This document shows, one piece after another, positions 1 to 64,000 of a stretch of DNA of 64,000 bases. Both the position numbers and the translations under genes were made by a program. The stretch comes from Candidatus Giovannonibacteria bacterium RIFCSPHIGHO2_01_FULL_45_24 (GTDB taxonomy: Bacteria; Patescibacteriota; Minisyncoccia; UBA11713; 2-01-FULL-45-33). The stretch lies in contig MFHE01000014.1 of assembly GCA_001778495.1 (NCBI GenBank), positions 8,409 to 72,408 of the forward strand, given 5' to 3'. The notes below the pieces were generated by a model. The model was not told the origin of the DNA. It was given only the letters and a program-made list of their open reading frames with translations, and searched no databases. Each line of letters begins with the position of its first letter. Position 1 is the stretch's first letter.

Positions 1-742
1 TTTCAACTTCGTCGTTCAATTTGGCCTTGCCCCGCTCTGCTCTGCCCGTGACAACGGTGCCCCTGCCTTCAATTGAAAAAACGTCTTCAATCGGCATCAA
101 AAACGGCTTGTCAATGTCGCGAACCGGTTCGGGTATATATTCGTCAAGCTGTTTTGCCAATTCCAAAACCGGCTTGGCCCACTCGTCGTCCGTGGATTTC
201 GCTTCCAATGCTTTTAAAGCTGACCCGCGGATAATCGGGGTTTTGTCCCCGGGATACTCGTATTTAGAAAGAAGTTCTCTGATTTCCGTTTCAACTAAGT
301 CAACCAATTCTTTATCATCAACCGTGTCAACTTTATTTAGAAAAACAATAATCGCCGGCACTCCCACTTGGCGAGCAAGCAAAATATGTTCGCGAGTTTG
401 CGGCATCGGGCCGTCTGCTGCAGAAACTACTAAAACTGCGCCATCCATCTGCGCGGCTCCGGTAATCATGTTTTTGATGTAGTCGGCGTGCCCCGGCGCG
501 TCAATGTGCGCGTAGTGGCGCTTATCCGTTTCGTACTCCGAATGGTGAAGCGCGATTGTAATGCCCCTTTGCCGCTCTTCGGGGGCGTTATCAATGTCTT
601 CAACCTTTTCCACCCTCGCTTTTTTGCCGGCCAAATTCAAAACGTGCAAAAGGGCGGCGGTCAGCGTGGTCTTGCCATGGTCAACGTGGCCGATTGTGCC
701 GACGTTTAAGTGCGGCTTTGTCCTCTCAAATTTCTCTGCCAT
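1..742 (-). CDS. tuf: Elongation factor Tu, N-terminal part (CDS runs off the left window edge)
   Basis: Absent from the ORF track because it is open at the edge. Reverse complement from ATG 742-740 reads [27 protein letters not shown] (G1 motif GHVDHGKTT). It lies downstream of fusA, as in str operons. Confidence 0.93.
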
Positions 743-809
743 ATTGTTTAAATTTATTAATTATTCCTGATAAAAAAACGCTTTTTGGCGTATAAAACTC
801 ATGTTAGCG

Positions 810-923
810 CTATACCGGCAGTTCGTCAATCTCCGGCTCCGAGTCCAAATCTTCGGCGAGCAATTCGTCAGACAATATTTTTTCTTTTAGATTTTTTGTT
901 TCGTTTTCTGTTTCGTTTTCCAT
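810..923 (-). CDS. Possible 37-aa acidic micro-ORF between fusA and tuf (MENETENETKNLKEKILSDELLAEDLDSEPEIDELPV)
   Basis: Hand-translated and below the ORF-track size cut-off. ATG 923-921, TAG 812-810. No family or clear SD recognised. Confidence 0.2.
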   Translation of the reverse strand: MENETENETKNLKEKILSDELLAEDLDSEPEIDELPV

Positions 924-940
924 CGTTGTTTATCATATCA

Positions 941-978
941 AAAGAAAAAGCCCCACGCAATAGCAAAAGACCGTAGGG
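941..978 (-). terminator. Putative intrinsic terminator after fusA
   Basis: The minus-strand RNA reads CCCUACG-14 nt-CGUGGGG (7 bp including one G.U) followed by CUUUUUCUUUU. It starts 2 nt after the fusA stop. Confidence 0.4.
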
Positions 979-979
979 A

Positions 980-3070
<2,091 letters not shown>

Positions 3071-3075
3071 AAAAA

Positions 3076-3462
3076 TTATTTAAGCGAGTTTTTTAAATCA
3101 AGAAGGAATTTATTTGCGAATTCTACGGTTTCTTTGGAGATTTTGTCCGTTTGCTCTTCGCGTATTTTTCTAAGCAAAAATTCCCACATTTTTGTAAAAA
3201 CTTGTTTATCTTTTTCATCAGGAATTAACTCAAGTATTCTTTCCGAATAACCAATTACCGGCTCCAGCCACGATGCTACCGCATATTTATTGTGCCGCCA
3301 CTTTTCTTGTTTTTCCGCCAATTTGCTGCCATGCTCAGCAATAGCTTTTTTTTCTTCATCACTCAACCAAACATCAGGATACTCTCCATAATCATTGAGC
3401 AAGCTATCTATTGTTTTCTTGGCTTCTTCTTTCGGATCCAACCGTTCTTTGCCTCTTTCCAT
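3076..3462 (-). CDS. Hypothetical 128-aa K/E-rich protein inserted between rpsG and fusA
   Basis: ORF-track ORF. Its stop is 6 nt before the fusA start. It is visibly more AT-rich than its neighbours. No family recognised. Confidence 0.55.
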
Positions 3463-3478
3463 AAAATTTTCAAATTTA

Positions 3479-3670
3479 CCCCCACACCAACTTATGTTTC
3501 TAAAGATGCGCGCATTCTCAATCTAAGCTGCGCAAAAGCACTCGACCTTAACTTCAAATTTGATTTTCTTTTGCGCGCATCTTTCTCGGCTTTGTATGCC
3601 TTATAGTAGATAAGCTCAAATGGCGCTCGCAATTTTGTAGAAAATGATTTTTTCTCATTTGGTGTGGGGG
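3479..3670 (-). repeat. ~190-nt intergenic element closed by a 12-bp inverted repeat, with nested and alternative internal stems
   Basis: Outer inverted repeat: CCCCCACACCAA (3479-3490) / TTGGTGTGGGGG (3659-3670). Inner 12-bp stem: AAAGATGCGCGC (3502-3513) / GCGCGCATCTTT (3573-3584). Competing 9-bp stem: GCGCAAAAG (3530-3538) / CTTTTGCGC (3568-3576). Confidence 0.7.
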
Positions 3671-3671
3671 C

Positions 3672-4163
3672 TTACCAAGCAAAATGCGCGAAGGCGCGGT
3701 TGGCTTCGGCCATGCGATGGGTATCCAGTTTTTTCTTGATGGCGGCGCCTTCGTTTTTCGCGGCCAAAAGAACCTCTTCGGCCAGTTTTTTAGCCATCGG
3801 CTTGCCTTTTTTGGCGCGAGAGGCGCCGATAATCCATCTCGCCGCCAAAGAAAACCCCCTCTCCGCAGAAACCTCTCTCGGTACCTGGTACGTCGCCCCG
3901 CCGATTCTTCTGGGGCGGATTTCCACGAGCGGCGTCACGTTTTTCAGCGCTTCTTCCAAAACCGCCACGGGGGTTTCCGTTTTTTTTCCTGCCTTGTCGG
4001 CAGACAGGGCTTTCTTTATTTCTTCAAAAACGCCCTCCATAACTTTCTGCGCGGTTGTCTTTTTGCCGGAAAGCATCAAATAGTTGGTGAGTTTCGCCAC
4101 CAGCCGGGAGCTGTAAATCGGATCCGGCCTCAATTCTCTTTTTTCTTTTTTCTTTCTACGCAT
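3672..4163 (-). CDS. rpsG: 30S ribosomal protein S7
   Basis: 163 aa. Reads PDPIYSSRLVAKLTNYLMLSGKKTTAQKV and ends ANRAFAHFAW, both typical of S7. It follows rpsL. Confidence 0.96.
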   Translation of the reverse strand: MRRKKKEKRELRPDPIYSSRLVAKLTNYLMLSGKKTTAQKVMEGVFEEIKKALSADKAGKKTETPVAVLEEALKNVTPLVEIRPRRIGGATYQVPREVSAERGFSLAARWIIGASRAKKGKPMAKKLAEEVLLAAKNEGAAIKKKLDTHRMAEANRAFAHFAW

Positions 4164-4166
4164 GTT

Positions 4167-4194
4167 TGAAAATTGTAAATTGAAAATTGTAAAT
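4167..4194. repeat. Exact 14-nt tandem duplication (TGAAAATTGTAAAT x2) in the rpsL-rpsG spacer
   Basis: Read directly: 4167-4180 is identical to 4181-4194. Confidence 0.9.
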
Positions 4195-4607
4195 TAAGCC
4201 TTGGGGCGCTTTGTTCCGTATTTTGACCTTTGCTGTTTCCTACCCTCAACGCCGGCTGTGTCCAAAACCCCGCGGACAATGTGGTATTGAACGCCCGGAA
4301 GGTCCTTAACGCGCCCGCCCCGTATCATTACGACCGAGTGCTCCTGCAGGGCATGCTTCTCGCCGGGAATGTATGCTGTGACTTCCATTCCATTGGTGAG
4401 GCGCACTCTCGCAACTTTTCGCAAAGCCGAGTTCGGCTTTTTAGGCGTCATAGTTTTCACCGCCAAGCAAACCCCTCTTTTGAAAGGCGACGGGTAAAAA
4501 CGCGGCCGATTTTGGAGCACGTTAAAAGACTTGGCCAAAGCCACAGACTTCGCTTTATACTCCATCTTCTTTCTGCCCTTTTTAACCAATTGATTTATAG
4601 TAGGCAT
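4194..4607 (-). CDS. rpsL: 30S ribosomal protein S12
   Basis: The ORF-track ORF 4194..4628 contains [14 protein letters not shown] at its 8th codon, the canonical S12 N-terminus, so I place the start at 4607. Confidence 0.95.
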
Positions 4608-4635
4608 ATTTGTATCGCAGTTTATCACACTTCAA

Positions 4636-5256
4636 TCAAAAAGCAAAGCCCGTAATCAGCCGGAATAAAAACGCGGCGATGGGCAAAATTATGCCCGAGA
4701 GAAAAAATATGAAAACCACAAGGATAATAAGCCCGTATCTTTCAAAAAATATCTCCAAATCCGAAGCGCGCGACGGGAGCAAGGTGAAAAGAACTTTGGA
4801 GCCGTCCAGCGGAGGGATGGGTATAAGATTAAATATCGCCAAAATTAGATTAAGAAAAACAATAAATATGGCAATTTGCAAAAACTGCGGCGGCAAAGCC
4901 AGCGCGCCGGAGAAACGAATCAGCGCCCCGAAGACGAGGGCAACTATTATATTGGAAAGCGGCCCCGCCGCGCCAACCAAACCGGGGCCGTACTTTTGAT
5001 TTCTTAAATTGTAGGGATTATACGGCACCGGACGCGCCCAGCCGAAAATAAACCCGCCCAAAAGGTAGGTGATAGTGGGCAAAATCACCGAGCCGAAAGG
5101 GTCCAGATGTTTTAGGGGGTTGAGCGTCAATCTCCCTTCTTCTTTGGCAGTGTTGTCGCCCATCGCGTAGGCAACGGCGCCGTGGGAAATTTCGTGGATC
5201 ACCACGGAGAAAATCAAAATCAGAATTTGAAAAATAAATTCTACGGCTTGATTCAT
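4636..5256 (-). CDS. Site-2 protease (peptidase M50) family membrane metalloprotease
   Basis: 206 aa and polytopic. HEISHG (HExxH) sits in the first TM segment, and the second hydrophobic half contains the PIPPLDGS motif. Confidence 0.8.
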   Translation of the reverse strand: MNQAVEFIFQILILIFSVVIHEISHGAVAYAMGDNTAKEEGRLTLNPLKHLDPFGSVILPTITYLLGGFIFGWARPVPYNPYNLRNQKYGPGLVGAAGPLSNIIVALVFGALIRFSGALALPPQFLQIAIFIVFLNLILAIFNLIPIPPLDGSKVLFTLLPSRASDLEIFFERYGLIILVVFIFFLSGIILPIAAFLFRLITGFAF

Positions 5257-5303
5257 ATATAATATAATGCTAATCTACGAACGATATCCGAATATCACAA
5301 ATT

Positions 5304-5501
5304 ATGGCAAAAATTTGCGCGATTTGCAAAAAAGGGTCGGTAATAATGGGAACGCGGAGGCTGCTCCGCGGGCATTATAATCCGACAAAACGCTCCAGAA
5401 AATATCCCAACCTCCAGTGGGCGCGCTTGCCTGCGGGCGGCAGAATAAAAATTTGCACAAGATGCATGAAAGCAGGGAAGCATTTGAAAATGAAAGCTTA
5501 G
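5304..5501 (+). CDS. rpmB: 50S ribosomal protein L28
   Basis: 65 aa and basic. MAKICAICKKG...GHYNPTKRSRKYPNLQW matches the L28 pattern. Confidence 0.85.
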   Translation: MAKICAICKKGSVIMGTRRLLRGHYNPTKRSRKYPNLQWARLPAGGRIKICTRCMKAGKHLKMKA

Positions 5502-5504
5502 CTT

Positions 5505-5575
5505 TCGGGCCAGGCGGAATTGAACCGCCGCCACACCCACCCCAAGGGTGCGTACTGCCGTTATACTATGGCCCG
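5505..5575 (-). tRNA. tRNA-Pro (anticodon GGG)
   Basis: Folded by hand. Acceptor CGGGCCA/TGGCCCG with discriminator A. D stem GTAT/GTAC. Anticodon arm CACCC-TTGGGGT-GGGTG. T arm GGCGG-TTCAATT-CCGCC. No encoded CCA. Confidence 0.9.
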
Positions 5576-5696
5576 ATTTTTAACATCAATTCTTCCACGC
5601 AGGAAAGATGTATTAAAATCGCCTTTCCTCTCCGCTCAACGCTCAAAATTTTTCTCCCCAAAATCCGCTTCCTCCGGCAGTTCTGGCATAATTTTG

Positions 5697-5768
5697 CGTC
5701 CTCGCTGGGATTTGAACCCAGATTTTCGGCTCCGGAGGCCGACGCTCTGTCCGTTGAGCTACGAGGAC
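5697..5768 (-). tRNA. tRNA-Arg (anticodon CCG)
   Basis: Folded by hand. Acceptor GTCCTCG/CGAGGAC with discriminator G. D stem GCTC/GAGC. Anticodon arm TCGGC-CTCCGGA-GCCGA. T arm CTGGG-TTCAAAT-CCCAG. Confidence 0.9.
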
Positions 5769-5771
5769 ATT

Positions 5772-5796
5772 CACTTAGACGTCCGACGTCTAAGTG
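5772..5796. repeat. Palindromic hairpin repeat, copy 1 (CACTTAGACGT-CCG-ACGTCTAAGTG)
   Basis: Perfect 11-bp arms with a 3-nt loop. It lies 3 nt from the tRNA-Arg 5' end. It supplies the last codons and the TAG stop of the 5790..6284 ORF. Confidence 0.95.
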
Positions 5797-6284
5797 TGTC
5801 TATCAGCGACAGTTGACGCCCCGAAAGAATTGGGCTTGATTACGGCGTCAAAGCCGTAGCCCTTGACCATGCCAACGACGCCGTCTATGAATTCGCGCGT
5901 GGGGCCGTTTTCGCCCACATCAATGTGAATCTGGTCGTTCCAAAAAAATTCATCTCCCAATTTTTCTTTGAGGCGCCCGCGGAGCTCCTGCGCCAAAGTT
6001 ATGGAGCAGATTGTTTCTCTATAAATCCGTTCGCGGAGAGTATTGCAACGCGTTTTTTCGGAACGCGTCCAAAAATGAATTCCGCCGTTCCCTACCCGCC
6101 AGATTGTAACGGCGGTCACAAATTGCACCTCCGACCGCGCCGCCGAATCGGTCCCCACGATGATTTTGTACCGCCGAGACGGCTTTGATTTGACGAAATC
6201 GTAAATCGCCTGAACGACTTCTTCTAAACCAAGCTCCGCTCCCAATATGTTAAAAAATTTTGAGTTGGACATTTTTTTCTGCAT
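5790..6284 (-). CDS. YkuK/DUF458-like RNase H-fold protein
   Basis: 164 aa. YKIIVGTDS...VQFVTAVTIWRVGNGG...IHIDVGENG resembles the YkuK family as I remember it. No search was run. Confidence 0.55.
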   Translation of the reverse strand: MQKKMSNSKFFNILGAELGLEEVVQAIYDFVKSKPSRRYKIIVGTDSAARSEVQFVTAVTIWRVGNGGIHFWTRSEKTRCNTLRERIYRETICSITLAQELRGRLKEKLGDEFFWNDQIHIDVGENGPTREFIDGVVGMVKGYGFDAVIKPNSFGASTVADRHT

Positions 6285-6852
6285 CTAGCTTCTCCGGCTT
6301 ATTCCAAGCCACCGGTATCGCCACTTTGCCGCCGGCGTTTCTTGAATAAAAAAGCACGTGGCCGTTCTGCCTCCCGAAGTCGTAAAGGTTTTTTGTAATC
6401 TCCACGTCCTTCAGGCAGTATTTTTTAATTTCGCCCATTTTCCCTTCTTTATACCATTTCAGCGCCTGAAGTCCATCCCCCGACTTTCTGACGCCCAGCG
6501 TCGCGTCCGCCAAGCTGTCCAGATAAAGCCGGTGGCCGAGCGATTTTTTTATGTCGTCCATCAAGTCCAGCGCGGGCAAATTTTTCAAATTCCAGGAAAT
6601 GTAGGGCTGTAAAACCGCCAGATCAAAATGGCGGATATTAAAACCGACCACGCGGCCGGCTCTTTGCAGCAGCTTCTCAAACTCTGGAATTTCATGTTCC
6701 TCAAAAGTCAAGTATTGACCCAGCCCATAAACGTACGCGCCCACCACCGAAACTCCGAGTTTTCCGAAATTTTCTCCATCTCTCGCGGAAATCCCGGCCT
6801 CATTGAAAGAACGCTTGGTTTCAATATCAAAAACAACGTCGTCCGAGTCCAT
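6250..6852 (-). CDS. DEDD-type 3'-5' exonuclease, RNase H-like superfamily (YprB-like)
   Basis: Exo motifs VVFDIET, GFNIRHFDLAVL and KYCLKDVEIT. I place the start at the internal MDSDD (6852), which abuts the DoxX stop. The track ORF extends to 6897. Confidence 0.7.
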   Translation of the reverse strand: MDSDDVVFDIETKRSFNEAGISARDGENFGKLGVSVVGAYVYGLGQYLTFEEHEIPEFEKLLQRAGRVVGFNIRHFDLAVLQPYISWNLKNLPALDLMDDIKKSLGHRLYLDSLADATLGVRKSGDGLQALKWYKEGKMGEIKKYCLKDVEITKNLYDFGRQNGHVLFYSRNAGGKVAIPVAWNKPEKLDAEKNVQLKIF

Positions 6853-6853
6853 A

Positions 6854-7276
6854 TTATAAAGGTAGGTCAATGGCCAAAGCGCCTGGGCCAAGGACAAGCA
6901 AAGCCAAAAGAGCCAGTAAAATCAAAAAATCAAATTCCCATCCTGCCTCGCCGGCAGACAGGCCGCCGATAAATTTTTGGCCGCGCTTGAACCAAAGAAG
7001 TATGGCCAGAAATTGGACAGCCAAAACCAAAGCGGCCAATTGCGTCAAAAACCCAACAATGAGACAGATGCCGCCTAGAAATTCCGCCAATGTCACCAGC
7101 CACGCCCAAAATTTCCCCGGACGGAATTTCATTGACTCAAACCATCCGGCAAATTGGACTTTGTCTGAAACCAATTTCTGCCAGCCGTGCGCCAAAAAAA
7201 TCGCCCCTAAGGCAACGCGCAATATTGTAGGGGCGTAGAAACCGTAATCCAAAAATTGCGGGAAGATGCTAAGCAT
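6854..7276 (-). CDS. DoxX family membrane protein
   Basis: 140 aa with 4 TM segments. TILRVALGAIFLAHGWQKL is typical of DoxX. Confidence 0.75.
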   Translation of the reverse strand: MLSIFPQFLDYGFYAPTILRVALGAIFLAHGWQKLVSDKVQFAGWFESMKFRPGKFWAWLVTLAEFLGGICLIVGFLTQLAALVLAVQFLAILLWFKRGQKFIGGLSAGEAGWEFDFLILLALLALLVLGPGALAIDLPL

Positions 7277-7445
7277 TTTTTTTGTTTCTTCCTAAAATCT
7301 CATCTATTTTCCCCTGACGCTCTTTTCTTTTTTTGATCTCGCTCTTGGCTTCCAGTTCCGCGCGCAAGTTCCTAAGCTCCCGCAAGCCGCGCGGATTTTT
7401 TTCCAAGTCAGGAAAAAGCTCGCCCTCTTTTGGTTTTTCACCCAT
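7269..7445 (-). CDS. Small basic coiled-coil protein (58 aa), hypothetical
   Basis: This is the internal-Met version of track ORF 7269..7580. It overlaps the DoxX start by 8 nt. No family recognised. Confidence 0.3.
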   Translation of the reverse strand: MGEKPKEGELFPDLEKNPRGLRELRNLRAELEAKSEIKKRKERQGKIDEILGRNKKNA

Positions 7446-7463
7446 AAGTGTAATATAGCAAAT

Positions 7464-8267
7464 ATGAACAAGGATGTCATGTGGCTGATATTTGTGCTTA
7501 TAATAGTGGGCATTGTTTTCGGTTTCCAGAGAAAAAATATAAATCTGTTCTCGCAAACTCCTTCCGGAAACGTAAATCAAACAACTCCGGCAAAAACCCC
7601 GCCTGCCACGACTCCAGCGCCAGCGCCAGCGCCAACGCCCGCTACGGCAAAGCCGCCCGCACTGCGATTAGGCCTCGGGCAGGTTTATTCCACCCAGCCA
7701 GCGCAGGAATACATTGTCTTGGAACACTTTGATTTTGATAATAAGCAAGCAATCAGCATCTCCGGCATGAAACTTCAAAATCGCGACCGCGTTTCCGGGA
7801 CCGTTGGCAAAAACGAATACGGCGGGGATATTTATCTCAATTACGGAGAGCGCGCTGCAATCGTGACCGGCGAAAGCCCGCTCGGAAAAAATTTCAAACT
7901 GAATAAATGCTCTGGATATTTCAACCAGAACAATTCCCTGCCGGTTTACACGTCCTGCCCGTCACTTTCCGACTTGCCGCAGCCAAGGAATCTAAATAAT
8001 AAATGCATCCAATACATAGAAAGTCTGCCGAATTGCGCCGTGCCCAACATCAACGCCGATACGGGGATTGATAATACCTGCGCAGAATTCGTAATCCAGC
8101 ACGCAAGCTATGTGGGATGCGTCGCCGACCACAAAAACGACACCGATTTTGACCAGCGCCACTGGCTCATTTACCTCGGCAAAAACGCCGAGATGTGGGG
8201 AAGCCGCCGCGACCTCATCCAGCTCTTTGACCAGCTGGGGAAATTGATTGCGGAAATTAGTTACTAA
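7464..8267 (+). CDS. Membrane-anchored or secreted Cys-containing protein with a P/A/T-rich linker, possibly a lamin-tail-like domain
   Basis: N-terminal TM segment, a TPPATTPAPAPAPTPATAKPP linker, EYIVLEHFDF...ISISGMKLQN, and 7 cysteines in the C-terminal half. Confidence 0.6.
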   Translation: MNKDVMWLIFVLIIVGIVFGFQRKNINLFSQTPSGNVNQTTPAKTPPATTPAPAPAPTPATAKPPALRLGLGQVYSTQPAQEYIVLEHFDFDNKQAISISGMKLQNRDRVSGTVGKNEYGGDIYLNYGERAAIVTGESPLGKNFKLNKCSGYFNQNNSLPVYTSCPSLSDLPQPRNLNNKCIQYIESLPNCAVPNINADTGIDNTCAEFVIQHASYVGCVADHKNDTDFDQRHWLIYLGKNAEMWGSRRDLIQLFDQLGKLIAEISY

Positions 8268-8736
8268 GCTCCCAAAGCGCGATGCCGGCCACCACCGAAA
8301 CATTCAGCGATTCCTTTTTGCCGCGCATGGGGATTTCTATAATTGCACCTGATTTTTTTAGAATGCTTTTTGAAATCCCGCGCACCTCGTTGCCCAAAAT
8401 CAGCGCGATGCCCGACTTGGAAGTCCGGCTTCCAAGTGAAAATTTATTAAGATTCAGCGACTTTTTTGACTGCTCCAAGGCGATAATCTGAATTTTTTCC
8501 AGTTTCAAACATTTTATTAAATTAAAAATATTTTTTTGCTTCTCCCATCTCACATATTTTTCCGCGCCCAGCGCGGTTTTTTGAAAATCCTTGCGTAATT
8601 TCCCAAAAATATCGTATGGCTCCGGCGTGTATCCGGTCAAATATATTTTCTTAACGCCCAACCCTTCCGCGGTGCGAAAAATTGAGCCGACGTTGTGCAA
8701 GCTCCGGATATTATGCAAAACAAGAGAAATTTCCAT
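8257..8736 (-). CDS. SpoU/TrmH-family RNA 2'-O-methyltransferase
   Basis: 159 aa. Contains HNVGSIFRTAEGLG, LILGNEVRGIS and ESLNVSVVAGIALWE motifs. Confidence 0.85.
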   Translation of the reverse strand: MEISLVLHNIRSLHNVGSIFRTAEGLGVKKIYLTGYTPEPYDIFGKLRKDFQKTALGAEKYVRWEKQKNIFNLIKCLKLEKIQIIALEQSKKSLNLNKFSLGSRTSKSGIALILGNEVRGISKSILKKSGAIIEIPMRGKKESLNVSVVAGIALWELSN

Positions 8737-8739
8737 CTG

Positions 8740-9507
8740 CTACCTGATCTCGTAAGTCAGGGTCACAAAAATATTGATTTCGTTCTCACCGGAAGGCAAA
8801 GCGGGGAAATCTCCACCCAGACCGAATTCCGCGGCTTTGCCGTAAATCGGCACCGGCGGCGGGAAGCCGCCGCCCGATTCGGAATATGAGACCAATTTCT
8901 TCAGCCGGATATCCAAACTTTTTGACAACCTCGCGGCTTTTTCCTTTGCGTCTTTGATCGCCGCGGCTCTTGCTTCGTCCTTGGCCGCTTTCGGATCGTC
9001 CACGGTAAATTGAATGGAGCCCACTTGGTTTGCCCCGAATTCCGCCGACCGCGAGAGTATGCCGCCTACTTCGCCCAAATCTCTGATTTTAACCTCAAGA
9101 TTTTGATGAACTTCGTAGCCACGGAATATCTGTGCGCCGTCTTTATAATCATACCTGGGGCTTATGCTGTAAGAAGTCGTTTTGACATCTTTATCTTCCA
9201 CCCCTTCGCGCTTTAGCATCTCTAAAACTCTGTTTATGACGTCTGTCGCGGAACGCTGGGTTAAAACCAAATCGGTACCCTGTTTTATAACGCCGATATT
9301 TACAACTGCCACGTCCGGCTTAACAAAAACCTTGCCTTCGCCGGAGACGCTGATTGTAGAAGCCGGAAACGGTCGGCTGGCTCCTGTAATTTCATTCCAC
9401 GTGCGCACGCCGAAAAACACGATAAGCACAGCCAAAAATACTATCATCGCCCAAAGCGCTTCCTTCGGCGGCCTGATGTGCAGATATTTTGACTCGTTTA
9501 TGTCCAT
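8740..9507 (-). CDS. SIMPL (DUF541) domain protein
   Basis: 255 aa. N-terminal TM segment, ISVSGEGKVFVKPDVAVVNIGV, and a C-terminal INIFVTLTYEI pattern. Confidence 0.75.
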   Translation of the reverse strand: MDINESKYLHIRPPKEALWAMIVFLAVLIVFFGVRTWNEITGASRPFPASTISVSGEGKVFVKPDVAVVNIGVIKQGTDLVLTQRSATDVINRVLEMLKREGVEDKDVKTTSYSISPRYDYKDGAQIFRGYEVHQNLEVKIRDLGEVGGILSRSAEFGANQVGSIQFTVDDPKAAKDEARAAAIKDAKEKAARLSKSLDIRLKKLVSYSESGGGFPPPVPIYGKAAEFGLGGDFPALPSGENEINIFVTLTYEIR

Positions 9508-9559
9508 ATAATTTATAATATCACAAAATAGACTAAAAATAAAAAACCCCGCCGGGTGG

Positions 9560-10264
9560 TCAGGGCCTCTCTAAAAATTTTCTCATAGTGCGCAGGCGCA
9601 GAAAATTCTTTGCGCCGCCCAAATAATGCCCTAAAAAAGCGTTAGTATGAACTTCGGCTTTAGGAAAATTATTGGCAAATGTATCGGCCAGGCTCATAAC
9701 ATTTGGAGAACCCATAACCGCGTCCTTTTTGGAAGCGAAAAATAATATTTTTGTTTCCTTAAGGCGCTGTAAATTGTTAATGGGTGAAAGATAAGACCAC
9801 GCTTTGTTCACCTCTGCATAACTAATATCTCTGTTCTCCCAATCTTTTCTGATTGGCCTGGTCGCGCTACCGTTCCAAACCGCAAACGGAAAATCAGCGC
9901 AACTTAGATTTATGACAACTCCGCCGACCTTGCCGTACGCTAAGGCCAAGATATTGGCAGTGCGTAAAGCTATAACGCTTCCCAAGCTAGCCCCGTAAAA
10001 ACTAAAATCGTAAATGCCTTTGCTCTTTAAACGCTTAATATCACACAAAGCCGCCGACTCTAAAAAGTCAAAATTGCAAAACGTGGCTCCGATGTCCGAG
10101 CTTAAAAGCGAACTGGGACAATGATAAATAATCGTGCGATAGTCCACAAAATATCTCGCAAACCATTGATACGGCCGAATGGGCGCGCCCCAATGCGGGA
10201 AAATCAGAAGTGCCTTTTTGTTGTCAACGCCATTCTCACGTCTTTCAACCCAAAATTTTTCCAT
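9560..10264 (-). CDS. Alpha/beta hydrolase
   Basis: 234 aa. Nucleophile elbow GASLGS, and a late H in LGHYLGG. Confidence 0.6.
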   Translation of the reverse strand: MEKFWVERRENGVDNKKALLIFPHWGAPIRPYQWFARYFVDYRTIIYHCPSSLLSSDIGATFCNFDFLESAALCDIKRLKSKGIYDFSFYGASLGSVIALRTANILALAYGKVGGVVINLSCADFPFAVWNGSATRPIRKDWENRDISYAEVNKAWSYLSPINNLQRLKETKILFFASKKDAVMGSPNVMSLADTFANNFPKAEVHTNAFLGHYLGGAKNFLRLRTMRKFLERP

Positions 10265-10300
10265 AAAGAATTCTCCTTCTCTATTTTTTCTAGCATAGTC

Positions 10301-11488
10301 CTATATTTTATGCAACTCTTCCCTGGCAACTTCCCTGTCGTCCCACGGGATTTTTGTCCCATTTGGGCCCATGAGCCAGGGCTCGGCGCCTTTGCCGGTG
10401 ATGATGACTGTGTCGCCCGGCTCTGCGGATTTTATTGCCTCGCGAATGGCTTCTCTTCTATCTAAAATTTTCTGGAGCTTGTTTTTTTGCGCGATGCCCC
10501 GCTCAACGTCATTCAAAATCTCTTCCGGATTCTCGTCGTAAGGATCCTCGTTAGTCAAAATGATTTTTTTGCAAAATCTGCCAGCGATTTTCCCCATCTC
10601 CGGCCGCTTCCATTTGTCGCGTCCGCCTCCGGCCGAACCCAAAACGCAAACCGAATTTCCGCCCAAAGTTTCGTAAATTTTTTCCAGCGCGTCCGGCGTA
10701 TGGGCGTAATCAACCACAACCGCAAAAGGTTCTCGTTGGACAAATTCCAGCCGCCCCGGCACGCCTTCTACTTTTTCCAGCGCGCTTTTTATCGCCGTAA
10801 AATCAACGCCTAAAAGTTTTGCAGCATGATACGCCGCGACGGCGTTTTCCAGATTAAAATCTCCCAAAAGCTTAAGGCGAATCCCGGGCGGCAAGTCTTT
10901 CTTCGTGTAAACTATCCGGTCGCGCGCGGGGATTTTCAGAAAATAATCAATTGAAGGGTCCTCGCCGTTTAAAATATGTATTTTTGCTTTTTTGAAAAGC
11001 TCGGCTTTGGCGGCGCGGTAATTATCAAAACTTCCGTGCGACTCTATGTGCTCCGGAGTGACATTGGTCAGGACCGCCATGTAAAAACCAATGCCTGTGT
11101 GCCGGAATTGCTTTATTCCTTCCGATGTCACTTCAATCACGGCGTATTCGCAGCCGGCGCCGACAGCGTCCCTCAAAAATTTTTGCAGTTTGAATCTGCC
11201 GGGCATTGTCATCTTAAGCGTATTTTTCCGCTCCTGCCCGTTTACGCGGAATCTCAACGAAGAAACCGACGCGGTTTTTTCTCCGGCTTCTTCCAAAATC
11301 GCCGTGATTAGGTGCACCACCGTGGATTTGCCGTTGGTCCCAGTAACTCCGACGACTTTTAATTTTCGCGACGGGAAATTATACAGCAGAGCCGCCAACC
11401 AAGCTAAACACTTGTGATAATGCGGCTGCAATGCCCCAAAAATTGGTTTGGGAATCAGCCGCTTGATAAAATTCAAAGGCGCCTCCAT
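10301..11488 (-). CDS. murE: Mur ligase family enzyme, MurE-like (short N-terminus)
   Basis: P-loop GVTGTNGKST and the DYAHTPDAL signature. At 395 aa it is shorter than classical MurE. Confidence 0.7.
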   Translation of the reverse strand: MEAPLNFIKRLIPKPIFGALQPHYHKCLAWLAALLYNFPSRKLKVVGVTGTNGKSTVVHLITAILEEAGEKTASVSSLRFRVNGQERKNTLKMTMPGRFKLQKFLRDAVGAGCEYAVIEVTSEGIKQFRHTGIGFYMAVLTNVTPEHIESHGSFDNYRAAKAELFKKAKIHILNGEDPSIDYFLKIPARDRIVYTKKDLPPGIRLKLLGDFNLENAVAAYHAAKLLGVDFTAIKSALEKVEGVPGRLEFVQREPFAVVVDYAHTPDALEKIYETLGGNSVCVLGSAGGGRDKWKRPEMGKIAGRFCKKIILTNEDPYDENPEEILNDVERGIAQKNKLQKILDRREAIREAIKSAEPGDTVIITGKGAEPWLMGPNGTKIPWDDREVAREELHKI

Positions 11489-11489
11489 T

Positions 11490-12062
11490 CTATTTTCCTA
11501 GCATTTTCAGCGCTTCTTTCAATCTTTTCTCGCGCCCTTTGACCGAAGCAGGAACTTTTTGCAAAATCTCGCGCGACTCTCTTTGGGAATAGCCCAAGGC
11601 CAAAAGCGCATCTAAAATGTCGGTGTCTTCTTTAAACTCGTCCCCAACGTAGCCGACTTTCCCGAATCCAAATTTGTCTTTGAGCTCCAAAACTATTTTT
11701 TCCGCGGTTTTCCGCCCGATCCCGGAAACTTTCGTCAGATAAGAAGTGTCGCCGGAGGATATCGCGCGCTTTAGTGAATCAACCGGCGCCAAAGACAAAA
11801 CCCCCAAAGCCGACTTGGGGCCGATGCCCGAAATTGAAATCAGAGATTCAAAAAATTCCAACTCGCTCTGGTGCGAAAATCCGTAAAGCTCCAGCGCGCC
11901 TTCTTTTACGTGCAGATGCGTCCAAAGCGCTGCCTTTTCTCCAGCAGATAAATTTTTATAAGAAGACGCGGCGACAAAAATTTTATATCCCGCCCCGCCG
12001 ACATCCAAAATAACATGCCGCTCCCCTTTGAATATAATCTTGCCTTCCAGGTGCCCAATCAT
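11490..12062 (-). CDS. ruvA: Holliday junction DNA helicase subunit RuvA
   Basis: MIGHLEGKI...ILDVGGAGYKI and HhH motifs GIGPKSA / GIGRKTAEKI. I place the start at the internal Met (12062). Confidence 0.9.
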   Translation of the reverse strand: MIGHLEGKIIFKGERHVILDVGGAGYKIFVAASSYKNLSAGEKAALWTHLHVKEGALELYGFSHQSELEFFESLISISGIGPKSALGVLSLAPVDSLKRAISSGDTSYLTKVSGIGRKTAEKIVLELKDKFGFGKVGYVGDEFKEDTDILDALLALGYSQRESREILQKVPASVKGREKRLKEALKMLGK

Positions 12063-12082
12063 TACTATTACTATACTACAAA

Positions 12083-13996
12083 ATGCCTTCATTTAAACTT
12101 CACGGGTCCTATAAACCGGCCGGAGATCAGCCAAGGGCGACTGGTGAATTGACCCAACTTCTAAAATCTAACAACCGACACCAAACTTTGCTGGGCGTCA
12201 CCGGCTCGGGAAAAACTTTTACGATGGCGAATGTAATCGCGAATTTAAGCCGCCCGGCCTTGGTAATTTCACACAACAAAACCTTAGCCGCCCAGCTTTA
12301 TCAGGAATTCAAAACTTTTTTCCCGGAAAATGCCGTGCATTATTTTGTTTCCTACTACGATTACTACCAGCCGGAAGCTTACATGCCGCAAACAGATACT
12401 TATATAGAAAAAGATGCCCGCATCAACGATTTTATAGACGCCATGCGCCACGCGACCACCGCTACAGCGCTTACGCGCAGGGATTTTGTAATCGTCGCGT
12501 CGGTTTCGTGCATCTACGGCATCGGCGATCCGGTTGAATATGAAAAAGCGGCGCTTGAGGTAAAAGAGGGTATGCAGATTTCACAGCGCGCCTTTTTGAA
12601 AAAATTAGTTGAAATGCAATACGAAAGAAATGATTATGACCAAAGAGCTGGAGTTTTTAAAGTTCGCGGAGAAGCGGTGGATATCGCGGCGCCATCGGGA
12701 GACACGGCGATTAAAATTGAATGGAATGGAAATAAAATAGAAAAAATAAGCGGGAGCGGAAAAATTTTTCCAGCCAAACACTTTATGACTCCGCAGGAAA
12801 AATTGGAGCTGGCGCTTTCTAACATAGAACTTGAACTGAAAACCAGAACCGCGGAGCTCAAAAAAGAAGGAAAATTATTGGAGGCGCAAAGAATCGCCAA
12901 GCGCACGAATTTTGATTTAAAAATGCTCCGGGAAACCGGCTACACGCACGGAATAGAAAATTATTCGCGCCAGCTCTCTTTCAGAAAAGCGGGCGAGCCG
13001 CCCTTTACGCTTTTGGACTACCTGCCGGACGACTTCGTAACATTCATTGACGAATCGCACATGACCATACCGCAAATCCGCGGGATGTATAGCGGCGACC
13101 GGGCGAGAAAACAGGTTTTGGTTGATTACGGCTTCCGCTTGCCATCGGCGATAGACAACCGGCCGCTGAAATTTGAAGAGTTCAATAAAAAAATCGGGCA
13201 GGCGGTTTATGTGTCGGCGACTCCGGCGGAGTATGAATTAAAACTCTCGCGCGAATACATTGTTGAGCAAATCATCCGCCCGACCGGGCTTTTGGACCCG
13301 CGCCTTGAAATCCGGCCGACGGCTAATCAGACGCGGGACGTCATCAATGAAATTCAAAAACGGGTCAAACAAAAACAGCGCGCGCTTGTAACCACGCTTA
13401 CAAAGCGCATGGCCGAAGATCTTGCCGATTTCTTAAAAGAAAACAAAATAAAAGCCGAATACATCCACTCGGATATAAAAACAATAGAAAGGCATAAAAT
13501 TTTAACCGACCTAAGAAGCGGCTCATTTGACGTGATTGTCGGAATAAATTTGCTCCGTGAAGGAATAGACTTGCCAGAGGTTTCGTTGGTCATTATTTTA
13601 GACGCGGATAAGGAAGGATTTTTGCGAAACACGCAAACTTTAATCCAGACAATCGGCCGCGCCGCGAGGCACACCCAAGGAACAGTAATAATGTACGCAG
13701 ACACGACTACCGGTTCAATGAAAAAAGCAGTTGAAGAAACCGAACGCAGGAGAAAAATTCAGGATGAATATAATAAAAAGAACGGCATTACGCCTCAACC
13801 TATTAAACGGGAAATTGGCGAAAATATCTTCGGCGAGGAGAGGAAGAAAATAAAATTTGACCTTACCAAAATGTCCAAACAAATGTCAGGAGAAAAACTA
13901 AAGCAGGAACTTGAAGAAGAAATGCTGGAGGCCGCGAAATTGCTGGATTTTGAAAAAGCGGCACAATATAGGGATTTATTGAAAACTCTTCTGTAA
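12083..13996 (+). CDS. uvrB: Excinuclease ABC subunit B
   Basis: 637 aa. YKPAGDQPRA, GVTGSGKTFT, YYDYYQPEAY, and a C-terminal UVR motif FEKAAQYRDLL. Confidence 0.96.
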   Translation: MPSFKLHGSYKPAGDQPRATGELTQLLKSNNRHQTLLGVTGSGKTFTMANVIANLSRPALVISHNKTLAAQLYQEFKTFFPENAVHYFVSYYDYYQPEAYMPQTDTYIEKDARINDFIDAMRHATTATALTRRDFVIVASVSCIYGIGDPVEYEKAALEVKEGMQISQRAFLKKLVEMQYERNDYDQRAGVFKVRGEAVDIAAPSGDTAIKIEWNGNKIEKISGSGKIFPAKHFMTPQEKLELALSNIELELKTRTAELKKEGKLLEAQRIAKRTNFDLKMLRETGYTHGIENYSRQLSFRKAGEPPFTLLDYLPDDFVTFIDESHMTIPQIRGMYSGDRARKQVLVDYGFRLPSAIDNRPLKFEEFNKKIGQAVYVSATPAEYELKLSREYIVEQIIRPTGLLDPRLEIRPTANQTRDVINEIQKRVKQKQRALVTTLTKRMAEDLADFLKENKIKAEYIHSDIKTIERHKILTDLRSGSFDVIVGINLLREGIDLPEVSLVIILDADKEGFLRNTQTLIQTIGRAARHTQGTVIMYADTTTGSMKKAVEETERRRKIQDEYNKKNGITPQPIKREIGENIFGEERKKIKFDLTKMSKQMSGEKLKQELEEEMLEAAKLLDFEKAAQYRDLLKTLL

Positions 13997-14000
13997 AAAC

Positions 14001-14026
14001 CAGACCCACGATTAATCGTGGGTCTG
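14001..14026 (-). terminator. Perfect 26-nt palindrome between convergent genes (CAGACCCACGAT-TA-ATCGTGGGTCTG)
   Basis: Read directly. A T-run (GTTTTTAC) follows it only on the minus strand, so it best fits a terminator for 14043..14588. Confidence 0.7.
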
Positions 14027-14042
14027 AACAAGAACCAAGGAC

Positions 14043-14588
14043 TCAAGAACCCAAGGGCTCACTTGCGAGGACCGCAGACGGCTCGTTTGAGTTCCAGTCG
14101 TTCTCAAGCCAGCGCACGTACCAGTACCACCCGCTGCCCCCGAAATAGAGGTCAAGGACGTACTGGTGGCCGAACGGGACGCGAATGGTTGTGCCCGGAA
14201 AATCAACCCAGGCAATCCCCCTATTGGCCCTCAACCATTCCAGCGTTCGGTAGCCGGGCTCTTTATAAAGGGCGGCGCCGAAGCGGGCATCAAGCCGGAT
14301 GCGCCCGGCGGATTTGAGGCGTTTAAGTTTCTCCTTGCCCTTTATCAGACTTTCGCCTTTCTGGAGGCAGGTCTCAAAAAGGAGCTTCGAGAGCTCCACC
14401 TCCTTGAGTACGAGCGAACGCGCGTCTTGTTCTTCTTCCCCCTCGAGGCCATAGCCGTCAGATGGCCCACGCCAGATTGTATATCCCTTATCGATGAATT
14501 TGGCGGGGTCGAAAGGAACGGCTCGGATTATCTTCGACTTGTGGTGGGACTGACCGATAGTCACGGCTTTTCCCATAGAGCTAACCAT
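14043..14588 (-). CDS. Hypothetical protein in a visibly GC-richer patch
   Basis: The track ORF 14043..14762 would overlap the rpsT start, so I use the internal Met (MVSSMGKAV, 14588). The Trp/Tyr-rich C-terminus reads GWYWYVRWLENDW. No family recognised. Confidence 0.55.
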   Translation of the reverse strand: MVSSMGKAVTIGQSHHKSKIIRAVPFDPAKFIDKGYTIWRGPSDGYGLEGEEEQDARSLVLKEVELSKLLFETCLQKGESLIKGKEKLKRLKSAGRIRLDARFGAALYKEPGYRTLEWLRANRGIAWVDFPGTTIRVPFGHQYVLDLYFGGSGWYWYVRWLENDWNSNEPSAVLASEPLGS

Positions 14589-14739
14589 CCTTTCTTTTTT
14601 GTTTTGCGCTTGACCATTTCTCCGCCCGATTGCGAGGCGATGGCTGACGCAGTTTTTTAACTTCCAAGTGTTATTATATACCCTATATAATTTCTTGTCA
14701 AGTTTAAAATTTTGAGTGGTGATGATAGAATAAAAAAAT

Positions 14740-14973
14740 ATGCCAATAACTTCATCAGCCAAAAAAGCATTGAGGCAATCAGAAAGCCGGAGAACCAGAA
14801 ACCGGATTTGGAAAGAAAAATTAAAAGACGCCGTGAAAAAAGCTGTTCTTGATAAATCGCCCGCTTCCCTCTCCGCCGCCTACAAAGCCATAGATAAATC
14901 CGCCAAGAAAGGCCTCATCAAAAAAAACAAGGCCGCCCGGATGAAATCTCGCCTGGCCCGCCTAGCCCGCTAG
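14740..14973 (+). CDS. rpsT: 30S ribosomal protein S20
   Basis: 77 aa. MPITSSAKKALRQSESRRTRN is the canonical S20 N-terminus. Confidence 0.92.
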   Translation: MPITSSAKKALRQSESRRTRNRIWKEKLKDAVKKAVLDKSPASLSAAYKAIDKSAKKGLIKKNKAARMKSRLARLAR

Positions 14974-14983
14974 TCGAGGCTGG

Positions 14984-15814
14984 CTAAGCTTTTACTGCCA
15001 AAATAAATCTCTCCAAAATCTCGTAAGCATCTTTGGGGTCCCGGCGCATGGCGGATTCGGCTTGAATGCCCTTAAAATACGCATCCGCCATTCTCTTTTG
15101 CTTAAATTTCCAGAGGAGCGGATAAATAAGTCGTTGTAAATCTTGGCCGGAAACCTCGGCCTCTTTAAGCGCCAAAAGCGCGCGCGCAAGCGGCGCCGAT
15201 ACAAGTTTTTCAACAAAAAGGAATGGGCTTGCGGTCGTCGCCGCCCGGGAAAACATCCGATGTTTTTGACTTTCAGCATCGGATGTTGAGGAGGGCGGCG
15301 GCGCGAGCATTTTCTTCTCCAGTTCATTCTCCAACGCCCACTCTGCGCCTCCGCCAGCCTCCTCAATAATCGCCTCGCGTTCTTCTTTGCTGATTTTCAA
15401 ACCAAAACCCTGCGCTTTTTTTGAGAGCCACAAGTCCAGCTCCTTCGCGCCAAGCTTTTTGACTTCTTGAACGCGCTCCGCATATTTTTTAAAAAATGCT
15501 AGCGCAGATTTTTCCGTTTCTCTCTCCCAAAAAACAAAAATGTCGCGTGACTTCTGCAAAAAATCCCCGTTTTCTTTTAAAATTTTAAAAATCCTTTCGT
15601 TGGATTCTAAAACGTTCTTAAAAATAACCAATCTGGTTTTTGAGAACAAGCTGCTCTGCCCCAAAGCGGCGCGGAATTCTTCAGACGATAATTCTGCATC
15701 TCCGTCAAATTCTTCAACCAAAAAATTGGCTGGTTTTTTGTAAAACACGGATTTCAGTTCGTTGATTTTGCGGAGCGCTTGGTAAGAATTTGGCCCGAAA
15801 AGAAAATAAATCAT
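14984..15814 (-). CDS. holA: DNA polymerase III delta subunit-like protein
   Basis: 276 aa. The N-terminus IYFLFGPNSYQ plus the length and helical C-terminus resemble HolA. Similarity was judged by eye only. Confidence 0.55.
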   Translation of the reverse strand: MIYFLFGPNSYQALRKINELKSVFYKKPANFLVEEFDGDAELSSEEFRAALGQSSLFSKTRLVIFKNVLESNERIFKILKENGDFLQKSRDIFVFWERETEKSALAFFKKYAERVQEVKKLGAKELDLWLSKKAQGFGLKISKEEREAIIEEAGGGAEWALENELEKKMLAPPPSSTSDAESQKHRMFSRAATTASPFLFVEKLVSAPLARALLALKEAEVSGQDLQRLIYPLLWKFKQKRMADAYFKGIQAESAMRRDPKDAYEILERFILAVKA

Positions 15815-15816
15815 TA

Positions 15817-16773
15817 CTATTCAATAAAAATATTTTCTTTGGGCGGCTCCGGAATGAGATTCAGTTCAAAAGCTCTTTTTACAAGAGCGTTGTGTTCCTC
15901 CGGCAACCAAGCAAGAGGATAAATTGCCGGCAGACGCTCTTTCATCAAATTGATTTCTTCTGGCCGCTCAAGACCCAAAATACCTTTATATTCTTCTATC
16001 AACTGCGGATTTTTCCGAATGAAGATTGCTGCTTCCAAAACAGCTTCCCTTAAACGCTTAACTTTATTCGGATTTTGCGAAATCCAGTCTGCATGAGCCG
16101 CCAAATCCACAAACGGTATGACGGCAGAGCCGGTAATACCGCCCCATTCCCTGCTCAAATTGACTACTTCCCTATAATTGCCGGTTGCCAAAAAACGGGC
16201 AGTGGCAACGGCGTTTAAAAACGCTGCTTCTACTTCTCCGCCGGAAAGGCGCTGTTCATTTTGGGGAAACGAACCAAAAACTAGTCTAAAGTCGCGCTCT
16301 AAATCCAATCCCAACGTTTTCATCCCCACGGCGTGCATGGTGTAAGACGCACTTCCTTTAGGATGCATGGCAATTCTTGCTCCCTTAAGGTCCTCAAACT
16401 TATAGTATGGGGACGCGGCTTTCACCACCAAGGCCTGATTGGTCTGATAGGTAGACACAAACGCGCGCAGCTTTACGTTTTTAGCCTGATTGGTAATCGC
16501 AATTGACAGCGGATTTATAGTGCCGACCTCAACCCCGTCTATTTTTTCAATCAGGCGGCGCTCGGCTTCGGATGGAGGCGAAAAAAGCACGCCCAACTTC
16601 AACCCGTGTTTGGCGGCAATCCCTTTGTCCTGCAACACGGCTAGCAAAAATTTTAAGTTTTCGGCGTCTGCAAAACTGATTTTGACGGTTTCTATATTAT
16701 TCAAATCCCACCAGTACCACCCGGCGAACACTGCGGCGACTACGATTACTAAAATAATGATTTTTGCAAACAT
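15817..16773 (-). CDS. Periplasmic solute-binding protein (NMT1/THI5-like ABC substrate-binding fold)
   Basis: 318 aa. N-terminal TM anchor. Alternating-fold pattern with GLKLGV, IAMHPKGSASY and FLATGNYRE. Its start is 2 nt downstream of the response-regulator stop. Confidence 0.55.
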   Translation of the reverse strand: MFAKIIILVIVVAAVFAGWYWWDLNNIETVKISFADAENLKFLLAVLQDKGIAAKHGLKLGVLFSPPSEAERRLIEKIDGVEVGTINPLSIAITNQAKNVKLRAFVSTYQTNQALVVKAASPYYKFEDLKGARIAMHPKGSASYTMHAVGMKTLGLDLERDFRLVFGSFPQNEQRLSGGEVEAAFLNAVATARFLATGNYREVVNLSREWGGITGSAVIPFVDLAAHADWISQNPNKVKRLREAVLEAAIFIRKNPQLIEEYKGILGLERPEEINLMKERLPAIYPLAWLPEEHNALVKRAFELNLIPEPPKENIFIE

Positions 16774-16774
16774 A

Positions 16775-17608
16775 TTAAAAATACTTTTTTTTCAAAACGA
16801 CCTTTATTTTGGAAATTATTTCCCCCGGAGTAAAATGGGCCTTGACCATGAAATCCTCCGCCCCGCCCGAAACGGCCCGATCCATATCTTCTTTTTGCCC
16901 AAGATTTGAAAGCACGATTATAGGTATTGAAGATGTGTCTTTGTCGCTTTTCATGCGGCGCAACACTTCAAAACCATCCACGCCAGGTAAAATCAGGTCA
17001 AGCAAAATAAGGTCCGGATGACGCTCTTTGGCCATTTTCAGCCCTTCTTCGCCGTCAACCGCCTCAAATGTGGCGAATCCTTCTTTTTGGAGCTTTTGAA
17101 TGATTAGGTCTCTCAAAAACTTATCGTCCTCAACCGCCAAAATTTTTACTTTTCCGGATTGCGCTCCCCCGTTCATTTTCCGCGGCGCCGGCACTTTTGG
17201 CTCGGCCTGCTTTTGATAATCATTTTTCCTCTGCTCTCCGGGCGCGCCCAACACTTTTTCCACCTTACCCAAAACGTCAGCCGGATTGAACTCTGCCTTA
17301 ACCAAATAATCTCTCGCGCCGAGTTTCAGCGCCTTATCTACCTCAACCGGCTGTCCCGAATTGGACACAATTATAATCGGGGTGGTTATTTTGTCGTTTT
17401 TTAAACGCTCCAAAACCTGAAAGCCGTCCATCTTCGGCAAAATTATGTCCAAAAGCGCCAAATCCGGTTTTTCTTCTTTAATCATGCGATAGCCCGTTTC
17501 GCCGTCGGTCGCGACTAAAACTCGGTAACCCTCGTATTCCAGCTTGGCTTTCATTACGTTCAAATGAACTGGTTCATCTTCTATAATCAAAACTTTATAG
17601 TTAGCCAT
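16775..17608 (-). CDS. Response regulator with two receiver domains and no output domain
   Basis: Two REC repeats: VLIIEDEP...LALLDIILPKMDG and ILAVEDDK...LILLDLILPGVDG. They are joined by a ~35-aa linker. No HTH or enzymatic domain is visible. Confidence 0.85.
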   Translation of the reverse strand: MANYKVLIIEDEPVHLNVMKAKLEYEGYRVLVATDGETGYRMIKEEKPDLALLDIILPKMDGFQVLERLKNDKITTPIIIVSNSGQPVEVDKALKLGARDYLVKAEFNPADVLGKVEKVLGAPGEQRKNDYQKQAEPKVPAPRKMNGGAQSGKVKILAVEDDKFLRDLIIQKLQKEGFATFEAVDGEEGLKMAKERHPDLILLDLILPGVDGFEVLRRMKSDKDTSSIPIIVLSNLGQKEDMDRAVSGGAEDFMVKAHFTPGEIISKIKVVLKKKYF

Positions 17609-17626
17609 AAGCGGATTATACCATAC

Positions 17627-19726
17627 TTAAATCGTTTCCAAAAACTCCTCCAATGGCGGGTTTTCCTCCGCGGGCACCAGTTCTTTTTTGAGAGGAAGAG
17701 TGAAAGTAAAAACCGTGCCGCCGCCCTCTTTGGAGTTAAAAGTCGTGTCGCCGCCATGACGCTTGATAATATTGTGCACGATAAAAAGGCCCAGCCCGGT
17801 GCCCTCGGTTTCCATTTTAATCACGTTGGAGGCGCGGAAAAATTTTGAAAAAACCCTTTTTTGCTCCGAAATAGGTATGCCCACTCCCGTGTCGGAGATG
17901 CTTATCACCGCGTAGTTGTTCGCTTTCTCAATCCTCACCAAAACCTCGCCTCCGGCCACGGTATATTTAATGGCGTTGTCCAACAGATTATTAATCGCCA
18001 AAGACAATTTTTCCGAATCGGCGTAAATCTGCGGCAGAGCTCCGTCTATTTTCTCAAATTTCAGATTTACAGATTTCCTTTTTGCCAAATCTGCGTAGTT
18101 TTGGACCGCGCCCTCAAGGAATTTGTCCAAATTGATTTCCTGAAAGTCGTATCCGAATTTTCCTTCTTCTATGCGGGCGGCGTTCAGGAGGTCGTTGACC
18201 AGTTTAATCATTCTCTCGTTGGTTTCATAACCCTTAGAGAGAAAATCCGACTGTTCTTTGGAAAGCGCGCCAGCGTCTCCCTCCAACAGCAAGCGCAACG
18301 TCCATTTGATAGCCGACAAGGGCGTGCGCAGCTGATGCGCGGCAACGGAGACAAATTCGGACTTGATCCGGCCCAAAAGTCTTTCGCGCGAAACGTCATG
18401 CAAAATCTTGAGAAATCCGCGGACGTTTCCCGCCCGGTCAACTACGTGGGTCATCGTCACCAGCAACTTCAATTCCGGAGCGGAAGTGTGAACCTCCATA
18501 GTTTTAGCGGACGGGGAGCCGGGGGTGGACTTAACGCTGGAAGCGTAAGGCGCCAAAGCCGGATACATCAGCTCCACCAGCCCTTTAAACTTCTCGTTGG
18601 TTTTGGCAAATTCCGGAGTTACGGACGCGCCGCTGACGTCCGCGAATTTAATTCCAAGAAGCTCCTCGGCTTTCGGATTCATTAAAACAACTTGTGATTT
18701 GTCGTTGTACTCTATGACGCCGTCGGAAAGACTGTTTAAAATCGCCTCGCGCTGGTTGCGCTCGGCGTAGAAAAGAGTCGCCGCTTTTATTAAATTGAAA
18801 TAATTCCACACCAAAAGCAAAAGCAGTAAAATCTCCAGCCCGAAAGAAACAATTGCCGCTGAAAGTATGCGCCGGGAAGAGGCAAGGGCCTGCGACCTGG
18901 AATTTTCAGCCACTATTGCCCAGCCGGTCAGTTCAAACGGCAATGCTACAGCGAAAACTTTTTCATTTTGCTCGTTTAAATAAATCAAATCTCCGGAGCG
19001 CGTATCCGCCTCGCGCCCTGCCAGAGCGCTTAAAACCAGCTTCCTCTGCAGGACATTGGTCCTGCCAAAAACTAAAGACGAGTTTGGGTGCGCTATGATA
19101 TATCCGTCACGGTCCACCACGTAAGCGGCCTCTCCTCCCAGCGAAGAACCGGCGCTTACCCTGCGCACGACGTCCAGTAGAAATTGCAGATTGACTTCGG
19201 CAACCAGCGCAGAATACCCCGATTTTCTATCCAGCGGGACCGCTATTGTAATCAACGGCTCCGACGCTCCGGATATCAAAACCGGACTGCGGTAAATATC
19301 CCCTCGCGAAACCGCCAAAAAAAGCTCATCAACCGAACGGTCTCTAAAATCAGAGGGCGTGACGAGAAGAAACCGGTGGCTTTTCGTCTTTTCCCTGCCA
19401 TCCAGCCCCAGAATGCTTACGGATGCAAACGGCTGATTTTCCTTCATCAGGCGCGAGATAAGTTCCGGCTTTGAAGCGCTGCCGTGGTCGATAATGTCCA
19501 CGGCGTTTTTTAAAGCATTTTCGTGGCGCTCCAGAAAAGCGCCGATTTGGTTTTTTACGTCAATCGCTATCGCGCGGTGCAGGGCGTACGCGCCGTTATC
19601 CAACTCGCGCAACGTCGGAAAAAGCCATGCCGCGTTCGCCGCAATCAGCGCGGAAATCGCGATGCCGCCCAACACCCAAAGCTGGGATCTCCGCCCTAAA
19701 AAAAATTCGTTTAAGCTCTGCTGCAT
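17627..19726 (-). CDS. Sensor histidine kinase (extracytoplasmic Cache-like domain, TM, PAS, HisKA, HATPase_c)
   Basis: H-box AAHQLRTPLSAI, N-box LLDNAIKYT, G1 DTGVGI, G2 GTGLGL. Two TM segments bracket a ~260-aa domain containing VVDRDGYIIAHPN. Confidence 0.9.
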   Translation of the reverse strand: MQQSLNEFFLGRRSQLWVLGGIAISALIAANAAWLFPTLRELDNGAYALHRAIAIDVKNQIGAFLERHENALKNAVDIIDHGSASKPELISRLMKENQPFASVSILGLDGREKTKSHRFLLVTPSDFRDRSVDELFLAVSRGDIYRSPVLISGASEPLITIAVPLDRKSGYSALVAEVNLQFLLDVVRRVSAGSSLGGEAAYVVDRDGYIIAHPNSSLVFGRTNVLQRKLVLSALAGREADTRSGDLIYLNEQNEKVFAVALPFELTGWAIVAENSRSQALASSRRILSAAIVSFGLEILLLLLLVWNYFNLIKAATLFYAERNQREAILNSLSDGVIEYNDKSQVVLMNPKAEELLGIKFADVSGASVTPEFAKTNEKFKGLVELMYPALAPYASSVKSTPGSPSAKTMEVHTSAPELKLLVTMTHVVDRAGNVRGFLKILHDVSRERLLGRIKSEFVSVAAHQLRTPLSAIKWTLRLLLEGDAGALSKEQSDFLSKGYETNERMIKLVNDLLNAARIEEGKFGYDFQEINLDKFLEGAVQNYADLAKRKSVNLKFEKIDGALPQIYADSEKLSLAINNLLDNAIKYTVAGGEVLVRIEKANNYAVISISDTGVGIPISEQKRVFSKFFRASNVIKMETEGTGLGLFIVHNIIKRHGGDTTFNSKEGGGTVFTFTLPLKKELVPAEENPPLEEFLETI

Positions 19727-19752
19727 TTGCTTTACTTACGCCCCCAATTATA

Positions 19753-20667
19753 TCATTCAGCGTTTATCCTAGCCACAAGACTCGCAAATCCTAGCTCCTC
19801 AAAAAGGGCTTTTAATTTTGATTTATTTACTTGAAAATTGGAAATTGGAAATCGGAAATTAACCGGCGCATCTCGGCGGATTGTGGCCAGTGTCTTTGAA
19901 AAAAACGCGTCTTTTTTATGCTCCTTCAGCAACTGGACTGTTTTTTCTTTTAAACCACCAACGGCCACGCCGGCCGCGTTGGCGGGGCTGCCCTCTTCTA
20001 ATTTTTGATACAAATTTTCCAGCGTGCCGAAATTTTTAATAATCTCCGTAGCGATTTTTTCGCCAATTCCTTTAACGCCCACGATGTTATCCGACGGGTC
20101 ACCCCTTAATCCCTTAAAATCAGGCAGCATCCCCGGGCCGAAGCCGTATCTTTCTTCAACTTTCTTTTCGTCATAAATCACCGTATCTTCAATCCCTTTT
20201 CGCAAAGTAAAGACAACAACTCTGTCCCCATCCACTAGCTGCAAAACGTCCATATCGCCGGAGACGATAATTGTTTTCAATCCGCCAGTTGGCGGATTTC
20301 GGCGAAGCGCCTCGACAATCGTCCCCAAAACATCGTCCGCTTCAAACCCCGGGGCGTCTAAAATCGGGATGCCGAAAGCTTCAACAATGTCTCTGGCGCG
20401 AATAAGCTGCTTCACCAAATCTTCTTCCGCCTCCGGCCGCTTGGCTTTGTAGCCGTCGTAAGTGTCGTGCCGAAAGGTCGGCTCCGGCCTGTCAAAAGCC
20501 GCGACAATATAATCGGGTTTCAGTTCGCGGATAATTTTGAGCAGCATCGCGGACAATCCATATAGCGCCCCGGTCGGCTCGCCGGTATTTTTTGACGTGA
20601 ATTTCGGCAACGCGTGATACGCGCGGTGAATCAAGGCGTGAGTATCTAATAAAACAAGGGTTTTCAT
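19753..20667 (-). CDS. Stand-alone 5'-3' exonuclease (Pol I N-terminal / FEN family)
   Basis: 304 aa. LLDTHALIHRAYHAL, EADDVLGT, DNIVGVKGIGEK. Confidence 0.88.
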   Translation of the reverse strand: MKTLVLLDTHALIHRAYHALPKFTSKNTGEPTGALYGLSAMLLKIIRELKPDYIVAAFDRPEPTFRHDTYDGYKAKRPEAEEDLVKQLIRARDIVEAFGIPILDAPGFEADDVLGTIVEALRRNPPTGGLKTIIVSGDMDVLQLVDGDRVVVFTLRKGIEDTVIYDEKKVEERYGFGPGMLPDFKGLRGDPSDNIVGVKGIGEKIATEIIKNFGTLENLYQKLEEGSPANAAGVAVGGLKEKTVQLLKEHKKDAFFSKTLATIRRDAPVNFRFPISNFQVNKSKLKALFEELGFASLVARINAE

Positions 20668-21119
20668 GAAAATATTTTTATCAGCCGGCGTTGATGATGT
20701 CCAATATGCTTAAATATTATCCTCAACGAACCTTTCGGCAAAATATTTTTTATTTTATTCCCCCATTCCACCAAAGTTATATTATTTTGGGTTTTCATAA
20801 AACTTTTCCAGCCGAAAGTTTTGAAATCTTTTGATTTTAAACGATAGGCGTCCACATGAATGAAATTCTTAAAATTAGATTTTTTGTTTATTTTATAAAT
20901 CTTTAATATAACAAACGTTGGGCTTTGGATCCGTTCTTTAATTCCCAATCCTCTTGCGAATCCCTGCGTGAAAGTTGTTTTGCCGGAGCCAAGCTCGCCC
21001 TCCAAACTTATTACTAAAGCGTGTTTCGCTTTTTTTTCTTTTAAAATTTCGCCAGCGAGCAAAAATCCGATGTTTTTCGTTGCTTTGCCGTTTCTAGTTA
21101 AAACTTCTAGAGATTTCAT
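20664..21119 (-). CDS. tsaE: tRNA t6A biosynthesis ATPase TsaE
   Basis: GELGSGKTTF P-loop, SPTF, HVDAYRL and VEWG motifs. I place the start at MKSLEV (21119). The upstream part of track ORF 20664..21308 is non-coding-looking. Confidence 0.85.
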   Translation of the reverse strand: MKSLEVLTRNGKATKNIGFLLAGEILKEKKAKHALVISLEGELGSGKTTFTQGFARGLGIKERIQSPTFVILKIYKINKKSNFKNFIHVDAYRLKSKDFKTFGWKSFMKTQNNITLVEWGNKIKNILPKGSLRIIFKHIGHHQRRLIKIFS

Positions 21120-21139
21120 GACTGTATTATAGCAAAAAT

Positions 21140-21167
21140 TTAGGGGCATCCGTCTGGATGCCCCTAA
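21140..21167 (-). terminator. Hairpin TTAGGGGCATCC-GTCT-GGATGCCCCTAA downstream of 21185..21610
   Basis: Perfect 12-bp stem with a 4-nt loop, read directly. It lies between two minus-strand genes. Confidence 0.6.
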
Positions 21168-21184
21168 GAGCCGTTTCTGCTGGC

Positions 21185-21610
21185 TTATTCTGCGTCCGAA
21201 GCTGGCGGTGGCGATTCTGCCGGTGCTGGGGCCGGGTTTTTTGGCGCGGTGGAAAAATCCACCGTTTCCTCCCCGCACCCTAAAATACTCAAGATGCCGA
21301 ACAAACAAATCAGCCCTCCGCCCCTTTTTACCACTTTCAGCGTCGTCCCGGGCGCGGGATTCACAATGGTCGTCCCGCCTCTGGCATAAACGCTGTCGGC
21401 GTAAGGCGAATATGGAGAATAATCATGGCGCCCGTCGTAATAACGGTCACCAGCCCAACGTCCCCGCAAGTCGTAAGGGGCATACCGGCAGTGCGGCGTA
21501 TCACACCGCAACCCGACCCCCTGCGCCTCCGCAGGCATTGGCGCCCCGAAAGCCAAAAGCCAAAGCAACGAGAGCAGAAAAACCAAAGTCAGAAACAGCG
21601 ATTTTTTCAT
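21185..21610 (-). CDS. Secreted Tyr/Arg/Pro-rich hypothetical protein with a C-terminal hydrophobic segment
   Basis: Signal peptide MKKSLFLTLVFLLSLLWLLAFGAPMPAEA, starting from the internal Met (21610). Sits in a GC-richer stretch. No family recognised. Confidence 0.55.
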   Translation of the reverse strand: MKKSLFLTLVFLLSLLWLLAFGAPMPAEAQGVGLRCDTPHCRYAPYDLRGRWAGDRYYDGRHDYSPYSPYADSVYARGGTTIVNPAPGTTLKVVKRGGGLICLFGILSILGCGEETVDFSTAPKNPAPAPAESPPPASDAE

Positions 21611-21732
21611 AGTCCTATCCTCCCTGCTCCTAATTATACTCTTTCCAGCGTAAAAGTCAAGCCAGTTATCCACCTTGCTCGCCGGCGGGCGGGTTGCTTA
21701 AAAATTGCTCTCCGTGCTAGGAATTAATCATT

Positions 21733-22746
21733 ATGTCCGAAGCCGCGGAAAAATTTAAAGAGATTGTCCAGAAAGCCGACTCAATCGCAGTAAGCGTGGC
21801 TCCCGCAAACAAAGAACTTAATTTGCCGGACAATAAAAAGTTGCTCGCTGGCTCAATACTCCACAAGTTTTTTTTGCTGCTCGGCAAAAAATCTGCGCTA
21901 AACGAAACCGCCCCCGAAGAAAACGTGCTGATACGGCTGGACACCAAAAAACTTCCCATCTCGGAGCTTAAATACGAAAGAGACGGAGACGAACTTAAAA
22001 TTATCCTCAAAAGCGCGGAAAAATCTCCCGACATAAGCCATGTTTCGGTAAGCAAAGAAGTTGCGCCGGCGGATCTTCTGGTGCTCATAGACCCGCCGGA
22101 GGATGAAATTCCCGGACTCCTTGAGAAAACGGCGCACCGCGACGTGGTAAAACTGACGGCCAAAGAAAAACATCTTGCCGCAAAGCTCGCGGAGCTTCTG
22201 GAAATATTTGATAAAAAGTTTCTGGAAGAAGCCAAAGAAGATTTATGGATGCTGCTCTCCTCCGAAGAAAAGGCGCTTGTGGCCCCTTCACAAAACGGGT
22301 ATCTGCTCTTGCAAAAACTGCTGGAGCTCGGGCTTGACGAGGAAAAAGCGAAAAAAGCGCGGCTGGAGAAAAAATCGGCATTTTGGAAACTTCTGGGCCG
22401 GGCGCTTGCCAGAAGCGAGTACGAAGAAAATATCGGAACAGCGTGGTCTTTTCTGCCGAAAGCGGATTTTCAGAAAACCGGCGCCGGTCAGGACGCCATT
22501 TTGGAAATATTTGAAGAATTCCGGGCGGAGATGGCCGGCGCCGGTTTTTGGGCGCTCTTGTGGGAAACCTCTTCGGAGCCGAAAAAAATATCGGCAGTTA
22601 TTTCGTCGGCCGACCATGCAAAACTCGCGCCGCTGGCGGGGCTTTTTGGAGTTTCTGCGGCGTCATCGTATTTTTTTGCGAACGGCTTTTCGGCTTTCTC
22701 CGAAGCCGAAATTAAAATACGCGGCCACATAAAGAAAGTTCTTTGA
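21733..22746 (+). CDS. Hypothetical 337-aa cytoplasmic protein upstream of the PilB-like ATPase
   Basis: K/E/L-rich, coding-like composition. The opposite-strand ORFs here are Ser/Arg-rich mirrors. The architecture vaguely recalls degenerate DHH/NrnA proteins, but I see no catalytic motifs. Confidence 0.6.
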   Translation: MSEAAEKFKEIVQKADSIAVSVAPANKELNLPDNKKLLAGSILHKFFLLLGKKSALNETAPEENVLIRLDTKKLPISELKYERDGDELKIILKSAEKSPDISHVSVSKEVAPADLLVLIDPPEDEIPGLLEKTAHRDVVKLTAKEKHLAAKLAELLEIFDKKFLEEAKEDLWMLLSSEEKALVAPSQNGYLLLQKLLELGLDEEKAKKARLEKKSAFWKLLGRALARSEYEENIGTAWSFLPKADFQKTGAGQDAILEIFEEFRAEMAGAGFWALLWETSSEPKKISAVISSADHAKLAPLAGLFGVSAASSYFFANGFSAFSEAEIKIRGHIKKVL

Positions 22747-22771
22747 TATCTTATTGGTGTGGGGGTAAAAT
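22743..22771 (+). promoter_or_regulatory. Sigma-70-like promoter for pilB (TTGATA-17 nt-TAAAAT), ATG 7 nt after the -10
   Basis: Read directly. The spacer and -10 contain the 16-mer TTGGTGTGGGGGTAAA, which also precedes ORF 3076..3462. Confidence 0.5.
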
Positions 22772-22777
22772 TGAAGA

Positions 22778-24433
22778 ATGCCCAAAGATGACACCATTTC
22801 CGAGCTCCGAAAAAAAGAAGAGGAAGATTTGGCGCGGATTTTGGCGCAAAAACACGGACTTACTTATCTTGACCTCTCGCGCATCACAATTGATTTGGAT
22901 TCGCTCAAGATAATTCCTGAAGAGACCGCGCGGGCGAATTCCATGGCCGCGATACAAAGCGTCGGGAAAAAACTGCAGGTTGCACTGACGAACCCGGAGC
23001 GGCCGGCGGTTAAAGAAGTTTTGGAAAATCTTAAAGCGAAAAAATACGAACCGCAGCTTTTTCTAGTTTCCCCCTCCGGCCTGGAAAAAGCTTTGTCCAA
23101 ATACAAAGAGATTCCGCGTTTTGAGGAAATCAAAGCCGGGATTATAGACGTCTCCTCCGACAAGCTTGCGGCTTTCGCCGAAGCCGCCGGGTCTTTTGAA
23201 AAATTCAAAGAGGCCGTCTCTGCCATGGCGCGCGAAAAAGAAGCGAAAAAGGCCTCCGACGCGCTTGAGCTGATTCTGGCGGGAGCGCTGGGAGTTGAAG
23301 CGTCGGACGTGCATATGGAACCGTCGGAGCAAAGCGCCAAAATAAGATTGCGGACGGACGGGGTTTTGCAGGACGCAGCCGAGATACCGCTCCCGCTTTT
23401 TCTGCTGCTGCTCTCCCGGATAAAACTTATATCGGAGCTCAAGCTCAATATCCACGACAAGCCGCAGGACGGCAGGTTCACCATAAAAACCCAAAAAGAA
23501 GACATAGAAGTCAGAACCTCCGTGCTGCCGGGCCCTTACGGAGAATCCGTAGTCATGCGGCTTCTCCTGCCCAAAACCATTTCCATAACTTTTGATGGAC
23601 TCGGCATGCAGCCGCCGGTTTATAAAATGATGAAGGAGGAGCTTGTCCGCCCCAACGGAATGATTCTTACGACCGGCCCCACCGGCTCCGGCAAAACCAC
23701 GACTCTTTACTCTTTTTTAAAAACCATCGCTTCGCCGGAAGTAAAAGTGATAACGATAGAAGACCCGATTGAATACCATCTGCCTAACATCACCCAGACG
23801 CAAGTAGAGCCGCCCAAAGGATACGACTTCGGCAACGGCCTCCGCTCAATTTTGCGGCAGGACCCGGACATCATACTGGTCGGGGAAATCCGTGACCTGG
23901 AAACCGCGGAAATCGCCATGCACGCGGCGCTCACGGGGCATCTGGTTTTCTCCACCCTCCATACTAACGACGCCGCCGGGACAATCCCCCGGCTTATAGA
24001 TTTGGGGGTTAAAACGAACATAATCTCGCCGGCGCTGAATTTGGTCATAGCCCAGCGCCTCGTGAGAATATTATGCAAAGAATGCAAAGCGCGGGTTTCT
24101 CCGTCGGGCAAGGAAAAAAAGGCGATTTCAAAAACCATCTCCGAGCTCCCGCCGGCTTACAAGCGCGAAGTGCCGGCGAATTTCAAAATATGGAAAGCCA
24201 CCGGCTGCGCGGCCTGCAACGGCACCGGGTTCAGGGGAAGAATCGGCATCTTTGAAGCATTTCTTATTGATAACGAAATGGAACGGCTGATAATCAAAAA
24301 CCCGCCGAAGGCGGACATTGAAGAAGCGGCGAAAAAACAAGGCATGGCGACAATGTATCAAGACGGCGCGCTGAAAGTTCTGGACGGGATTACGTCCTTT
24401 GAAGAATTAAACAGGGTTGTTTCTGAAGAGTAG
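22778..24433 (+). CDS. pilB: GspE/PilB-family secretion or type IV pilus assembly ATPase
   Basis: 551 aa. Walker A GPTGSGKTTT, Walker B ILVGEIRD, His box TGHLVFSTLHTND, and tetracysteine CKEC...CAAC. Confidence 0.92.
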   Translation: MPKDDTISELRKKEEEDLARILAQKHGLTYLDLSRITIDLDSLKIIPEETARANSMAAIQSVGKKLQVALTNPERPAVKEVLENLKAKKYEPQLFLVSPSGLEKALSKYKEIPRFEEIKAGIIDVSSDKLAAFAEAAGSFEKFKEAVSAMAREKEAKKASDALELILAGALGVEASDVHMEPSEQSAKIRLRTDGVLQDAAEIPLPLFLLLLSRIKLISELKLNIHDKPQDGRFTIKTQKEDIEVRTSVLPGPYGESVVMRLLLPKTISITFDGLGMQPPVYKMMKEELVRPNGMILTTGPTGSGKTTTLYSFLKTIASPEVKVITIEDPIEYHLPNITQTQVEPPKGYDFGNGLRSILRQDPDIILVGEIRDLETAEIAMHAALTGHLVFSTLHTNDAAGTIPRLIDLGVKTNIISPALNLVIAQRLVRILCKECKARVSPSGKEKKAISKTISELPPAYKREVPANFKIWKATGCAACNGTGFRGRIGIFEAFLIDNEMERLIIKNPPKADIEEAAKKQGMATMYQDGALKVLDGITSFEELNRVVSEE

Positions 24434-24592
24434 TCTCTAGGCAATTGCTCTTCCATGGGTAGATAGAGCTTAGATTTTCTCCGAGGAGTGGCGCCGCGTC
24501 TCTTGCCTAAAACAAGGCGCCGAGCCATCCTAGAGCTAAGAGATAAATCCGCTTTCCCTCGCGTAGCGAGGGAAAATCGCCTAGAGACTACT
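24429..24592. ncRNA. Candidate structured RNA or element of 164 nt closed by a 14-bp stem
   Basis: AGTAGTCTCTAGGC (24429-24442) pairs with GCCTAGAGACTACT (24579-24592). Inside are two hairpins (24490-24521 and 24554-24574). Each is preceded by a copy of a ~20-nt direct repeat, CCAT..TAG..AGAGCT.AGA (24453-24474 and 24525-24543). Confidence 0.4.
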
Positions 24593-24647
24593 TTCCGGAA
24601 ACACAACTTTTTATAAGTTTGTCCAATTATAGCAAATAAAATAGCAT

Positions 24648-25679
24648 ATGTCAAGTGCAGACCAAAACACCGAATTGTCCCCAAAAAAGAAGAACGAAGA
24701 CCTGTCTTTGGACATGGCCTTGCGGCCGAAATCGTTTGGAGAATACGTGGGGCAGGAAAATATCAAAAAAAACCTGAAAATTTTAATTGAGGCCGCAAAA
24801 AAGCGCGGCGAGCCGTTGGAGCACCTTCTTTTTTACGGCCCGGCAGGGCTTGGCAAAACGACACTCGCCCATCTCATAGCCAAGGAAACGGCGAGCCAGA
24901 TTAAAATCACCTCGGGGCCGGCCGTGGAGAAGGTCGGAGACCTGGCTTCAATTCTAACCAATCTTTCGCCGGGAGACATCCTATTTATAGACGAAGCGCA
25001 CCGTTTAAACAAATTAATAGAAGAAATTTTGTATCCGGCGATGGAAAATAGGTCCCTGGACATAATAATAGGAAAGGGCCCCTCGGCGCGGACAATACAA
25101 TTGGAACTGCCTTCATTTACTTTAATAGCCGCGACTACCAGAATCGCTTTACTTTCCTCGCCTCTCCGCTCCCGTTTTTCTGGCGGCTCTTTTCGGCTGG
25201 ACTTTTACGACCAGCCCGACATAGAAAAGATAATCAAGCGGAGCGCGGGGATTTTAGGCGTCCGAATTGAACCGGAAGCGATACCTCTTATCGCCTCGCG
25301 CTCGCGATTTACCCCCAGGATTGCCAACCGCCTTTTAAAACGAGCGCGGGACTTCGCGGAGGTGAAAAGCGACGGCATGGTGACATCGGCTCTGGCGGAA
25401 GAGGCGCTAAAACTTTTGGAAATTGACGAGCTCGGCTTGGAAGCGGTGGACAGAAAAATTTTGGATACCATTATTAAAAAATTTGCCGGCGGACCGGTAG
25501 GCCTCGGCACCGTTTCCGCTTCCATTATGGAAGAAGAGGATACGATAGAAGAAATCTACGAGCCATATCTGATGCAGTTGGGCTTTTTGGAGCGCACCCC
25601 GCGCGGGCGCTGCGCCACCGCAAGGGCATATGAGCATTTGGGACTTATCGCGCCGCAGAACCAGCAAAAGCTAATCTAG
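24648..25679 (+). CDS. ruvB: Holliday junction DNA helicase RuvB
   Basis: 343 aa. [32 protein letters not shown]. Confidence 0.96.
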
Positions 25680-25707
25680 TTGACATCAAGTTTATCCTAA
25701 GATAAAC

Positions 25708-25971
25708 TTGAAACATATGGCAAACGCGCCCATCATAGGCTTAAAAGACCTAAGGGAAAACATGGAAGAATACATAAACAAGGTCAAGCGGGGCAGGGAG
25801 TTTACCGTTATCCGCAAATCGGAGCCGGTTTTCAAAATAACGCCGGTAGATATGTGGGGAGACGATGGAGTATGGGAAATCATAGCAGACTTTCGTGAAC
25901 TTAACGAAAAAGGAACCCCGGCGCGGGATGTGTTGCGAGCTCTCCAGAAAAATAATGGATCGCATCGCTAA
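25708..25971 (+). CDS. Type II antitoxin, Phd/YefM-like
   Basis: 87 aa. The N-terminus IGLKDLRENMEEYINKVKRGREFTVIRKSEPVFKI fits the Phd/YefM pattern. It overlaps the toxin start by 17 nt. Confidence 0.65.
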   Translation: MKHMANAPIIGLKDLRENMEEYINKVKRGREFTVIRKSEPVFKITPVDMWGDDGVWEIIADFRELNEKGTPARDVLRALQKNNGSHR

Positions 25972-26191
25972 ATCTTTAAACAAACTTCTTCCAAAAGAGA
26001 GAGATGCGCTCAAAAATATTATCTCCAAAGTTTTGGCGCATGACTTTTCGGGGCTAGACGTCAAAAAACTCAAGGGTGGAGAAAATAAATTCCGTGTCCG
26101 CAAAGGACGCGTTCGCGTAATCTTCAGAAAAGACGGCGATAAAATTTCTATTCTCTCCATCGAACGCCGCAGCGATACTACATATAAATAA
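25955..26191 (+). CDS. Type II toxin, RelE/ParE family
   Basis: KKLKGGENKFRVRKGRVRVIFRKDGDKISILSIERRSDTTY is the classic RelE/ParE C-terminal pattern. I place the start at the internal ATG 25955. Confidence 0.7.
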   Translation: MDRIAKSLNKLLPKERDALKNIISKVLAHDFSGLDVKKLKGGENKFRVRKGRVRVIFRKDGDKISILSIERRSDTTYK

Positions 26192-26197
26192 AAAAGT

Positions 26198-26226
26198 GCC
26201 ACTTAGACGTCCGACGTCTAAGTGGC
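26198..26226. repeat. Palindromic hairpin repeat, copy 2 (GCCACTTAGACGT-CCG-ACGTCTAAGTGGC)
   Basis: Perfect 13-bp arms between convergent genes. A T-run follows on the minus strand (CTTTTTATTT), so it could terminate 26234..26488. Confidence 0.95.
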
Positions 26227-26233
26227 TAGAAGG

Positions 26234-26488
26234 TCATTCGAGCTGGTCTTTTTGAAAATAACAGGAAATCTCTACAAAAATCCAGGAGAGAAATACGGAG
26301 GGCAGCATTATTACAAAAACAAACAGCAGTACCCTGAAGTCAACGATCTCTTTTGTTAACAAGCCCAAATTGCCACTGCCGATATTAATGTGGCCAGCAT
26401 ATCCTTGCATCCAATCTGGATATTTTGTAAAAAAATATAGCAAATCCATCAAAAGCAAAAAACACGGCAATCCGAGTCTCTTAATCAT
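26234..26488 (-). CDS. Small membrane protein (84 aa), hypothetical
   Basis: Two hydrophobic segments. No family recognised. Confidence 0.4.
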   Translation of the reverse strand: MIKRLGLPCFLLLMDLLYFFTKYPDWMQGYAGHINIGSGNLGLLTKEIVDFRVLLFVFVIMLPSVFLSWIFVEISCYFQKDQLE

Positions 26489-26575
26489 AAAGGCCTCCTT
26501 CTATTTTACATGATACTCATTTAGTATATTTTGTCAAGTCTGATTTTAAGGACCGCGAAATGTTAATATCAAACT

Positions 26576-26776
26576 ATGAGTTTTATTGTGGCGCTGGTTT
26601 TGTATGCTTTGTTTCTCGCCGTTTATTGGTTTTTTGTGCTTTCAATTTTGTGGCATGTCCGGGAATATGCCATGCCGCAGGATTCTTCCCGCTTGGTCAT
26701 CTGGGTTTTTTTGGGAATAATAGTTTTTTTGAATACGGTGTCCCTCGCATTATTTTTTAGCTTGCCGCTGACATGA
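26576..26776 (+). CDS. Small two-TM membrane protein (66 aa), hypothetical
   Basis: Its stop overlaps the start of the next gene (ATGA at 26773), which suggests translational coupling. Confidence 0.5.
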   Translation: MSFIVALVLYALFLAVYWFFVLSILWHVREYAMPQDSSRLVIWVFLGIIVFLNTVSLALFFSLPLT

Positions 26777-27279
26777 TTCATCTTTCCCAAAACGAAAAAG
26801 TTTTAATGGTTTTGCACCGCCACTGGATAGTAATCGTCCTGAAATTTCTCATCGGCGTCATTTTGCTGACTTTGCCGGCCGTTGCGGCCCCATTTTTCCC
26901 CGCCGCCGAGACGGCGAGCGGGATTTCACAGGTAGCTCTCTGGTTTTTCGCCTTGATTTATCTGCTCGCAATCATGGTTATAATGTTCTTTTTTTGGATT
27001 GATTATTACCTGGATATCTGGATAATAACCTCGGAAAGAATCGTGGATATAAATCAAAAAGGTCTTTTCAATCGGGACGTTTCGGAATTCATGCTGGACA
27101 AAGTTCAGGACATCACGATAGAAATCCCCAATATGGCCGCGTCTTTGTTAAGGTACGGCAATATAATAATCCAAACAGCCGGCGAGAGGTCTTTCGCCAT
27201 AAAACAGGTCCCGCGAATATACGAAGCAAAAAACCTAATACTGGACTACACAAAAAAACAAAATGTCGGGGCACTCTAA
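26773..27279 (+). CDS. Membrane protein with a bacterial PH (YdbS/YdbT-like, DUF304) domain
   Basis: Two TM segments, then WIITSERIVDINQKGLF...DITIEIPN...GNIIIQTAGE. Confidence 0.65.
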   Translation: MIHLSQNEKVLMVLHRHWIVIVLKFLIGVILLTLPAVAAPFFPAAETASGISQVALWFFALIYLLAIMVIMFFFWIDYYLDIWIITSERIVDINQKGLFNRDVSEFMLDKVQDITIEIPNMAASLLRYGNIIIQTAGERSFAIKQVPRIYEAKNLILDYTKKQNVGAL

Positions 27280-27829
27280 ATGGGCGCAGATAAAATACAA
27301 AAAGGCGGCCACGGACGCGAAGCGCGGAAAAATTTTCTCAAAATTCTCGCGGCTGATAACCATTACCGCCAAGGAGCTGGGGCCGGACCCAAAAACCAAC
27401 TCCCGGCTTGCAGCCGCGATAGAAGAGGCGAGAAAAGCCAATATGCCCTCGGATAACATTGACCGAGCGATTAAAAAAGCATCCGCCAAAGACGGCGCAG
27501 AACCAAAAGAGGTCGTCTACGAGGCCTATGGTCCAGGCGGCTCCGCCATCATTATCACCGCAGTCACTGACAACCCCAACCGCACCACAAACGAGATCAA
27601 ATACATTCTTTCCGAACACGACGCGAAATTGGGTGTTAAGGGCTCCGCAGTGTGGGCTTTTGACCGCGCCGAAAGTCCTACGGACATTCAGGCGGGCAAG
27701 CAAGCTTTCGCGGCAAAATTTCCGCAGTCGCTTTCTCCGGAGGACTCCAAAAAATTTGAAGCGCTTCTGGAAGCCCTCTCCGACCACGACGACGTGCAGG
27801 AGGTTTATTCTAACGCAGAGGTAAAATGA
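27263..27829 (+). CDS. YebC/PmpR family DNA-binding regulator (short form, 188 aa)
   Basis: MSGHSKWAQIKYKKAATDAKRGKIFSK and a C-terminal DDVQEVYSN. Confidence 0.88.
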   Translation: MSGHSKWAQIKYKKAATDAKRGKIFSKFSRLITITAKELGPDPKTNSRLAAAIEEARKANMPSDNIDRAIKKASAKDGAEPKEVVYEAYGPGGSAIIITAVTDNPNRTTNEIKYILSEHDAKLGVKGSAVWAFDRAESPTDIQAGKQAFAAKFPQSLSPEDSKKFEALLEALSDHDDVQEVYSNAEVK

Positions 27830-28302
27830 AAATTTTAGGGATTGACCCGGGTATTGAGCGCCTCGGCTGGGGAATTGTTGAAAAGAATGGCAGTGAATTC
27901 AAGAGGGTTGCGTCTGGAGTAAAAAAAACGCTGAAAACTCAAAAAGAGGCCGAGCGGCTTTGGGAGATTTTTGAGTTTTTGGACGAATTGATTAAAAAAA
28001 CCAAGCCGGACGCGGTTTCCACGGAAAAACTATTTTTCGCCAAAAATGTAAAAACCGCTCTTGTAATCGGCGAGGTGAGAGGCGTGATATTAGCAGTCGC
28101 CCAAAAGCACGGCCTACCAGTAAGCGAATTCGCCCCGCTGGAGGTGAAAATGGCCGTCTGTGGATACGGCCGCGCCGGCAAGGAAAGCGTGGCCTCCATG
28201 CTCAAACTTTCCATGAACTTGCCTAAAACTAAACCATTAGACGATGAAACCGACGCCTTGGCAATGGCCCTTACCGCGCTGGTAAGGAGCCGTTTTCCAT
28301 AA
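27826..28302 (+). CDS. ruvC: Crossover junction endodeoxyribonuclease RuvC
   Basis: 158 aa. ILGIDPGIERLGWGI, E in STEKLFF, DDETDALAMAL. Confidence 0.9.
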   Translation: MKILGIDPGIERLGWGIVEKNGSEFKRVASGVKKTLKTQKEAERLWEIFEFLDELIKKTKPDAVSTEKLFFAKNVKTALVIGEVRGVILAVAQKHGLPVSEFAPLEVKMAVCGYGRAGKESVASMLKLSMNLPKTKPLDDETDALAMALTALVRSRFP

Positions 28303-28388
28303 CTTATCCACAAGCTCCATTTGCAGCAGATTTTAAACTTTTCTATGCTGTGAAAGATAAGATTAAAAGGGCGTAAAATTTTTAAAAC

Positions 28389-28556
28389 ATGGCCAACAAG
28401 AAAAACGGCGGGTTCGGCGATTCTGTAAGCGACGACGCACTGAACAATGGTATTGGCGCAGATGAAAAAGAGGCGGGTTCGGACAGCGAAAACGACGGCG
28501 CGGAAGAGCTGGAAAATCCGGATTCGTGGGAGTTAGAGGAAGACGTGGAAGAGTAA
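28389..28556 (+). CDS. Possible 55-aa highly acidic small protein
   Basis: Hand-translated: MANKKNGGFGDSVSDDALNNGIGADEKEAGSDSENDGAEELENPDSWELEEDVEE. Below the ORF-track cut-off. No family recognised. Confidence 0.3.
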   Translation: MANKKNGGFGDSVSDDALNNGIGADEKEAGSDSENDGAEELENPDSWELEEDVEE

Positions 28557-28557
28557 A

Positions 28558-29709
28558 TTACTTAACTTCCGCTTTTATAAATTTATATTTTCCTATTTTG
28601 ACAACGCCGTTCTCAACGGCTCCTCTTGCGCGCAGGACTCTGCGCCCGTTTAAATCAACCCCTCCTCCCGTGATAAGCCGCTTGGCTTCCGATTTTGATT
28701 TTACAAGTTTCTCTCTCGCCAAAAAATCAGCCCACTCCTCACCCGCCCGCGCGTAGAAAGTTTTTAAATTTGCTGGAGTTTCCTTCTCGGAAAAAGTTTT
28801 TTCAAAATAGTTTTTTGCTTTCTCGGCTTCTTTTTCGCCGTGATATAACTTAACAACCTCAAAAGCCAAGCGCTTTTTTGCATCTATCGGTTTCTGTTTT
28901 TTTATGTCATCAATTTCTGAAAGGGAAAGTTTTGTGTAAACCTTTAAATATGATTCTATCAAGCCATCTTGGATCGTCATTAGTTTTCCAAATTTGTCTT
29001 TAGGCGAATCAAGTATTGCAACAAAATTCCCTAACGATTTGGACATCTTCTCTTTACCATCCAGCCCCGGGGTAATTGAGGTTGTTATAATTGTCTGCGG
29101 CTTTTGTCCAAAAATTTCTTGGTAGCGCCTGCCTAAAAGTTCATTAAACAACTGGTCTGTCCCTATTATCGTTAAATCCGACTTAATCATCACGGAGTCG
29201 TAGGCCTGCAAAACAGGGTAAATAATTTCGTGTTCGTGGATTTCTTCGTTATTTTTGATTCTATTTTGAAACATGTCGCGCTCTATCAACTGCGCATGCG
29301 TAACTTTTTTTAAGAGCCCAAGGAATTCATCGGTTTTCATTTTGTCATACCACTCGGAATTTCTGCGCACCTCCAAAAGATTCGGCTTATTGATAAGAAT
29401 TTTCGCGGCCTGTTCTAAAAATCTCCTTGCATTCTTTGCTACAAGTTTCTTTGATATCTCCGGGCGAGTTTTATATCTTCCGGTCGGGTCGCCTATTTGA
29501 GTAGTAAAATCCCCTATTAGAAAAATGACTTTGTGGCCAAGCTCCTGAAATTCTCGCATTTTCCAGTAGTTCACTGCGTGGCCGAGGTGCAAAAGCGGAT
29601 TAGTAACATCTACGCCGTGTTTGATACGCAGCTGCTTTGCGGAACGAAGTTTTTTTTGCAATTCTCCTTCCGTAATAATTTGTTCAATGTTGCGTTTCAA
29701 AATTTCCAT
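28558..29709 (-). CDS. tyrS: Tyrosyl-tRNA synthetase with a C-terminal S4 domain
   Basis: HLGH (HIGH) and KMSKS motifs, GDFTTQIGDPTGR, and an S4-like SKSEAKRLITGGGVDLNG. Confidence 0.85.
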   Translation of the reverse strand: MEILKRNIEQIITEGELQKKLRSAKQLRIKHGVDVTNPLLHLGHAVNYWKMREFQELGHKVIFLIGDFTTQIGDPTGRYKTRPEISKKLVAKNARRFLEQAAKILINKPNLLEVRRNSEWYDKMKTDEFLGLLKKVTHAQLIERDMFQNRIKNNEEIHEHEIIYPVLQAYDSVMIKSDLTIIGTDQLFNELLGRRYQEIFGQKPQTIITTSITPGLDGKEKMSKSLGNFVAILDSPKDKFGKLMTIQDGLIESYLKVYTKLSLSEIDDIKKQKPIDAKKRLAFEVVKLYHGEKEAEKAKNYFEKTFSEKETPANLKTFYARAGEEWADFLAREKLVKSKSEAKRLITGGGVDLNGRRVLRARGAVENGVVKIGKYKFIKAEVK

Positions 29710-29761
29710 GATAATATTTCCACTCTACCATAACCGCAAAAAATCTTCTATAATAAGCCGC

Positions 29762-32218
29762 ATGAAACGTTTTTTGTTGAGATTGGCCGTATCCGGCGTC
29801 CTCTTAGCGGGCGCTCTGCTTTTTTTTGCCGCCTCGGTAAACCTGCCTGACCTAAATGGCTTTGAAGAGCGGCGAGTGGCGCAGTCCACCAAGATTTACG
29901 ACCGCACCGGAGAAGTTTTACTTTACGACGTGCACGGCGAAGAAAAACGCACCGTCATTCCTTTTTCGGAAATGCCAAGACACGCAAAAAACGCGACAAT
30001 CGCCATAGAAGACGATTCTTTTTACCAGCATTTCGGTTTCAGGCCGTTCGCGTTCCTCCGCGCGGTCTTTATAAACATACTGCGCGGCAGTTTTGAACAA
30101 GGGGGATCCACCATAACCCAGCAATTGGCGAAAACCACGCTACTCACGCCGGAGAAAACGATATTTAGAAAAATAAAAGAAATAATCATATCCTTCAAAA
30201 TTGAAGCGAAGTATTCCAAAGACGAAATACTCAATTTCTATCTCAACCAGATACCTTACGGCAACGGCGCGTACGGCGTAGAAGCCGCGGCGGAAACCTT
30301 CTTTGGGAAACACGCCAAAGACCTCACTATTAAAGAAGCGGCCTATCTCGCTTCATTGCCCAAGGCGCCGAGCTATTACTCCCCTTACGGCAAACATAGA
30401 GACGAGCTGGATTCGCGCGCCGCATTTGTCTTGGAACGGATGCGCAAACTCGGGTTCTTGTCGGAGGAAGAATATAACAAAGCGAAAAATGAAGCCGTCA
30501 AATTCTCTCCGGCGCGCACGCAGGGTATAATCGCGCCTCATTTTGTGATTGAAGTAAGGGAAGAATTGAATAAAAAATTCGGGGAGGACGCGGTTGAAAA
30601 AGCCGGATTTAAAGTCACAACTGCTCTGGACGCCGATTTGCAGTCAAAAGCGGAGGAGGTGATAAATAAATACGCCGAGGAAAACGAGAAAAATTTCAAC
30701 GCAAAAAATGAAAGCGCTGTGGTGATTGACCCAAAAACCGGCGACATTCTGGCCATGGTCGGCTCCAGAAATTATTTTGACATAGAGCGCGACGGAAATT
30801 TCAATGTAGCCACCGCTCACAGGCAGCCGGGATCGGCCCTGAAGCCCTTCATTTACGCAACGGCTTTTAAAAAAGGATTTGCGCCGGAGACAGCGCTTTT
30901 TGACCTGCCAACCGAGTTCAACCCCCTCTGCACCCCCGACGGCAAGCCGACGGCGGGGGTAGAGGAGGATAAGTGCTACCACCCGCAAAATTTTGACAAT
31001 AAATTCCGGGGTCCGGTGTCGCTCCGCGAAGCGCTGGCCCAATCGCTGAATGTCCCTTCCGTGAAAACGCTTTATCTCGCGGGGTTGGAAGAATCTTTAT
31101 CTACGGCGCGGGATTTCGGGATAACTTCCCTCAACGACCCTCAAAGATACGGCCTCACGCTTGTTTTGGGAGGAGGAGAGGTGTCCTTGTTGGAGCTGAC
31201 TTCCGCCTATTCGGTTTTTGCAAACGACGGGGTGAGAAACCCCCATAAATACATATTAAAAATAGAGGACGCGGAAGAAAAAATTATCTACGAAGCGGGC
31301 CCGGAGCCGCGGGAAGTCATTGAAAATAATATTGCCAGAGCCATAAACGATATTCTTTCCGACAACAAGGCGCGGGCGCCTTCTTTCGGAGAATTCTCCG
31401 CCCTCTACTTCCCGAATAAAAAAATCGCGGCGAAAACAGGAACCACAAATGATTACCGCGACGCCTGGGTCATAGGATACGCGCCTGACGTAGTCGTGGG
31501 CGCCTGGGCTGGAAATAACGACAACTCCCCCATGGAAAAAAAGGTTGCCGGATTTATAGTGGCTCCCTGGTGGCACGAAATTATGGAGTACGCCGCCAGC
31601 AAATTCCCGCCGTCGGAATTCGTATCTCCTGATCCGTTTCTCCAAAACGTATCCGACCCAAAGCCCTACGCGCGCGGCGAGTGGAGGGGGGGGAAAGAAT
31701 TCGTGATAGACAAAATTTCCTGCGGGCTCGCCACAGAGTATACGCCCAAAGAATTTTTAGAAAGAAAAGTGGTTCGGGAAATCCGCTCAATTCTTTATTG
31801 GACAAATGCCGGAAGCCCCCAGCTCAAAAATTGGGAAGACCCCATAAGAAAATGGGCGGCGGCCAGCGGTCTTGCCGACCAAGACGGCAGCGTCATCCCC
31901 AAAACATACGATTCCGTCCATGTCCCTCAAAATTTCCCGAGGATTTCCGAAGTTCAGCTGTCCCCGCAAAAAAGCGCGTATAGTAGAAGCGACTTGATTG
32001 TTTTGCGGCCCGCAACGGAAGGAAAATATCACATTGAACAAGCCGATTATTTTGCCGGCGATGAATATCTGGGGTCAATAAAGCGGCCTCCCTTTGAGTT
32101 TGTTTTAAATTTAAGCAAAATAAAAAGCGAGTCTAGTTTTATGTCCGTGAGGGTAAGAATTTATGACGCTGTCGGGAACACAGCCGAACAAACAATAAAT
32201 ATCGTTTTGAAGGACTGA
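29762..32218 (+). CDS. Bifunctional class A penicillin-binding protein (transglycosylase/transpeptidase)
   Basis: EDDSFYQHFG and GGSTITQQLAK (GT51). SALKPF, SLN and KTGTT (transpeptidase). I place the start at MKRFLLRL (29762). The track ORF start 29621 overlaps tyrS. Confidence 0.92.
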   Translation: MKRFLLRLAVSGVLLAGALLFFAASVNLPDLNGFEERRVAQSTKIYDRTGEVLLYDVHGEEKRTVIPFSEMPRHAKNATIAIEDDSFYQHFGFRPFAFLRAVFINILRGSFEQGGSTITQQLAKTTLLTPEKTIFRKIKEIIISFKIEAKYSKDEILNFYLNQIPYGNGAYGVEAAAETFFGKHAKDLTIKEAAYLASLPKAPSYYSPYGKHRDELDSRAAFVLERMRKLGFLSEEEYNKAKNEAVKFSPARTQGIIAPHFVIEVREELNKKFGEDAVEKAGFKVTTALDADLQSKAEEVINKYAEENEKNFNAKNESAVVIDPKTGDILAMVGSRNYFDIERDGNFNVATAHRQPGSALKPFIYATAFKKGFAPETALFDLPTEFNPLCTPDGKPTAGVEEDKCYHPQNFDNKFRGPVSLREALAQSLNVPSVKTLYLAGLEESLSTARDFGITSLNDPQRYGLTLVLGGGEVSLLELTSAYSVFANDGVRNPHKYILKIEDAEEKIIYEAGPEPREVIENNIARAINDILSDNKARAPSFGEFSALYFPNKKIAAKTGTTNDYRDAWVIGYAPDVVVGAWAGNNDNSPMEKKVAGFIVAPWWHEIMEYAASKFPPSEFVSPDPFLQNVSDPKPYARGEWRGGKEFVIDKISCGLATEYTPKEFLERKVVREIRSILYWTNAGSPQLKNWEDPIRKWAAASGLADQDGSVIPKTYDSVHVPQNFPRISEVQLSPQKSAYSRSDLIVLRPATEGKYHIEQADYFAGDEYLGSIKRPPFEFVLNLSKIKSESSFMSVRVRIYDAVGNTAEQTINIVLKD

Positions 32219-32226
32219 CCGAAGAA

Positions 32227-33330
32227 TTAAATTCCCCGCATCGGCATCACTAAATAAACGTAGGAGTTGTCTCCCTTGCCTTTTATAAGCATCGGCGACT
32301 GGTCGCCGTTTAAGTTAAACTCAATATATTCGCTGTTGATTTGGGGAATCCCGTCCGCAAGATACCTCCAATTAAATTTCGCGGTCACTTCCTCGCCCTG
32401 GACGCTGGCGCTGACAGACGCGGAATGCTCTCCGACCTCCGAATGGGCTGTGCTCATTAAAATAGCTTTCTTGGAAGGGCTGAAAAATAAGGTGATGTCA
32501 TTTAGTTTCCCCGCAAACACGCTGGCAAGTTTTATATTTGATAAAACATCGTTTTTCCTGGCCACGGCGATGGTTTTGAAGCTTTTCGGGATGATCTGCT
32601 CGTAGTCTGGAAATTTGCCGTCCGTGAGCCGGGAAATGAATTTATAATCCCCGCCAAGGATGATTATCTGGTTTTTATTTGCTCCCAATTTAACGTTTTC
32701 GTCGTTTTCCAAAAGCCGCAACATCTCTTGAACGCTGCGCTGAGGGACCAGAAAAGACGTCATTTTTTCCAGGCGTGTTTCTTTTGAAACTATATTTTTC
32801 TCCGCCAGGCGGAAGGAGTCGGTCGCCGCGATTTTTACGCTGTTTTTAAAGATATTAAAGCAGACGCTGGCAAGTTCGGGTTTTATGTCGGATATGCTGG
32901 CAGCCGTGACTACCGACGCTAAAGAAAATCTTAATTCCGGAGAAGACATTGAAATGCTTTCCGCTATGTCAACTTTAGGGAAGATTGGAAAATCTTCTGG
33001 CGGGTAACCCCTAATTATTGTTTCCATTGAGTCGGTTTTTATAAATAGATTGTTTTTTTGCACCTGAAGGATTATTTGCTCTTCCGGAATGTTGTTTAAA
33101 AATGAGTTTATTGTTTTTGCCGGAACAACCACGCTCCCGGCGTTATGTATTTTTCCGGATACGCTTATTTCTACAGCGGTTTCCAAATTCGTCGCTCTTA
33201 TTTTTATTGTGTCCTTTTCAGCGCCTATAAATATTGAATTTAATATCGGCAGGGTTTGATTTTTTGAAGTATTCCTTTCGGCAACAGAAACCGCTGATTT
33301 AAGATTCTTATTTAAACATTGTATTTTCAT
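32227..33330 (-). CDS. dnaN: DNA polymerase III beta sliding clamp
   Basis: 367 aa, immediately downstream of dnaA. The N-terminus and length are typical of the family. Confidence 0.9.
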   Translation of the reverse strand: MKIQCLNKNLKSAVSVAERNTSKNQTLPILNSIFIGAEKDTIKIRATNLETAVEISVSGKIHNAGSVVVPAKTINSFLNNIPEEQIILQVQKNNLFIKTDSMETIIRGYPPEDFPIFPKVDIAESISMSSPELRFSLASVVTAASISDIKPELASVCFNIFKNSVKIAATDSFRLAEKNIVSKETRLEKMTSFLVPQRSVQEMLRLLENDENVKLGANKNQIIILGGDYKFISRLTDGKFPDYEQIIPKSFKTIAVARKNDVLSNIKLASVFAGKLNDITLFFSPSKKAILMSTAHSEVGEHSASVSASVQGEEVTAKFNWRYLADGIPQINSEYIEFNLNGDQSPMLIKGKGDNSYVYLVMPMRGI

Positions 33331-33451
33331 AGATAAAATTTATTATATTTAATCGCCTTAATATGTGGATTGGAATTATTGTGGCTTTAATAAGCTGTGG
33401 GAAAAAAATGGATAAAATTTTGTGTTTTTTTCATCAACATTTTATTTTTTG
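33331..33451. promoter_or_regulatory. AT-rich dnaA-dnaN spacer with degenerate DnaA-box-like 9-mers (oriC candidate)
   Basis: ATGTGGATT, TTGTGGCTT, CTGTGGGAA and ATGGATAAA all fall within ~60 nt. The consensus is TGTGGATAA. Confidence 0.4.
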
Positions 33452-34816
33452 TTATTTTTGCTGGTTTTGATATTTTTCCCGTATTCTTTTAATTTCTTCT
33501 TCTAGTTTCGAGTCCTTTTTTGTTTCCTGGATTATTTTCTCGTAGGCGTGTATCGCGGTCGTGTGGTCCATCCCACCAAATTTCTGGCCGATGAAAGGAT
33601 AAGATCCTTTTAAATCCTCGCGTATAAGATACATCGCGACTTGGCGCGGGCGCACAATCTCTGTCTTTCGGGTATGCTCATATATAGATTTTTCCGGTAT
33701 GTCGTAAAATTCGGCCACGGTCTTGATTATTTGGCTGGGGGTCGCGGCATTTTTCGGCTTTATGTTCTTACTTAATATGCTTTTTACGTCGTCATTGCTC
33801 AAGACCCTGTTTTGATACTTTGATTGCATGTAAATTGTGTTTAGGGCGCCCTCCAGCTCCCTTATGTTTTTTTGTATAAGCATTGCTATAAGCTCCAGTG
33901 TTGTTTCGGGCAAGCCGATTTTCCGCTCGGCTGCCTTGGATTTTAAGATGGCCAGCCGGGATTCGTATTCCGGCTCGGATATATCTACAATCACTCCGGC
34001 TTCCATCCTGGAGAGCAATCTCTCGCCGATGTCGGGGATGGATTTCGGCGGCCTGTCGGAGGAGAAAACCACTTGCTTGCCAGCTTCATGGAGAGCGTTG
34101 AAAGTATAAAAAAATTCTTCCTGCGTTTTGGTTTTGTTGGAGAAAAATTGGACATCATCCACTACCAGCAAATCAAAGTCGCGGTATTTTTCTTTGAAGT
34201 TATGCACGGCGTTGTTTTGGATGGAACTGACAAGCTCGTTGCTGAATTTCTCCGACGAGATATAATAAATTTTCTTTGGCGGCCCGTTTTTTAAGATTGC
34301 GTTCCCGATTGCCTGCAGGAGGTGCGTTTTTCCCAGCCCGACGCCGCCGTAGATAAAGAGGGGGTTATAAACCCTGCCCGGGTTTTTAATGACCGCGAGC
34401 GCCGCCGCATGCGCGAGCTCGTTAAACGAGCCGACAATAAAAGTGTCCAGAGCGTACTTCGGGTTGAGATTTGTTTTCGGATCCACGTAAAAGTCTTTGA
34501 ATTCCAGCTGTTCCTCCGGCTGGGGGGCGAATTCTTTGCGCGGCTTGATTCTCGCCGCTTGCGGCGTTGACGACGCGGCTATTGAGTAATTTATCGCCCT
34601 TATCTCCGGCACGCGGGAGCGCAGGGATTTAAGGATAAATTTATGAAATTTGTTTTCCAGCCATTCTTTGGAGAAACCATTGGGCGCGCCGACAGTGACC
34701 ACCCCGTCCGCAAAATCTAAGATATGGGTGTCTTTAAACCACGTCACAAAATTTGCGCGCGACACGGCCAGTTCTATGTCGTTCAGTGCTTGCGACCAAA
34801 GCTCCTCGTTATTCAT
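33452..34816 (-). CDS. dnaA: Chromosomal replication initiator DnaA
   Basis: 454 aa. GGVGLGKTHLL, DDVQF, and a C-terminal DNA-binding segment with DHTTAIHA. Confidence 0.97.
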   Translation of the reverse strand: MNNEELWSQALNDIELAVSRANFVTWFKDTHILDFADGVVTVGAPNGFSKEWLENKFHKFILKSLRSRVPEIRAINYSIAASSTPQAARIKPRKEFAPQPEEQLEFKDFYVDPKTNLNPKYALDTFIVGSFNELAHAAALAVIKNPGRVYNPLFIYGGVGLGKTHLLQAIGNAILKNGPPKKIYYISSEKFSNELVSSIQNNAVHNFKEKYRDFDLLVVDDVQFFSNKTKTQEEFFYTFNALHEAGKQVVFSSDRPPKSIPDIGERLLSRMEAGVIVDISEPEYESRLAILKSKAAERKIGLPETTLELIAMLIQKNIRELEGALNTIYMQSKYQNRVLSNDDVKSILSKNIKPKNAATPSQIIKTVAEFYDIPEKSIYEHTRKTEIVRPRQVAMYLIREDLKGSYPFIGQKFGGMDHTTAIHAYEKIIQETKKDSKLEEEIKRIREKYQNQQK

Positions 34817-34928
34817 AGATTTATACTATAAAACTTTATTTAAACTTTGCATTGTAGAAAATGTTAATAGATTGTGGATATAATGTGAATATTGCAAAAA
34901 CAAGAAATTATTGTAGAATTAGCTGATT
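34817..34928. promoter_or_regulatory. AT-rich dnaA/rpmH divergent spacer with DnaA-box-like sites (oriC / dnaA promoter candidate)
   Basis: TGTGGATAT (34873-34881, 8/9 match to consensus) and TGTGAATAT (34884-34892, 7/9). Confidence 0.4.
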
Positions 34929-35063
34929 ATGTCTGTCACTTATCAGCCCAAAAAGAGGAAGAGAGCTCGCTCCCACGGTTTTTTAAAAAGAATGAGGTTA
35001 AAAACCGGACGGAATGTTCTTCGGCGCCGGAGGCGAAAGGGCAGGCGCCGCCTTGTTGTTTGA
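34929..35063 (+). CDS. rpmH: 50S ribosomal protein L34
   Basis: Hand-translated 44 aa, below the track cut-off: [44 protein letters not shown]. Ends on TGA. Confidence 0.93.
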
Positions 35064-35069
35064 ACAATC

Positions 35070-35414
35070 ATGCTTAAAAAATCAATGAGGATGAGCCGTA
35101 AAGACTTGGAAAGATTTTTTAAGCGAAAATCTTTCGGCGCACGCGGGAAAACGCTGTCCGCGCGGGTTTCGGAGAATCGCATCGGCGCGGCACGCTTTGC
35201 TTTTGTGGTTTCCGGCCCGAAGAATCGCGGGGCGGCTTTAAGGAATCTCGCTAAAAGGCGCATGAGCGCCGCGGCGGAGGAATTTTATAAAACCGCGAAG
35301 TCACGCCCCGCGCACCGGTCTGGCAGGGATATAGTTTTTTTTATGAAAATACCCGACAGGCGCGTTCCAGAATTTAAAATCATCAAAGAAGATGTAAAAC
35401 ATGTCCTTGCTTAA
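35070..35414 (+). CDS. rnpA: RNase P protein component
   Basis: 114 aa and basic. Its position after rpmH fits. Contains the RFAFVVSGP...AALRNLAKRRM pattern. Confidence 0.85.
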   Translation: MLKKSMRMSRKDLERFFKRKSFGARGKTLSARVSENRIGAARFAFVVSGPKNRGAALRNLAKRRMSAAAEEFYKTAKSRPAHRSGRDIVFFMKIPDRRVPEFKIIKEDVKHVLA

Positions 35415-36129
35415 AACGTTATTCCACGAGATTTTTTACCTGCCGCTCTTAAACGCGCTTGTGTTTTTGACGTCCATTCTGCCGGGGCACGATTTGGGAC
35501 TCGCCGTTATTTTGCTGACGGCGCTCATCAGGACGCTGATGTTTCCGATGACGCACAAAATGCTGCGTACCCAGAACGCGATGAAGCGCATAGAACCCGA
35601 GGTTAAAAAAATATACGAAGAGAAAAAAAATCGCGAGGAGCAGGCCAAAGCGCTTATGGAACTTTACAAAAAACACGGCATCAATCCCCTATCAGGTTTT
35701 TTCATGCTTTTGATACAGCTGCCCCTGCTTATAGCAATGTATAGGGTTTTTTGGCGCGGCATACCCTTCAACGCTTCAGAGATTTACAAGTTTTTGGACG
35801 CGTCCGGGCCGATAAACATGCTCTTTTTGGGCCTTATGCCGCTTACGGAGGCCAGCGTGGGCATGGCCGCTTTGGCAGCGATTTCGCAATTCTGGCAGGC
35901 AAAGTTGGCGATGCCCGCCTCGCCGGCAGACGGGCCCATAAAAAGCGATATGGGCCGCGCCATGCAGTGGCAGATGCTCTATGTATTCCCCATACTTATT
36001 TTTGTAATAAGCTTTAAGCTCCCGGCCGCCGTTTCCCTCTACTGGACGGCGATGAACGTTTTTGCTATAGTGCACGAAGCGGTTGTCCGCAGGAAGGCGA
36101 GACGGCCGGCTTCGTATGGAGGAAAATAA
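35401..36129 (+). CDS. yidC: Membrane protein insertase YidC (short form)
   Basis: 242 aa. LTALIRTLMFPMTHK, YKKHGINPLSG, LPLLIAMY, LYWTAMNVF. Confidence 0.9.
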   Translation: MSLLKTLFHEIFYLPLLNALVFLTSILPGHDLGLAVILLTALIRTLMFPMTHKMLRTQNAMKRIEPEVKKIYEEKKNREEQAKALMELYKKHGINPLSGFFMLLIQLPLLIAMYRVFWRGIPFNASEIYKFLDASGPINMLFLGLMPLTEASVGMAALAAISQFWQAKLAMPASPADGPIKSDMGRAMQWQMLYVFPILIFVISFKLPAAVSLYWTAMNVFAIVHEAVVRRKARRPASYGGK

Positions 36130-36589
36130 AAAAGAGCAAGTAGAATTCGTGGACGGGACAATCCGGGCTGTTTTGGAGAAGATGGGATTTTCCTTTTCTC
36201 TGGAATTTCAGGAGGGCGGCGAGGACAGCTGGTTTTTAATCAAAGCGCCGGAGGCGCCGCTTCTCATAGGAGACGGCGGGAAGCATCTCGCGGCGTTTAG
36301 TTTTTTGGTAAAACGGATTTTTGAGCAAAAGTTTCCGAAGAGCAAACCCCAGTTTTTATTAGACATAAACGATTACAATAAAAAGAGGATAGAAGAGATA
36401 AAAGATACGGCCCGGCTCCATGCCCAGCGCGTCCGTTATTTCAAAAAAGAAGTTGAGATGAAGCCGATGAACGCTTACGACAGAAGAATAGTGCATTCGG
36501 TTTTGCAGGAGTATCCCGACATCGCGACGGAATCAACCGGCCAGGGTCCGGATCGGAGAGTGGTGATTAAGCCGCTGGATTTAGCGTAA
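36116..36589 (+). CDS. jag: Jag/SpoIIIJ-associated RNA-binding protein (KH + R3H)
   Basis: R3H-type ending MNAYDRRIVHSVLQEYPDIATESTGQGPDRRVVIKP. I place the start at MEENKK (36116). Confidence 0.85.
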   Translation: MEENKKEQVEFVDGTIRAVLEKMGFSFSLEFQEGGEDSWFLIKAPEAPLLIGDGGKHLAAFSFLVKRIFEQKFPKSKPQFLLDINDYNKKRIEEIKDTARLHAQRVRYFKKEVEMKPMNAYDRRIVHSVLQEYPDIATESTGQGPDRRVVIKPLDLA

Positions 36590-36622
36590 TTTTTAAATAT
36601 TAATTGTAAAAAGAAATGGCGC

Positions 36623-36934
36623 TCATGGAGCGCCGAAGATGTATAGGTATAAATGGTAAGCATAGTAAGCGGAGAGCGCGGCGACAACAAAGGTGGCTAA
36701 TCCGACAATCGCGGCGTAATGATTGGCCACTGCTTCGGTAGCGTGCTCGATTTGCGTAAGTAGCCAAACAGCCGCACCCCAAACGCCGCTAAGAATTGCT
36801 CCGGCCGCCCAAGCGGTAAATCCGAGATACGCTTGGGCTCCGTGCCTCTGATTACCGAGCACCGCGCCAATAAGAGTGAAAAGCCCCAATCCGCTAACCC
36901 ATAAAACCAAAATTACAACGACCAAATCACCCAT
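36623..36934 (-). CDS. Small polytopic membrane protein (103 aa), hypothetical
   Basis: Three to four TM segments. It has its own strong promoter and an AAGGAG SD. Confidence 0.6.
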   Translation of the reverse strand: MGDLVVVILVLWVSGLGLFTLIGAVLGNQRHGAQAYLGFTAWAAGAILSGVWGAAVWLLTQIEHATEAVANHYAAIVGLATFVVAALSAYYAYHLYLYIFGAP

Positions 36935-36968
36935 CGCAACCTCCTTATCCTTTAGCTTATCTGGCTTA

Positions 36969-36996
36969 ATTATAGCTTCTACAAAATATTTGTCAA
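36969..36996 (-). promoter_or_regulatory. Consensus sigma-70 promoter (TTGACA-16 nt-TATAAT) on the minus strand
   Basis: Reverse complement of 36991-36996 is TTGACA, and of 36969-36974 is TATAAT. It drives 36623..36934. Confidence 0.7.
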
Positions 36997-37015
36997 GCCC
37001 TAGCTATTGTAGCTT

Positions 37016-37291
37016 TCAATGCTCGGTTTGGGATATTTCTATTTGCCGGATTTCGTTTTCTATAATTTTTTGCCACCCTTCTGGATTTTTGTTCGCCAGC
37101 GCAAGTTTTTTGGCTTTATAATTTTCGCTGATTGTTTTAATCCACTCTGGTTTTTCTGAAAACAGCTTAAGCATCGGTTCCAATTCTGCGTCGCTAACTT
37201 TGAAAATCGCAGTTAAAAGGTTATTTTGGTCTTCAAAGGACAATTCTGACTTTAATAGCAGCTCCGAAATTTTTTTAAAATTAGTTTCCAT
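37016..37291 (-). CDS. Hypothetical 91-aa helical protein (last gene of the T4SS-like block)
   Basis: Overlaps the upstream gene by 11 nt. No TM segment and no family recognised. Confidence 0.5.
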   Translation of the reverse strand: METNFKKISELLLKSELSFEDQNNLLTAIFKVSDAELEPMLKLFSEKPEWIKTISENYKAKKLALANKNPEGWQKIIENEIRQIEISQTEH

Positions 37292-37760
37292 AATGCGCCG
37301 TAAAAATTATCTCTAAAAGCGCCCTATGCAAGGCTTTATCTTTTATCACATCCGGATTTTGTAATGCTGTTGTGAGCGCATTTCTCATTTTTTCTTTATC
37401 TGCTTGGGAGCGCGCATAATTCTTCAGCACATCAGTAGCTCCTTGATACTTTTTAATCTCGTCCAACCTCGATGCGTTTTCTGGCAACTTATTTCCCATT
37501 ATTTTTTCCAGTATTTGATCCAATGAGGCGTCGCCGGTGATTGATTTTTCAACTTGTTCGGCTTTAATTTTGCTTTTCTCGTCGAATCTCTGCCCCTCCG
37601 TTTTACACGCCGCTACTGATACAAGCAAAAAGACACCGGTTGCTAGCGCGGTTATCCTGTTTTTATATTTTTCCAATCCCATAACCCGCTTTTCTTCGGC
37701 AACGAGTTGCTTGGGACTGAATTCTGCTTCGCTCTCCATGCTTAATGTTTCAAACTTCAT
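37281..37760 (-). CDS. Hypothetical membrane-anchored or lipoprotein-like protein (159 aa)
   Basis: Hydrophobic segment ending in VSVAAC, then a helical K/E-rich domain. Confidence 0.5.
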   Translation of the reverse strand: MKFETLSMESEAEFSPKQLVAEEKRVMGLEKYKNRITALATGVFLLVSVAACKTEGQRFDEKSKIKAEQVEKSITGDASLDQILEKIMGNKLPENASRLDEIKKYQGATDVLKNYARSQADKEKMRNALTTALQNPDVIKDKALHRALLEIIFTAHYGN

Positions 37761-37763
37761 GTT

Positions 37764-38999
37764 CTATGGCTTTAATTTCAAGCTCCAGAGATTGCCGGAG
37801 GGTTTGTCGCGGAAGAGAAGATAAGAATCGTCGGCCAGGATTTTTGGAGAAACGACATCTAACGGCGTCGGAACAAAAGACGATATCTGACCAGTTGCAG
37901 TGTTAATCAGGACAAAATCGTCTTGAAACGAGATTTTGCCTTTCCACCAATCGTCCGGGAGCCCGCCAGCGCCCGGCGCCGGGGAGCGCGGCGCGGCGCA
38001 ATATGCGATGTTTTTTTCCGTCCGCGAAAACGCGCACTTTTCGGCGATTGTTTTGACGCCTAAGTCTTTCGTCTCCCCGGTTTTTGCGTCAACAAATCTT
38101 AAGTCAAAAAGATTTCCGTCGGACGTCACCCGGGAATAAAGCGCGCCCGAGCCGTCCGCGCTCCAAACCGCATCCAATCCTAGTCCCTCGGCGATTTTGG
38201 CAAATTCGCCGGTGTTTACGTTGAGCGAATAAAGAAATCCGCGCGCCGCGTAGGAAGATTTTGTTTTAAGGGCGATGAGATTTTGCGCCGGCCAGCTGAT
38301 TTCAAAAATTGGAATGTCGTTATCAAAAATTTTTCTTTGGTTTCCAAAATCAGAATTTGCGATAAAAATATTTTGGCTTTCCCCTAAATCATTTATAAAC
38401 GCCACCAGCCTTGAGTCAGGAGAAAAAGCGACGTCGGAGACGCCGTCCGGCAGGAAATTCGTCCGCGGAGTGGAGGTTGAATAATCCGTCAAAAGTTTTC
38501 TGATTTGCCCGCCCAAGTTGTAAAAAATCACGGCCCGCCTCGCGTCCGGAGCCCAGAGGATGCGAAGAATTTGGGGAATAGTGAAATTGGAAATCCTTTT
38601 TTCTTCATCCGTCCCGTCCACTTTCCTTTCAAAAAGGTGCCCCAGCGCCTCGGCGATATTTTTGTGGTAGCGGACGGAGGTTGTTCCGACCGGAATAAGC
38701 GAAGAAATGTTTGCCTTGCTTAGCCGGATAAGGGTGCCAATCGGTAAGTCTTGGGCGGCTTGAGGCGTAAGGGGCAACTCGCCGCCATCCGGAGAAAAAC
38801 CGGGTTTTTTGGCAGATTCAAAACCCGGTTTTGAAGAGGAGGGCGGCGTTTCGGCGCCGAACGGGAAGATTCCAAAAAAACCTCCACCCTCGCCCGGCGC
38901 TTCATCGCTTTTGGTTCCGAGATAAATCAAAACACCCAGCGCCAGTATTATTACCGCCCCGACGATTATTATATTTCTTTTGGTTAACAGGTTTTCCAT
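37764..38999 (-). CDS. Membrane-anchored beta-propeller protein (TolB/PD40-like repeats)
   Basis: N-terminal TM segment and a G/P/S-rich linker. Repeated DVAFSPDSRLVAF / AVWSADGSGALY type blades. Confidence 0.6.
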   Translation of the reverse strand: MENLLTKRNIIIVGAVIILALGVLIYLGTKSDEAPGEGGGFFGIFPFGAETPPSSSKPGFESAKKPGFSPDGGELPLTPQAAQDLPIGTLIRLSKANISSLIPVGTTSVRYHKNIAEALGHLFERKVDGTDEEKRISNFTIPQILRILWAPDARRAVIFYNLGGQIRKLLTDYSTSTPRTNFLPDGVSDVAFSPDSRLVAFINDLGESQNIFIANSDFGNQRKIFDNDIPIFEISWPAQNLIALKTKSSYAARGFLYSLNVNTGEFAKIAEGLGLDAVWSADGSGALYSRVTSDGNLFDLRFVDAKTGETKDLGVKTIAEKCAFSRTEKNIAYCAAPRSPAPGAGGLPDDWWKGKISFQDDFVLINTATGQISSFVPTPLDVVSPKILADDSYLLFRDKPSGNLWSLKLKP

Positions 39000-39005
39000 G
39001 TCATT

Positions 39006-39587
39006 TTAAGGCGGCGGTATAATCGTGGCGGGAGCGCAAGCGCCGAGAGTGCTTCCCGAAGGGATATTGCAGATTCCTGACGGGCAGTCAGACGGTTTTC
39101 GGCATGTGCCGGCAACAAGTTTGCACATACCGACACTTTGTCCTGGCAGAATGTCGCAGAATCCAGGTGCGCATTGGGATTGTGTAGTGCATGGCAAGCC
39201 GATATGGTCGGGCCCCGATTGCGTACTCGGCAATTCTTTGATATTTAGTTTCAAATTTACCAAGTCGGGGTTGATGGTCCACAAAATCAGCCATGAGGCC
39301 AGCGCCAAAAGGAGCCCGAAAATCGCCTGCATGATGCGGTCTTTGGCGTCAGCTTTCGCGTCTACCGCTTCTGATATGGCGTATTCAATCCCACCGATGG
39401 TTATCATCACGACCGCTAAAACGGCGGCAAGCCCCAAGATAAAAGGAATAATCCTCCCGACATATGTCGGAAAATCGCTCACGCTTTGGCCGGTGTGGGG
39501 CAGCGGCTGGAGCAAATTATAATCCGCGGCGAAGGCAAACGCGCCGGAGGAGAGAAGAATTACGACAAATAAGATTTTTAATTTCAT
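39006..39587 (-). CDS. T4SS pilin-like protein (TrbC/VirB2 topology) with a C-terminal cysteine-rich extension
   Basis: Signal peptide, then two hydrophobic helices: IIPFILGLAAVLAVVMITIGGIEYAIS and AIFGLLLALASWLILWTINP. These are joined by AVDAKADAKDRI. After that comes a ~65-aa tail with 8 Cys. Confidence 0.7.
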   Translation of the reverse strand: MKLKILFVVILLSSGAFAFAADYNLLQPLPHTGQSVSDFPTYVGRIIPFILGLAAVLAVVMITIGGIEYAISEAVDAKADAKDRIMQAIFGLLLALASWLILWTINPDLVNLKLNIKELPSTQSGPDHIGLPCTTQSQCAPGFCDILPGQSVGMCKLVAGTCRKPSDCPSGICNIPSGSTLGACAPATIIPPP

Positions 39588-40567
39588 AATCCCGTTTTTA
39601 TATTTAATCTGCCCTCGGCGCCTTGAAACAACGTCTTTGCGTCTTTGATGGTTACTGAAACGTCCGCGGCCGACTCGGCGCCGGCAGGCGCCTCAAGGTT
39701 CAAGAGTCGAGGGTTTCCGGCGTCTGGCTTAATTTTCTCCCCGTTCGCTCTCCAATCGAACTCTGCGCGCGCAAGGGAGCTTAAACTGAAATAAAACGGC
39801 TCCGCCAAAATGGAAAACTGCTCGCCCGCGTTAGCGGAAAATGACGGCAGCGCGGAAGAAATCAACCCCGTAAGCGGATTTGTTTTGTAGAAAACCAGCT
39901 CCGGGGCAGTTGTTTTAAAACGCGCGTCTTTTTTGGCGAAAATTCCGCCATCCGCCGCACTGACCCGCAGAGAAATTTCGTATTCGCCGCCCCGTATGTC
40001 CGCGAGCCGCAAGAGAAGTTTGTTTCTCCCCCCGCCGGACTGGGCCAAAAGCGGCTTTCTGTCCAAAGACCATTCGTAAATCAGGTTTTGCGGTTTGAGT
40101 TTTGCGCCGTTTCTGAACAAATGCGGCGCGGCGATAATTTCAACCTCGCTTCCGGGCGTTGCCAAAGCGGCTCCGCGGTAAAACGGCGGAGTGTAAGTCA
40201 GCGGGTGAATGACAAAATCTATGTCGGTTACGCTGATACTCGTCCGCGCCTTGTAAAAAAGCCCATCGGCAGAAATTGCTTCCACTATTATATTCATCTC
40301 CGTTCCGAGTTTGCCCGCGGTGAAGGTTTTTTCGGATAGCCCCACTCCGGCATCAACCTTTTTGTCGCCCAGAAACCAGACGAAATTAGCCCTCCGCCCG
40401 TCAAAGGCGAATGAGCGCGCGGTTACGGTTATCGCGCTTCCGGCGCGCGGGGACTGGGGTGAAACATTGAGCGTAAAATTGTCTGGCGTGGAAAAAGTTT
40501 GCGCGTCCGCGCCCCCCGCGGCGGCCAGGAGGAGAAAAAATATTAAATTTTTGTAAAAAGTTTTCAC
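39584..40567 (-). CDS. Secreted protein with three beta-sandwich-like internal repeats, hypothetical
   Basis: Signal peptide ending in GGADAQ. Three ~95-aa segments share a ...W.L(D/G)..K pattern: FVWFLGDKK, YEWSLDRKP, FDWRANGEK. Confidence 0.6.
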   Translation of the reverse strand: MKTFYKNLIFFLLLAAAGGADAQTFSTPDNFTLNVSPQSPRAGSAITVTARSFAFDGRRANFVWFLGDKKVDAGVGLSEKTFTAGKLGTEMNIIVEAISADGLFYKARTSISVTDIDFVIHPLTYTPPFYRGAALATPGSEVEIIAAPHLFRNGAKLKPQNLIYEWSLDRKPLLAQSGGGRNKLLLRLADIRGGEYEISLRVSAADGGIFAKKDARFKTTAPELVFYKTNPLTGLISSALPSFSANAGEQFSILAEPFYFSLSSLARAEFDWRANGEKIKPDAGNPRLLNLEAPAGAESAADVSVTIKDAKTLFQGAEGRLNIKTGL

Positions 40568-41022
40568 GATTTTTTAAATGATGCCAATTTGGCTAATTTT
40601 CCCACGACAGGCATGCGCCCGGAAAATTCAAAAATTACGGTAAGCGTTGCGAAAGCCGTCCAGCCTGGCAGGGAATTTACGAGCGGCATAATCTCAACCC
40701 CCATCGCCCCAATCAGCGAGAGCAGCGTTTTGAATCCCCTGCTTTCATACATGGACATCCCCAGCATTTTAAGCCAGACGTAGAACAAAAGCAGCGCAAA
40801 GACGTCTATTATCCAGTTTACCACCACTCCGATGATGATTAAGTTCAGGAATAATTGCAGTCCGTCTATCAAAAGTGCGACGAGTACAAGCAAAACTGCG
40901 TTGGGAACGCTTAGCTTCGCCTCTCGCGCGCCTGTTTTTACTGCGCCTTGTTCCGGAGCCGCGTCCGCATTCCTTGCTTCTTGCAGACCTGCGTAATTTT
41001 CCGCTGTTGTCGCATCCGCCAT
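40564..41022 (-). CDS. Three-TM membrane protein (152 aa), hypothetical
   Basis: 4-nt overlap with the downstream gene, and a 3-nt gap from the virB4-like stop. Confidence 0.55.
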   Translation of the reverse strand: MADATTAENYAGLQEARNADAAPEQGAVKTGAREAKLSVPNAVLLVLVALLIDGLQLFLNLIIIGVVVNWIIDVFALLLFYVWLKMLGMSMYESRGFKTLLSLIGAMGVEIMPLVNSLPGWTAFATLTVIFEFSGRMPVVGKLAKLASFKKS

Positions 41023-41025
41023 AAA

Positions 41026-42843
41026 TTATTTTTGCTGCTGGCTAAAATCCTGCTTCGCCCTTTTAATCGCCAAAAGCTGGGCCGGGTCCGAAGTGATAAG
41101 CTGGTCCTCCGTGTAGGACGCCAGAATTTTAATGGCTACATGCTTCAGCCCCGCGAAGAAAAGCCCCTCGCCGACGTCGGATTCCAAAAGCAAAAACTTT
41201 TCTTCCTCGGTGAGGTTGAAATTCTGCTTCAAAACTTCTATTGACGCCGGTGACTGGTGGAGCAGTATCTGGATTGATGAGTTGGTGATTAGCGGCTTGC
41301 CGTAAGGGGAGTTCAAAAAATCGCCGACATCCTGCGTGATGGTCGCGACGCCCAAGTAATATTTTCTCGCGCGCTTGGCGATGCCGTAGAGAAACGACGC
41401 TCCGTCCTCGTTTTTCATAATCCACCACGCTTCGTCCACCACCAGAATTCTTTTTTTGAGCTGCGCGCGGACGGCGCTCCAGATGTAGTTGATAATCAGA
41501 TACATCGCCACCGGCCTAAGCTCGTCTTCCATGTCGCGGACGGAAAAAACCGCCAGCTTTTGGTTTATGTCAACATTAGTCGGCTGGTTTACGAAGCCCG
41601 CCCAGGTGCCCTTGGTGAATTTCCGGAGCCGCTGCGCCAAAGATTCCCCGCCTTCCATATTCGCGAGCACCAGCTCCAAATCGGAAAGTATCGGGGGAAC
41701 GGCTTTTTGAAAATCGCTGTCAGGCGTGATGTCCCTGGAAGCGTAGGTTTCGGCAATCGCGCGGTCTATTACGGCGTCTTCTTCCGGCGTCAGCCCCCCG
41801 AGCATTATCCGGAAAAGCCCCACCAGGTTTATGATGTGCGAGCGCAAGACATCGGCCGGAGATTCGTCTTCCCGCGGCGTCGGCAGGTCAAAAGGATTTA
41901 TGTGGTGGTGCGAGGTCAGGGATATGTTGAAATATCTTCCGCCGACCGCCTCCGCCAGATATTCATACTCTCTCTCCGGGTCTATGACTATCACGTCCGT
42001 GTCAAACATCAAGGAGCGCAGAATTTCCAGCTTGGTCGCGTAAGATTTTCCGGCCCCGGCTTTGGCGAAAATAACCGAGTTGTAGTTTTCCAGAGAAAAC
42101 CTGTCAAAAAGCACCAGGGAATTGTTGTGCGAGTTTATGCCGTAGAGAATCCCCTTGTTTGAAGTAAGGTCAAAGGAAACGAACGGGAAAACGCTGGACG
42201 CGGGTGAAGAGTTCAGATAATTATTTACAGCGAGCTTATCCGTTGCCTGCGGGAACACGGAGTCCAGACCCTCTTTTTGCTGGAAGAGCGCGGGCTTGGC
42301 GTAGACGAGGCGCGACTCCAGCATTGATTTTATTTCCGCTTCCACCTTGTCCAGCTCATCCATTGTGTTGCCGTAGACGGCGATGTAAAGCCCGAAGTTA
42401 AAAAGCCGTTCCTGCGCCTGCTGGAGCTTGTCCCTTAAAGATTCCAAATCCTGGAAAGCGGTGTCCAAAACCGGGTCCCGCACCAGCCCTTTCTCCTGGC
42501 GAATGGCAATTTGCGACTGCACCTCGGCGACTTTTCTTTGGAGTTTTCGTAGCACCGCGGCCGTGTCAACGGGGTGGATGAAAATTGAGACGTCAAAAAC
42601 CTTGTCCAGATTTATCACAGGGCTGAACCAGTTTGAAGATAAAAATCTCGGTAGCGCGAAGATGAAAAGCGTCCGCATCAGTTTTTCCCCAAGCCGCACA
42701 TTGTTCGCCGCCACCTCCAAAGCGGCCGGGGCGATGACGTCGCGGAGCTCCAAGGTTCCGGCGCGATAAATTTCCTCCGGGAAAACCGGGGTTATTTCCG
42801 TTTCTTCTTTCTTTTTGGTTCTAAAAATGTCTAATAATGCCAT
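41026..42843 (-). CDS. virB4: VirB4/TrbE/TrsE-family T4SS ATPase
   Basis: 605 aa. Walker A FAKAGAGKSY, Walker B ILVVDEAW, and an N-terminal domain with ALPRFLSSNWFSPVINLD typical of VirB4-like proteins. Confidence 0.85.
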   Translation of the reverse strand: MALLDIFRTKKKEETEITPVFPEEIYRAGTLELRDVIAPAALEVAANNVRLGEKLMRTLFIFALPRFLSSNWFSPVINLDKVFDVSIFIHPVDTAAVLRKLQRKVAEVQSQIAIRQEKGLVRDPVLDTAFQDLESLRDKLQQAQERLFNFGLYIAVYGNTMDELDKVEAEIKSMLESRLVYAKPALFQQKEGLDSVFPQATDKLAVNNYLNSSPASSVFPFVSFDLTSNKGILYGINSHNNSLVLFDRFSLENYNSVIFAKAGAGKSYATKLEILRSLMFDTDVIVIDPEREYEYLAEAVGGRYFNISLTSHHHINPFDLPTPREDESPADVLRSHIINLVGLFRIMLGGLTPEEDAVIDRAIAETYASRDITPDSDFQKAVPPILSDLELVLANMEGGESLAQRLRKFTKGTWAGFVNQPTNVDINQKLAVFSVRDMEDELRPVAMYLIINYIWSAVRAQLKKRILVVDEAWWIMKNEDGASFLYGIAKRARKYYLGVATITQDVGDFLNSPYGKPLITNSSIQILLHQSPASIEVLKQNFNLTEEEKFLLLESDVGEGLFFAGLKHVAIKILASYTEDQLITSDPAQLLAIKRAKQDFSQQQK

Positions 42844-42853
42844 GTTTTGAGTT

Positions 42854-43519
42854 TTATGTTACGCGTTGCGTGATTTCGGGCGGCTTGCCTTTTTCTGATT
42901 CCCCCGGATTATAAAGCTCGTAAAATAATTCTATCAGCTCCTCGGTGTTGAGCGGTACCGCCCTGATGCCGGCGCGAACGAGCCCCTGGATTACGCTGTC
43001 CGCCCTTTGCCAGAGCTGGTTTTTGTATTCCTCAAATTTTTCCTGCGGCATGACTTTCGCCCGCCCGCCCGCGCCGCTTCCGCTAAAGAACCCCAGAAGT
43101 TTTTTTACTCCTTCTTTCGGCGTTTCAAATATCGGCGGGGGGAAAGGAACGACCGCGTAGAAATTTTTTGTGACAACGTTTGCGGCTCGGACGAAGGCGC
43201 GCACGAATTCTATGTATTCGGCTATCTGGATTTTGAGAAGCTCGTTGGACTGCCTTGCCTCGGCGGCTTTTAGGGTTTCAATGTAGGGCTCAATGTTAAG
43301 TTTGCGCGACTGGATGAAAAATTGCACGGAAAAATCCATCGCGTTCAAAAAATTCTGGTATTGCAAAATTATCGCCGTCTGCTCATCGGCGCTCTTCAGG
43401 GCGAAATTCAGCGACGAGGCCATAAGCACCGCCCGGAGCGAGCCGTCTTTTAAGAGCAGGACGCCGTCCCTGATTTCCTGTATGTCCAATATTTCCTGCG
43501 ATGCTTGCGCTTGAGCCAT
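42854..43519 (-). CDS. Hypothetical 221-aa protein resembling a stand-alone VirB4 N-terminal-type domain
   Basis: ILDIQEIRDGVLLLKDGSLRAVLMASSLNFALKSADEQTAIILQYQNFLNAMDFSVQFFIQSRK follows the N-terminal pattern of monoderm VirB4 homologues as I remember it. No P-loop. Confidence 0.45.
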   Translation of the reverse strand: MAQAQASQEILDIQEIRDGVLLLKDGSLRAVLMASSLNFALKSADEQTAIILQYQNFLNAMDFSVQFFIQSRKLNIEPYIETLKAAEARQSNELLKIQIAEYIEFVRAFVRAANVVTKNFYAVVPFPPPIFETPKEGVKKLLGFFSGSGAGGRAKVMPQEKFEEYKNQLWQRADSVIQGLVRAGIRAVPLNTEELIELFYELYNPGESEKGKPPEITQRVT

Positions 43520-43520
43520 T

Positions 43521-43931
43521 TTATCTTTTTATCTTTTCCTGTATGTCCAGCGACCAGGACAGGTCTTGTAATTTGCTTTGGGTAAGCCTCGGTCCCGTTA
43601 GAGGCAGGCCGCCTTTGGCGGCCGCCGCCGACTCTTGTCGGCGGGCCTCTAACGGGATTTTCCTCCATAGATAAAGACGGGAGGAAGATGCGAAATTAAG
43701 CGCGCTTCCGAGCACTTTAATAAACGGCTGGCCGTTTATTTTTAAAAACGCGAGCGCTCCCGCGAAAGCCGCCACCGGCGCGCCCAAAAGGATTACCAGC
43801 CAAAGCTGAAAGTAAATATACATCAAAAAGATGAGCGCCGCGCCGCCCAGGACGTAAAAAAACTGCTTTGCGGTTAGGGGCCCGAAAATCTTATCTTCTA
43901 TATCTATAAATTGCGGAACTTGGTGCTGCAT
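43521..43931 (-). CDS. PrgI-family (VirB3-like) membrane protein
   Basis: VPQFIDIEDKIFGPLTAKQFFYVLGGAALIF followed by two TM helices. It lies immediately upstream of the VirB4 pair. Confidence 0.7.
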   Translation of the reverse strand: MQHQVPQFIDIEDKIFGPLTAKQFFYVLGGAALIFLMYIYFQLWLVILLGAPVAAFAGALAFLKINGQPFIKVLGSALNFASSSRLYLWRKIPLEARRQESAAAAKGGLPLTGPRLTQSKLQDLSWSLDIQEKIKR

Positions 43932-43932
43932 A

Positions 43933-44532
43933 TTATTCTATTTGTTCCCTATAAGGGTCCTTTTCGTATTGCGGTCCTTGCTTGAGCGCCGGGGCGTTTA
44001 ACTCTTTCTCCAGCGCGCTCTTGGCGGCAAGGTGGTTTGGCGGCAGTGATTCCGGTTTCTGCGGGATAATATCCGGTACGACCTTCGCGGATTCCCCGAC
44101 GGGCGGAGGGATGTTTTTTACGAAAATTGAAGGGATTTCCCCAATTTCCGGTTTTATCTCCGGCGGTTTAGGTGGCGGCTTAATGTCTTCGCGCGTTGGG
44201 AGTGGTTTTTGCGCGCCAAGCCCATGAATTCTCTTCAGCGATTCCCGCACCGGCTGGAAAACTTTTTGATTGATTTCTTCCGCAATCGCCCGCGCTTTCT
44301 CCGGCGCGACTCCAAGCCGGCTCGTCAGATTTTTCACGTATTCCGAAGGCGGGGTAATTCCGAGCATCACCCGCCCGGTTTCTTGCGCAAGCTCCCCGAC
44401 TTTGTCTATCATCAGTCCGTATTTTTTCCCGGCTTCTTTAATTGCCTCCGCGGTTGCCGGAGCAAAAAGCGCCTTGCGGAGATTTTCCGGCAGGTCCGAG
44501 ACTCTTTCCAATATATCTTTTTGGTCTGCCAT
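43933..44532 (-). CDS. Hypothetical cytoplasmic protein with a Pro-rich C-terminal half (199 aa)
   Basis: No TM segment. Contains a KPPPKPPEIKPEIGEIP tract. 1-nt gap to the PrgI-like gene. Confidence 0.5.
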   Translation of the reverse strand: MADQKDILERVSDLPENLRKALFAPATAEAIKEAGKKYGLMIDKVGELAQETGRVMLGITPPSEYVKNLTSRLGVAPEKARAIAEEINQKVFQPVRESLKRIHGLGAQKPLPTREDIKPPPKPPEIKPEIGEIPSIFVKNIPPPVGESAKVVPDIIPQKPESLPPNHLAAKSALEKELNAPALKQGPQYEKDPYREQIE

Positions 44533-44557
44533 AATTTTATTTCATCATTAATTTTAA

Positions 44558-47500
44558 TTAAGGGGTTTTTGAGGGTATCGGCGGCGGCTTGCCTTCTAAT
44601 ATGCTTTCAATAACGTCTCTATACGGAGACCCGACGTAATTCCGCAGTTCTTGGGCCACCATATTGTTATTTCTAGCCTGCATTGCCGTTGCAAGAGCGT
44701 CTGCTCTTTCTTGCGGCGTAGTCTTTTTACCTATAATCCCCTCAAACCCCTCTTTAAACGCCGCGGCTCGCCTTGCGTCCCCAGTGATTAGCGAAATGTC
44801 CTCAATGGTCGCGCCGGCGAGCATGTCCTCAACGAATTCTTTTTGTTTAATAATTTCCGGAGACAAGTTCCTGCGCATCGCTTTGGCATCAACTTTGGTC
44901 AGATGGGAAACCAAAGCTCTTTGGTAATTGGCATACCCTGCCGGGTTTGCCCTGTAATCTGCGTAAGCCACCCCTTCTACGTTTTCTACGTATGCTCTGG
45001 GGGTAAGGAAGGTGCCGTACTTTGATTGCAGGTTGCGCTTTGATATGTTCCCGCCGAGCTTTTTGGCCCTTTCGTGCTTATCTGCGTCTGCGCTTGCAGC
45101 AAGGATGTTAATAACTCGCGCGACTTTGTTTTCATCGCCCACCTTGGTCAAAATGTCCAAATCTTCATCAGACATCAGTGACACGTCAACTTCAAGGTCA
45201 TCTGCTTTCTTTTGACTGACATTTTTGACGGCGGCTTCGCGATACGAACGATATTCTCCGGCGCTGAAGCGGGTTTTAATTATCCCCTCGGCGGCGTCGG
45301 CCGCGCCCGCGTTCCAGGCGGCCTGCTGGGCCGGGGTTAATGACGGAGCTATCGCGGTTGACGGCGCTTTTCTGAATCCGGCGATGAATCTTGCGCGGGC
45401 ATCGTCGTCTTTTAGTTTGCGAAGCAGCGCTTCCCTGCCGTCGTCATTGGCGTCAAGATGCGCCTTTCTTTGCTCGTCTTCTGATTTGCGCAAGACGCCG
45501 GCGACTTTGATATCCTGCTGTTCTTTTGGAGTAAATCGTCTGCGGATAACGCTTTCCGCTGAATCGCGCGCGAGAGCGCCTGGAGCGCCGAGCGAGTCCG
45601 CAAATTCGGCCCTGTCTTCGTCGCTCTTCATTTTGCGAAGCAGCGCCTCCTTGTCATCATCCGTGAAATTTGGCTGGGACCAAGCAGCAACCCGCTCGCT
45701 TTTGGGTTTTTGCATAATTCTGGCAATGCGGAAGTTCTGCGCGTCTTTGGGCGAGAAGCGCGAATTGATTAACGCCTCCGCGTTTGCGGCTAAAGCCGGA
45801 TTGGTCAGCGCGAACCCGTCCACAAGAGCCGCCCTTTCTTCGTCGCTCATCCCGCGGAGCGCCTGCTCTGTGGCGTTCAAATTGCCAGTCGTCAGATATC
45901 CGGCCATCTGCGCTTGCTGCTGCGGCAAGGTCATCCGCTTCCATCCCTCGGCGTCGTATGCCGCCGCGGCGGTTGGCGGAACCTGCCTCTTGAGGAATGT
46001 CTCGGCGGAGGCGCGATCGGCTGGCGACATAAACTTCATCATCTCCTGCTGTTCAGCAGGAGTCATTTTGTTCAAAAGAGAACTCTTTTCCTGATTGTTA
46101 AGCCCGGCATAATATCTGGCCTGCCGGTCGGGCGTTAGTTTTTTGGCGAAATCGGCCATCGCTTCCGCTCTTTTTTCCGCTCCGCCCAGACCGCGGAGCC
46201 ACCCGGCGAACGCGGTCGGAGCCGTGCCCAAAATCGGGAATCTCGCCTGCATCTTCGCCGCCGCCGGCGTTATCGCCGTCCCCACGACCCCCGTAGTATA
46301 CCTCGCCGCCACCGCCCCCACCGCCCCCGTGAGCCATTTTCTGCTTGCGGTTGCCCACCCAAGGACAGACCCCGCAAAATATACTCCCATTGTGCGGGCG
46401 ATCAAAAGTGAGGAAATTAGCAATACAACTACGGTAAATATGTCAACCCAAAACGCGAAATCTTGTGTTATGTTGCCGCCAACCGCATTTCGCGCCATAG
46501 CGTTGGCTATGGAAACACTGATATATAAAAGAAACATAAAAGCTGGAAAGAAAAATGAATGCATAATTAGCTTTTCCCACCAAGTATGCCAGTGTTTTTC
46601 CGTCGTCGGTAATATGTAAAACAAAAACGCTAAGGGCGCTAGCACTAATAGTATTGCTAATATAGCAAAACGAATGATCATCAAAATCCCGCCGAACACA
46701 AATACAAAGATGAGCGGGAGAGAAACTATAAGCGCGGACATAACTAGATAAAAATAATCTATTGCCGATTTCACATCACCGATATTGCTTAATTTGGCCC
46801 AGCTAACTCCTACGGCCGCCCCGCTAAGTATCGCTGCGGCAAGGCCAATGGCGCCCGGGCAAAAAATTCCCGTTGCGCAGCCGGCCGCAATAATGCCACC
46901 CGCCAGAAGTCCTCCTATGTTGCCCCATAGCGCGCCGCTTCTGACATAAGACCCTTGATCGATGTCGCTTGTGTCAAATATTTTTTGAAATCTGGCCCCG
47001 GCAATTAAAGATTGAGATATAGGCATGCTCCCGTTTTTAGTAAGCACGTTCCAAAACTGCCGCCCTAAGATATTGGCAGAGTCAATGACTATGTAACTAA
47101 TTGTTAAGCTAAAGTTAATAAGCAATGCTATGGTAATAAGTTTTACCAGTAATGCTTTGGCATTATGGCTTTGGATCCGTAAGATTGTAGCTATAGCAAT
47201 AGCCAGAAGTATTAGTATAAAAAATAAGTTGGCCACATCGCGCGATATTTTCCAGCCCTCCTGAATTGCTACTAAATTATTAAATCCGCTTAAAGCCGCA
47301 TTGCGAATTGTCAAGTCGAAGAAACTGCCCGCTAACGATACAAATTTAGTAACGGTGAGCAGTACCGCTGTCAAAATTGTATTAAGCCCCCATAAAAACG
47401 CGCTTCCAAGACTGAAAGCGCCCTCCGCTTTTTGCATAAGCACTTTTTCGTCCCCCGCTTTGATTGGCGCGGAAGGATTGTCTGCCGCCAATGCCAAAGG

Positions 47501-47584
47501 CGCGGCCAGAAAATTAAACGCCATGCTCAATAAAATTATTGAAACGAGCGGGATTTGGAATTTTTTGTAGGTTTCAAGTTTCAT
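44558..47584 (-). CDS. Giant polytopic membrane protein, VirB6/TrbL-like N-terminal half plus a ~350-aa repeat-containing C-terminal domain
   Basis: 1008 aa. Signal-like N-terminus, about 8 TM segments across residues 60-410, then soluble repeats (..RF(S/T)P....EALLRK(M/L)K.D..RA.F..). Confidence 0.55.
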   Translation of the reverse strand: MKLETYKKFQIPLVSIILLSMAFNFLAAPLALAADNPSAPIKAGDEKVLMQKAEGAFSLGSAFLWGLNTILTAVLLTVTKFVSLAGSFFDLTIRNAALSGFNNLVAIQEGWKISRDVANLFFILILLAIAIATILRIQSHNAKALLVKLITIALLINFSLTISYIVIDSANILGRQFWNVLTKNGSMPISQSLIAGARFQKIFDTSDIDQGSYVRSGALWGNIGGLLAGGIIAAGCATGIFCPGAIGLAAAILSGAAVGVSWAKLSNIGDVKSAIDYFYLVMSALIVSLPLIFVFVFGGILMIIRFAILAILLVLAPLAFLFYILPTTEKHWHTWWEKLIMHSFFFPAFMFLLYISVSIANAMARNAVGGNITQDFAFWVDIFTVVVLLISSLLIARTMGVYFAGSVLGWATASRKWLTGAVGAVAARYTTGVVGTAITPAAAKMQARFPILGTAPTAFAGWLRGLGGAEKRAEAMADFAKKLTPDRQARYYAGLNNQEKSSLLNKMTPAEQQEMMKFMSPADRASAETFLKRQVPPTAAAAYDAEGWKRMTLPQQQAQMAGYLTTGNLNATEQALRGMSDEERAALVDGFALTNPALAANAEALINSRFSPKDAQNFRIARIMQKPKSERVAAWSQPNFTDDDKEALLRKMKSDEDRAEFADSLGAPGALARDSAESVIRRRFTPKEQQDIKVAGVLRKSEDEQRKAHLDANDDGREALLRKLKDDDARARFIAGFRKAPSTAIAPSLTPAQQAAWNAGAADAAEGIIKTRFSAGEYRSYREAAVKNVSQKKADDLEVDVSLMSDEDLDILTKVGDENKVARVINILAASADADKHERAKKLGGNISKRNLQSKYGTFLTPRAYVENVEGVAYADYRANPAGYANYQRALVSHLTKVDAKAMRRNLSPEIIKQKEFVEDMLAGATIEDISLITGDARRAAAFKEGFEGIIGKKTTPQERADALATAMQARNNNMVAQELRNYVGSPYRDVIESILEGKPPPIPSKTP

Positions 47585-47601
47585 GTTTCGGGTTTTGTGA
47601 T

Positions 47602-49014
47602 TTATGGAGCGGGCGGAGCCAGGCAGGCGGCCAAATCGTCCTCGGCCTTTTTCTTGTCGGCGGCGATTCCGGCGTTTTCGGACTGGGCGACGCTTAAGCT
47701 CGCCGTCCTGGAAACGTCGGATTGGGTTTTGGTGAAGGCGTCCTGGAACTCTTTTACCGTCTCGGCAAGCTGCATCGCCAGCTTGTCGTCTTTTAGAATT
47801 TCTTTGAAAATGGTTTGCTCCACAATTTCATTTTCAATCCTCAACTTGGTCGTGGTCGCCGTTGATATCTGGTTGTCAACCTCCGCTAACGGCTCGCTTT
47901 TGAGCTGCTTGCAGGCGCGGAGACTTTGAAGGATTGTGATTTCGTCGGTTACGAGCGCCAGAGAATTTTCTTTCGTTGTGATAACGCTTTCGGTCAGCAA
48001 AATCGCTTCGTCCACGTGCGAGACGATAATCCCGTTTTCCTTTATAGAATCCAAATCCTGCTGGGTGCCGATTCCGCTGATGTCCGCCGAGCGGAGCCCT
48101 CCCTGCTGGAAGAAGAGATTTTGAAGCAGTGCCTGGAGCGACGCCATAAGTATCTCATTAAACGAATCGGCGAGGTTCAGCTGTTTAATGTCCGCGGTCG
48201 TGGCCTCCCCGAGCCGGTTTTCAAGCCACGCGCCCGGGCTTACGGTTTGGCAGCGTTTTTTTGTTTCGGGCTCGTCATAACCGCCGTCGGCTTCTATTAG
48301 CACGTCTTCACATTCTTCAAGATTCAAAAATCCGCGCGCGGCGAGCGCCTCGTTGAGTTTCGCCTCCACGGCGATTGTCTGCCGTTTTTCGTTTTCTTCC
48401 AAAAGCCCCAGATACGCCCCGTAAGGATTATTCTGCACCTCGGTGAGCTGTATCCAAGTTGCCCAGCCGCCGCTGTTGAAATCGTTGAAAAAATTCTGCA
48501 AATTCCCGGCGACGGCTGAAACCGTGCAGCGGAAGCGGTCCTGCATTGACCTTCTGCCGGTGTTGAAAATTATTCTAAGTTGGGGCGCGAATGGCTCGCA
48601 GAGCCGCGTGAGGTTGAGCTCTTTTAAAAACACCCCGCTTGCCTGGTCGGCCGCGTCCAAAAGAAAATCCGACCAGTTGGTCACAAAAAGCGGCGAGCCG
48701 CTTTGCCCCCCAGTGCGGATTAAATTTACTATCTGGTCGGTCATGTGCTTTACGAGCACCTTGGCGAATACCCAAAACATCTGGTTGACCAAATCTTTTT
48801 CGGTTCCGGCTCTTTCCTGAACTTTATCTATAGGCACGGAATCTTTTCTCAAAAGGTCTAAAGCGCCGCCTAAAAAATCGCTTATCTTAAATCCTGTTTG
48901 GATTTCCGTCGCTGGCGCGACGTCCTCGGCAACCGCGAAACCCGGCAATATTAAGCCCGCCCCGAGGGCTCCGCTTAAGAAAACTATAAATATTTTTTGT
49001 GCGAAAAATTTCAT
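47602..49014 (-). CDS. Secreted 470-aa hypothetical protein
   Basis: Signal peptide MKFFAQKIFIVFLSGALGAGLILPGFAVA. 6 Cys. Coiled-coil-like C-terminus. No family recognised. Confidence 0.55.
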   Translation of the reverse strand: MKFFAQKIFIVFLSGALGAGLILPGFAVAEDVAPATEIQTGFKISDFLGGALDLLRKDSVPIDKVQERAGTEKDLVNQMFWVFAKVLVKHMTDQIVNLIRTGGQSGSPLFVTNWSDFLLDAADQASGVFLKELNLTRLCEPFAPQLRIIFNTGRRSMQDRFRCTVSAVAGNLQNFFNDFNSGGWATWIQLTEVQNNPYGAYLGLLEENEKRQTIAVEAKLNEALAARGFLNLEECEDVLIEADGGYDEPETKKRCQTVSPGAWLENRLGEATTADIKQLNLADSFNEILMASLQALLQNLFFQQGGLRSADISGIGTQQDLDSIKENGIIVSHVDEAILLTESVITTKENSLALVTDEITILQSLRACKQLKSEPLAEVDNQISTATTTKLRIENEIVEQTIFKEILKDDKLAMQLAETVKEFQDAFTKTQSDVSRTASLSVAQSENAGIAADKKKAEDDLAACLAPPAP

Positions 49015-50039
49015 TCTGCGCCGTATTTTATAAAATGCCCCCCGCCCTCCGTCAGCGAAAAGACCATGCCGCCAGCTTTAATCTGCTTCGCCATTGATTT
49101 ATAAAACGCCGAAAGACGGTTAACCTGGTTTAAATACACTGAAAGCCCGGCCAGCCCCCGCACAGGGTCTTTTTCCGAATACTGCATGTCGCGGACGGCA
49201 AGAGAGATGTTGTAAAAAGTATTCATCAGTTCAAGGTGCAGCGACGCATATTTCCCGGGCGCCTTCTTGGTTTTTAAGAAGTCAATTGTTTTCTGGTATG
49301 CCTTGACGTAGTCTGCAAACTTTTCCAGCTCTTTGAAATTGTTTGTTGTCATGGCGCGGTTTAGAATATTGATTTCCGCCTCGCCGAGTCCGGAGAAAGT
49401 TTTTTCAATGAAGGCCCCGGCGTCGTTTAGGTATTTTTTCGTAAAATCGGCCGAGGCGCCGTTTTCAATAAATATGTCTTTATCGGAGAATTTGTCGCTC
49501 GTCGGAAGCGTCGCGCCTGCCAAGGATTCCAAGAGCGATTCAGAAATGGCGCGTTTTTGAAAATCATCCAGCTCCCCGCCCGCTCCGCCCAAGGCCGAAA
49601 GGTACTCAACGGCGAATTTTTGGGCTATGCGCTCGGTAAGCGTTTGAGGCGTGGAGGTCGCCTCCCGCGCTTTTGCTTCCTCTGGGGCCCTGGACTTGTC
49701 GCTCCATTCTCCGTTTTTTAATTTGTATCCCGCAATCAGAGGGTCCCTGCCTTCCCGCGCCTCCTCGCCGTCGTCAGCGCCGTCTTTATCCGTGTCCGGG
49801 TTATTTATATCCGTTTTCCAGAGGATTTCTTCCCAATCCTTGAGCGCGTCTCCGTCCGAGTCGCGGGTCGCTTCCTTGTAAGCCGCGAGGAACGAGATTT
49901 GAGCGGATTTTTGGATGTTTTTTGCCGCCGGTGAAGGGACATTCCATATCCGGAGCGAGAGCCAGCCGGAAAATATCGCCACCAAGATAGCGGAAACAAG
50001 GGCTATGAAGTTTTTTGACGGAAGATAGCCCATTACCAC
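49011..50039 (-). CDS. Membrane-anchored protein with a thrombospondin-type-3-like acidic Ca-binding motif
   Basis: N-terminal TM segment. DSDGDALKDWEEILWKTDINNPDTDKDGADDGEE. 4-nt overlap with the downstream gene. Confidence 0.5.
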   Translation of the reverse strand: MVMGYLPSKNFIALVSAILVAIFSGWLSLRIWNVPSPAAKNIQKSAQISFLAAYKEATRDSDGDALKDWEEILWKTDINNPDTDKDGADDGEEAREGRDPLIAGYKLKNGEWSDKSRAPEEAKAREATSTPQTLTERIAQKFAVEYLSALGGAGGELDDFQKRAISESLLESLAGATLPTSDKFSDKDIFIENGASADFTKKYLNDAGAFIEKTFSGLGEAEINILNRAMTTNNFKELEKFADYVKAYQKTIDFLKTKKAPGKYASLHLELMNTFYNISLAVRDMQYSEKDPVRGLAGLSVYLNQVNRLSAFYKSMAKQIKAGGMVFSLTEGGGHFIKYGAE

Positions 50040-50066
50040 CTTAATTATACCATTTTTATAGCGTAA

Positions 50067-50834
50067 TTAGGGTGTGGATATGGCCGGAACCGGCTCCGGA
50101 CCGGTGCCGATGCGGATTATGGGGTAAGCCGAGCCTAAAGACGGCGGGTCGTCGCCGAAATCTATGCCTAAAAGGCCAAAAATAAAGGAAGCAATGCTGA
50201 TTATTGGACCTATGACAGGGATAAACAGCGCGGCTAGACTAAGCCCAGCGCCCAAAAAGTTGCCGCTAATAAGCGAGCTTATAATTCCTATGCCTGGCAA
50301 AAACCAGCCTAATCCTTCAGCTAGACCGGCCAATTGTATGCCCAAGTCGCCTCCTATAAAGAGCGCTCCTCCTGGCCCTACAATTTCCACGCCGACTATT
50401 TGTGACCCAAATATTGACCCCGGCTCAAGCATTTCCATGGTGACAGGGCTTATCTCCAAAAGGCCGCCGCTTACCGCGGAATCCAACAGGCCCCCCATGC
50501 TGAATCCGTCAATGGCTGACGGATTTCCCTCCGAACAATTAACGGGATTGGGCGAAGCGCTGCCCAACGTCCAGACTTTGGGCTCAATTACGCCGTACCT
50601 ATGGATGATTGTGGTTGCCGGATCCAGAAAAAATTTGCCGCCCGCTGGCGGGCCGATGTGTAAGACAAAGCCGGGCGGAGTTTTGCAGGCCTGGATTTTT
50701 GTGATTTTGCCTCCGAAGGGTTTGTTTAGCCGTAGGTCGGCGGGGTTTATCGCGGCGGACGCGGTTACCGGGTAAAAGGAAATAAGCGATGCTATGCCCG
50801 CCATAAATATTGCCAGTCGCCGCTTTAATTTCAT
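50067..50834 (-). CDS. Secreted protein with a glycine-rich hydrophobic C-terminal half, hypothetical
   Basis: Signal peptide ending in VTASA. The C-terminal ~110 aa are G/I/L/S-rich (GGALFIGGDLGIQLAGLAEGLGW...GLLGIDFG). Confidence 0.55.
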   Translation of the reverse strand: MKLKRRLAIFMAGIASLISFYPVTASAAINPADLRLNKPFGGKITKIQACKTPPGFVLHIGPPAGGKFFLDPATTIIHRYGVIEPKVWTLGSASPNPVNCSEGNPSAIDGFSMGGLLDSAVSGGLLEISPVTMEMLEPGSIFGSQIVGVEIVGPGGALFIGGDLGIQLAGLAEGLGWFLPGIGIISSLISGNFLGAGLSLAALFIPVIGPIISIASFIFGLLGIDFGDDPPSLGSAYPIIRIGTGPEPVPAISTP

Positions 50835-50837
50835 GTT

Positions 50838-51596
50838 TTAATTATACCCCAATATCTCCGACCAGTCTTTGAGTGAAAGATTTTCCGGGCGGGCATTTTG
50901 ATAGTTTTTCGGCAGCTTGATTTTTTTGCCGATTGAACTCCTTAGCATTTTGCGCTTTTGCTGGAAAGCCAGCTTTGCCAACGCAAGGATTCGCTCTGAC
51001 TTAGACGTCGGACGTCTAAGTGTGATTTTTATTATCGCTGAATCAACCTTCGGCGGAGGCGAGAAAAAATTTTTTGAGACGTAGCGGATTATTTCTGGTT
51101 TGGCGTATGCTTGCACGGAAAGCGCCAAAAGATTCATTTGCGGTGGCCTTGCGCAAATTCTTTCCGCGACTTCTTTTTGCACCATTAAAACCATGAGTTT
51201 TGGCCGAAACTTAGTTTCGGACAAAAACAGGCGTAAAAAACGCGAAGTTATGTAGTAGGGAATGTTGGCGACGATTTTATAAGACTTGGCGGTTAAACCG
51301 CCACTTGGCGGTTTAACCGCCTTAGCTAAAATATCTCCTTGGATAATCTCCATGTTTTTGTAATCTTTGAATTTTTCGCGCAAAACCGGAATTAAGTCGC
51401 GGTCTTTTTCCGTGGCGATTACTTTCCCGGCGCGCGCGGCCAAGATTTCGGTGAGCGAGCCCGTTCCGGGACCGACTTCCAAAACAATATCTTTTTTTGA
51501 CAGCTCCGCCGCGCGCGCCATCTCCTCCAGGATTTTTTTGTTGTTCAAAAAATACTGCCCAAGCCGCCTTCTTTTACTCCACGATAATTTCCTCAT
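50838..51596 (-). CDS. rsmA: 16S rRNA (adenine1518/1519-N6)-dimethyltransferase
   Basis: LGQYFL, the SAM motif LEVGPGTGSLT, NIPYYITS, and FQQKRKML. Contains palindrome copy 3 in-frame. Confidence 0.92.
   Translation of the reverse strand: MRKLSWSKRRRLGQYFLNNKKILEEMARAAELSKKDIVLEVGPGTGSLTEILAARAGKVIATEKDRDLIPVLREKFKDYKNMEIIQGDILAKAVKPPSGGLTAKSYKIVANIPYYITSRFLRLFLSETKFRPKLMVLMVQKEVAERICARPPQMNLLALSVQAYAKPEIIRYVSKNFFSPPPKVDSAIIKITLRRPTSKSERILALAKLAFQQKRKMLRSSIGKKIKLPKNYQNARPENLSLKDWSEILGYN
50999..51021. repeat. Palindromic hairpin repeat, copy 3 (ACTTAGACGT-CGG-ACGTCTAAGT), inside the rsmA CDS
   Basis: Perfect 10-bp arms. In inverted orientation relative to copies 1 and 2. Translated within RsmA as ..LRRPTSKS.. 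Confidence 0.95.
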
Positions 51597-53352
51597 TTTC
51601 TTCCGGCTTATTTACGTAAACCAACAAATGCTCCGGGATTTCCGCCAAAAACCGCGATGGCATATTGGCCGCCCTTTCTCCGAAAAGCGTCCGCCGCGCG
51701 GCGGAGGTGAGGTAGAGGCGGGTTTTAGCGCGGGTTATCGCCACGTAGCAGAGCCGACGCTCTTCTTCCAAATCTTCCGGCTCCAGAGAAAGCGCGTGCG
51801 GAAAGAGCCCTTCTTCCAATCCGACCACAAAAACGGCTTCAAATTCCAGCCCTTTGGCTGAATGCATCGTCATTAAATTAATTTTGTCCTCAACCGGCTC
51901 GTATTTATCGTCTATCGCGAAGAGCGAAACGTGTTCCAGGAATTTATCCACGCCTTCTATTTTTTCTGCGAGCCCCAAGAGTTCTTCTACGTTTTGCCAT
52001 CTCTCTTTTCCTTTTTCAGTCCCGTCATCAATATAATCTTTATACTCTATTTCCCCGATTATTTTTTTTAAAAGCCCGTGCGTTCCCAGTCCCCCGCTTT
52101 CTTTGCGGAAATTCTCCATAAGTTTATCAAAATCTATCTTTCTTTTTTTGCGCGGCGGGACGTTGACGATTCTTTTGCGGCTTAATTCGTCTTTGGGGTT
52201 TCTAATAAGCCGCAGATAAGCTATCAGATCTTTTATTTCGCGCCTTTCATAAAATCTGACGCCGCCGGTGATTTTGTATGGTATCTTCCGCTCCAAAAAA
52301 ACTTCTTCCAAGGCCCGCGACTGGGCGTTGGTGCGGTAAAGCGCGGCAATTTCCCCGAGCTTGATTTTTTTTCTCAAAAAATTGATTTCCGCGGCCACGA
52401 TTTCCGCTTCCCTTTTTTCATCCTCGGCGAATACCAGGCGGATTTGGGAAGATTCTTCTCCCACCCGCTTTGTCCAAAGATTTTTCGGAATTCTGAACTT
52501 GTTGCGGGATATGACGGCGTTCGCCGCCTCTAAAATTATGTCTGTTGAGCGGTAATTTTCCTCAAGGAAGATAATTTTCGCCTCCGGATAATCTTTTTGG
52601 AAATTTAAAATGTTCTTAAAGTCCGCCCCGCGCCAGCTGTAAATTGCCTGGTCCACGTCTCCCACGGCCAGGATATTTTTACGCGCGCCGGCGAGCAGAT
52701 TTGAAAGCGCGTACTGCGCTGCGTTGGTGTCTTGATATTCGTCTATGTGGATGTATTTCCAGCGGTTTTGGTATTTTTTTAAAATCTCCGGCTCGCGCCG
52801 CAGGAGCAAAACCGGCTTTAAAAGCAAGTCGTCAAAATCCAGCTGGTTTTGATTGTCTTTCTTTGTTTCGTAAAGCCGCCAAGCCCTTCCAAGAATCTCC
52901 GCAAAAAAGCCCTCTTCGGCGAAATTTTCCGCCGTGACTAGGTGATTTTTCAAAAGAGAAATGCGCCCTCTTATCCGCGATGGGTCAAACTGTTTCGGGT
53001 CAACCCTAATTTCTAGGAGGCATTCCTTGATTAATTTTAAGGAATCGTCTTCGTCTAAAATAGTAAATCCCCTCGCCAAATTTTCTTTAATTATCAAAAG
53101 CCCGAGCGCATGAAAAGTCCCGATGAATGTTTGCGGCGCATTTATTCGCCCGCGCATTTCTTCAGCCGCCTTGTTCGTGAATGTCACCGCCAAAATATTC
53201 TCCGGACGGAAGCCTTTTTTAATGAGGTGGTTAATTCTTTCGGCTATGACCTTGGTTTTCCCAGCTCCTGCTCCGGCCACAACCAAAACCGGGCCCTCGG
53301 TGGCCTCCACCGCCTCTTTTTGCTTGGGATTTAGCTTGTTTAAATCGGGCAT
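51574..53352 (-). CDS. UvrD/PcrA-family ATP-dependent DNA helicase (short, ~593 aa)
   Basis: LNPKQKEAVE, the P-loop AGAGAGKTKV, and DEYQDTN. I place the start at MPDLNK (53352). The 3' end overlaps rsmA by 23 nt. Confidence 0.88.
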   Translation of the reverse strand: MPDLNKLNPKQKEAVEATEGPVLVVAGAGAGKTKVIAERINHLIKKGFRPENILAVTFTNKAAEEMRGRINAPQTFIGTFHALGLLIIKENLARGFTILDEDDSLKLIKECLLEIRVDPKQFDPSRIRGRISLLKNHLVTAENFAEEGFFAEILGRAWRLYETKKDNQNQLDFDDLLLKPVLLLRREPEILKKYQNRWKYIHIDEYQDTNAAQYALSNLLAGARKNILAVGDVDQAIYSWRGADFKNILNFQKDYPEAKIIFLEENYRSTDIILEAANAVISRNKFRIPKNLWTKRVGEESSQIRLVFAEDEKREAEIVAAEINFLRKKIKLGEIAALYRTNAQSRALEEVFLERKIPYKITGGVRFYERREIKDLIAYLRLIRNPKDELSRKRIVNVPPRKKRKIDFDKLMENFRKESGGLGTHGLLKKIIGEIEYKDYIDDGTEKGKERWQNVEELLGLAEKIEGVDKFLEHVSLFAIDDKYEPVEDKINLMTMHSAKGLEFEAVFVVGLEEGLFPHALSLEPEDLEEERRLCYVAITRAKTRLYLTSAARRTLFGERAANMPSRFLAEIPEHLLVYVNKPEENEEIIVE

Positions 53353-53420
53353 GAGCGTATGATACCAATTTTCCCTCCTGTGGACATCTTTTTGGGCAGG
53401 GTTGATTTCGCCCTCCAAGG

Positions 53421-54512
53421 ATGCTACTATGGCTTTACGGTCGCGATGGGAGCAGAAAGCCGATACTCCATTTATTTAGACTTTTAACCCTTAAACTTAT
53501 CTTAAATAGGGCAAATATTGGGAGGCCTTTTTTGCCGTTTATAGCGGCTATTTTGGCCTGGACGCTCCTTGCCGGCGTGGCGAACGCCGGAATCTTCTCT
53601 TTTTTGGAAAAGCTTCTAGGCGGCGGAGACGAAGAGGCCGCTCTTTATAATTCGCAAAACATCCCTTTGCTCAAAGCGCCCGCCACCACAAACCCCAAGG
53701 CGGCTACGGGAGGGGCGGTCATAAATTTCGTTGGAGATTCTTCTTTGCTCCCAGTGGTAGGCCCCATGGGCAGTGTCGCGGACATGGAGACCTACAAGCT
53801 TGACCAGATTACGACGTACGTTGTGCGCGAAGGCGACACGCTTTCTAAAATCGCGGACATGTTTGGGGTTTCGGTCGCTACAATTTATTGGGCGAACGAC
53901 TTAAAGCGCGGCGATTTGATTAAAGCCGGAGACACATTGGTAATTTTCCCCATAGACGGCCTTCAAGTTACTGTCAAAAAAGGAGACACAATTAAAGCTT
54001 TGGCCGCAAAATATAAAGGCGATGCGCAGGAAATTATTGACAACAACCCCGATTTGCAGGCGAACGGATCTCTGGAAGAGGGAATGACGATTTTTATTCC
54101 TAACGCAGAATTGGCTCCGGTGCCTGGGCGGCCGGCGCGGGTCAGGGGAACCGGCGGGCCGGACATCCCCGGTTATTTCATGCGGCCGATTTTTGGCGGC
54201 AGAAAATCGCAGGGACTCCATGGATTTAACGCCGTGGATTTGGCCGCGAGTTGTGAGACTCCTGTTTATGCGTCGGCAAGTGGCACGGTGATTGTTGCAA
54301 GAAATTACGGATGGAACGGAGGGTATGGAAAATATGTCGCGATTGCGCATCCCAACGGCACGCAGACGGTTTACGCGCACTTATCGCAAGTTTTTGTTTC
54401 CGTCGGCCAATATGTGTCCCAAGGGTTTATGATAGGAACAATCGGCTCCACCGGCAATTCATCCGGCTGCCACGTCCATTTTGAAATCCGCGGCGCCGCG
54501 CAGATTTATTAG
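53421..54512 (+). CDS. LysM-domain M23 (LytM-type) peptidoglycan endopeptidase
   Basis: Two LysM repeats (YVVREGDTLSKIADMFGV and VTVKKGDTIKALAAKY). M23 motifs HGFNAVDLA and GCHVHFEIR. The true start may be TTG 53532, 6 nt after GGGAGG. Confidence 0.85.
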   Translation: MLLWLYGRDGSRKPILHLFRLLTLKLILNRANIGRPFLPFIAAILAWTLLAGVANAGIFSFLEKLLGGGDEEAALYNSQNIPLLKAPATTNPKAATGGAVINFVGDSSLLPVVGPMGSVADMETYKLDQITTYVVREGDTLSKIADMFGVSVATIYWANDLKRGDLIKAGDTLVIFPIDGLQVTVKKGDTIKALAAKYKGDAQEIIDNNPDLQANGSLEEGMTIFIPNAELAPVPGRPARVRGTGGPDIPGYFMRPIFGGRKSQGLHGFNAVDLAASCETPVYASASGTVIVARNYGWNGGYGKYVAIAHPNGTQTVYAHLSQVFVSVGQYVSQGFMIGTIGSTGNSSGCHVHFEIRGAAQIY

Positions 54513-54566
54513 AAACACTCGAAAAACGGCCTGAAATAAGGGCCTTTTTGTATTTTCAGCCAGCTA

Positions 54567-54595
54567 TTGACTTTTTATTGTTTTGGGTGTATAAT
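54567..54595 (+). promoter_or_regulatory. Consensus sigma-70 promoter with extended -10 (TTGACT-17 nt-TGTATAAT)
   Basis: TTGACT at 54567-54572 and TATAAT at 54590-54595. It lies upstream of the small-gene cassette that starts at 54625. Confidence 0.7.
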
Positions 54596-54624
54596 GGGAA
54601 GTAGGAAAAACAATTCTTTGGGAG

Positions 54625-54876
54625 GTGAATATGAGAGATTTTGCCGTAATGCTAGGGGTTATGTTTTTGGTCGCCTTGTTGTTTTGGTACGTCTTTATCC
54701 CGAAGACGTATGAGAACAGGAACGGCCTGCTTGTGGTGGAATATCGGCTTTCGAACAAAAAATGTCTCGTGCACCCGGTGGATACATGGGGACAGTATCC
54801 TATCGTCTGCGCGAGCAAGGAAGCGGCTGAGCTGTATCCAGAACTCGGCTTCCAACCGAAAGGAGGTGTGAGATGA
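54625..54876 (+). CDS. Small membrane-anchored protein (83 aa), hypothetical
   Basis: A GGAGGTG SD lies 4 nt before the ATG. One TM segment. No family recognised. Confidence 0.55.
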   Translation: MNMRDFAVMLGVMFLVALLFWYVFIPKTYENRNGLLVVEYRLSNKKCLVHPVDTWGQYPIVCASKEAAELYPELGFQPKGGVR

Positions 54877-54992
54877 AAGCGAATGAAAAAGCGTTTCTGT
54901 GGCGGGCGAGTGCGATTATCGCCTCGGCGCTGGCGCTGGGGTTGGAGTATATCGTGCTTTTCTCCGTCGCCGGCCGATGGCCAATATTCTGA
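54873..54992 (+). CDS. 39-aa hydrophobic micro-protein, hypothetical
   Basis: Hand-translated: MKANEKAFLWRASAIIASALALGLEYIVLFSVAGRWPIF. AGGAGG SD. ATGA start/stop overlap with the previous gene. Confidence 0.4.
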   Translation: MKANEKAFLWRASAIIASALALGLEYIVLFSVAGRWPIF

Positions 54993-55113
54993 ACCTCCCC
55001 GGGTTCAAGCGCGTAAGGATATTCCGCTCCTGCGGAATTTCATCCTTGCGCGCTTCATTTTTTTATTCAATAGTGTATAGTAATTAAAGAAAAACCCACG
55101 AGAGGAGACGAGG

Positions 55114-55488
55114 ATGCTGAAAAGATATTTCATTTTGGGGATTATTATTTTTGTTGGAGGGATGTGCGCTGATGTTGGGTATAAATGGATACACAAATTC
55201 CGCGTCAGCAGCGCGTTCAATGAGTATCAAGGCGCTATTTTGGAAAGTAAAAAGTTCCGCGCGAGATATCGTGCGGAACTGGAGCGGATTTTGACGATGA
55301 CGGAGAGGGGAATGAATCCGTTTGAACAAGAGAGAGTTACAAAAAGACTCTCCGAGCTTAAAGAAGAGATAAAAAAAGCGACAGAGAGATTGGCCATAGC
55401 GCGGAAAAAGTTTTGCGACTTGGTTGGCGACGAGGAGTTGTTTTGCCAAGAAGAGCAAAGCCCCGCGCCTCAAGGTTGGCCTATCTAA
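55114..55488 (+). CDS. Membrane-anchored coiled-coil protein (124 aa), hypothetical
   Basis: GAGGAGACGAGG precedes the ATG. N-terminal TM segment, then a K/E/R-rich helix. Confidence 0.5.
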   Translation: MLKRYFILGIIIFVGGMCADVGYKWIHKFRVSSAFNEYQGAILESKKFRARYRAELERILTMTERGMNPFEQERVTKRLSELKEEIKKATERLAIARKKFCDLVGDEELFCQEEQSPAPQGWPI

Positions 55489-55511
55489 ATCAATGCTTTC
55501 GGCCGGTACTG

Positions 55512-55539
55512 GAGCGCCTCCAAAAGGTGCTCTTTTTTT
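55512..55539 (+). terminator. Intrinsic terminator (GAGCGCC-TCCAAAA-GGTGCTC-TTTTTTT)
   Basis: 7-bp stem (one G.U) followed by a run of 7 T. It lies 24 nt after the stop of 55114..55488. Confidence 0.7.
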
Positions 55540-55621
55540 ATGCTTTCAAATTCTTTTAGCTTGGGTTTGCATAGAGCGCAGCTATGCTTTTTAATTTTAA
55601 ATCGTTTTCTCATATTAATAT

Positions 55622-55906
55622 TTAATGGCTCTGCTTACGGCTTATTTCCGGCACGTAAAAAATATATTTTTCAAAAATGGGTCGGAAATAAATCCGGTAA
55701 TTTCCAGTTCTTCTGCGGTAAAGATTTTCTTCGCCCTGAATAGGTTTAGTATCGCCGGCGAACAAACTTAGTTTCATATCTTCAAGCGCATAAAAAATAC
55801 GATCGCGTTCATGCTTAGGAAAACGTTTGAGATTTTTTAAGGCGCTGCTGGATAATCTATAATCCCAAGCCCTTTTTAACTTCTCTGGATATGAAGAATT
55901 TTCCAT
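55622..55906 (-). CDS. Type II toxin, RelE/ParE family
   Basis: LKRFPKHERDRIFYALEDM...GEENLYRRRTGNYRIYFRP...IFYVPEISRK pattern. Confidence 0.65.
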   Translation of the reverse strand: MENSSYPEKLKRAWDYRLSSSALKNLKRFPKHERDRIFYALEDMKLSLFAGDTKPIQGEENLYRRRTGNYRIYFRPIFEKYIFYVPEISRKQSH

Positions 55907-56063
55907 CTCTAATTTCGCGGAGACCTTTTTCTATCGCTTTTTTTTCGCGCCGAGTTATGGGTTCTGCGCTAGACCAAAAACGAAAGAGCTTCTCATATTC
56001 TTTTTTGGGTACGATTACGATATCGTCGTTTTGGATTAACTTTCTAGGTATAGTGATTGTCAT
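55857..56063 (-). CDS. Putative cognate antitoxin (68 aa)
   Basis: It lies upstream of and overlaps the RelE-like gene. MTITIPRKLIQNDDIVIVPKKEYEKL is AbrB/SpoVT- or DUF-type antitoxin-like. Confidence 0.5.
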   Translation of the reverse strand: MTITIPRKLIQNDDIVIVPKKEYEKLFRFWSSAEPITRREKKAIEKGLREIRDGKFFISREVKKGLGL

Positions 56064-56067
56064 ATCT

Positions 56068-57606
56068 TTATATTAGTTGCTTCGGCCTGTATTGCAAGGC
56101 CTCCAGGATGTGGGGGCTTTTTATGTTTCGCTCGCCTTCCAGGTCGGAAATCGTGCGGGCAAGTTTAATCACGCGGTGGTAGGAACGCGGGGAGAGGTCA
56201 AGCCGCGCGGCGGCTTGCTGGAGGATTGACTTTGACTCGTCGTCCAGTTGGCAATATTTTTTAATCTCGCGCACGCCCATCTCGCTGTTTGTAAGCAGTT
56301 TCGTCCCAGCGAATCTTTTTTTCTGAATTTCTCTTGCGCGCTCAACCCGTTTGCGGATTTGCGCGGAAGTTTCGCGGCTTGCCCCGAGCGTAGTCGATGG
56401 ATCGTCCTCCAATTTTTTATGCTCAATGCCGTAAACCCCTAGCCAAAGGTCAATCCTGTCCACAATCGGGCCGGAAATTTTTCTTTGGTAGCGGTTAATC
56501 GCAGCCGGATTGCAGATGCAGGCCTTATTGGAGCCCAAATTGCCGCATGGGCAGGGGTTCATGGCGATAATCATTGAAATTTGCGCCGGAAAATTCAGCG
56601 TCGCTTTGGCGCGCGATATTGTCACAACCTTGTCCTCCAGGGGCTGGCGCAAAACCTCAATCACCCGCCTTTCAAATTCCGGAAATTCGTCCAAAAACAA
56701 AACTCCGCGGTGAGCGAGGGTGATTTCCCCCGGCTTGGGGTAGGTTCCTCCGCCGACCAGCGAAACATATGAGGAAGTGTGGTGCGGGTTGCGAAATGGG
56801 CGCGAACTTACGATAAATTCTTTTTCCGGCAACGCCCCGGCGATGGAGTGGATTTTTGTCACCTCAAGCGCTTCTTCTTTTGAAAGCGACGGCAATATGG
56901 AGGAAAATGCCCGCGCGAGCATTGTTTTTCCCGTTCCTGGTGGGCCGATCATAAGGGCGTTATGCGCCCCGGCGGCGGCGATTTCCAATCCGCGCTTTGC
57001 AGACTCCTGCCCGCGCACATCCGCAAAATCCAAAAGCGTCTCTGCCCCGCCCAAACTTATTTTTGTTTTCGGGCATTCTGCTATCGTGTTTTTCTCTTCA
57101 AGGTGTTCCAAAACTTCTTCAAGGGCGCCGGCCTCAAAAACTTTAAGCCCGTCTATGAGCGCGGCTTCCGCGCCGTTGCCCCGCGGCAGATAAATTTCTT
57201 TAAACCCTTCCCGGCTGGCTTCTTCGGCCAGAGCCAAAACTCCTTTTATCGGCCGGAGCGAGCCGTCCAGGGCGAGCTCGCCCAGAAAAATTTTTTCTTT
57301 AGGGTTGAATTTCGCCTGCCCGGATGCCGAAAGGTAAGCAAGCGCAATAGGCAGGTCAAAAGCCGGCCCCTCTTTTTTGAGGTCTGCCGGAGCAAGAGAA
57401 ATCACAACCCGCTGGTTTTTCTTTTGCGGGTTTCTCGCGCCCAGATTTTTTATCGCGGCGGAGACGCGCTCTTTTGATTCGGCTACGGCCTTGTCCGCGA
57501 GCCCTACAATCGCGAAACTAAAAAGCCCCGGGGAAAGGTCAATCTCAACGTCAATTATTTTCCCCGAAAGCCCTACGACTTCCGCCGAATGGAGTTTTAC
57601 TGCCAT
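56068..57606 (-). CDS. comM: YifB/ComM Mg-chelatase-like AAA+ ATPase
   Basis: 512 aa. An N-terminal Lon-like domain, GPPGTGKTMLA, VLFLDEFPEF, and a C-terminal ChlI-type region. Confidence 0.9.
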   Translation of the reverse strand: MAVKLHSAEVVGLSGKIIDVEIDLSPGLFSFAIVGLADKAVAESKERVSAAIKNLGARNPQKKNQRVVISLAPADLKKEGPAFDLPIALAYLSASGQAKFNPKEKIFLGELALDGSLRPIKGVLALAEEASREGFKEIYLPRGNGAEAALIDGLKVFEAGALEEVLEHLEEKNTIAECPKTKISLGGAETLLDFADVRGQESAKRGLEIAAAGAHNALMIGPPGTGKTMLARAFSSILPSLSKEEALEVTKIHSIAGALPEKEFIVSSRPFRNPHHTSSYVSLVGGGTYPKPGEITLAHRGVLFLDEFPEFERRVIEVLRQPLEDKVVTISRAKATLNFPAQISMIIAMNPCPCGNLGSNKACICNPAAINRYQRKISGPIVDRIDLWLGVYGIEHKKLEDDPSTTLGASRETSAQIRKRVERAREIQKKRFAGTKLLTNSEMGVREIKKYCQLDDESKSILQQAAARLDLSPRSYHRVIKLARTISDLEGERNIKSPHILEALQYRPKQLI

Positions 57607-57633
57607 TAAAGAAACCTTACCTCCCCCTGCTTC

Positions 57634-58218
57634 TTATTTCAACTCTTTATACACCTTCCCCGCTTTTTTGATGGAGGGCTGGAGGGTTTGCGCGCCTTCG
57701 TCCCATGAAGCCGGGCAGACGTGCCCCGGATTTTTGCGGACGAAATTGAGGGCTTTTAATTTCCGTAAAATTTCAGAGGCGTTCCTTCCTATCGCGTCCG
57801 CCACAATCTCAAGGGCGCGCAAAACTCCGTCGGGGTCAATTATGAAAACCGCGCGCTGGGCCATGCCGTTGTTTTCGTCATAGATTCCAAGTTCCCGCGA
57901 AAATTTTCCGTTGTGGTCGGCGGCGAGCTGATATTTTAATCCCTTGAGCAATTCTTCCGTTTCAATCCACGCTTTATGGGTGAAAACCGTGTCGGTGGAG
58001 GCACCCACAAGCTCGGCTTTTTCTTTCGCGAAATCTTCGTAGTGCCGGTTTAAATCCAAAAGCTCCGTTGGGCAGACAAAAGTAAAATCCGCTGGGTAAA
58101 AAAACAAAACCAGCCACTTGCCCTCAAAATCTTTTAAGGATATTTTCGCGACCTCGTCCTTTTTCGGGTCGTAGGTCTCCAAAGAAAAATGCGGAAATTT
58201 TTGGTCTATTTGAAACAT
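57634..58218 (-). CDS. Typical 2-Cys peroxiredoxin (AhpC/TSA family)
   Basis: FTFVCPTE active site and a resolving Cys in HVCPASW. I place the start at MFQIDQKF (58218). The upstream extension of the track ORF overlaps the next gene. Confidence 0.9.
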   Translation of the reverse strand: MFQIDQKFPHFSLETYDPKKDEVAKISLKDFEGKWLVLFFYPADFTFVCPTELLDLNRHYEDFAKEKAELVGASTDTVFTHKAWIETEELLKGLKYQLAADHNGKFSRELGIYDENNGMAQRAVFIIDPDGVLRALEIVADAIGRNASEILRKLKALNFVRKNPGHVCPASWDEGAQTLQPSIKKAGKVYKELK

Positions 58219-58219
58219 G

Positions 58220-58579
58220 TTATTTGGTATGATTAACGCAAGTAATCGCTGCCGGATTCGCGCGCAATCTTTTTTCATCAATCGGCTCTCCTCCGACCGC
58301 GCAGATGCCGTATTTTCCTTGGCGCATTTTTTCCAGCGCTTCATTTACGTCGCGCAATCTTGATTCCAAATTATACTCAATGCTTGCGGCATTTTCCAGC
58401 TCCTCTTCCTGGTCGGCGGCCTCGTTTTTGTCGGAACGCGCGACATTGAGGTCCGGCGGCGTTACAACCCAATCCTCCGGCGCGTCGGGATTTCTGTGGG
58501 CGATCGTTCCTAGCTCCCCTTCCAACCGCGCTTTTTCCTCTTCCAATTTTTTCCTGAAAAAATCCAAATCTAAGGCCAT
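58220..58579 (-). CDS. DksA/TraR-family zinc-finger protein
   Basis: 119 aa. A coiled-coil N-terminus, then YGICAVGGEPIDEKRLRANPAAITCVNH, a degenerate 2-Cys form of the C4 finger. Confidence 0.7.
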   Translation of the reverse strand: MALDLDFFRKKLEEEKARLEGELGTIAHRNPDAPEDWVVTPPDLNVARSDKNEAADQEEELENAASIEYNLESRLRDVNEALEKMRQGKYGICAVGGEPIDEKRLRANPAAITCVNHTK

Positions 58580-58599
58580 TGAGATATCTTATCAAAATT

Positions 58600-59454
58600 T
58601 TACCTTGGAGGCAAGGTGATGAGGCGGTCTAGGATTGTTGAAAGCGCGGCGCGGGAGGTGGAGATGATGACGTATTGCTTGTTGAAAATGGAATAGCCCA
58701 GAATTATTTTCCCTCCGCCAGTCGGCGGACCATTTTTTAATACCCTCGCGTCGTTATTTTTTATGATGTCATCCGCCCAAGAAAACCGCGCGATGTTTTT
58801 AATATCTTCTTCCGCCAAAAACGGTTTCCAGTCAAACCAGATTGTGCGTTCCCATTCCAAAAGCGCCGCCAAGGCGCGCTCAAAACTTTTTGCTTTGAAG
58901 ATAATGGCAAGGTCGCTGGAGGCCTGTTCGTAGACAATGAGCGTGTTGAAATCGGGATTTAAGTTGTCCGAAAACCCGGCCGGCGGATTCCATGAAAGCA
59001 GCGCAATAAAATCCTTGGACGTCATCCTGAACGGGAAATAAATTATTGTGTCAAAACGGAGGCCTTTTTGCTTTTCATTCAAAAGCGCGCTTATAAGCGA
59101 GCCCGGGTTGGATTTTGAAAATACCAACTCTTTTTTATCTTCCACCTGCAAAAAACTTGCCGCCGGCTTCGGGGATTCTGGCTGCGGCTCTTGAGGCGCG
59201 GCGAAAAATAATTTGAAAAAAAAGTATCCCGCAAGCGCGATAATCAAAGCCGCGAGCGCGGAGTAAGTTATTTTTTTCCAGTCCAAGCCGAGCTTTATTT
59301 TCTCCGCCAGCCCGCCTGCCGGACGGGCAAGCCCTCCGCCGGCGGTGTAAGCGCTTCGGGCAATATCCAATTGCGAGAGTTTTTTTTCTTTAATAAAAAT
59401 CTCGGCGTCGGTTTTAAGCGTCCTGATTTTAGGGATTTCCTTCTCATCAGTCAT
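58600..59454 (-). CDS. Membrane-anchored hypothetical protein (284 aa)
   Basis: A single TM segment near residue 70. No family recognised. Confidence 0.5.
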   Translation of the reverse strand: MTDEKEIPKIRTLKTDAEIFIKEKKLSQLDIARSAYTAGGGLARPAGGLAEKIKLGLDWKKITYSALAALIIALAGYFFFKLFFAAPQEPQPESPKPAASFLQVEDKKELVFSKSNPGSLISALLNEKQKGLRFDTIIYFPFRMTSKDFIALLSWNPPAGFSDNLNPDFNTLIVYEQASSDLAIIFKAKSFERALAALLEWERTIWFDWKPFLAEEDIKNIARFSWADDIIKNNDARVLKNGPPTGGGKIILGYSIFNKQYVIISTSRAALSTILDRLITLPPR

Positions 59455-59474
59455 GCCTTTATTTTATCACGTAC

Positions 59475-61583
59475 TTATTTTCTGCGGGGTTTTGGCTGAA
59501 GCTCTTGCACCGCTTTGATTGAAAGATTCACTCTGCCCTGGTCGTCAATCCCGACGACTTTTACTTTCACTTCGTCTCCGGGCGCGACAACATCCGTAAC
59601 CTGGTTAACGCGAAAAGGCGCGAGCTCGGAGATGTGCACCAAGCCCTCCTGCTTTGGGCCGATTTCAACCATCGCACCGAACGGGAAGACGCGCGTGACT
59701 TTGCCTGTGAACGTTTCGCCGACTTCAAATTCTTTTGTCAGCATTGTGATTTTTTCTTCGGCCGCCCTCAAGCTTTCCTGGTTCGGCGAGGTGATAAAAA
59801 TCGTGCCGTCCTGCTCAATGTCTATTTCCGCGCCGGTTTCCGCCACGATTGATTGGATCATTTTGCCTCCCGGCCCGATGACATCGCGGATTTTGTCCGG
59901 ATTTATATGCATAGTCAAAATCCGCGGCGCGTAAGGAGAGAGCTCATCGCGGTGTTTGGGGAGTTCCTTTGTGACGACGTCCAAAATCCGGAGCCGCGCC
60001 TCGCGCGCCTGCAAAAACGCCTCCTCAATAATTTTTAATGGTATCCCGTCCACTTTCACATCCATTTGGACCGCGGTGATACCGCTACGCGTCCCGGCAA
60101 CCTTAAAATCCATGTCGCCGTGATGGTCTTCCGGGCCCTGGATATCGGTAAGGATTTTATATCTCGCTCCGCTCAACATCAGCCCCATAGCGATTCCCGA
60201 AACCGGCGCTTTTATGGGGACTCCCGCATCCATCAGCGCCAATGCGCCGGCTGTGACTGAGCCCATTGAGCTTGAGCCGTTGGATGATAGCGTCTCGGAA
60301 ACCACGCGAATGGTGTAAGGGAAAATTTCCACGGGAGGAATCACGGCTAAAAGCGCTTTTTCTCCCAAAGCGCCGTGGCCTATGTCGCGCCTTGCCGGGC
60401 CCCTCATTGGCTTGATTTCCCCGACCGAGAACGGCGGAAAATTATAGTGGTGCATGAATCTTTTTTTGGCGCGCACCTCCATGCCCTCAATAAGCTGGAC
60501 GTCCGAAGGCGCGCCTAAGGTGGCGACTGAAAGAATATGCGTCTCGCCTCTGTAAAAAACTCCGGAGCCGTGCGTTCGCGGCAAGACCCCAGCTTTTGCG
60601 AAAAGCGGGCGCAAATCTTTTACTCCGCGCCCGTCAGGCCTCCTCTCTTTTTCTATGATATTTTTATGCACAATATCATTAATCGCGTCTTCAAAGAGAG
60701 AATCGGCAATGTTATGCGGAGTATCCGCGAAATTTTCTTCGCACTCTTCCATCCACTGCCTTTTTAATTCGTTCATCGCTTCGTAGCGGTTGAGTTTTTC
60801 TTTTATATAAATTGTCTTTTCCAGCTTCGGCGCGATTTTGTTCCGAAATTCAGCTTTCATGTCGGCAGGCGCCTCGGCGAGCGTAATTTCCGCCTTCTCT
60901 GCGCCGATTTCTTTTATGATTTTATTCTGGAATTCGCAAATCCTATCGTTTTCCGAAACCGCAAGCTCCAAAGCACGCCGCATCTCGTCTTCGGAAATCT
61001 CCCGTGCTCCCGCTTCAATCATGTTCGCCTTGTCGTCCTTGCCGCAGATTACCGTATCCAGCGCCGCTCCTTCACGGTCTTTGTAAGCTGGGTTTATGAC
61101 GAGCTTTTCGTCCACCATCCCGACCCTCACTGCGCCAATCGGCCCGGCCCAGGGGATATTTGAAGTCCCCAGCGCCAAAGAAGTCGCCAAAATCGCGAGA
61201 ATATCCGGGTCGTTGTCCTCGTCAATTGAGAGCGTAAGCACAATCACCTGCGTTTCGTTCCTGGTTTTTTGGTTAAAAAGCGGCCGGATAGAGCGGTCAA
61301 TAAGGCGCGAGACCAAAATAGCTTCGTCCGACGCCCGGCCTTCCCGGCGCATGAAGCGCGAGCCCAAAATCATTCCAGCGGCGTAAAATTTTTCTTCGTA
61401 ATCAACTGTCAAGGGGAAAAAATCAACGCCTTCGCGCATGGATTTATTTTGCACGGCGGTCGCGAGAACTACCGTCCCGCCGTATGTCACCAGACAAGAC
61501 CCGTTGGCTTGGTGCGCCAAATCGCTGAATTCGGCAGTTAAAGTTCTGCCGCCGACTTCCGTCGTAAATTTTTTAGATTGCAT
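59475..61583 (-). CDS. pnp: Polyribonucleotide nucleotidyltransferase (PNPase)
   Basis: 702 aa. Two RNase PH-like halves, a KH domain (IRDVIGPGGKMIQ), and an S1 domain (GKVTRVFPFGAMVEI). Confidence 0.96.
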   Translation of the reverse strand: MQSKKFTTEVGGRTLTAEFSDLAHQANGSCLVTYGGTVVLATAVQNKSMREGVDFFPLTVDYEEKFYAAGMILGSRFMRREGRASDEAILVSRLIDRSIRPLFNQKTRNETQVIVLTLSIDEDNDPDILAILATSLALGTSNIPWAGPIGAVRVGMVDEKLVINPAYKDREGAALDTVICGKDDKANMIEAGAREISEDEMRRALELAVSENDRICEFQNKIIKEIGAEKAEITLAEAPADMKAEFRNKIAPKLEKTIYIKEKLNRYEAMNELKRQWMEECEENFADTPHNIADSLFEDAINDIVHKNIIEKERRPDGRGVKDLRPLFAKAGVLPRTHGSGVFYRGETHILSVATLGAPSDVQLIEGMEVRAKKRFMHHYNFPPFSVGEIKPMRGPARRDIGHGALGEKALLAVIPPVEIFPYTIRVVSETLSSNGSSSMGSVTAGALALMDAGVPIKAPVSGIAMGLMLSGARYKILTDIQGPEDHHGDMDFKVAGTRSGITAVQMDVKVDGIPLKIIEEAFLQAREARLRILDVVTKELPKHRDELSPYAPRILTMHINPDKIRDVIGPGGKMIQSIVAETGAEIDIEQDGTIFITSPNQESLRAAEEKITMLTKEFEVGETFTGKVTRVFPFGAMVEIGPKQEGLVHISELAPFRVNQVTDVVAPGDEVKVKVVGIDDQGRVNLSIKAVQELQPKPRRK

Positions 61584-61706
61584 AAAATTGCTTGAGGTGA
61601 TCTCCGGATTTTAGCTCTTCGACAAGAGGAGCTACCTATCCAAAGACCACCGATTATTAATTTGTAATAACTGGATATTATTCTTTTAGTTTGACAATGT
61701 CAAGCT

Positions 61707-61735
61707 GTCCGGAAATTCCGGCGGCTTTTTTTATT
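61707..61735 (+). terminator. Plus-strand intrinsic terminator, copy 1 of a 29-nt exact repeat
   Basis: GTCCGGAAATTCCGGCGGCTTTTTTTATT. The hairpin AGCTG-T-CCGG AAATT CCGG-CGGCT is followed by a T-run. No annotated plus-strand gene lies upstream. Confidence 0.55.
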
Positions 61736-61757
61736 CATTTTTGATAGTGCGTTTGGG

Positions 61758-61997
61758 TTATTTTACCGAAAACGCGATATCTGATTTTTTGGTGAATTCT
61801 TTGATGGCTTTAAGCCCCGCTCGGAAATTATCAAAATTAAACTCATAGAAATTAATGCGGGCAATTTTGCCGTTTTCGTCGTAGTCAATGACAACATTGC
61901 CGCTGATGTCTGAATCAACACTTTTTGTTTTGCCCAGCTCTATGCTCATTACTTGGCTTTCTTTGTCGTATGAAATTTTTGGTTTTGATTTGCTCAT
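61758..61997 (-). CDS. DUF2283-like small protein (putative antitoxin partner)
   Basis: YDKESQVMSIELGK...VVIDYDENGKIARINFYE matches the DUF2283 pattern. 4-nt overlap with the upstream gene. Confidence 0.6.
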   Translation of the reverse strand: MSKSKPKISYDKESQVMSIELGKTKSVDSDISGNVVIDYDENGKIARINFYEFNFDNFRAGLKAIKEFTKKSDIAFSVK

Positions 61998-62236
61998 AAA
62001 TATTTTTTAACTTGCGAGGTATCAATAATCGTAATAATTTTTAAACGATTTTTTACTCTCTCTGCGACTACGATTAACAATCTTTTATCTCCGGCATACA
62101 ATTTTTTAAACATGATTTTGTCTTTTTCGTCATACAATACTTTGTTCGGATGCAAAATCGCGCTTTCTAACAGCTTTTCCGAAATTCGGCGCTCCGCCAT
62201 CCGTTCCTTGGCATGCCGGGTCAGTTCATAATCCAT
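61994..62236 (-). CDS. DUF4258-like small protein (putative toxin partner)
   Basis: LTRHAKERMAERRISEKLLESAI...LLIVVAE...IITII pattern. Confidence 0.6.
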   Translation of the reverse strand: MDYELTRHAKERMAERRISEKLLESAILHPNKVLYDEKDKIMFKKLYAGDKRLLIVVAERVKNRLKIITIIDTSQVKKYL

Positions 62237-62280
62237 ATCATTTGCTTTAATGATAATTTACCCACCCCAAAATGTCACTA

Positions 62281-62309
62281 TTGACAAGATTTTGAATTGG
62301 GTGTATGCT
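62281..62309 (+). promoter_or_regulatory. Sigma-70-like promoter (TTGACA-17 nt-TGTATGCT)
   Basis: TTGACA at 62281-62286 and TATGCT at 62304-62309, preceded by TG. It drives the 62348/62411 reading frame. Confidence 0.6.
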
Positions 62310-62410
62310 TAAAACAGAAAATCTGAGAGAAGAAGGGGAGGAGATTTATGACAAATAAACGCTGCTGATCACCGCTCTATATCTGTGGCACTTGGTCATT
62401 ATTTGCGCCT

Positions 62411-62764
62411 GTGCCGGATGGCGGCACTTTAAAAATAACGGAGAGCATCGTTTATAACATACCAATCAGCCGCTGGTACGACATTTTGTTTGCCTTTCTC
62501 GCAGTAAACATTTATGGTTGGGTTTTAAGGGGTCTGCGATTGACAACCAAAGATTACATTAGCGATAACGACTTTTTCATTGGCTTTGGCGTTGGCCTTG
62601 TCGCTAGCCTTGCCGTTGGCCTTGTCGCTGGCCTTGTCGCTAGCCTTGTCGTTGGCCTTGTCGTTGGCCTTGGCGCTGGTCTTGCTTTCATAGTTAGAAC
62701 TCTGTTCTTTATGAATTTTTGGAACAAAATAGGCCATTGGCTAATAGCGAGAGACTTGAGTTAA
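62411..62764 (+). CDS. Membrane protein with a (G-L-V-A)n repeat core, possibly the 3' part of a frame interrupted by TGA
   Basis: The track ORF starts at GTG 62411 with no SD. The same frame is open from ATG 62348, which has a strong GGGGAGGAG SD. The only interruption is one TGA at 62366-62368. Confidence 0.5.
   Translation: MPDGGTLKITESIVYNIPISRWYDILFAFLAVNIYGWVLRGLRLTTKDYISDNDFFIGFGVGLVASLAVGLVAGLVASLVVGLVVGLGAGLAFIVRTLFFMNFWNKIGHWLIARDLS
62579..62686 (+). repeat. About nine tandem copies of a 12-nt unit (consensus GYTGGCCTTGTC)
   Basis: Read directly. The units begin at 62579 and recur every 12 nt through 62675 (62591, 62603, 62615 and so on). They encode GLVA-type tetrapeptides. Confidence 0.9.
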
Positions 62765-62789
62765 TTAAAGAAAGCAATTTTTTATAGCC

Positions 62790-62818
62790 GTCCGGAAATT
62801 CCGGCGGCTTTTTTTATT
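62790..62818 (+). terminator. Plus-strand intrinsic terminator, copy 2 of the 29-nt exact repeat
   Basis: Identical to 61707-61735. It lies 26 nt after the stop of 62411..62764. Confidence 0.7.
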
Positions 62819-62831
62819 TCGTAACTCCCCC

Positions 62832-62858
62832 AACCCCCTCTTACCCTAAGAGGGGGTT
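62832..62858. repeat. Hairpin repeat family 2, copy A (AACCCCCTCTTA-CCC-TAAGAGGGGGTT)
   Basis: Perfect 12-bp stem with a 3-nt loop. Confidence 0.9.
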
Positions 62859-62866
62859 CTGGTTGT

Positions 62867-62889
62867 TTCCCTCTTAAAGTAAGAGGGAA
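62867..62889. repeat. Hairpin repeat family 2, copy B (TTCCCTCTTA-AAG-TAAGAGGGAA)
   Basis: Perfect 10-bp stem. It lies 11 nt downstream of the DUF559 stop. Confidence 0.9.
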
Positions 62890-62900
62890 TAATGGAGTTA

Positions 62901-63266
62901 TTATTCAATTATTTTTAATTTACTTTTTATTTTCTCCAGTACCGCCTCAGTATTTTTCAGTACATCAGTATTCCAAAATCTTATCACTTTTATGTCTTTG
63001 TCGCGCAAATAACTGGTTCTTTCGCGGTCATAAATTTTTTGATCAGTTTCCGTGTGCCCACCGCCGTCTAGTTCAATAGCCAATCGCGAATCGGGACAGT
63101 AAAAATCCAAAATATAAGGTCCAACGCTATACTGTCTTAGAAATTTAATTCCATAGAATCTTTTATTGCGTAAGTATTTCCAAAGTAATCGTTCAGAATC
63201 TGTTTCAGATTTTCTAAGCTCTTTTCGTCGAGATTTTAGAGTTTGATTATTGTAAACAAATTTCAT
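62901..63266 (-). CDS. DUF559 (Vsr-like) endonuclease-domain protein
   Basis: SERLLWKYLRNKRFYGIKFLRQYSVGPYILDFYCPDSRLAIELDGGGH...IRFWNTDVL. Confidence 0.8.
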   Translation of the reverse strand: MKFVYNNQTLKSRRKELRKSETDSERLLWKYLRNKRFYGIKFLRQYSVGPYILDFYCPDSRLAIELDGGGHTETDQKIYDRERTSYLRDKDIKVIRFWNTDVLKNTEAVLEKIKSKLKIIE

Positions 63267-63280
63267 TCTTCGCTTCGGTT

Positions 63281-63303
63281 CCCCCTCTTAATGTAAGAGG
63301 GGG
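63281..63303. repeat. Hairpin repeat family 2, copy C (CCCCCTCTTA-ATG-TAAGAGGGGG)
   Basis: Perfect 10-bp stem. It lies 15 nt upstream of the DUF559 start. Confidence 0.9.
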
Positions 63304-63313
63304 CTAGGGGGCG

Positions 63314-63820
63314 TTATTTCTTTATTATGTATTTCCCCGGCTCCTCCCCGAGGTCAATAAATTCATCGCAGATTTCTTTGAGTTTTCCCGACGTTGAGCG
63401 GCCGAAAGCAATAATCTCAACTCTCCGCCCTTGATTTTTTAAATATTCAACTAAGGGTATGAGATCGCCGTCGCCACAGGCGATTACAATCGTGTCCACA
63501 ATCTCCGCCGTGCGGATGGCATCCACAGCAAGCCCCACGTCCCAGTCCGCCTTTTTCGCCCCGCCAAAAAATTCCTGCAGGTCTTTTTCGCGCGTCTCAA
63601 TGCCAAGCTTAATGAGCGCCTCAAAAAACGGCTTCTCCTCACCCGTTTTTGTGCGGATGACATATCCGAAAGCGCGGATGAGCTGCCGCCCGCCAATGGC
63701 CGTTTGAAGCAGGTTTTTAAAATTTACTCTTCCGCCGAAAAGACTCCGCGCGGAGTGGTAAAGGTTCTGCGCGTCTATAAAGACCGCGACGCGCTGATTT
63801 TTATGTTTAATGTCAGGCAT
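63314..63820 (-). CDS. NYN-domain (LabA/DUF88-like) predicted RNase
   Basis: RVAVFIDAQNLYHSAR, DVGLAVDA, IVIACGDGDLIPLV. Confidence 0.8.
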   Translation of the reverse strand: MPDIKHKNQRVAVFIDAQNLYHSARSLFGGRVNFKNLLQTAIGGRQLIRAFGYVIRTKTGEEKPFFEALIKLGIETREKDLQEFFGGAKKADWDVGLAVDAIRTAEIVDTIVIACGDGDLIPLVEYLKNQGRRVEIIAFGRSTSGKLKEICDEFIDLGEEPGKYIIKK

Positions 63821-63912
63821 GGGGATAATACTAATCTACAAATCTTACACGAATAATACGAATGGTGAATATTTGTGATTTGTGGCATTCGAATATCATT
63901 CGTTGATTTGCA

Positions 63913-64000
63913 TTACTTGCGTAAGCCGAGTTTTTTAATCAGTTTTTCGTAGGACGCTTTGTCTTTTTTGGAAAGATACTCCAGAAATTTTTTTCTTTTG
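63913..64000 (-). CDS. rpsO: 30S ribosomal protein S15, C-terminal end (CDS continues past the right edge)
   Basis: The reverse complement reads ..KRKKFLEYLSKKDKASYEKLIKKLGLRK*, the S15 C-terminal pattern. TAA at 63915-63913. Confidence 0.8.
   Translation of the reverse strand, partial: KRKKFLEYLSKKDKASYEKLIKKLGLRK

Follow-up and report, generated by a model that had tools for sequence, protein, structure and literature searches.

All genes in this region of the window (the whole stretch of DNA analyzed here, 64 kb in length) are located on the minus strand, in the order rpsL, rpsG, an intergenic spacer, a 128-aa open reading frame (ORF128), and fusA (Table 1). The G+C content was 41% for an inverted-repeat-bounded element within the spacer and 37% for ORF128, compared with 51 to 52% for rpsG and fusA, in line with the AT-rich segment described in the first-pass annotation of this DNA. 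Identical copies of the 215-nt rpsG-ORF128 spacer were present on 10 contigs with different sample or assembly accessions, and the spacer is therefore not an assembly artifact.

Table 1. Genes, repeats, and flanks at the rpsG-fusA locus, and the additional repeat arm elsewhere in the window
Feature	Position	Strand	Remarks
rpsL	4194-4628	minus	
rpsG (ribosomal protein S7)	3672-4163	minus	Upstream neighbor; PF00177, E = 6e-54
Spacer between rpsG and ORF128		minus	209 nt
Left flank, TAAG	3671-3674	minus	Putative copy of target-site duplication; TAA is the rpsG stop codon
Inverted-repeat-bounded element	3479-3670	minus	192 nt; very probably an internally deleted, nonautonomous copy of a GIY-YIG cassette
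Left terminal inverted repeat, CCCCCACACCAA	3659-3670	minus (5' arm)	Perfect, 12 bp
Putative GIY-YIG nuclease pseudogene	3492-3658	minus	Original ATG at 3658-3656; C-terminal half at 3495-3653 still readable
Inner palindrome	3502-3514 / 3572-3584	minus	Perfect, 13 bp; within former coding sequence
Competing palindrome	3530-3538 / 3568-3576	minus	9 bp; within former coding sequence
Right terminal inverted repeat, TTGGTGTGGGGG	3479-3490	minus	Perfect, 12 bp
Right flank, TAAA	3475-3478	minus	Putative copy of target-site duplication; matches left copy at 3/4 positions
ORF128 (128-aa ORF)	3076-3462	minus	Gene of the str operon, outside the mobile element
fusA (EF-G)	980-3070	minus	Downstream neighbor; EF-G domain set, E = 1e-60 and below
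Solo right arm, TTGGTGTGGGGG	22754-22765	plus	Followed by TAAA; a PilB/GspE-like ATPase gene lies 12 nt downstream

The element is closed by a perfect 12-bp inverted repeat, exactly where the first-pass annotation had placed it, with 168 nt between the arms. Copies of the outer 12-mer beyond this pair had been suggested as something to look for, and one more was indeed found: the 12-mer occurred three times in the window versus 0.18 times expected, and none of 100 shuffles yielded three copies. The additional copy is a solo right arm, for which no left partner was detected within 750 nt, and it is probably a relic of another element. The inner stem also exists, but it comprises 13 bp rather than the 12 bp originally described; likewise, the competing 9-bp stem is present but shares 5 nt, not 4 nt, with the inner arm. 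The 209-nt spacer folded considerably better than shuffled controls on the minus strand (-65.9 kcal/mol; z = -5.55) as well as on the plus strand (z = -4.50). The 168-nt interior of the outer arms alone reached z = -1.6; the folding signal of the spacer resides in the repeats. The notion of chance palindromes or an assembly artifact in an AT-rich spacer, which has the small size of the repeats and nothing else in its favor, is refuted with near certainty by the excess of the 12-mer, by the 10 identical contigs, and by the presence of the same arms at homologous genes in dozens of genomes.

The coding remnant and its insertion after rpsG

The minus-strand frame between the arms translates as KKSFSTKLRAPFELIYYKAYKAEKDARKRKSNLKLRSSAFAQLRLRMRASLET, followed by a stop. 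Comparison of this 53-aa translation with 5.8 billion proteins returned three matches, each 84 to 89 aa in length and assigned to PF01541 (GIY-YIG), with E values of 2e-13 to 4e-10 and 69 to 74% identity, aligned over the C-terminal half only. The strongest match was P0005 (PF01541; E = 2e-13, 74% identity). In intact relatives (84 to 89 aa), PF01541 was the sole domain matched, with no second domain. The nearest solved structures were the UPF0213 proteins 1ZG2 (E = 2.3e-6) and 1YWL, and a plasmid search returned YazA-like genes only, with B. subtilis YazA as the best match.

At the DNA level, the window element was 83% identical over 183 aligned columns, with matching ends, to an intact element (L032) that carries an 85-aa gene in another Giovannonibacteria genome. 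A second intact copy (L234) shares 20 identical nt beside the deletion junction of the window element. The gene measures 167 nt in the window versus 258 nt in L032, a net deletion of ~91 nt that spans roughly codons 2 to 32 with the GIY and YIG motifs and caused a frameshift. On this sequence evidence, the segment between the arms is the remnant of a GIY-YIG pseudogene. As both catalytic signature motifs were lost with these ~91 nt, the window copy would encode nothing, while both arms were kept. The left arm, CCCCCACACCAA, also flanks intact GIY-YIG genes at L005, L013, L032, L234, L235, and many of the loci L020 to L099. In intact relatives the repeat extends inward over the start codon (CCAACTTATG / CATAAGTTGG; 18 to 19 bp); relative to it, the left side of the window element has lost CTT.

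In four relatives without the element (L100, L101, L112, and L113), only 11 to 26 nt separate the rpsG stop codon from the ORF128 homologue. The empty site around the flank in L113 reads TGGTAATTTGAAAATTTT (longer reading, TGGTAATTTGAAAATTTTATGGAGG), and the filled site in the window reads TGG-TAAG-(192 nt)-TAAA-TTTGAAAATTTTATGG. Alignment with these relatives and with intact elements shows 3479-3670 to be an insertion relative to the former and homologous to the latter. Relative to close relatives, only ~197 nt (3475-3671) were inserted. The first-pass annotation had proposed a single foreign insert of 600 bp comprising both the ORF and the spacer, which is wrong: ORF128 is an older, conserved gene of the operon. 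The refuting condition named in the first-pass annotation, namely an ORF and spacer common to relatives, therefore had a mixed outcome, as the ORF is shared and the spacer is not.

The flanks of the element had been proposed for inspection for target-site duplications, and a 4-bp candidate was present as TAAG/TAAA, but one of the four positions differs. This imperfection counts against a cassette origin. At L032 and L234 the flanks are TAAA/TAAA, and the pair in the window fits a TAAA duplication in which a single substitution has left the rpsG stop codon intact. The earlier suggestion of a MITE-like insertion agrees well with the terminal inverted repeats, the empty site in relatives, the near-perfect 4-bp duplication, and the lack of a working gene. 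In L001, a pair of YafQ-like (toxin-antitoxin-like) ORFs of 69 aa and 91 aa occupies the same site after rpsG, and this spacer has thus served as a landing site more than once.

ORF128 is 100% identical to the hypothetical protein A2661_01955 of a Candidatus Giovannonibacteria MAG, which places the window in a CPR/Patescibacteria genome, and, as first described, belongs to no recognized family; no Pfam or NCBIfam family was assigned. Homologues with 48 to 56% identity were located between rpsG and fusA (or at the position of fusA) in L001, L100, L101, and L112, and a homologue was present between rpsG and fusA in every relative with both sides visible. A profile search of 1.84 billion representatives recovered nine clusters only, all family members had a low G+C content (35 to 38%), and dN/dS was ~0.2 (0.119/0.601) where synonymous sites were unsaturated. 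The AF2 model consists of five helices (pLDDT 74.5), for which a fold search against the PDB returned nothing better than E = 0.25. These data indicate that ORF128 is a real gene under purifying selection that is restricted to a narrow lineage, and its presence in relatives without the element shows that it is independent of the mobile remnant. The supposed orphan is thus a conserved lineage-specific gene outside any foreign insert. The right arm was also considered as a Shine-Dalgarno sequence or promoter of ORF128 and was rejected, as the spacing does not fit and the promoter scan was empty.

The spacer had further been interpreted as a rod-like RNA, an attenuator, or a cis-regulator. In intact copies at loci unrelated to this one, however, both inner stems fall within the coding region. 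The inner palindrome regions correspond to the EKDARKR, AFAQ, and RASLE codons of the former gene, and the intact genes of L032 and L234 already contain the 11-bp core of the inner stem (stem 1; AAAGATGCGCG / CGCGCATCTTT); in L235 this core occurs with G-U pairs. Among four subclade sequences, 94% of the cells were paired in stem 1 and 78% in stem 2, but neither stem contained compensatory double changes, and the counts were not above those of shuffles. In the wider family, the stem positions paired at a random level (3.8 of 11 and 3.4 of 8), and the inner stems were rejected as a conserved family feature. Likewise, an extended single-stranded rod formed by the whole cassette was rejected, as ORF interiors folded no better than flanking controls (mean z of -0.34 versus -0.52, p = 0.36) and the interior in the window was not significant. 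A search of Rfam at a permissive threshold (2900-4300) yielded chance-level matches only, and a scan for terminator-like or promoter-like sites within the element found none.

It is quite improbable, in view of these results, that the remnant has been exapted as a cis-acting RNA in the str-operon transcript. The outer stem and the two mutually exclusive inner stems would then act as an attenuator, an RNase processing site, or a stabilizer, and the fold would uncouple rpsG from ORF128 and fusA. Such a role would agree with the strong predicted fold of the spacer, with its identity on 10 contigs, which suggests fixation in that population, and with the extensive pairing of stem 1 in the four subclade members, where G-C to G-U changes occur. 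However, four relatives share the rpsG-ORF-fusA order but have no such element, the stems pre-exist within intact coding genes at unrelated loci, and the interior neither folds significantly nor shows compensatory double changes, Rfam matches, or terminator- or promoter-like sites. Overall, the inner-stem, folding, Rfam, and terminator/promoter results leave the attenuator or rod-RNA reading without support beyond the repeats. The str operon offers no evidence of a new regulatory RNA, and a false lead is thereby removed.

Repeat-bounded GIY-YIG genes and ORF-less units in other genomes

A protein-alignment scan with one genome per GTDB species identified 290 relatives, and the best 80 loci were read. 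Among these best 80 of 290, 59 loci carried an exact inverted repeat (at least 10 bp, up to 22 bp, and no more than a few nt from the start and stop codons) that brackets the ORF, versus 5 of 441 shifted controls. The core of the bracketing repeat in unrelated loci was CCCCCACAC. In six intact homologues at unrelated loci (L005, L013, L019, L032, L234, and L235), the repeat takes the form (A/T)CCCCCACAC(CAA/TTAA)... / ...GTGTGGGGG(T/A). The outer core, CCCC(N)CAC ... GTG(N)GGGG, is conserved, and the inner part varies between loci and often includes the ATG. Despite these locus differences, the inner repeats retained complementarity (565 of 864 cells, versus a permuted mean of 294 and a maximum of 347). 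Protein identity was 0.61 to 0.74 within repeat classes versus 0.535 between them, showing that the repeat class tracks the clade. The ORF was always at the center of the repeat, and the arms pair across it in the window and at most loci, with L171 as an exception. The repeat and the gene are therefore associated across the family, which comprises 1,240 protein clusters at E <= 1e-10, and the inverted-repeat-bounded GIY-YIG nuclease cassette is widespread in CPR bacteria.

Insertion sites were many, with variable 4-nt flanks, but sites at the rpsG stop codon, tRNA genes, and RNase P RNA genes recurred. Seven of the best 80 of the 290 loci were located between rpsG and fusA in other CPR lineages; the repeat unit begins 0 to 1 nt after the rpsG stop codon in L039, L043, L044, L045, and L046 and is likewise close to rpsG in L050 and L051. 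The ORF, together with its arms, splits full-length RNase P RNA genes in L062 and L052 (RF00010; 308 and 251 bits), where it is inserted in the loop of a peripheral hairpin. At five further loci the right arm abuts GAGGAAAGUCC of P4. A second repeat class (GCCCCTCACC...) was found at the 5' end of tRNA-Ala and tRNA-Val genes, where its terminal GGGGC also forms the first bases of the tRNA and a 5-nt direct repeat is present. The possibility that the arm CCCCCACACCA is a tRNA 3' end was ruled out, as the order of the arms is reversed relative to a tRNA.

The same arms also occur as short hairpins. Units of the form CCCCCACACCAA-N(0-30)-TTGGTGTGGGGG were detected on at least 120 metagenome contigs, and among the matches listed most ORF-less units have a center of 2 to 5 nt and a total length of 26 to 29 bp. 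Perfect 4-bp direct repeats flanked 52 of the 120 units among the matches listed, versus a permuted mean of 10 and a maximum of 19, and at a further 24 of these 120 listed units the flanking tetranucleotides differed at one position. Direct repeats of 3 or 5 bases gave no comparable signal at the 120 listed units. The duplicated tetranucleotides are of the form TNNA or CNNG (TAAA, TTTA, TATA, TTGA, CTTG, CACG, and others). Among ORF-bearing units, 10 of 59 had perfect 4-bp direct repeats versus 1.3 expected, so that such repeats flank ORF-less and ORF-bearing units alike. Perfect duplications were, however, less frequent at ORF-bearing (17%) than at ORF-less (43%) units, which counts against a cassette origin and means that the ORF could be a late arrival in existing hairpin elements.

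A total of 729 kb of contigs with hairpin units contained six GIY-YIG homologues, of which two (L149 and L228) are enclosed by the same arms. In L171, the GIY-YIG gene is situated between two short hairpin units. ORF-bearing and ORF-less units are adjacent to one another in L149, L171, and L228. The 192-nt derivative in the window was found at a single locus, between rpsG and ORF128, on all 10 contigs, and no second copy is present in the window. As it was seen at this one locus only, the deletion derivative does not appear to have been amplified.

Proposed origin and relation to known systems

Very probably, in our view, positions 3479-3670 of the window hold a defunct copy of a small mobile cassette that is common among CPR/Patescibacteria. 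The intact cassette would consist of one gene, encoding a single-domain GIY-YIG nuclease of ~85 residues, within terminal inverted repeats of 12 to 22 bp; these repeats would have a constant outer core and a variable inner part, which in many cases extends as far as the start codon and stop region. Such a cassette would have landed directly after the rpsG stop codon, duplicating the 4-bp target TAAA (now TAAG/TAAA), and would later have lost its catalytic motifs by the internal deletion. By analogy with SsnA, which acts on a single-stranded DNA hairpin, the GIY-YIG protein may recognize the paired arms, cut beside them, and drive the spread of the cassette. The window copy would then be mobile only with a nuclease supplied in trans, and the remnant is now probably a structured, neutral operon spacer with read-through into ORF128 and fusA.

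Besides the imperfect duplication in the window and the lower frequency of duplications at ORF-bearing units, several observations count against a cassette origin. The window contains three arms in total and no intact nuclease gene, and no protein from the MAG of the window was among the best 120 intact-gene relatives. The GIY-YIG domain is not known to have strand-transfer activity and so does not account for a 4-bp duplication. In addition, the Ssn repeat motif described below is missing, and with UPF0213 proteins as the nearest solved structures (1ZG2), a place within the Ssn family is at most putative.

The most serious alternative, though we regard it as unlikely, is that the short hairpin units are the true mobile elements, moved by another enzyme, or are host hairpins. 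The units, with their 12-bp arms, center of 2 to 30 nt, and 4-bp duplication, would then be the vehicle, and the GIY-YIG gene would be a selfish endonuclease gene that uses cleavage and repair to insert copies of itself into their loops; what remains in the window would be a hairpin unit with a ruined endonuclease gene. The strictly central position of the ORF in the repeat would be expected under such homing, as would the excess of perfect duplications at ORF-less units, the hairpin-gene-hairpin rather than gene-in-hairpin arrangement of L171, and the presence of cassettes in RNase P RNA hairpin loops, which require a stem in any case. However, no other transposase was noticed beside the units in a nonsystematic inspection, and the repeat class covaries with the GIY-YIG clade. 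In addition, the long, locus-specific inner repeats reach the start and stop codons of the ORF, which is easier to understand if repeat and gene travel together, and the 85-aa single-domain protein is without the DNA-binding domains of classical GIY-YIG homing enzymes.

A bolder extension of the cassette origin, which we put forward tentatively and as somewhat short of an even chance, is that the CCCC(N)CAC...GTG(N)GGGG units constitute an unrecognized class of prokaryotic transposable elements. Their sole protein would be the ~85-aa GIY-YIG (Ssn-like) nuclease, they would generate 4-bp TNNA/CNNG duplications and 26- to 29-bp ORF-less derivatives, and they would survive in essential loci (after the rpsG stop codon, at tRNA 5' ends, and in RNase P RNA loops) because their arms close into a stem. 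If such a class exists, the window element is one decayed member of it, and the question of whether repeat-ssn-repeat units are mobile, which the passages of PMC11893778 drawn on here leave standing, would be answered.

The locus itself is ordinary molecular debris beside an unrelated lineage-specific gene. Its relevance is that the relic points to a large CPR family of inverted-repeat-bounded GIY-YIG cassettes with target duplications and ORF-less miniatures. Should the nuclease drive the spread, this would be a new mode of action for a GIY-YIG enzyme as a mobility protein, the proposed mobility of Ssn-type units would become directly testable, and many new pairs of nuclease and recognition sequence, of the kind proposed as single-strand DNA tools, would be available. 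Searches of open-access papers and preprints yielded only the Ssn paper (PMC11893778) and the study of CPR rRNA insertions (PMC11270868), and no account of these repeat units, of their duplications, or of the RNase P RNA, tRNA, and rpsG sites. The element family, characterized by 4-bp duplications and by insertion within RNase P RNA and at tRNA genes, appears to be undescribed.

Several known systems share some of these features. Free-standing GIY-YIG homing genes (I-TevI and the Seg proteins) resemble the present family in their GIY-YIG catalytic domain, their selfish spread, and their preference for sites beside highly conserved genes, but the present family has neither a DNA-binding domain nor an intron and does have terminal inverted repeats and a target duplication. 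Bacterial MITEs, such as Correia elements, likewise combine terminal inverted repeats, a short target duplication, the lack of a working gene, and empty sites, and the window copy is a literal internal-deletion derivative, just as MITEs derive from autonomous elements. Unlike MITEs, however, the window derivative was seen at one locus and appears unamplified, its presumed autonomous parent has a gene for a GIY-YIG nuclease instead of a DDE transposase, and the commonest ORF-less units are only 26 to 29 bp long.

REP/RAYT (REPIN) and IS200/IS605 systems rely on an HUH Y1 transposase that forms a covalent intermediate and generates no target duplication. They resemble the present family in that a small nuclease gene is situated between palindromic repeats that spread as short ORF-less units, with recognition of a DNA hairpin as the likely basis. 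The present family differs from them in its GIY-YIG nuclease and 4-bp duplication.

In CPR rRNA genes, GIY-YIG ORFs have been reported in non-intron insertions at stem-loops (PMC11270868). As far as the parts of that study drawn on here describe them, these insertions, together with RNase III-excised intervening sequences, share with the present family GIY-YIG ORFs outside group I/II introns and, in the case of the rRNA insertions, a location at the tops or bases of stem-loops in structured RNA genes, and the RNase P RNA cases found here fit this pattern. Those parts of PMC11270868 deal with rRNA genes only, whereas the hosts described here are an mRNA spacer, RNase P RNA, and the 5' ends of tRNA genes, and the terms "inverted repeat" and "hairpin" were not found in them.

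The closest known system is the Ssn/NTS family of GIY-YIG single-strand nucleases, although its published repeat motif does not match. According to the passages of Chenal et al. (2025, PMC11893778) drawn on here, SsnA of Neisseria meningitidis is a 94-aa single-domain GIY-YIG enzyme (CDD family cd10448) that binds the hairpin repeats (NTS/SRM) flanking its own gene and cuts adjacent single-stranded DNA. [quoted passage not shown] Within what these passages cover, both systems have a single-domain GIY-YIG protein (~85 to 95 aa, of which the window copy keeps the C-terminal half only), an inverted-repeat motif on both sides of the gene and in many free copies, and a repeat type that covaries with the protein; L171 even shares the hairpin-gene-hairpin layout. 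The SRM search motif HGTCWYN(0-2)YYVSBRHN(0-5)WNVSBRGN(0-2)RNCYNB had no match in the 64-kb window and was found within 150 nt of the gene at 1 of 80 loci. Unlike the Ssn flanks, each of which is described there as a local hairpin of 20 to 50 nt, the CPR arms usually pair across the whole gene, and most hosts belong to the CPR and not to Pseudomonadati. Direct repeats of 4 bp at the flanks are a feature of the CPR units of which the passages of PMC11893778 make no mention. Overall, the family appears to extend the Ssn-type pairing of repeat and nuclease, and it provides direct evidence, at the level of sequence, that points to mobility.

Cassettes in RNase P RNA genes and at tRNA genes

In two of the loci drawn from relatives, CPR homologues or metagenomes (L-numbers), the RNase P RNA gene is interrupted by an insertion of about 270-290 nt that consists of a GIY-YIG ORF and its own inverted repeat and occupies a peripheral hairpin loop (see table). 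In L055, L071, L077, L080 and L095, the P4 sequence GAGGAAAGUCC directly adjoins the right arm.

Cassettes with a second class of repeat (GCCCCTCACC...) are positioned at the 5' ends of genes for tRNA-Ala or tRNA-Val, where the terminal GGGGC of the arm also supplies tRNA nucleotides 1-5. These units have 5-nt direct repeats on both sides (CAGTA, CCTTA, GCTTA...), and L065 carries two cassettes in tandem. Separately, L234 encodes a second GIY-YIG protein of 79 aa from a different subfamily. As the apparent 3' two-thirds of a tRNA (…GTAGAGCGGTCGCC…GTTCGATCC…GCGCACCA) directly follows this gene, the arrangement points to insertion of the ORF into a tRNA gene.

Nested units, palindromes and non-coding cargo

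An ORF-less repeat unit of ~110 nt, ACCCGCCCACCAAT...ATTGGTGGGTGA, was observed inside the GIY-YIG ORF of L033 and L091, just past codon 4 and nested within the host gene's own outer repeat. The class C GIY-YIG genes (L086, L087, L088, L099) contain a conserved internal palindrome of 12-15 bp, GGAAACGCTTCAAA, with one arm made up of the RKRFK codons and the other of the LKRFL codons near the C-terminus, at ORF nt ~71 and ~231.

In L043, L044, L046 and L050, the rpsG stop codon directly precedes a unit with ~140 nt of non-coding cargo between ACCCGCACACTTA... arms. The cargo sequence is conserved across different genomes (…CTTGCCATTATTCTGCTTTTTCAATATAAAAAA…GGCAGAAYAAAAAAGCTATGGCAA…) and could represent either a structured RNA or a non-autonomous element that has been amplified.

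The str operon and its borders

The lineage-specific ORF128 may start at a TTG at ~3441-3439 (-) instead of the ATG at 3462. The candidate context (window 3460-3400, -) reads …TTG GAT CCG AAA GAA GAA GCC, and the L101 and L113 homologues start at the corresponding TTGGATCC with GGAGG ahead of the start. Elsewhere in the window, a solo right arm is followed by a downstream flank, TAAAATTGAAGA, similar to that at ORF128; no left-arm partner was found within 750 nt.

Small selfish modules gather at the str operon borders, with both a YafQ-like and a HicA/UPF0150 pair present in the Giovannonibacteria relative L001. In L044, the rpsG-fusA spacer holds an antisense GIY-YIG gene beside an unrelated ORF, and this spacer seems generally permissive in CPR.

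Coordinates of cassettes, interrupted genes and neighboring modules
Feature	Location	Strand	Remarks
Interrupted RNase P RNA gene	L062 1350-1990		Full-length bacterial, RF00010, 308 bits
Interrupted RNase P RNA gene	L052 1398-2050		Full-length bacterial, RF00010, 251 bits
tRNA-end cassettes	L053, L054, L057, L060, L061, L064, L066 (right arm end ~1770); L065
79-aa GIY-YIG gene with the tRNA part that follows	L234 308-620
ORF-less unit	L033 about 1376-1500
~140-nt cargo (example)	L044 1765-1903
Solo right arm TTGGTGTGGGGG, then TAAA	Window 22754-22765	+	12 nt upstream of PilB/GspE-like ATPase ATG
PilB/GspE-like ATPase gene	Window 22778-24433		Downstream of solo right arm
69-aa + 91-aa YafQ-like toxin pair	L001 3511-3995		Between rpsG and ORF128 homologue
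HicA/UPF0150 pair	L001 6885-7309		Just past fusA
103-aa ORF, different and unrelated	L044 1070-1381	-	rpsG-fusA spacer, another CPR lineage

Follow-up and report, generated by a model that had tools for sequence, protein, structure and literature searches.

The window, by which we mean the whole 64-kb stretch of DNA analysed here, carries at 50838..51596 on the minus strand an intact rsmA gene, encoding a 16S rRNA adenine dimethyltransferase of 252 aa (Pfam RrnaAD 1.2e-51). A total of 7774 RsmA homologues were found, which assign the window to Candidatus Giovannonibacteria (CPR/Patescibacteria). Since every family-invariant residue is retained in the alignment (A1), this RsmA is probably functional. 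In its AF2 model (mean pLDDT 85.5), the segments encoded by hairpins of three families, designated A, B, and C, all fall in loops (residues 193-200, 126-131, and 92-104, respectively). The family A hairpin (50999..51021, ACTTAGACGTC-G-GACGTCTAAGT) is translated in frame as T-LRRPTSK-S (residues 192-200) and lies in the loop or linker between a strand at residues 186-193, the last of the methyltransferase domain, and a helix at residues 198-212, the first of the C-terminal domain. The ORF and the model thus agree with the initial annotation, which had placed an in-frame palindrome in the inter-domain linker.

The two other hairpins of rsmA are also in frame. That of family B (51204..51220, CCGAAACT-T-AGTTTCGG) is read SETKFR. 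That of family C is a doublet (51284..51323, GGCGGTTWAACCGCC x2) read as KAVKPPSGGLTAK in a disordered loop, where the pLDDT is below 50 at residues 98-102; its perfect arms of 16 nt span 51288-51321. The 3' unit of the doublet is the 23-mer AAGTGGCGGTTTAACCGCCAAGT, in which the 5' foot is altered from ACTT. The canonical family C sequence, ACTTGGCGGTTTAACCGCCAAGT, is present in the orthologues P0004, P0009, P0010, and P0013, and is missing from the rsmA genes of P0016 and P0008, where this stretch is shorter by 5 codons. P0016 contains yet another palindrome, TCCGCCAGCTGGCGGA, read as NPPAGG and nested in the middle of family B.

Exact matches to the family A core, CTTAGACGTNNNACGTCTAAG, occur three times in the window (5774-5794, 26202-26222, and 51000-51020), whereas 0.01 were predicted from shuffled sequences; the three copies of one 21-nt core that had been proposed from inspection of the DNA are therefore real. 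No further match was detected in the window, even when 3 mismatches were allowed. All six window occurrences of the half-site TTAGACGT belong to the three palindromes, and an uptake-signal-like role of the half-sites was rejected because solitary half-sites are absent outside the palindromes in the window. The perfect arms of copies 1, 2, and 3 are 12, 14, and 11 nt long, each pair enclosing one central base, which on the plus strand is C, C, and G, respectively. The G of copy 3 gives CCG on the sense (minus) strand of rsmA, so that this copy matches the other two. What is conserved is a 23-mer, A-CTTAGACGTC-S-GACGTCTAAG-T, in many cases widened to CA...TG. When the copies were folded as single-stranded DNA, energies of -8.7 to -14.9 kcal/mol were obtained with z values of -4.6 to -10.4 (copy 1: -10.9 kcal/mol, z = -5.9). 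A known RNA family was also rejected, since an Rfam search of the window and five multi-copy loci at gathering thresholds gave only tRNAs and rRNA.

Copy 1 (5772..5796, CACTTAGACGTC-C-GACGTCTAAGTG) lies between a YkuK-like ORF (5790..6284, minus strand; Pfam PF04308 RNaseH_like) and the tRNA-Arg(CCG) gene (5696..5768, minus strand). It ends 3 nt upstream of the tRNA 5' end and provides CAC ACT TAG, the final two codons and the stop of the ORF. Copy 2 (26198..26226, stem of 14 nt, GCCACTTAG...CTAAGTGGC) is located between two small convergent ORFs at 25895..26191 (plus strand) and 26234..26488 (minus strand), neither of which had a Pfam match. Both settings had been described correctly at the outset. 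On the minus strand a T-run follows the stem of copy 2, which has a terminator-like score there, and at least this copy probably doubles as a transcription terminator. Copies 1 and 3 do not show the pattern of a GC-rich stem with a T-run at a gene's 3' end, and a T-run is absent at the rsmA copy.

Each of the three copies has an orthologous copy in another species: copy 1 in L031, where the same end of the YkuK-like ORF is followed by a tRNA-like sequence (judged by eye), copy 2 in L013, in a matching convergent-gene setting, and copy 3 in L030. All three are therefore old, and no recent transposition was seen in the window, as all of its copies occupy sites common to other species. The window also contains a sister 23-mer, ACTTGGAAGTCCGGCTTCCAAGT (8415..8437), read in frame as SLGSRTSKS in a SpoU-family RNA methylase ORF (8257..8736, minus strand); close relatives of this sequence flank transposase genes of the kind described below in L054, L055, L060, and L133.

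Subsequently, the linker site of copy 3 was compared across RsmA orthologues. The inter-domain linker is the most variable region of RsmA in alignment A1. Identical 21 nt of family A are found there in the window, L030, P0004, and P0016, and orthologues on L030, L128, and L130 have the same 7 palindrome codons. Between the window, P0004, and P0016 these 7 codons are identical, whereas third-codon positions elsewhere in the gene are 56-69% identical. Other orthologues show a range of states. The linker of P0010 has family A with one substitution; that of P0008, ACTTGGACACTCGGTGTCCAAGT, lies in the same register, and three compensatory double changes separate it from family A; that of P0025 is a decayed 23-mer. 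P0009 carries a different 23-nt hairpin (TGTCAAAA-gttcgag-TTTTGACA) and P0005 two hairpins of the CCCCTCTTA...TAAGAGGGG family, which also flanks DUF559, while P0006 has a linker of equal length with unrelated residues and no palindrome. In distant orthologues such as P0013, the linker is GISDKFFKKNKINP, encoded by non-palindromic AT-rich DNA and 6 aa longer.

The initial annotation had raised the question whether copy 3 is an insertion of about 8 aa; a clean insertion is not what these comparisons show. A simple-insertion model was rejected because the canonical, palindrome-free linker is 6 aa longer rather than shorter (P0013), and it is also at odds with the equal length in P0006 and with the sister and decayed palindromes standing in register in P0008 and P0025. 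No clean empty site was found among the orthologues, in which copy-free linkers are of the same length, longer, or canonical. The rsmA copy is ancient, being common to orthologues only ~70% identical and conserved at the nucleotide level. The varied linker states indicate that copy 3 occupies a long-standing cassette position at which hairpins turn over, and that it is not an 8-aa insertion of recent date.

We then scanned 185,579 species genomes, one genome per species, with the 21-mer CTTAGACGTCNGACGTCTAAG. The motif is not confined to its three occurrences in the window, since 50 further exact copies were found in 43 loci. These came from ~14 MAGs, nearly all labelled CPR, with 1-10 exact copies per MAG: six MAGs of Giovannonibacteria or close relatives had 3-8 copies each, a Wolfebacteria MAG had 10, and further copies were found in Zambryskibacteria, Moraniibacteria, and Parcubacteria. 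A few of the MAGs were labelled Saccharibacteria or Bdellovibrionales, and no Rickettsia genome among the species scanned had family A. By crude ORF calls, one of which (window copy 1) is spurious, 31 of the 56 non-redundant copies lie within long ORFs; another 6 straddle an ORF end, and the remaining 19 are intergenic.

The hosts identified with Pfam were ArgRS, TsaD, TrmD (three genomes), a MurD-like ligase, Mpg (six genomes), a GT4 glycosyltransferase, a C39-like peptidase, and an LTD protein; RsmA and the transposase gene described below also carry family A in frame. The initial annotation had likened the palindrome to REP/RPE-type elements able to sit in frame, and its in-frame presence in many housekeeping genes bears this out. 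Family A copies were read as LRR[PR]TSK in 27 cases and as LDV[GR]RLS in 4, or roughly 12 to 3 when independent sites were counted; the third frame has a stop codon.

A candidate partner enzyme was found in related genomes. In L034, three family A copies within 700 bp (4661-4691, 5138-5166, and 5355-5381) bracket and interrupt a 214-aa ORF (4695..5339, minus strand): one lies 16 nt upstream of the start, one just past the stop, and the one at 5138-5166 is read in frame as QLRRPTSKL. The ORF matched Pfam Y1_Tnp (PF01797, IS200-like transposase) at 29.6 bits against a gathering cut-off of 23, and NCBIfam NF047646 (REP_Tyr_transpos) at 27.3 bits, below the equivalog cut-off of 80. Homologues 50-93% identical occur in L027, L042 (Wolfebacteria), L011, and L024 (Moraniibacteria), and in all five genomes family A flanks and interrupts the gene, hereafter called RAYT. 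The internal copy is located elsewhere in L011, downstream of the catalytic Tyr, and is read in the other open frame (LDVGRL) in L024; with both position and frame differing, the internal copies have originated, or been reset, on more than one occasion.

The HUH motif and the tyrosine (H79, H81, and Y139) are invariant, also in 41 homologues, in the forms PNH[YF]H for HUH and Y[VI]NLN or YIHRNP for the tyrosine. For P0121, a protein with 93% identity to that of L034, the AlphaFold model (mean pLDDT 78) had as its top Foldseek match in the PDB 4ER8_A (E = 3.2e-5, TM 0.55 on target), that is, E. coli TnpAREP bound to a REP hairpin, which ranked above the IS608 and ISDra2 TnpA. The hairpin-coded residues 66-72 form a low-confidence loop immediately before the HUH strand in this AF2 model. 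By sequence, a single-sequence RAYT search of the PDB gave no match, and a 7-sequence RAYT profile gave weak matches only (ISDra2, E = 0.03; 4ER8, E = 1.2).

In the one pair of loci compared for synteny, gene order to the left and right of RAYT matches between L034 and L027, the RAYT proteins being 93% identical and the neighbours ~50-85%; this fits a vertically inherited RAYT, unlike an IS. The homologues form at least 2,890 clusters at 90% identity, and those named in the sources are called 'transposase' or 'REP element-mobilizing transposase RayT'. The family A RAYTs are not monophyletic in a crude NJ tree. The cognate RAYT suggested by the initial annotation thus exists, flanked by family A, in five related CPR genomes; in the 64-kb window itself, tblastn and a profile HMM on six-frame ORFs gave nothing better than E = 1. 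The association of family A with RAYT accordingly rests on the related genomes.

The pairing of RAYT with hairpins was examined further in metagenomes. A scan with a 7-protein RAYT alignment returned 80 loci, 72 of which had a complete gene with flanks. At least two copies of one palindrome were present within the gene ±110 nt in 52 of the 72 loci, arranged upstream, inside, and downstream (18 loci), upstream and downstream (18), upstream and inside (12), inside and downstream (3), or as two downstream copies (1). The usual positions were about -40 to -60, +149 to +198, +428 to +459, and immediately after the stop. The palindrome sequence varies by locus, and closely related RAYTs have closely related palindromes. 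Among the 63 families recovered, at least 16 end in ACTT...AAGT, an undercount because the shortest copy per family was scored. An ACTT-N15-AAGT unit read in frame gives Leu-x5-Lys, which corresponds to the L-x-x-R-x-x-K stretch of constant length at internal site 1 in the 41 aligned homologues.

The other two rsmA hairpins have cognate RAYTs as well. In L025, a paralogous RAYT (32% identical) has the family B 17-mer, CCGAAACTTAGTTTCGG, on either side as well as within the gene, and in the complete genome CP066687.1 family B overlaps the 3' end of a RAYT (L131 6719-6735). The rsmA gene of CP066687.1 also bears family B (L044 10377-10393), and this genome has at least three RAYT paralogues, with a different hairpin for each. 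For family C, ACTTGGCGGTTTAACCGCCAAGT is found at the L061 RAYT upstream, twice inside, and downstream.

Taken together, these findings suggest, with a probability of about 0.8, that the palindrome is one family (A) of the REP-like hairpins of a REP–RAYT system in CPR/Patescibacteria. The partner would be a Y1 HUH tyrosine transposase of ~215 aa belonging to the IS200/RAYT superfamily. By analogy with E. coli TnpAREP and IS608 TnpA, RAYT is presumed to bind hairpins folded from single-stranded DNA, cutting and rejoining beside them, which would spread the hairpins and keep them uniform. On each strand, two of the three frames of the 23-mer ACTT-N15-AAGT are open, the commonest giving Leu-x5-Lys, so that copies landing in or replacing protein surface loops can persist. 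The rsmA copy would then be a loop cassette, replaced or decayed in other lineages, and the intergenic copies make up the tops of longer, locus-specific stems.

A stronger version of this proposal is that the 23-nt hairpins are length-preserving cassettes, in which RAYT cuts at the conserved feet, ACTT and AAGT, and the 15 nt between them are exchanged or copied anew in place. An active family would in that case overwrite loop sites, including two fixed sites in the RAYT gene, without ever shifting the frame. We regard this version as improbable. If true, it would amount to transposase-driven in-frame loop replacement in essential CPR genes, and the mechanism could be domesticated, for instance to let RAYT regulate itself or to cause pauses at domain boundaries.

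The hairpins might instead be mainly functional for the host, as terminators, as elements for RNA processing or stability, or as pause sites at domain boundaries, kept by purifying selection and with a secondary or historical link to the transposase. Indeed, the sequence is perfectly kept at orthologous sites while the flanks diverge, and this perfect conservation could reflect host function rather than transposase activity. Many intergenic copies have their stem lengthened by locus-specific complementary bases, by up to 9 extra pairs; copy 2 is terminator-like; copy 1 adjoins a stop codon and a tRNA 5' end; and RAYTs are considered domesticated genes (PMC5581495). However, one and the same hairpin turns up in settings unrelated to each other (loops of proteins, 5' regions, 3' ends, and the RAYT gene), the rsmA copy has no T-run, an RNA family match is absent, and decayed copies are present in P0010 and P0025. 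The P0008 variant, whose three compensatory double changes at the same rsmA site would speak for selection on the stem, is essentially the REP of different RAYTs (in L062 and L069), so that replacement by another family fits it as well as compensation in situ. On balance, a mainly host-functional origin appears rather unlikely.

It is very unlikely that the palindromes are the ends of autonomous IS200/IS605-type insertion sequences and the solitary copies remnants of their insertion, even though the protein belongs to Pfam Y1_Tnp, IS200/IS605 termini bear subterminal hairpins, and the homologues are annotated in the sources simply as 'transposase'. The flanking and internal copies are one perfect palindrome rather than distinct left and right ends, tnpB is not adjacent to the RAYT genes, and the synteny of L034 and L027 is unlike that of a moving IS; furthermore, solitary 23-mers stand in frame at orthologous positions of essential genes, and the best fold match is TnpAREP. 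A double-stranded site for a dimeric DNA-binding protein (an operator, parS/matS-like site, or SOS box), to which the low copy number per genome, the perfect dyad kept across species, and a conserved copy near the 5' end of the repair gene mpg might point, was dropped as extremely unlikely, because the locus-specific complementary stem extensions point to a hairpin and not a duplex, dozens of sister palindromes are each paired with their own Y1 transposase, and the mpg copy is inside the CDS and not in the promoter.

The REP–RAYT reading can be set against known systems. REP–RAYT systems are well described (PMC2817692, PMC3116915, PMC5581495, PMC8266576). As in these, a Y1 HUH gene is flanked here by cognate hairpins that are also dispersed in the genome, several paralogues per genome have their own repeats, and the gene is syntenic between species. 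On the other hand, the classical REP foot GT[AG]G/C[TC]AC (GTAG/GTGG guide) is replaced here by ACTT/AAGT in family A and many sister families, without the guide tetranucleotide; classical REPs are extragenic and number tens to hundreds per genome, whereas here there are 1-10 exact copies per MAG, about half of them intragenic. The units here are also perfect 23-nt palindromes with loops of 1-5 nt, the protein motifs are PNH[YF]H, FQG, and Y[VI]NLN compared with the published NH[IFV]H, WQ, and YIxNNP, and the hosts are CPR bacteria, a clade that does not appear in the RAYT papers searched.

The nearest known group is subclass 2.4 of TnpAREP, for which Quentin et al. (2018, PMC6006769) describe 'double foot' REPs as well as in-frame REPs within tnpAREP itself; this TnpAY1 subclass is the same as Group 4 in Bertels et al. 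2017 (PMC5581495). Our system has in-frame internal copies and symmetrical feet. Its internal copies, however, precede the HuH motif or follow the Y motif, where the published description has them between the two, and its key motifs also differ from that description. Intragenic REPs have been listed, many of them in replication and repair genes, and some Rickettsia RPEs (RPE-4 and RPE-6) are CGTC REPs without a dedicated transposase (Di Nocera et al. 2013, PMC3733652). In contrast to the CGTC REPs, each family here has a cognate RAYT.

Like the hairpins described here, RPEs (Ogata et al. 2000) are palindromes in frame in loops or linkers of conserved housekeeping proteins, and RPEs as well as intragenic REPs occur in hosts with small, reduced genomes. 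RPEs differ in their Rickettsia hosts, whereas our 23-nt units are found in CPR bacteria. RPE-1 elements are ~100-150 bp long. With IS200/IS605 elements (IS608 and ISDra2 TnpA) the system shares the Y1 HUH fold and, presumably, recognition of hairpins on single-stranded DNA; it differs in the absence of tnpB, the identical ends, the syntenic and apparently single-copy location, and the solitary hairpins that far outnumber the transposase genes. Palindromic repeats with coding potential were reportedly found in Methanocaldococcus jannaschii by Suyama et al. in 2005. They resemble ours as short palindromes in frame in protein-coding genes, with an archaeal host and a different sequence. To our knowledge, a transposase partner has never been described for them.

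Our literature search found no paper joining RAYT with CPR/Patescibacteria. REPs within genes, RAYT genes among them, have been published before; the new points are the CPR clade, the feet (ACTT/AAGT), a uniform length of 23 nt, the small number of copies, and the large share of them that is intragenic. The system has the core properties of REP–RAYT, namely a TnpAREP-like Y1 HUH enzyme, its own dispersed and flanking hairpin, and paralogue-specific families. Four classical properties are lacking: the GTAG foot, an extragenic location, a high copy number, and an equivalog-level NCBIfam score.

The genomes of CPR/Patescibacteria are among the smallest and most streamlined of bacterial genomes. 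Even so, the genome studied here tolerates several transposase-linked hairpin families in essential genes, three of them in rsmA alone, and trmD, argS, tsaD, and mpg are other essential hosts of hairpins. The finding joins two phenomena that are usually handled apart: RPE-type palindromes in frame and REP–RAYT, which is normally extragenic. We know of no enzyme for the in-frame insertion of RPE-type elements in Rickettsia. The uniform ACTT-N15-AAGT format, together with dozens of co-varying RAYT/hairpin pairs, constitutes a natural specificity series for the reading of hairpins by Y1 enzymes. Finally, hairpin segments explain many of the short variable 'L-x5-K'-like inserts in alignments of CPR proteins, and they may break assemblies.

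Twelve perfect palindromes with a stem of at least 10 nt were found in the window, whereas 0.65 were expected. Besides the copy of family A, the 23-nt REP-like hairpin with ACTT...AAGT feet, in the rsmA linker, five more of the perfect palindromes of the window lay in frame within housekeeping or conserved ORFs. These were located in the genes for a SpoU methylase (8415-8437, read as SLGSRTSKS), a 5'-3' exonuclease (20279-20298, NPPTGGL), TsaE (21140-21167, LGASRRMPLN), and a PrgI-like protein (43719-43740, KINGQPFI), and in the ORF downstream of rsmA (50503-50525, NPSAIDGF). The NPPTGG-type palindrome was also present in rsmA of the orthologues P0016 and P0025, and the PrgI-type palindrome was found again inside a called PrgI-family gene of a related genome (L044, 17788-17809). 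An intergenic, perfect 26-nt palindrome without a loop, CAGACCCACGATTAATCGTGGGTCTG, was observed at 14001-14026 and had no relation to the ACTT...AAGT families.

The PrgI-like ORF (43521..43931) lies within the region of approximately 43500-50000 of the window noted for a gene cluster. Large ORFs without annotation form a conserved cluster downstream of rsmA in related genomes (L044 and L130), and this cluster includes PrgI-, TraC-like, and TraG/VirB4-like P-loop genes, a set resembling type IV secretion or conjugation systems.

In the mpg orthologues of five loci (L006, L009, L020, L036, and L043), the unpaired central base of the family A hairpin was either C or G at the same orthologous site, which was read as LRRPTSK or LRRRTSK depending on this base; the flip suggests that the hairpin was inverted or re-copied in the opposite orientation. 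In trmD of two genomes (L022, ~6470-6490; L025, ~730-750), a related second palindrome, AAGACGTCGGACGTCTT, stood beside family A, and the two formed tandem hairpins in frame, while a degenerate second palindrome, AAGACATCCGACGTCTT, adjoined the family A copy in argS of L001. As for the REP-associated transposase (RAYT), the protein was 93% identical between two Giovannonibacteria species (L034 and L027), whereas the syntenic neighbour genes were approximately 50-85% identical; therefore, the transposase is more strongly constrained than its neighbours.

A palindrome family different from family A was found at 62832-63303, on both sides of an ORF for a DUF559/Vsr-like endonuclease (62901..63266, minus strand; PF04480, E = 4e-34), with CCCCCTCTTAATGTAAGAGGGGG upstream and TTCCCTCTTAAAGTAAGAGGGAA and AACCCCCTCTTACCCTAAGAGGGGGTT downstream. 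The only other DUF559 gene among the loci examined (L031, 2777-3106) likewise had a palindrome, CCCCTCCTTATTAAGGAGGGG, 55 nt upstream. Furthermore, a DUF559-type hairpin was translated in the rsmA linker of another orthologue, P0005, as PLTLRGK/PLKVRGA. The palindromes flanking DUF559 may represent a second hairpin family, the partner of which is not a RAYT.

Follow-up and report, generated by a model that had tools for sequence, protein, structure and literature searches.

The combination of a nuclease with a repeat of its own is known for two other nuclease families, and we found no description of it for DUF559 proteins. Ssn, a single-domain GIY-YIG nuclease, possesses its own co-varying flanking hairpin repeats and has been shown to cut them as single-stranded DNA (PMC11893778). 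Free-standing genes for Vsr-like homing endonucleases carry, in 15 of 16 cases, a 5' hairpin that sequesters the ribosome-binding site, and this hairpin persists after gene loss (PMC2677866). The 5' hairpins of Dassa 2009 (PMC2677866) were all that a literature search on Vsr-like nucleases with hairpins returned. Searches with the repeat strings recovered only primers and unrelated sequences, DUF559 combined with palindromic or integron terms yielded nothing relevant, and none of the papers retrieved on DUF559 deals with flanking repeats, as judged by titles and abstracts.

In the window (the whole 64-kb stretch of DNA analysed here), three perfect hairpins of the pattern CCCTCTTA-NNN-TAAGAGGG are confined to the surroundings of a DUF559 ORF at 62901–63266 on the − strand. 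An earlier note on this DNA had described the three hairpins and assigned the ORF to DUF559; both observations were borne out (PF04480 match, E = 4e-34), and the ORF proved to be the only DUF559 of the window. The reported distance of hairpin B from the stop codon (11 nt) was also correct, but for hairpin C the distance to the start codon is 14 nt rather than 15; likewise, the inner hairpins had been properly delimited, but their outward extension to a set of outer arms had been missed. The features of the locus are as follows.

62787–62816: canonical terminator, hairpin plus T/A-run, common to the convergent genes (context, outside the module)
62822–63316, − strand: entire module, ~495 bp, made up of the 5' unit, the DUF559 gene and the composite 3' unit
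62822–62831: outer arm of hairpin A, TAACTCCCCC on the + strand, GGGGGAGTTA in gene orientation; right end of the module
62832–62858: hairpin A, + strand reading AACCCCCTCTTA-CCC-TAAGAGGGGGTT; perfect 12-bp stem
62867–62889: hairpin B, + strand reading TTCCCTCTTA-AAG-TAAGAGGGAA; perfect 10-bp stem, 11 nt 3' of the stop codon
62894–62900: outer arm of hairpin B, GGAGTTA on the + strand, TAACTCC in gene orientation; immediately 3' of the stop codon
62901–63266, − strand: DUF559 gene, 121 aa, single-domain, by sequence a Vsr-like/EDxHD-type PD-(D/E)XK nuclease
63267–63280: spacer from hairpin C to the ATG, 14 nt, variable, different in every orthologue
63281–63303: hairpin C, + strand reading CCCCCTCTTA-ATG-TAAGAGGGGG; perfect 10-bp stem, 3-nt loop, upstream of the DUF559 start
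63307–63316: outer arm of the 5' unit, GGGGGCGTTA on the + strand, TAACGCCCCC in gene orientation; invariant in five diverged copies

When the pattern CCCTCTTANNNTAAGAGGG was searched with up to 2 mismatches, the 64-kb window gave 3 matches, all at the DUF559 ORF. The three copies lie inside 470 bp around this sole DUF559; the chance expectation from shuffles was 0.02 matches, and 3 copies were reached in 0 of 100 shuffles. A unit consists of outer arms (TAAC-N-CCCCC / GGGGG-N-GTTA) enclosing the inner hairpin CCCCCTCTTA-NNN-TAAGAGGGGG, with its pyrimidine arm and purine arm, and most hairpin copies elsewhere are then followed by the same outer arm, GGGGG-N-GTTA(TGA). At the locus, the outer arms at 62822–62831 and 63307–63316 form an inverted pair that encloses the entire module, the TAA within the latter serving as stop codon for NYN, the upstream gene, and the outer arm of hairpin B (62894–62900) pairs with 62822–62828. 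As single-stranded DNA, B and A together, a 79-nt composite, are predicted to adopt a single three-way fold (−25.7 kcal/mol, z = −7.7). Each end of the stem carries TAA/TTA, with ~17–19 bp between the two, a spacing suggestive of two-fold recognition.

The DUF559 gene is intergenic, lying between NYN and a terminator. Its product matched PF04480 (E = 4.3e-34, profile positions 3–108 of 109) and PDB 3HRL (E = 1.2e-29), with a weak profile match to I-Bth0305I (PDB 3R3P, E = 0.002). DUF559 and MTES_1575 were the only matches in a Pfam search, and all that defence-system libraries gave were weak, partial matches to DpdF and to a methyl-directed REase domain. The catalytic-type residues E65, D67, H71 and D80 are invariant across 40 aligned homologues; altogether, 25,922 clusters (50% identity) match the protein at E ≤ 1e-3.

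Among diverged copies of the gene, dN/dS was 0.05–0.09, with synonymous differences of 0.59–0.78 per site, i.e., saturated. The stem of hairpin C is invariant in the window and in four other loci (L015, L016, L011 and L139), whereas its loop and the adjoining 14-nt spacer vary, indicating a constraint specific to the hairpin. Hairpin B is kept in L015 and L016, shows one T·G mismatch in the strain variant L001, and in L139 is replaced by TCCCCCTTA-CTC-TAAGGGGGA, with both arms changed and the pairing retained. The core stem of hairpin A is kept in L015, L016 and L139 and lost in L011. In the copies that retain them, hairpin C, the hairpin A core stem and their outer arms display no variation. 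As far as alignment can demonstrate it, gene and hairpins are both under purifying selection.

The earlier note had suspected a hairpin-bounded cassette, and gene and hairpins indeed occur together again in a second genomic context: in L015, whose DUF559 is 85% identical at the amino acid level, the three hairpins and both outer arms are found between FolD and PAP2. Homology between the window and L015 starts at (A)TAACGCCCCC and stops at GGGGGAGTTACGAAA(A)TAAAAAA, i.e., at the outer arms. The FolD–PAP2 site was sought in the window as a second or empty site and was not found there. Synonymous sites between the two loci are saturated, implying an ancient divergence, so that this pair documents no recent transposition.

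The comparison of empty and filled sites, also suggested earlier, revealed that gene and hairpins are missing at the same site in a close relative. The complete genome CP066687.1, with an NYN 99% identical to that of the window, reads rpsO–NYN–pnp and has neither gene nor hairpins, and at the empty site L219 the entire module is missing. The empty site is a replacement rather than a clean excision, since ~85 nt of other sequence are found there. In L160, NYN is 93% identical and the terminator is the same, but DUF559 is only 57% identical and has a different arm (ACCCCCTTA) on either side, with AATTTCATAACCCCC and GGGGGTTATGAAATT as bounds. The terminator at 62787–62816 is kept in both L219 and L160 and thus identifies the host flank at the right junction. 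The rpsO–pnp interval is a variable hot spot, where toxin–antitoxin-like pairs also occur. Judging from these alignments, gene and units are inherited, lost and exchanged together, as a single ~495-bp module.

To the question of whether other DUF559 copies are flanked in the same way, about two-thirds of 80 other genes gave a positive answer on each side. In this sample of diverse metagenomic homologues (46–80% identity; hairpins counted if perfect and ≥8 bp), a hairpin was present upstream in 52/77 cases and downstream in 47/69 (~68% for both), almost always with a pyrimidine arm and a purine arm. Such hairpins occurred at 2.74/kb within 150 nt of the gene versus 0.27/kb elsewhere, a ~10-fold enrichment, while the corresponding values for other hairpins were 0.48/kb and 0.25/kb. 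Upstream and downstream arms were the same in 19 of 38 loci (expected 4.9, maximum 12 in 2000 permutations). Arm type also correlated with protein identity (Mantel r = 0.39, 0 of 2000 permutations), which could reflect joint inheritance instead of co-evolving specificity.

Around 141 hairpins from 120 genome loci, DUF559 was the only gene family recurring within 300 nt. In IMG/VR, small single-domain DUF559 genes had matched hairpins, and multi-domain relatives of 250–280 aa had none. At the level of genomic sequence, then, the physical association, its generality, the matching of the arms and their tracking of the protein tree are all demonstrated.

The explanation that we tentatively put first, with somewhat less than even confidence, is a partnership between a nuclease and its cognate hairpin repeat, as in REP–RAYT or NTS–Ssn, but based on a Vsr-like/EDxHD nuclease. 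The DUF559 nuclease would recognise the units as its DNA sites, in the form of a cruciform or of a hairpin extruded by single-stranded DNA, and would then nick or cut them. Breaks at the units may lead to recombination between units, whereby a gene lying between two of them would be moved or replaced and solitary units would be left behind or seeded elsewhere. PD-(D/E)XK nucleases are hydrolytic and leave the DNA ends unjoined. With a DUF559-type nuclease of this kind, the spread of units would need host recombination, which was not observed; moreover, the intact hairpins beside the gene would be substrates themselves, which would require some limit on cutting, such as a confinement to single-stranded DNA.

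The exact-type hairpin was found in at least 120 genomes from ~10 phyla and in 69 virus-like contigs. No DUF559 was within reach of 96 of the 107 genomic copies with adequate flanks (~90%), nor was one near any of the copies (96/96) on virus-like contigs. Since most copies lie away from DUF559, the hairpin also constitutes an independent repeat family, and its units are maintained, and apparently inserted, even where no DUF559 gene lies in cis. The earlier note had reasoned that DUF559 copies lacking hairpins, together with hairpins scattered independently, would point to generic terminators or REPs; the independent dispersal is real, but about two-thirds of the other DUF559 copies sampled do have hairpins on each side.

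Hairpin segments of 86–97 nt were present in one phage-like contig and missing from 1–14 related contigs, and in such contigs, devoid of DUF559, units were inserted directly in front of an ATG(A) start codon. An apparent ATGA target-site duplication in L242/L287 vanished on exact alignment, leaving a plain insertion 5' of ATG. Insertion polymorphism of units, like the presence/absence and the allele swap of the module at one site, is demonstrated insofar as aligned loci can reveal it. ATGA follows 53 of the ~105 outer arms tallied at genome loci; the ATG of GTTATGA was rejected as a general gene start because the median ORF it opens is 14.5 codons long. Units showed no clear orientation bias relative to genes in bacterial genomes (21 vs 15; 12 vs 14), and in phage-like contigs they pointed to the downstream gene start (23 vs 9). 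The unit consensus had no real match in curated phage genomes and plasmids, and units thus seem confined to uncultured lineages.

The solitary majority of copies, the insertions exactly 5' of ATG(A) in phage-like contigs and the frequency of ATGA after outer arms would all suit independent MITE- or REP-like palindromic insertion elements, moved by another enzyme or by host processes and functionally unlinked to DUF559. The pile-up at DUF559 would then stem from permissive hot spots, of which the variable rpsO–pnp interval could be one, or from an ATGA start and a TCAT-containing end that resemble the insertion point. We consider this unlikely: of the neighbours of the units only DUF559 is recurrent, and no transposase, HUH protein or recombinase is. 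Passive accumulation would not be expected to produce ~68% occupancy per side, matched arms and tracking of the protein tree, nor hairpins that stay invariant despite saturated synonymous divergence; and the multi-domain DUF559 relatives lack units.

Distinctly unlikely, in our view, is an explanation at the mRNA level, whereby the 5' hairpin would sequester an SD-like purine arm and limit translation of a toxic or selfish nuclease, the 3' hairpins would terminate or stabilise the transcript, and all of these expression signals would accompany the gene. Among the arms, the purine-rich TAAGAGGGGG, TAAGGGGAGG and GGGAGAGGG do look like the SD consensus UAAGGAGG, and the pyrimidine arms are similar to the 3' end of 16S rRNA, which is CCUCCUUA. 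An ATG directly follows the outer-arm GG(N)GTT in 24/78 homologues, compared with 20/373 background ORFs, and the orientation of phage-like units towards the downstream gene start agrees with such a role, as does the precedent of the RBS-sequestering 5' hairpins of Vsr-like homing endonuclease genes (PMC2677866). However, identical hairpins on both sides, solitary bacterial copies without a clear orientation bias, and units whose ATG opens no ORF (median length 14.5 codons) are left unexplained. The spacing of the SD-like arm from the ATG, ~13–14 nt or only 2 nt, is poor in both cases, and the gene strand has no T-run after the 3' hairpins. Stems were perfectly Watson–Crick in 122 of 146 cases; among the 24 single stem mismatches we looked for a preference for G·U (RNA-type) pairs and found none, G·U being tolerated no more than other mismatches. 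A scan of 61500–64000 with Rfam covariance models at a permissive threshold gave only chance-level miRNA matches (E ≥ 0.3).

It is very improbable that the units are attC-like sites and DUF559 a cassette moved by a tyrosine recombinase, either an integron integrase or the host's Xer, that uses the folded hairpin as its substrate. The unit–ORF–unit geometry, with the ORF filling the space, solitary units as possible empty sites, and outer arms ending in ...AAC / GTT..., like attC R''/R' boxes, fit the idea, and an Xer-like integrase lies ~1.5 kb away in the genome of the window; but relatives that have no module carry this integrase at the same position. A phmmer search with two Xer-type integrases detected a tyrosine recombinase in only 1 of 200 loci with units or DUF559 (L019–L218). 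Arrays of diverse cassettes are missing: at bacterial loci only DUF559 recurs between nearby units, and in phage-like contigs the ORFs in that position are ordinary conserved phage-type genes. attC sites are defined by extrahelical bases, which the near-perfect palindromes of the units do not have, and TCATAAC/GTTATGA matches RYYYAAC/GTTRRRY only at AAC/GTT. On the rarity of the recombinase and the lack of diverse cassettes between adjacent units, we rejected the integron/Xer idea.

Ordinary transcription terminators, the generic alternative named in the earlier note, or chance palindromes are refuted, because the gene strand lacks the T-run 3' of the hairpins that a canonical terminator would have and, although hairpin A looks terminator-like on the + strand in a simple scan, a canonical terminator already lies 20 nt away, only 0.02 copies are expected by chance, and the hairpins form a sequence-specific family across ~10 phyla.

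Pairing of the nuclease with its cognate repeat also has a more far-reaching version, which we regard as somewhat unlikely. Single-domain DUF559 proteins would represent a third independent class of hairpin-repeat-specific nucleases, next to the HUH RAYTs and GIY-YIG Ssn, co-evolving clade by clade with units whose arms mimic SD and anti-SD sequences, and the nuclease would drive the insertion or exchange both of its own gene and of the units, in many cases precisely at start and stop codons, in at least ~10 bacterial phyla and in their phages. DUF559 is a very large family without an assigned role, and this version, if true, would provide a function for >25,000 sequence clusters. The systematic pairing with co-varying hairpins supplies a concrete candidate substrate for DUF559. 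Confirmation would mean that a small nuclease with a cognate hairpin repeat has arisen in a third nuclease superfamily, and would explain a widespread, unnamed palindromic repeat of groundwater and sediment bacteria, including CPR/Patescibacteria, and of phages. Structure- or sequence-specific DNA-cutting tools might also be derived, as with Ssn.

In comparison with known systems, the HUH/IS200 connection raised by the earlier note did not hold, as nothing of that type is present and the sole associated protein is a PD-(D/E)XK nuclease. IS200/IS605 elements differ from the module, which contains no TnpA (HUH) or TnpB ORF and has inverted outer arms, as opposed to non-inverted subterminal hairpins. 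Like MITEs and Correia elements, the units are short, palindromic, insertion-polymorphic and intergenic, and possibly provide expression signals for a neighbouring gene; unlike them, they have no demonstrable target-site duplication and insert exactly 5' of a start codon. To our knowledge, no transposase is related to the hairpin units. With integron cassettes and attC sites the module shares a compact ORF, imperfectly conserved palindromes ending in AAC...GTT, start and stop codons inside the site and the existence of solitary sites; it differs in having no integron integrase, no arrays, one ORF family and near-perfect palindromes.

The Vsr-like/EDxHD homing endonucleases (Dassa et al. 2009, PMC2677866; I-Bth0305I, PMC3239194) probably have the same catalytic fold, with invariant E, D, H and D, in a small mobile gene with a hairpin just 5' of the start codon, with presence/absence polymorphism at a fixed site and a hairpin that may outlast the gene. 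Those enzymes, however, have extra DNA-binding regions and interrupt or split host genes, introns and inteins in phage and marine metagenome DNA, whereas the DUF559 gene is intergenic and single-domain, has a dispersed repeat on both sides and matches I-Bth0305I weakly (E = 0.002). As for homing into an intron, intein or split gene, an empty allele exists, but the site is occupied by the ~85 nt of unrelated sequence.

REP–RAYT systems resemble the module in that a single gene is flanked by the dispersed palindromic repeat of its genome, and in that repeat type co-varies with protein clade. Yet the module has no HUH/Y1 domain, its repeats have no GTAG head and occur in very low copy number (the 64-kb window has 3, every one beside the gene), and the cut-and-rejoin chemistry of RAYTs is impossible for a hydrolytic nuclease.

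Relative to NTS/SRM–Ssn (Nat Commun 2025, PMC11893778), the nuclease is PD-(D/E)XK/Vsr-like instead of GIY-YIG (Pfam shows DUF559 only), and the repeats are unrelated in sequence, ours being pyrimidine/purine palindromes whose arms are SD-like and enclosed by a second, outer pair; cutting of the repeats is proven for Ssn, whereas for DUF559 we infer it. In both systems, a small single-domain nuclease gene has hairpin repeats on both sides, the repeats are homologue-specific and co-varying and are also scattered elsewhere in the genome, and the repeat–gene–repeat layout resembles an insertion sequence.

The earlier note described three perfect hairpins with a common arm around a DUF559 gene, and this description held; the gene is the window's only DUF559. 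With up to two mismatches allowed, the pattern CCCTCTTA/TAAGAGGG occurred within the 64 kb only as hairpins A, B and C, against 0.02 copies expected by chance (shuffles).

62832-62858: hairpin A, perfect, arm CCCTCTTA/TAAGAGGG
62867-62889: hairpin B, perfect, same arm
62901-63266, minus strand: DUF559 ORF, 121 aa (PF04480, E=4e-34)
63281-63303: hairpin C, perfect, same arm
62822-63316: whole module, 495 bp, bounded by outer arms

The distance from the DUF559 stop codon to hairpin B is 11 nt, as noted before; that from the start codon to hairpin C is 14 nt (not 15 nt). In the orientation of the gene, the order is rpsO, NYN, DUF559, a small membrane ORF on the opposite strand, DUF4258/DUF2283 and pnp. 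The repeats extend beyond the hairpins first noticed, through outer arms: in gene orientation the left end reads TAACGCCCCC-TAG-CCCCCTCTTA-CAT-TAAGAGGGGG, its TAA being the NYN stop codon, and the right end CCCCCTCTTA-GGG-TAAGAGGGGG-TT-GGGGGAGTTA, so that the outer arms are inverted repeats bounding the module. TAACTCC, immediately 3' of the DUF559 stop codon, is a separate outer arm belonging to hairpin B, and as ssDNA B and A folded into a single three-way structure with TAACTCC/GGAGTTA as its closing stem (-25.7 kcal/mol, z=-7.7). A strain variant of the same species (L001, ~6075-6100; JGI sample 3300025323) carried a C>T change that puts a T.G mismatch into hairpin B (left arm); its DUF559 protein is identical.

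Comparison of filled and empty sites among relatives showed that the gene and its hairpins behave as one unit, which supports the hairpin-bounded cassette proposed earlier. A DUF559 protein 85% identical to the window's was found in a different context, T2SSE-FolD-module-PAP2 (L015), with all three hairpins and both outer arms kept; similarity to the window began at the left outer arm and ended just past the right one. Between FolD and PAP2, a second Giovannonibacteria species (L052) likewise had a DUF559, preceded by a different 5' hairpin. In the complete genome CP066687.1 (NYN 99% identical), the site that the module occupies in the window read rpsO-NYN-pnp, lacking both DUF559 and hairpin and retaining the terminator found in the window, and another close relative (NYN 98%) had unrelated sequence preceded by a TAATAACCTCCC remnant. 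Finally, a contig from the same sample as L001 (L160; NYN 93% identical, terminator as in the window) carried a swapped allele: its DUF559 was only 57% identical, with arm ACCCCCTTA on both flanks and module limits AATTTCATAACCCCC / GGGGGTTATGAAATT.

Hairpins of the same kind also flanked further DUF559 genes. Among the best-scoring 80 homologues from a profile-based scan of metagenome contigs (46-80% identity), a perfect hairpin of at least 8 bp was present within 90 nt upstream in 52/77 cases and within 110 nt downstream in 47/69. Nearly all had a pyrimidine 5' arm and a purine 3' arm, of the types CCCCTCTTA, CCTCCCCTTA and CCCCCTTA or, in more distant clades, CCCTCTCCC and CCTTCTCC. The density of pyrimidine-arm hairpins was 2.74/kb within 150 nt of the gene vs 0.27/kb elsewhere; for other hairpins the equivalent values were 0.48/kb and 0.25/kb. 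Upstream and downstream arms were identical at 19 of 38 loci (expected 4.9; maximum 12 in 2000 permutations), and arm similarity followed protein identity (Mantel r=0.39, 0/2000 permutations), a correlation that fits co-evolution and joint inheritance alike. The start codon came straight after the outer arm (GG-N-GTT|ATG) in 24/78 DUF559 genes vs 20/373 background ORFs, and the stop codon was the TAA of TAAC-CCCCC in 17/71 vs 37/373. In IMG/VR, matched hairpins accompanied small single-domain DUF559 genes; multi-domain relatives of 250-280 aa had no such hairpins. One Desulfuromonadaceae MAG (JAQUHA010000012; L049, 2757-4210) had four tandem 220-nt repeats, each comprising a sister hairpin (see below), the hairpin itself, the outer arm and a degenerate version of the first ~20 DUF559 codons; an intact DUF559 and an HsdR gene (type I restriction) lie downstream of them.

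Species-representative genomes (596 Gb) were scanned for exact matches to CCCCTCTTANNNTAAGAGGGG, which were taken in fixed 8-kb blocks. At least 120 loci matched, where very roughly 10-20 would be expected by chance given 18 specified bases. The hosts among the matches listed were Nitrospirota, Desulfuromonadales/Geobacter, Dehalococcoidia, many Patescibacteria, other Deltaproteobacteria, Bacteroidota, Chlamydiae and others. In these matches the typical copy was hairpin-NN-GGGGG-N-GTTATGA, whose ATG usually opened no ORF (median 14.5 codons); an outer arm was present on one side in 95 of 140 copies, on neither in 17 and on both in 28, the last forming a palindrome of roughly 55 nt. A sister family, TAACCCCTCCC-NN-CCTCCCCTTA..., often lay alongside, and nested units were found; at four loci (L096, L088, L095, L125) units within or beside sister-family units TAACCCCTCCC..CCTCCCCTTA..TAAGGGGAGG..GGGAGGGGTTA made multi-layer palindromes. 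Where the sequence extended 600 nt or more to both sides of a hairpin, DUF559 lay within 600 nt of 11/107 hairpins (6/92 loci) among the matches listed. This is far above chance, and DUF559 was the sole recurrent neighbour family, yet about 90% of these copies were solitary. The earlier note would have discarded the cassette if hairpins were scattered and other DUF559 copies lacked them: the scattering was found, and most other DUF559 copies did have hairpins. At least one pyrimidine-arm hairpin was present in the flanks of 71/80 loci.

In 69 IMG/VR contigs, which possibly include non-viral DNA, 96 copies of the hairpin and no DUF559 were found; these copies lay in short intergenic gaps between co-directional phage-type genes. 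When phage-like contigs were aligned, segments of 86-97 nt that carried the hairpin in one contig were missing from 1-14 related ones; the insertion point was exactly 5' of the ATG that starts the conserved gene downstream:

L256, 2440-2580: insertion-polymorphic segment, vs L257, L293, L276, L259, L274 and L254
L266, ~1900-2000: insertion-polymorphic segment, vs L235, L280, L287 and L275
L242, ~3450-3560: insertion-polymorphic segment, vs L287

Several such segments start GTAGTGC..., and one carries its own AGGAGG. Their presence or absence means that the units are insertion-polymorphic on their own. The foremost rival explanation is that independent, MITE-like units accumulate at DUF559 genes; against it stand the identical arms at 19 of 38 loci, the correlation of arms with protein identity and the invariance of the hairpins over saturated synonymous divergence.

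Both the gene and the hairpins are under selection. In five diverged DUF559 copies, synonymous differences were saturated (0.59-0.78 per site) and dN/dS was 0.05-0.09; over the same divergence the C stem, the A core stem and the outer arms were invariant in the copies retaining them. The 14-20-nt spacer before the ATG differed in all copies compared. At one locus (L139) hairpin B was replaced by TCCCCCTTA-CTC-TAAGGGGGA, both arms having changed with pairing preserved. The L011 lineage has lost its 3' hairpins, which are therefore not indispensable to the gene.

The second-ranked rival, that the hairpins exert control at the mRNA level, bears on where the units act. Of 146 stems adjoining DUF559 genes, 122 were perfect Watson-Crick; the 24 with a single mismatch showed no G.T preference (5 T.G, 3 C.A, 16 others), and in bacterial genomes the units had no clear orientation bias relative to neighbouring genes. 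On these two grounds we favour a DNA-level role. The pyrimidine arms (CCTCCCCTTA, CCCCCTCTTA) are similar to the 16S rRNA 3' end, CCUCCUUA-3', and the purine arms to an extended Shine-Dalgarno sequence, UAAGGAGG; this likeness may be the reason why similar arms are tolerated across phyla. Given these arms, and the RBS-sequestering 5' hairpins known for Vsr-like homing endonuclease genes (PMC2677866), there may be an RNA-level contribution at the 5' side.

Structures matching the protein were 3HRL, a DUF559 protein of Neisseria (E=1e-29), and, at a weak E=0.002, 3R3P, the homing endonuclease I-Bth0305I. E65, D67, H71 and D80 were invariant in 40 homologues. With 25,922 clusters (50% identity, E<=1e-3), the family is very large; one member (P0241, 377 aa) has three stretches matching DUF559, apparently tandem domains.

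Some other features of the region were recorded. The NYN-pnp interval (window 61583-63314; L011, L016, L160, L219, L222, L225) is a variable hot spot in Giovannonibacteria: DUF559 type 1, DUF559 type 2, a 96-aa ORF or nothing at all occupies it, and small genes (DUF7387/HicA, DUF4258/DUF2283 or ParE-like) come next. An ORF at 62411-62764(+), without Pfam match, contains short tandem repeats GCCTTGTCG... (62580-62680) encoding a repetitive G-L-V-A stretch; public annotation places a 70-aa ORF on the opposite strand. Elsewhere, a further perfect palindrome family, (GC)CACTTAGACGTC-N-GACGTCTAAGTG(GC), unrelated in sequence to the DUF559 hairpins and presumably the one that the earlier note counted first, has three copies dispersed across the window (5772-5796, 26198-26226, 50999-51021), and a 15-bp perfect hairpin, GGCGGTTAAACCGCC-ACTT-GGCGGTTTAACCGCC, lies at 51288-51321, inside or beside long ORFs.

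The third-ranked rival, attC/Xer-type cassettes, could appeal to a Xer-type integrase nearby, but this gene is placed identically in relatives without the module. Plain terminators, also raised earlier, come last. On the strand of the gene none of the hairpins is followed by a T-run, and they adjoin a canonical terminator. Recognition of the hairpin ends by HUH/IS200-type enzymes, another earlier suggestion, found no backing: in the loci scanned, no HUH protein, transposase or recombinase was associated with the module or units. The module region matched no Rfam family, and no defence-system membership was found for the module.

The best-supported reading is a nuclease-plus-cognate-repeat module. 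DUF559 would recognize the folded unit, and breaks at units could lead to unit-to-unit recombination, which, if it occurs, would explain why an allele was swapped, why the module is present at a site in some genomes and absent in others, and why L049 has partial copies in tandem. In layout, homologue-specific repeats and dispersed solitary copies, the system resembles REPs and their associated Y1 transposase-like proteins (RAYTs). In the same three respects it is closer still to the NTS repeats and GIY-YIG Ssn nucleases, of which a single-domain member has been demonstrated to cut its own flanking hairpin repeats as ssDNA (PMC11893778).
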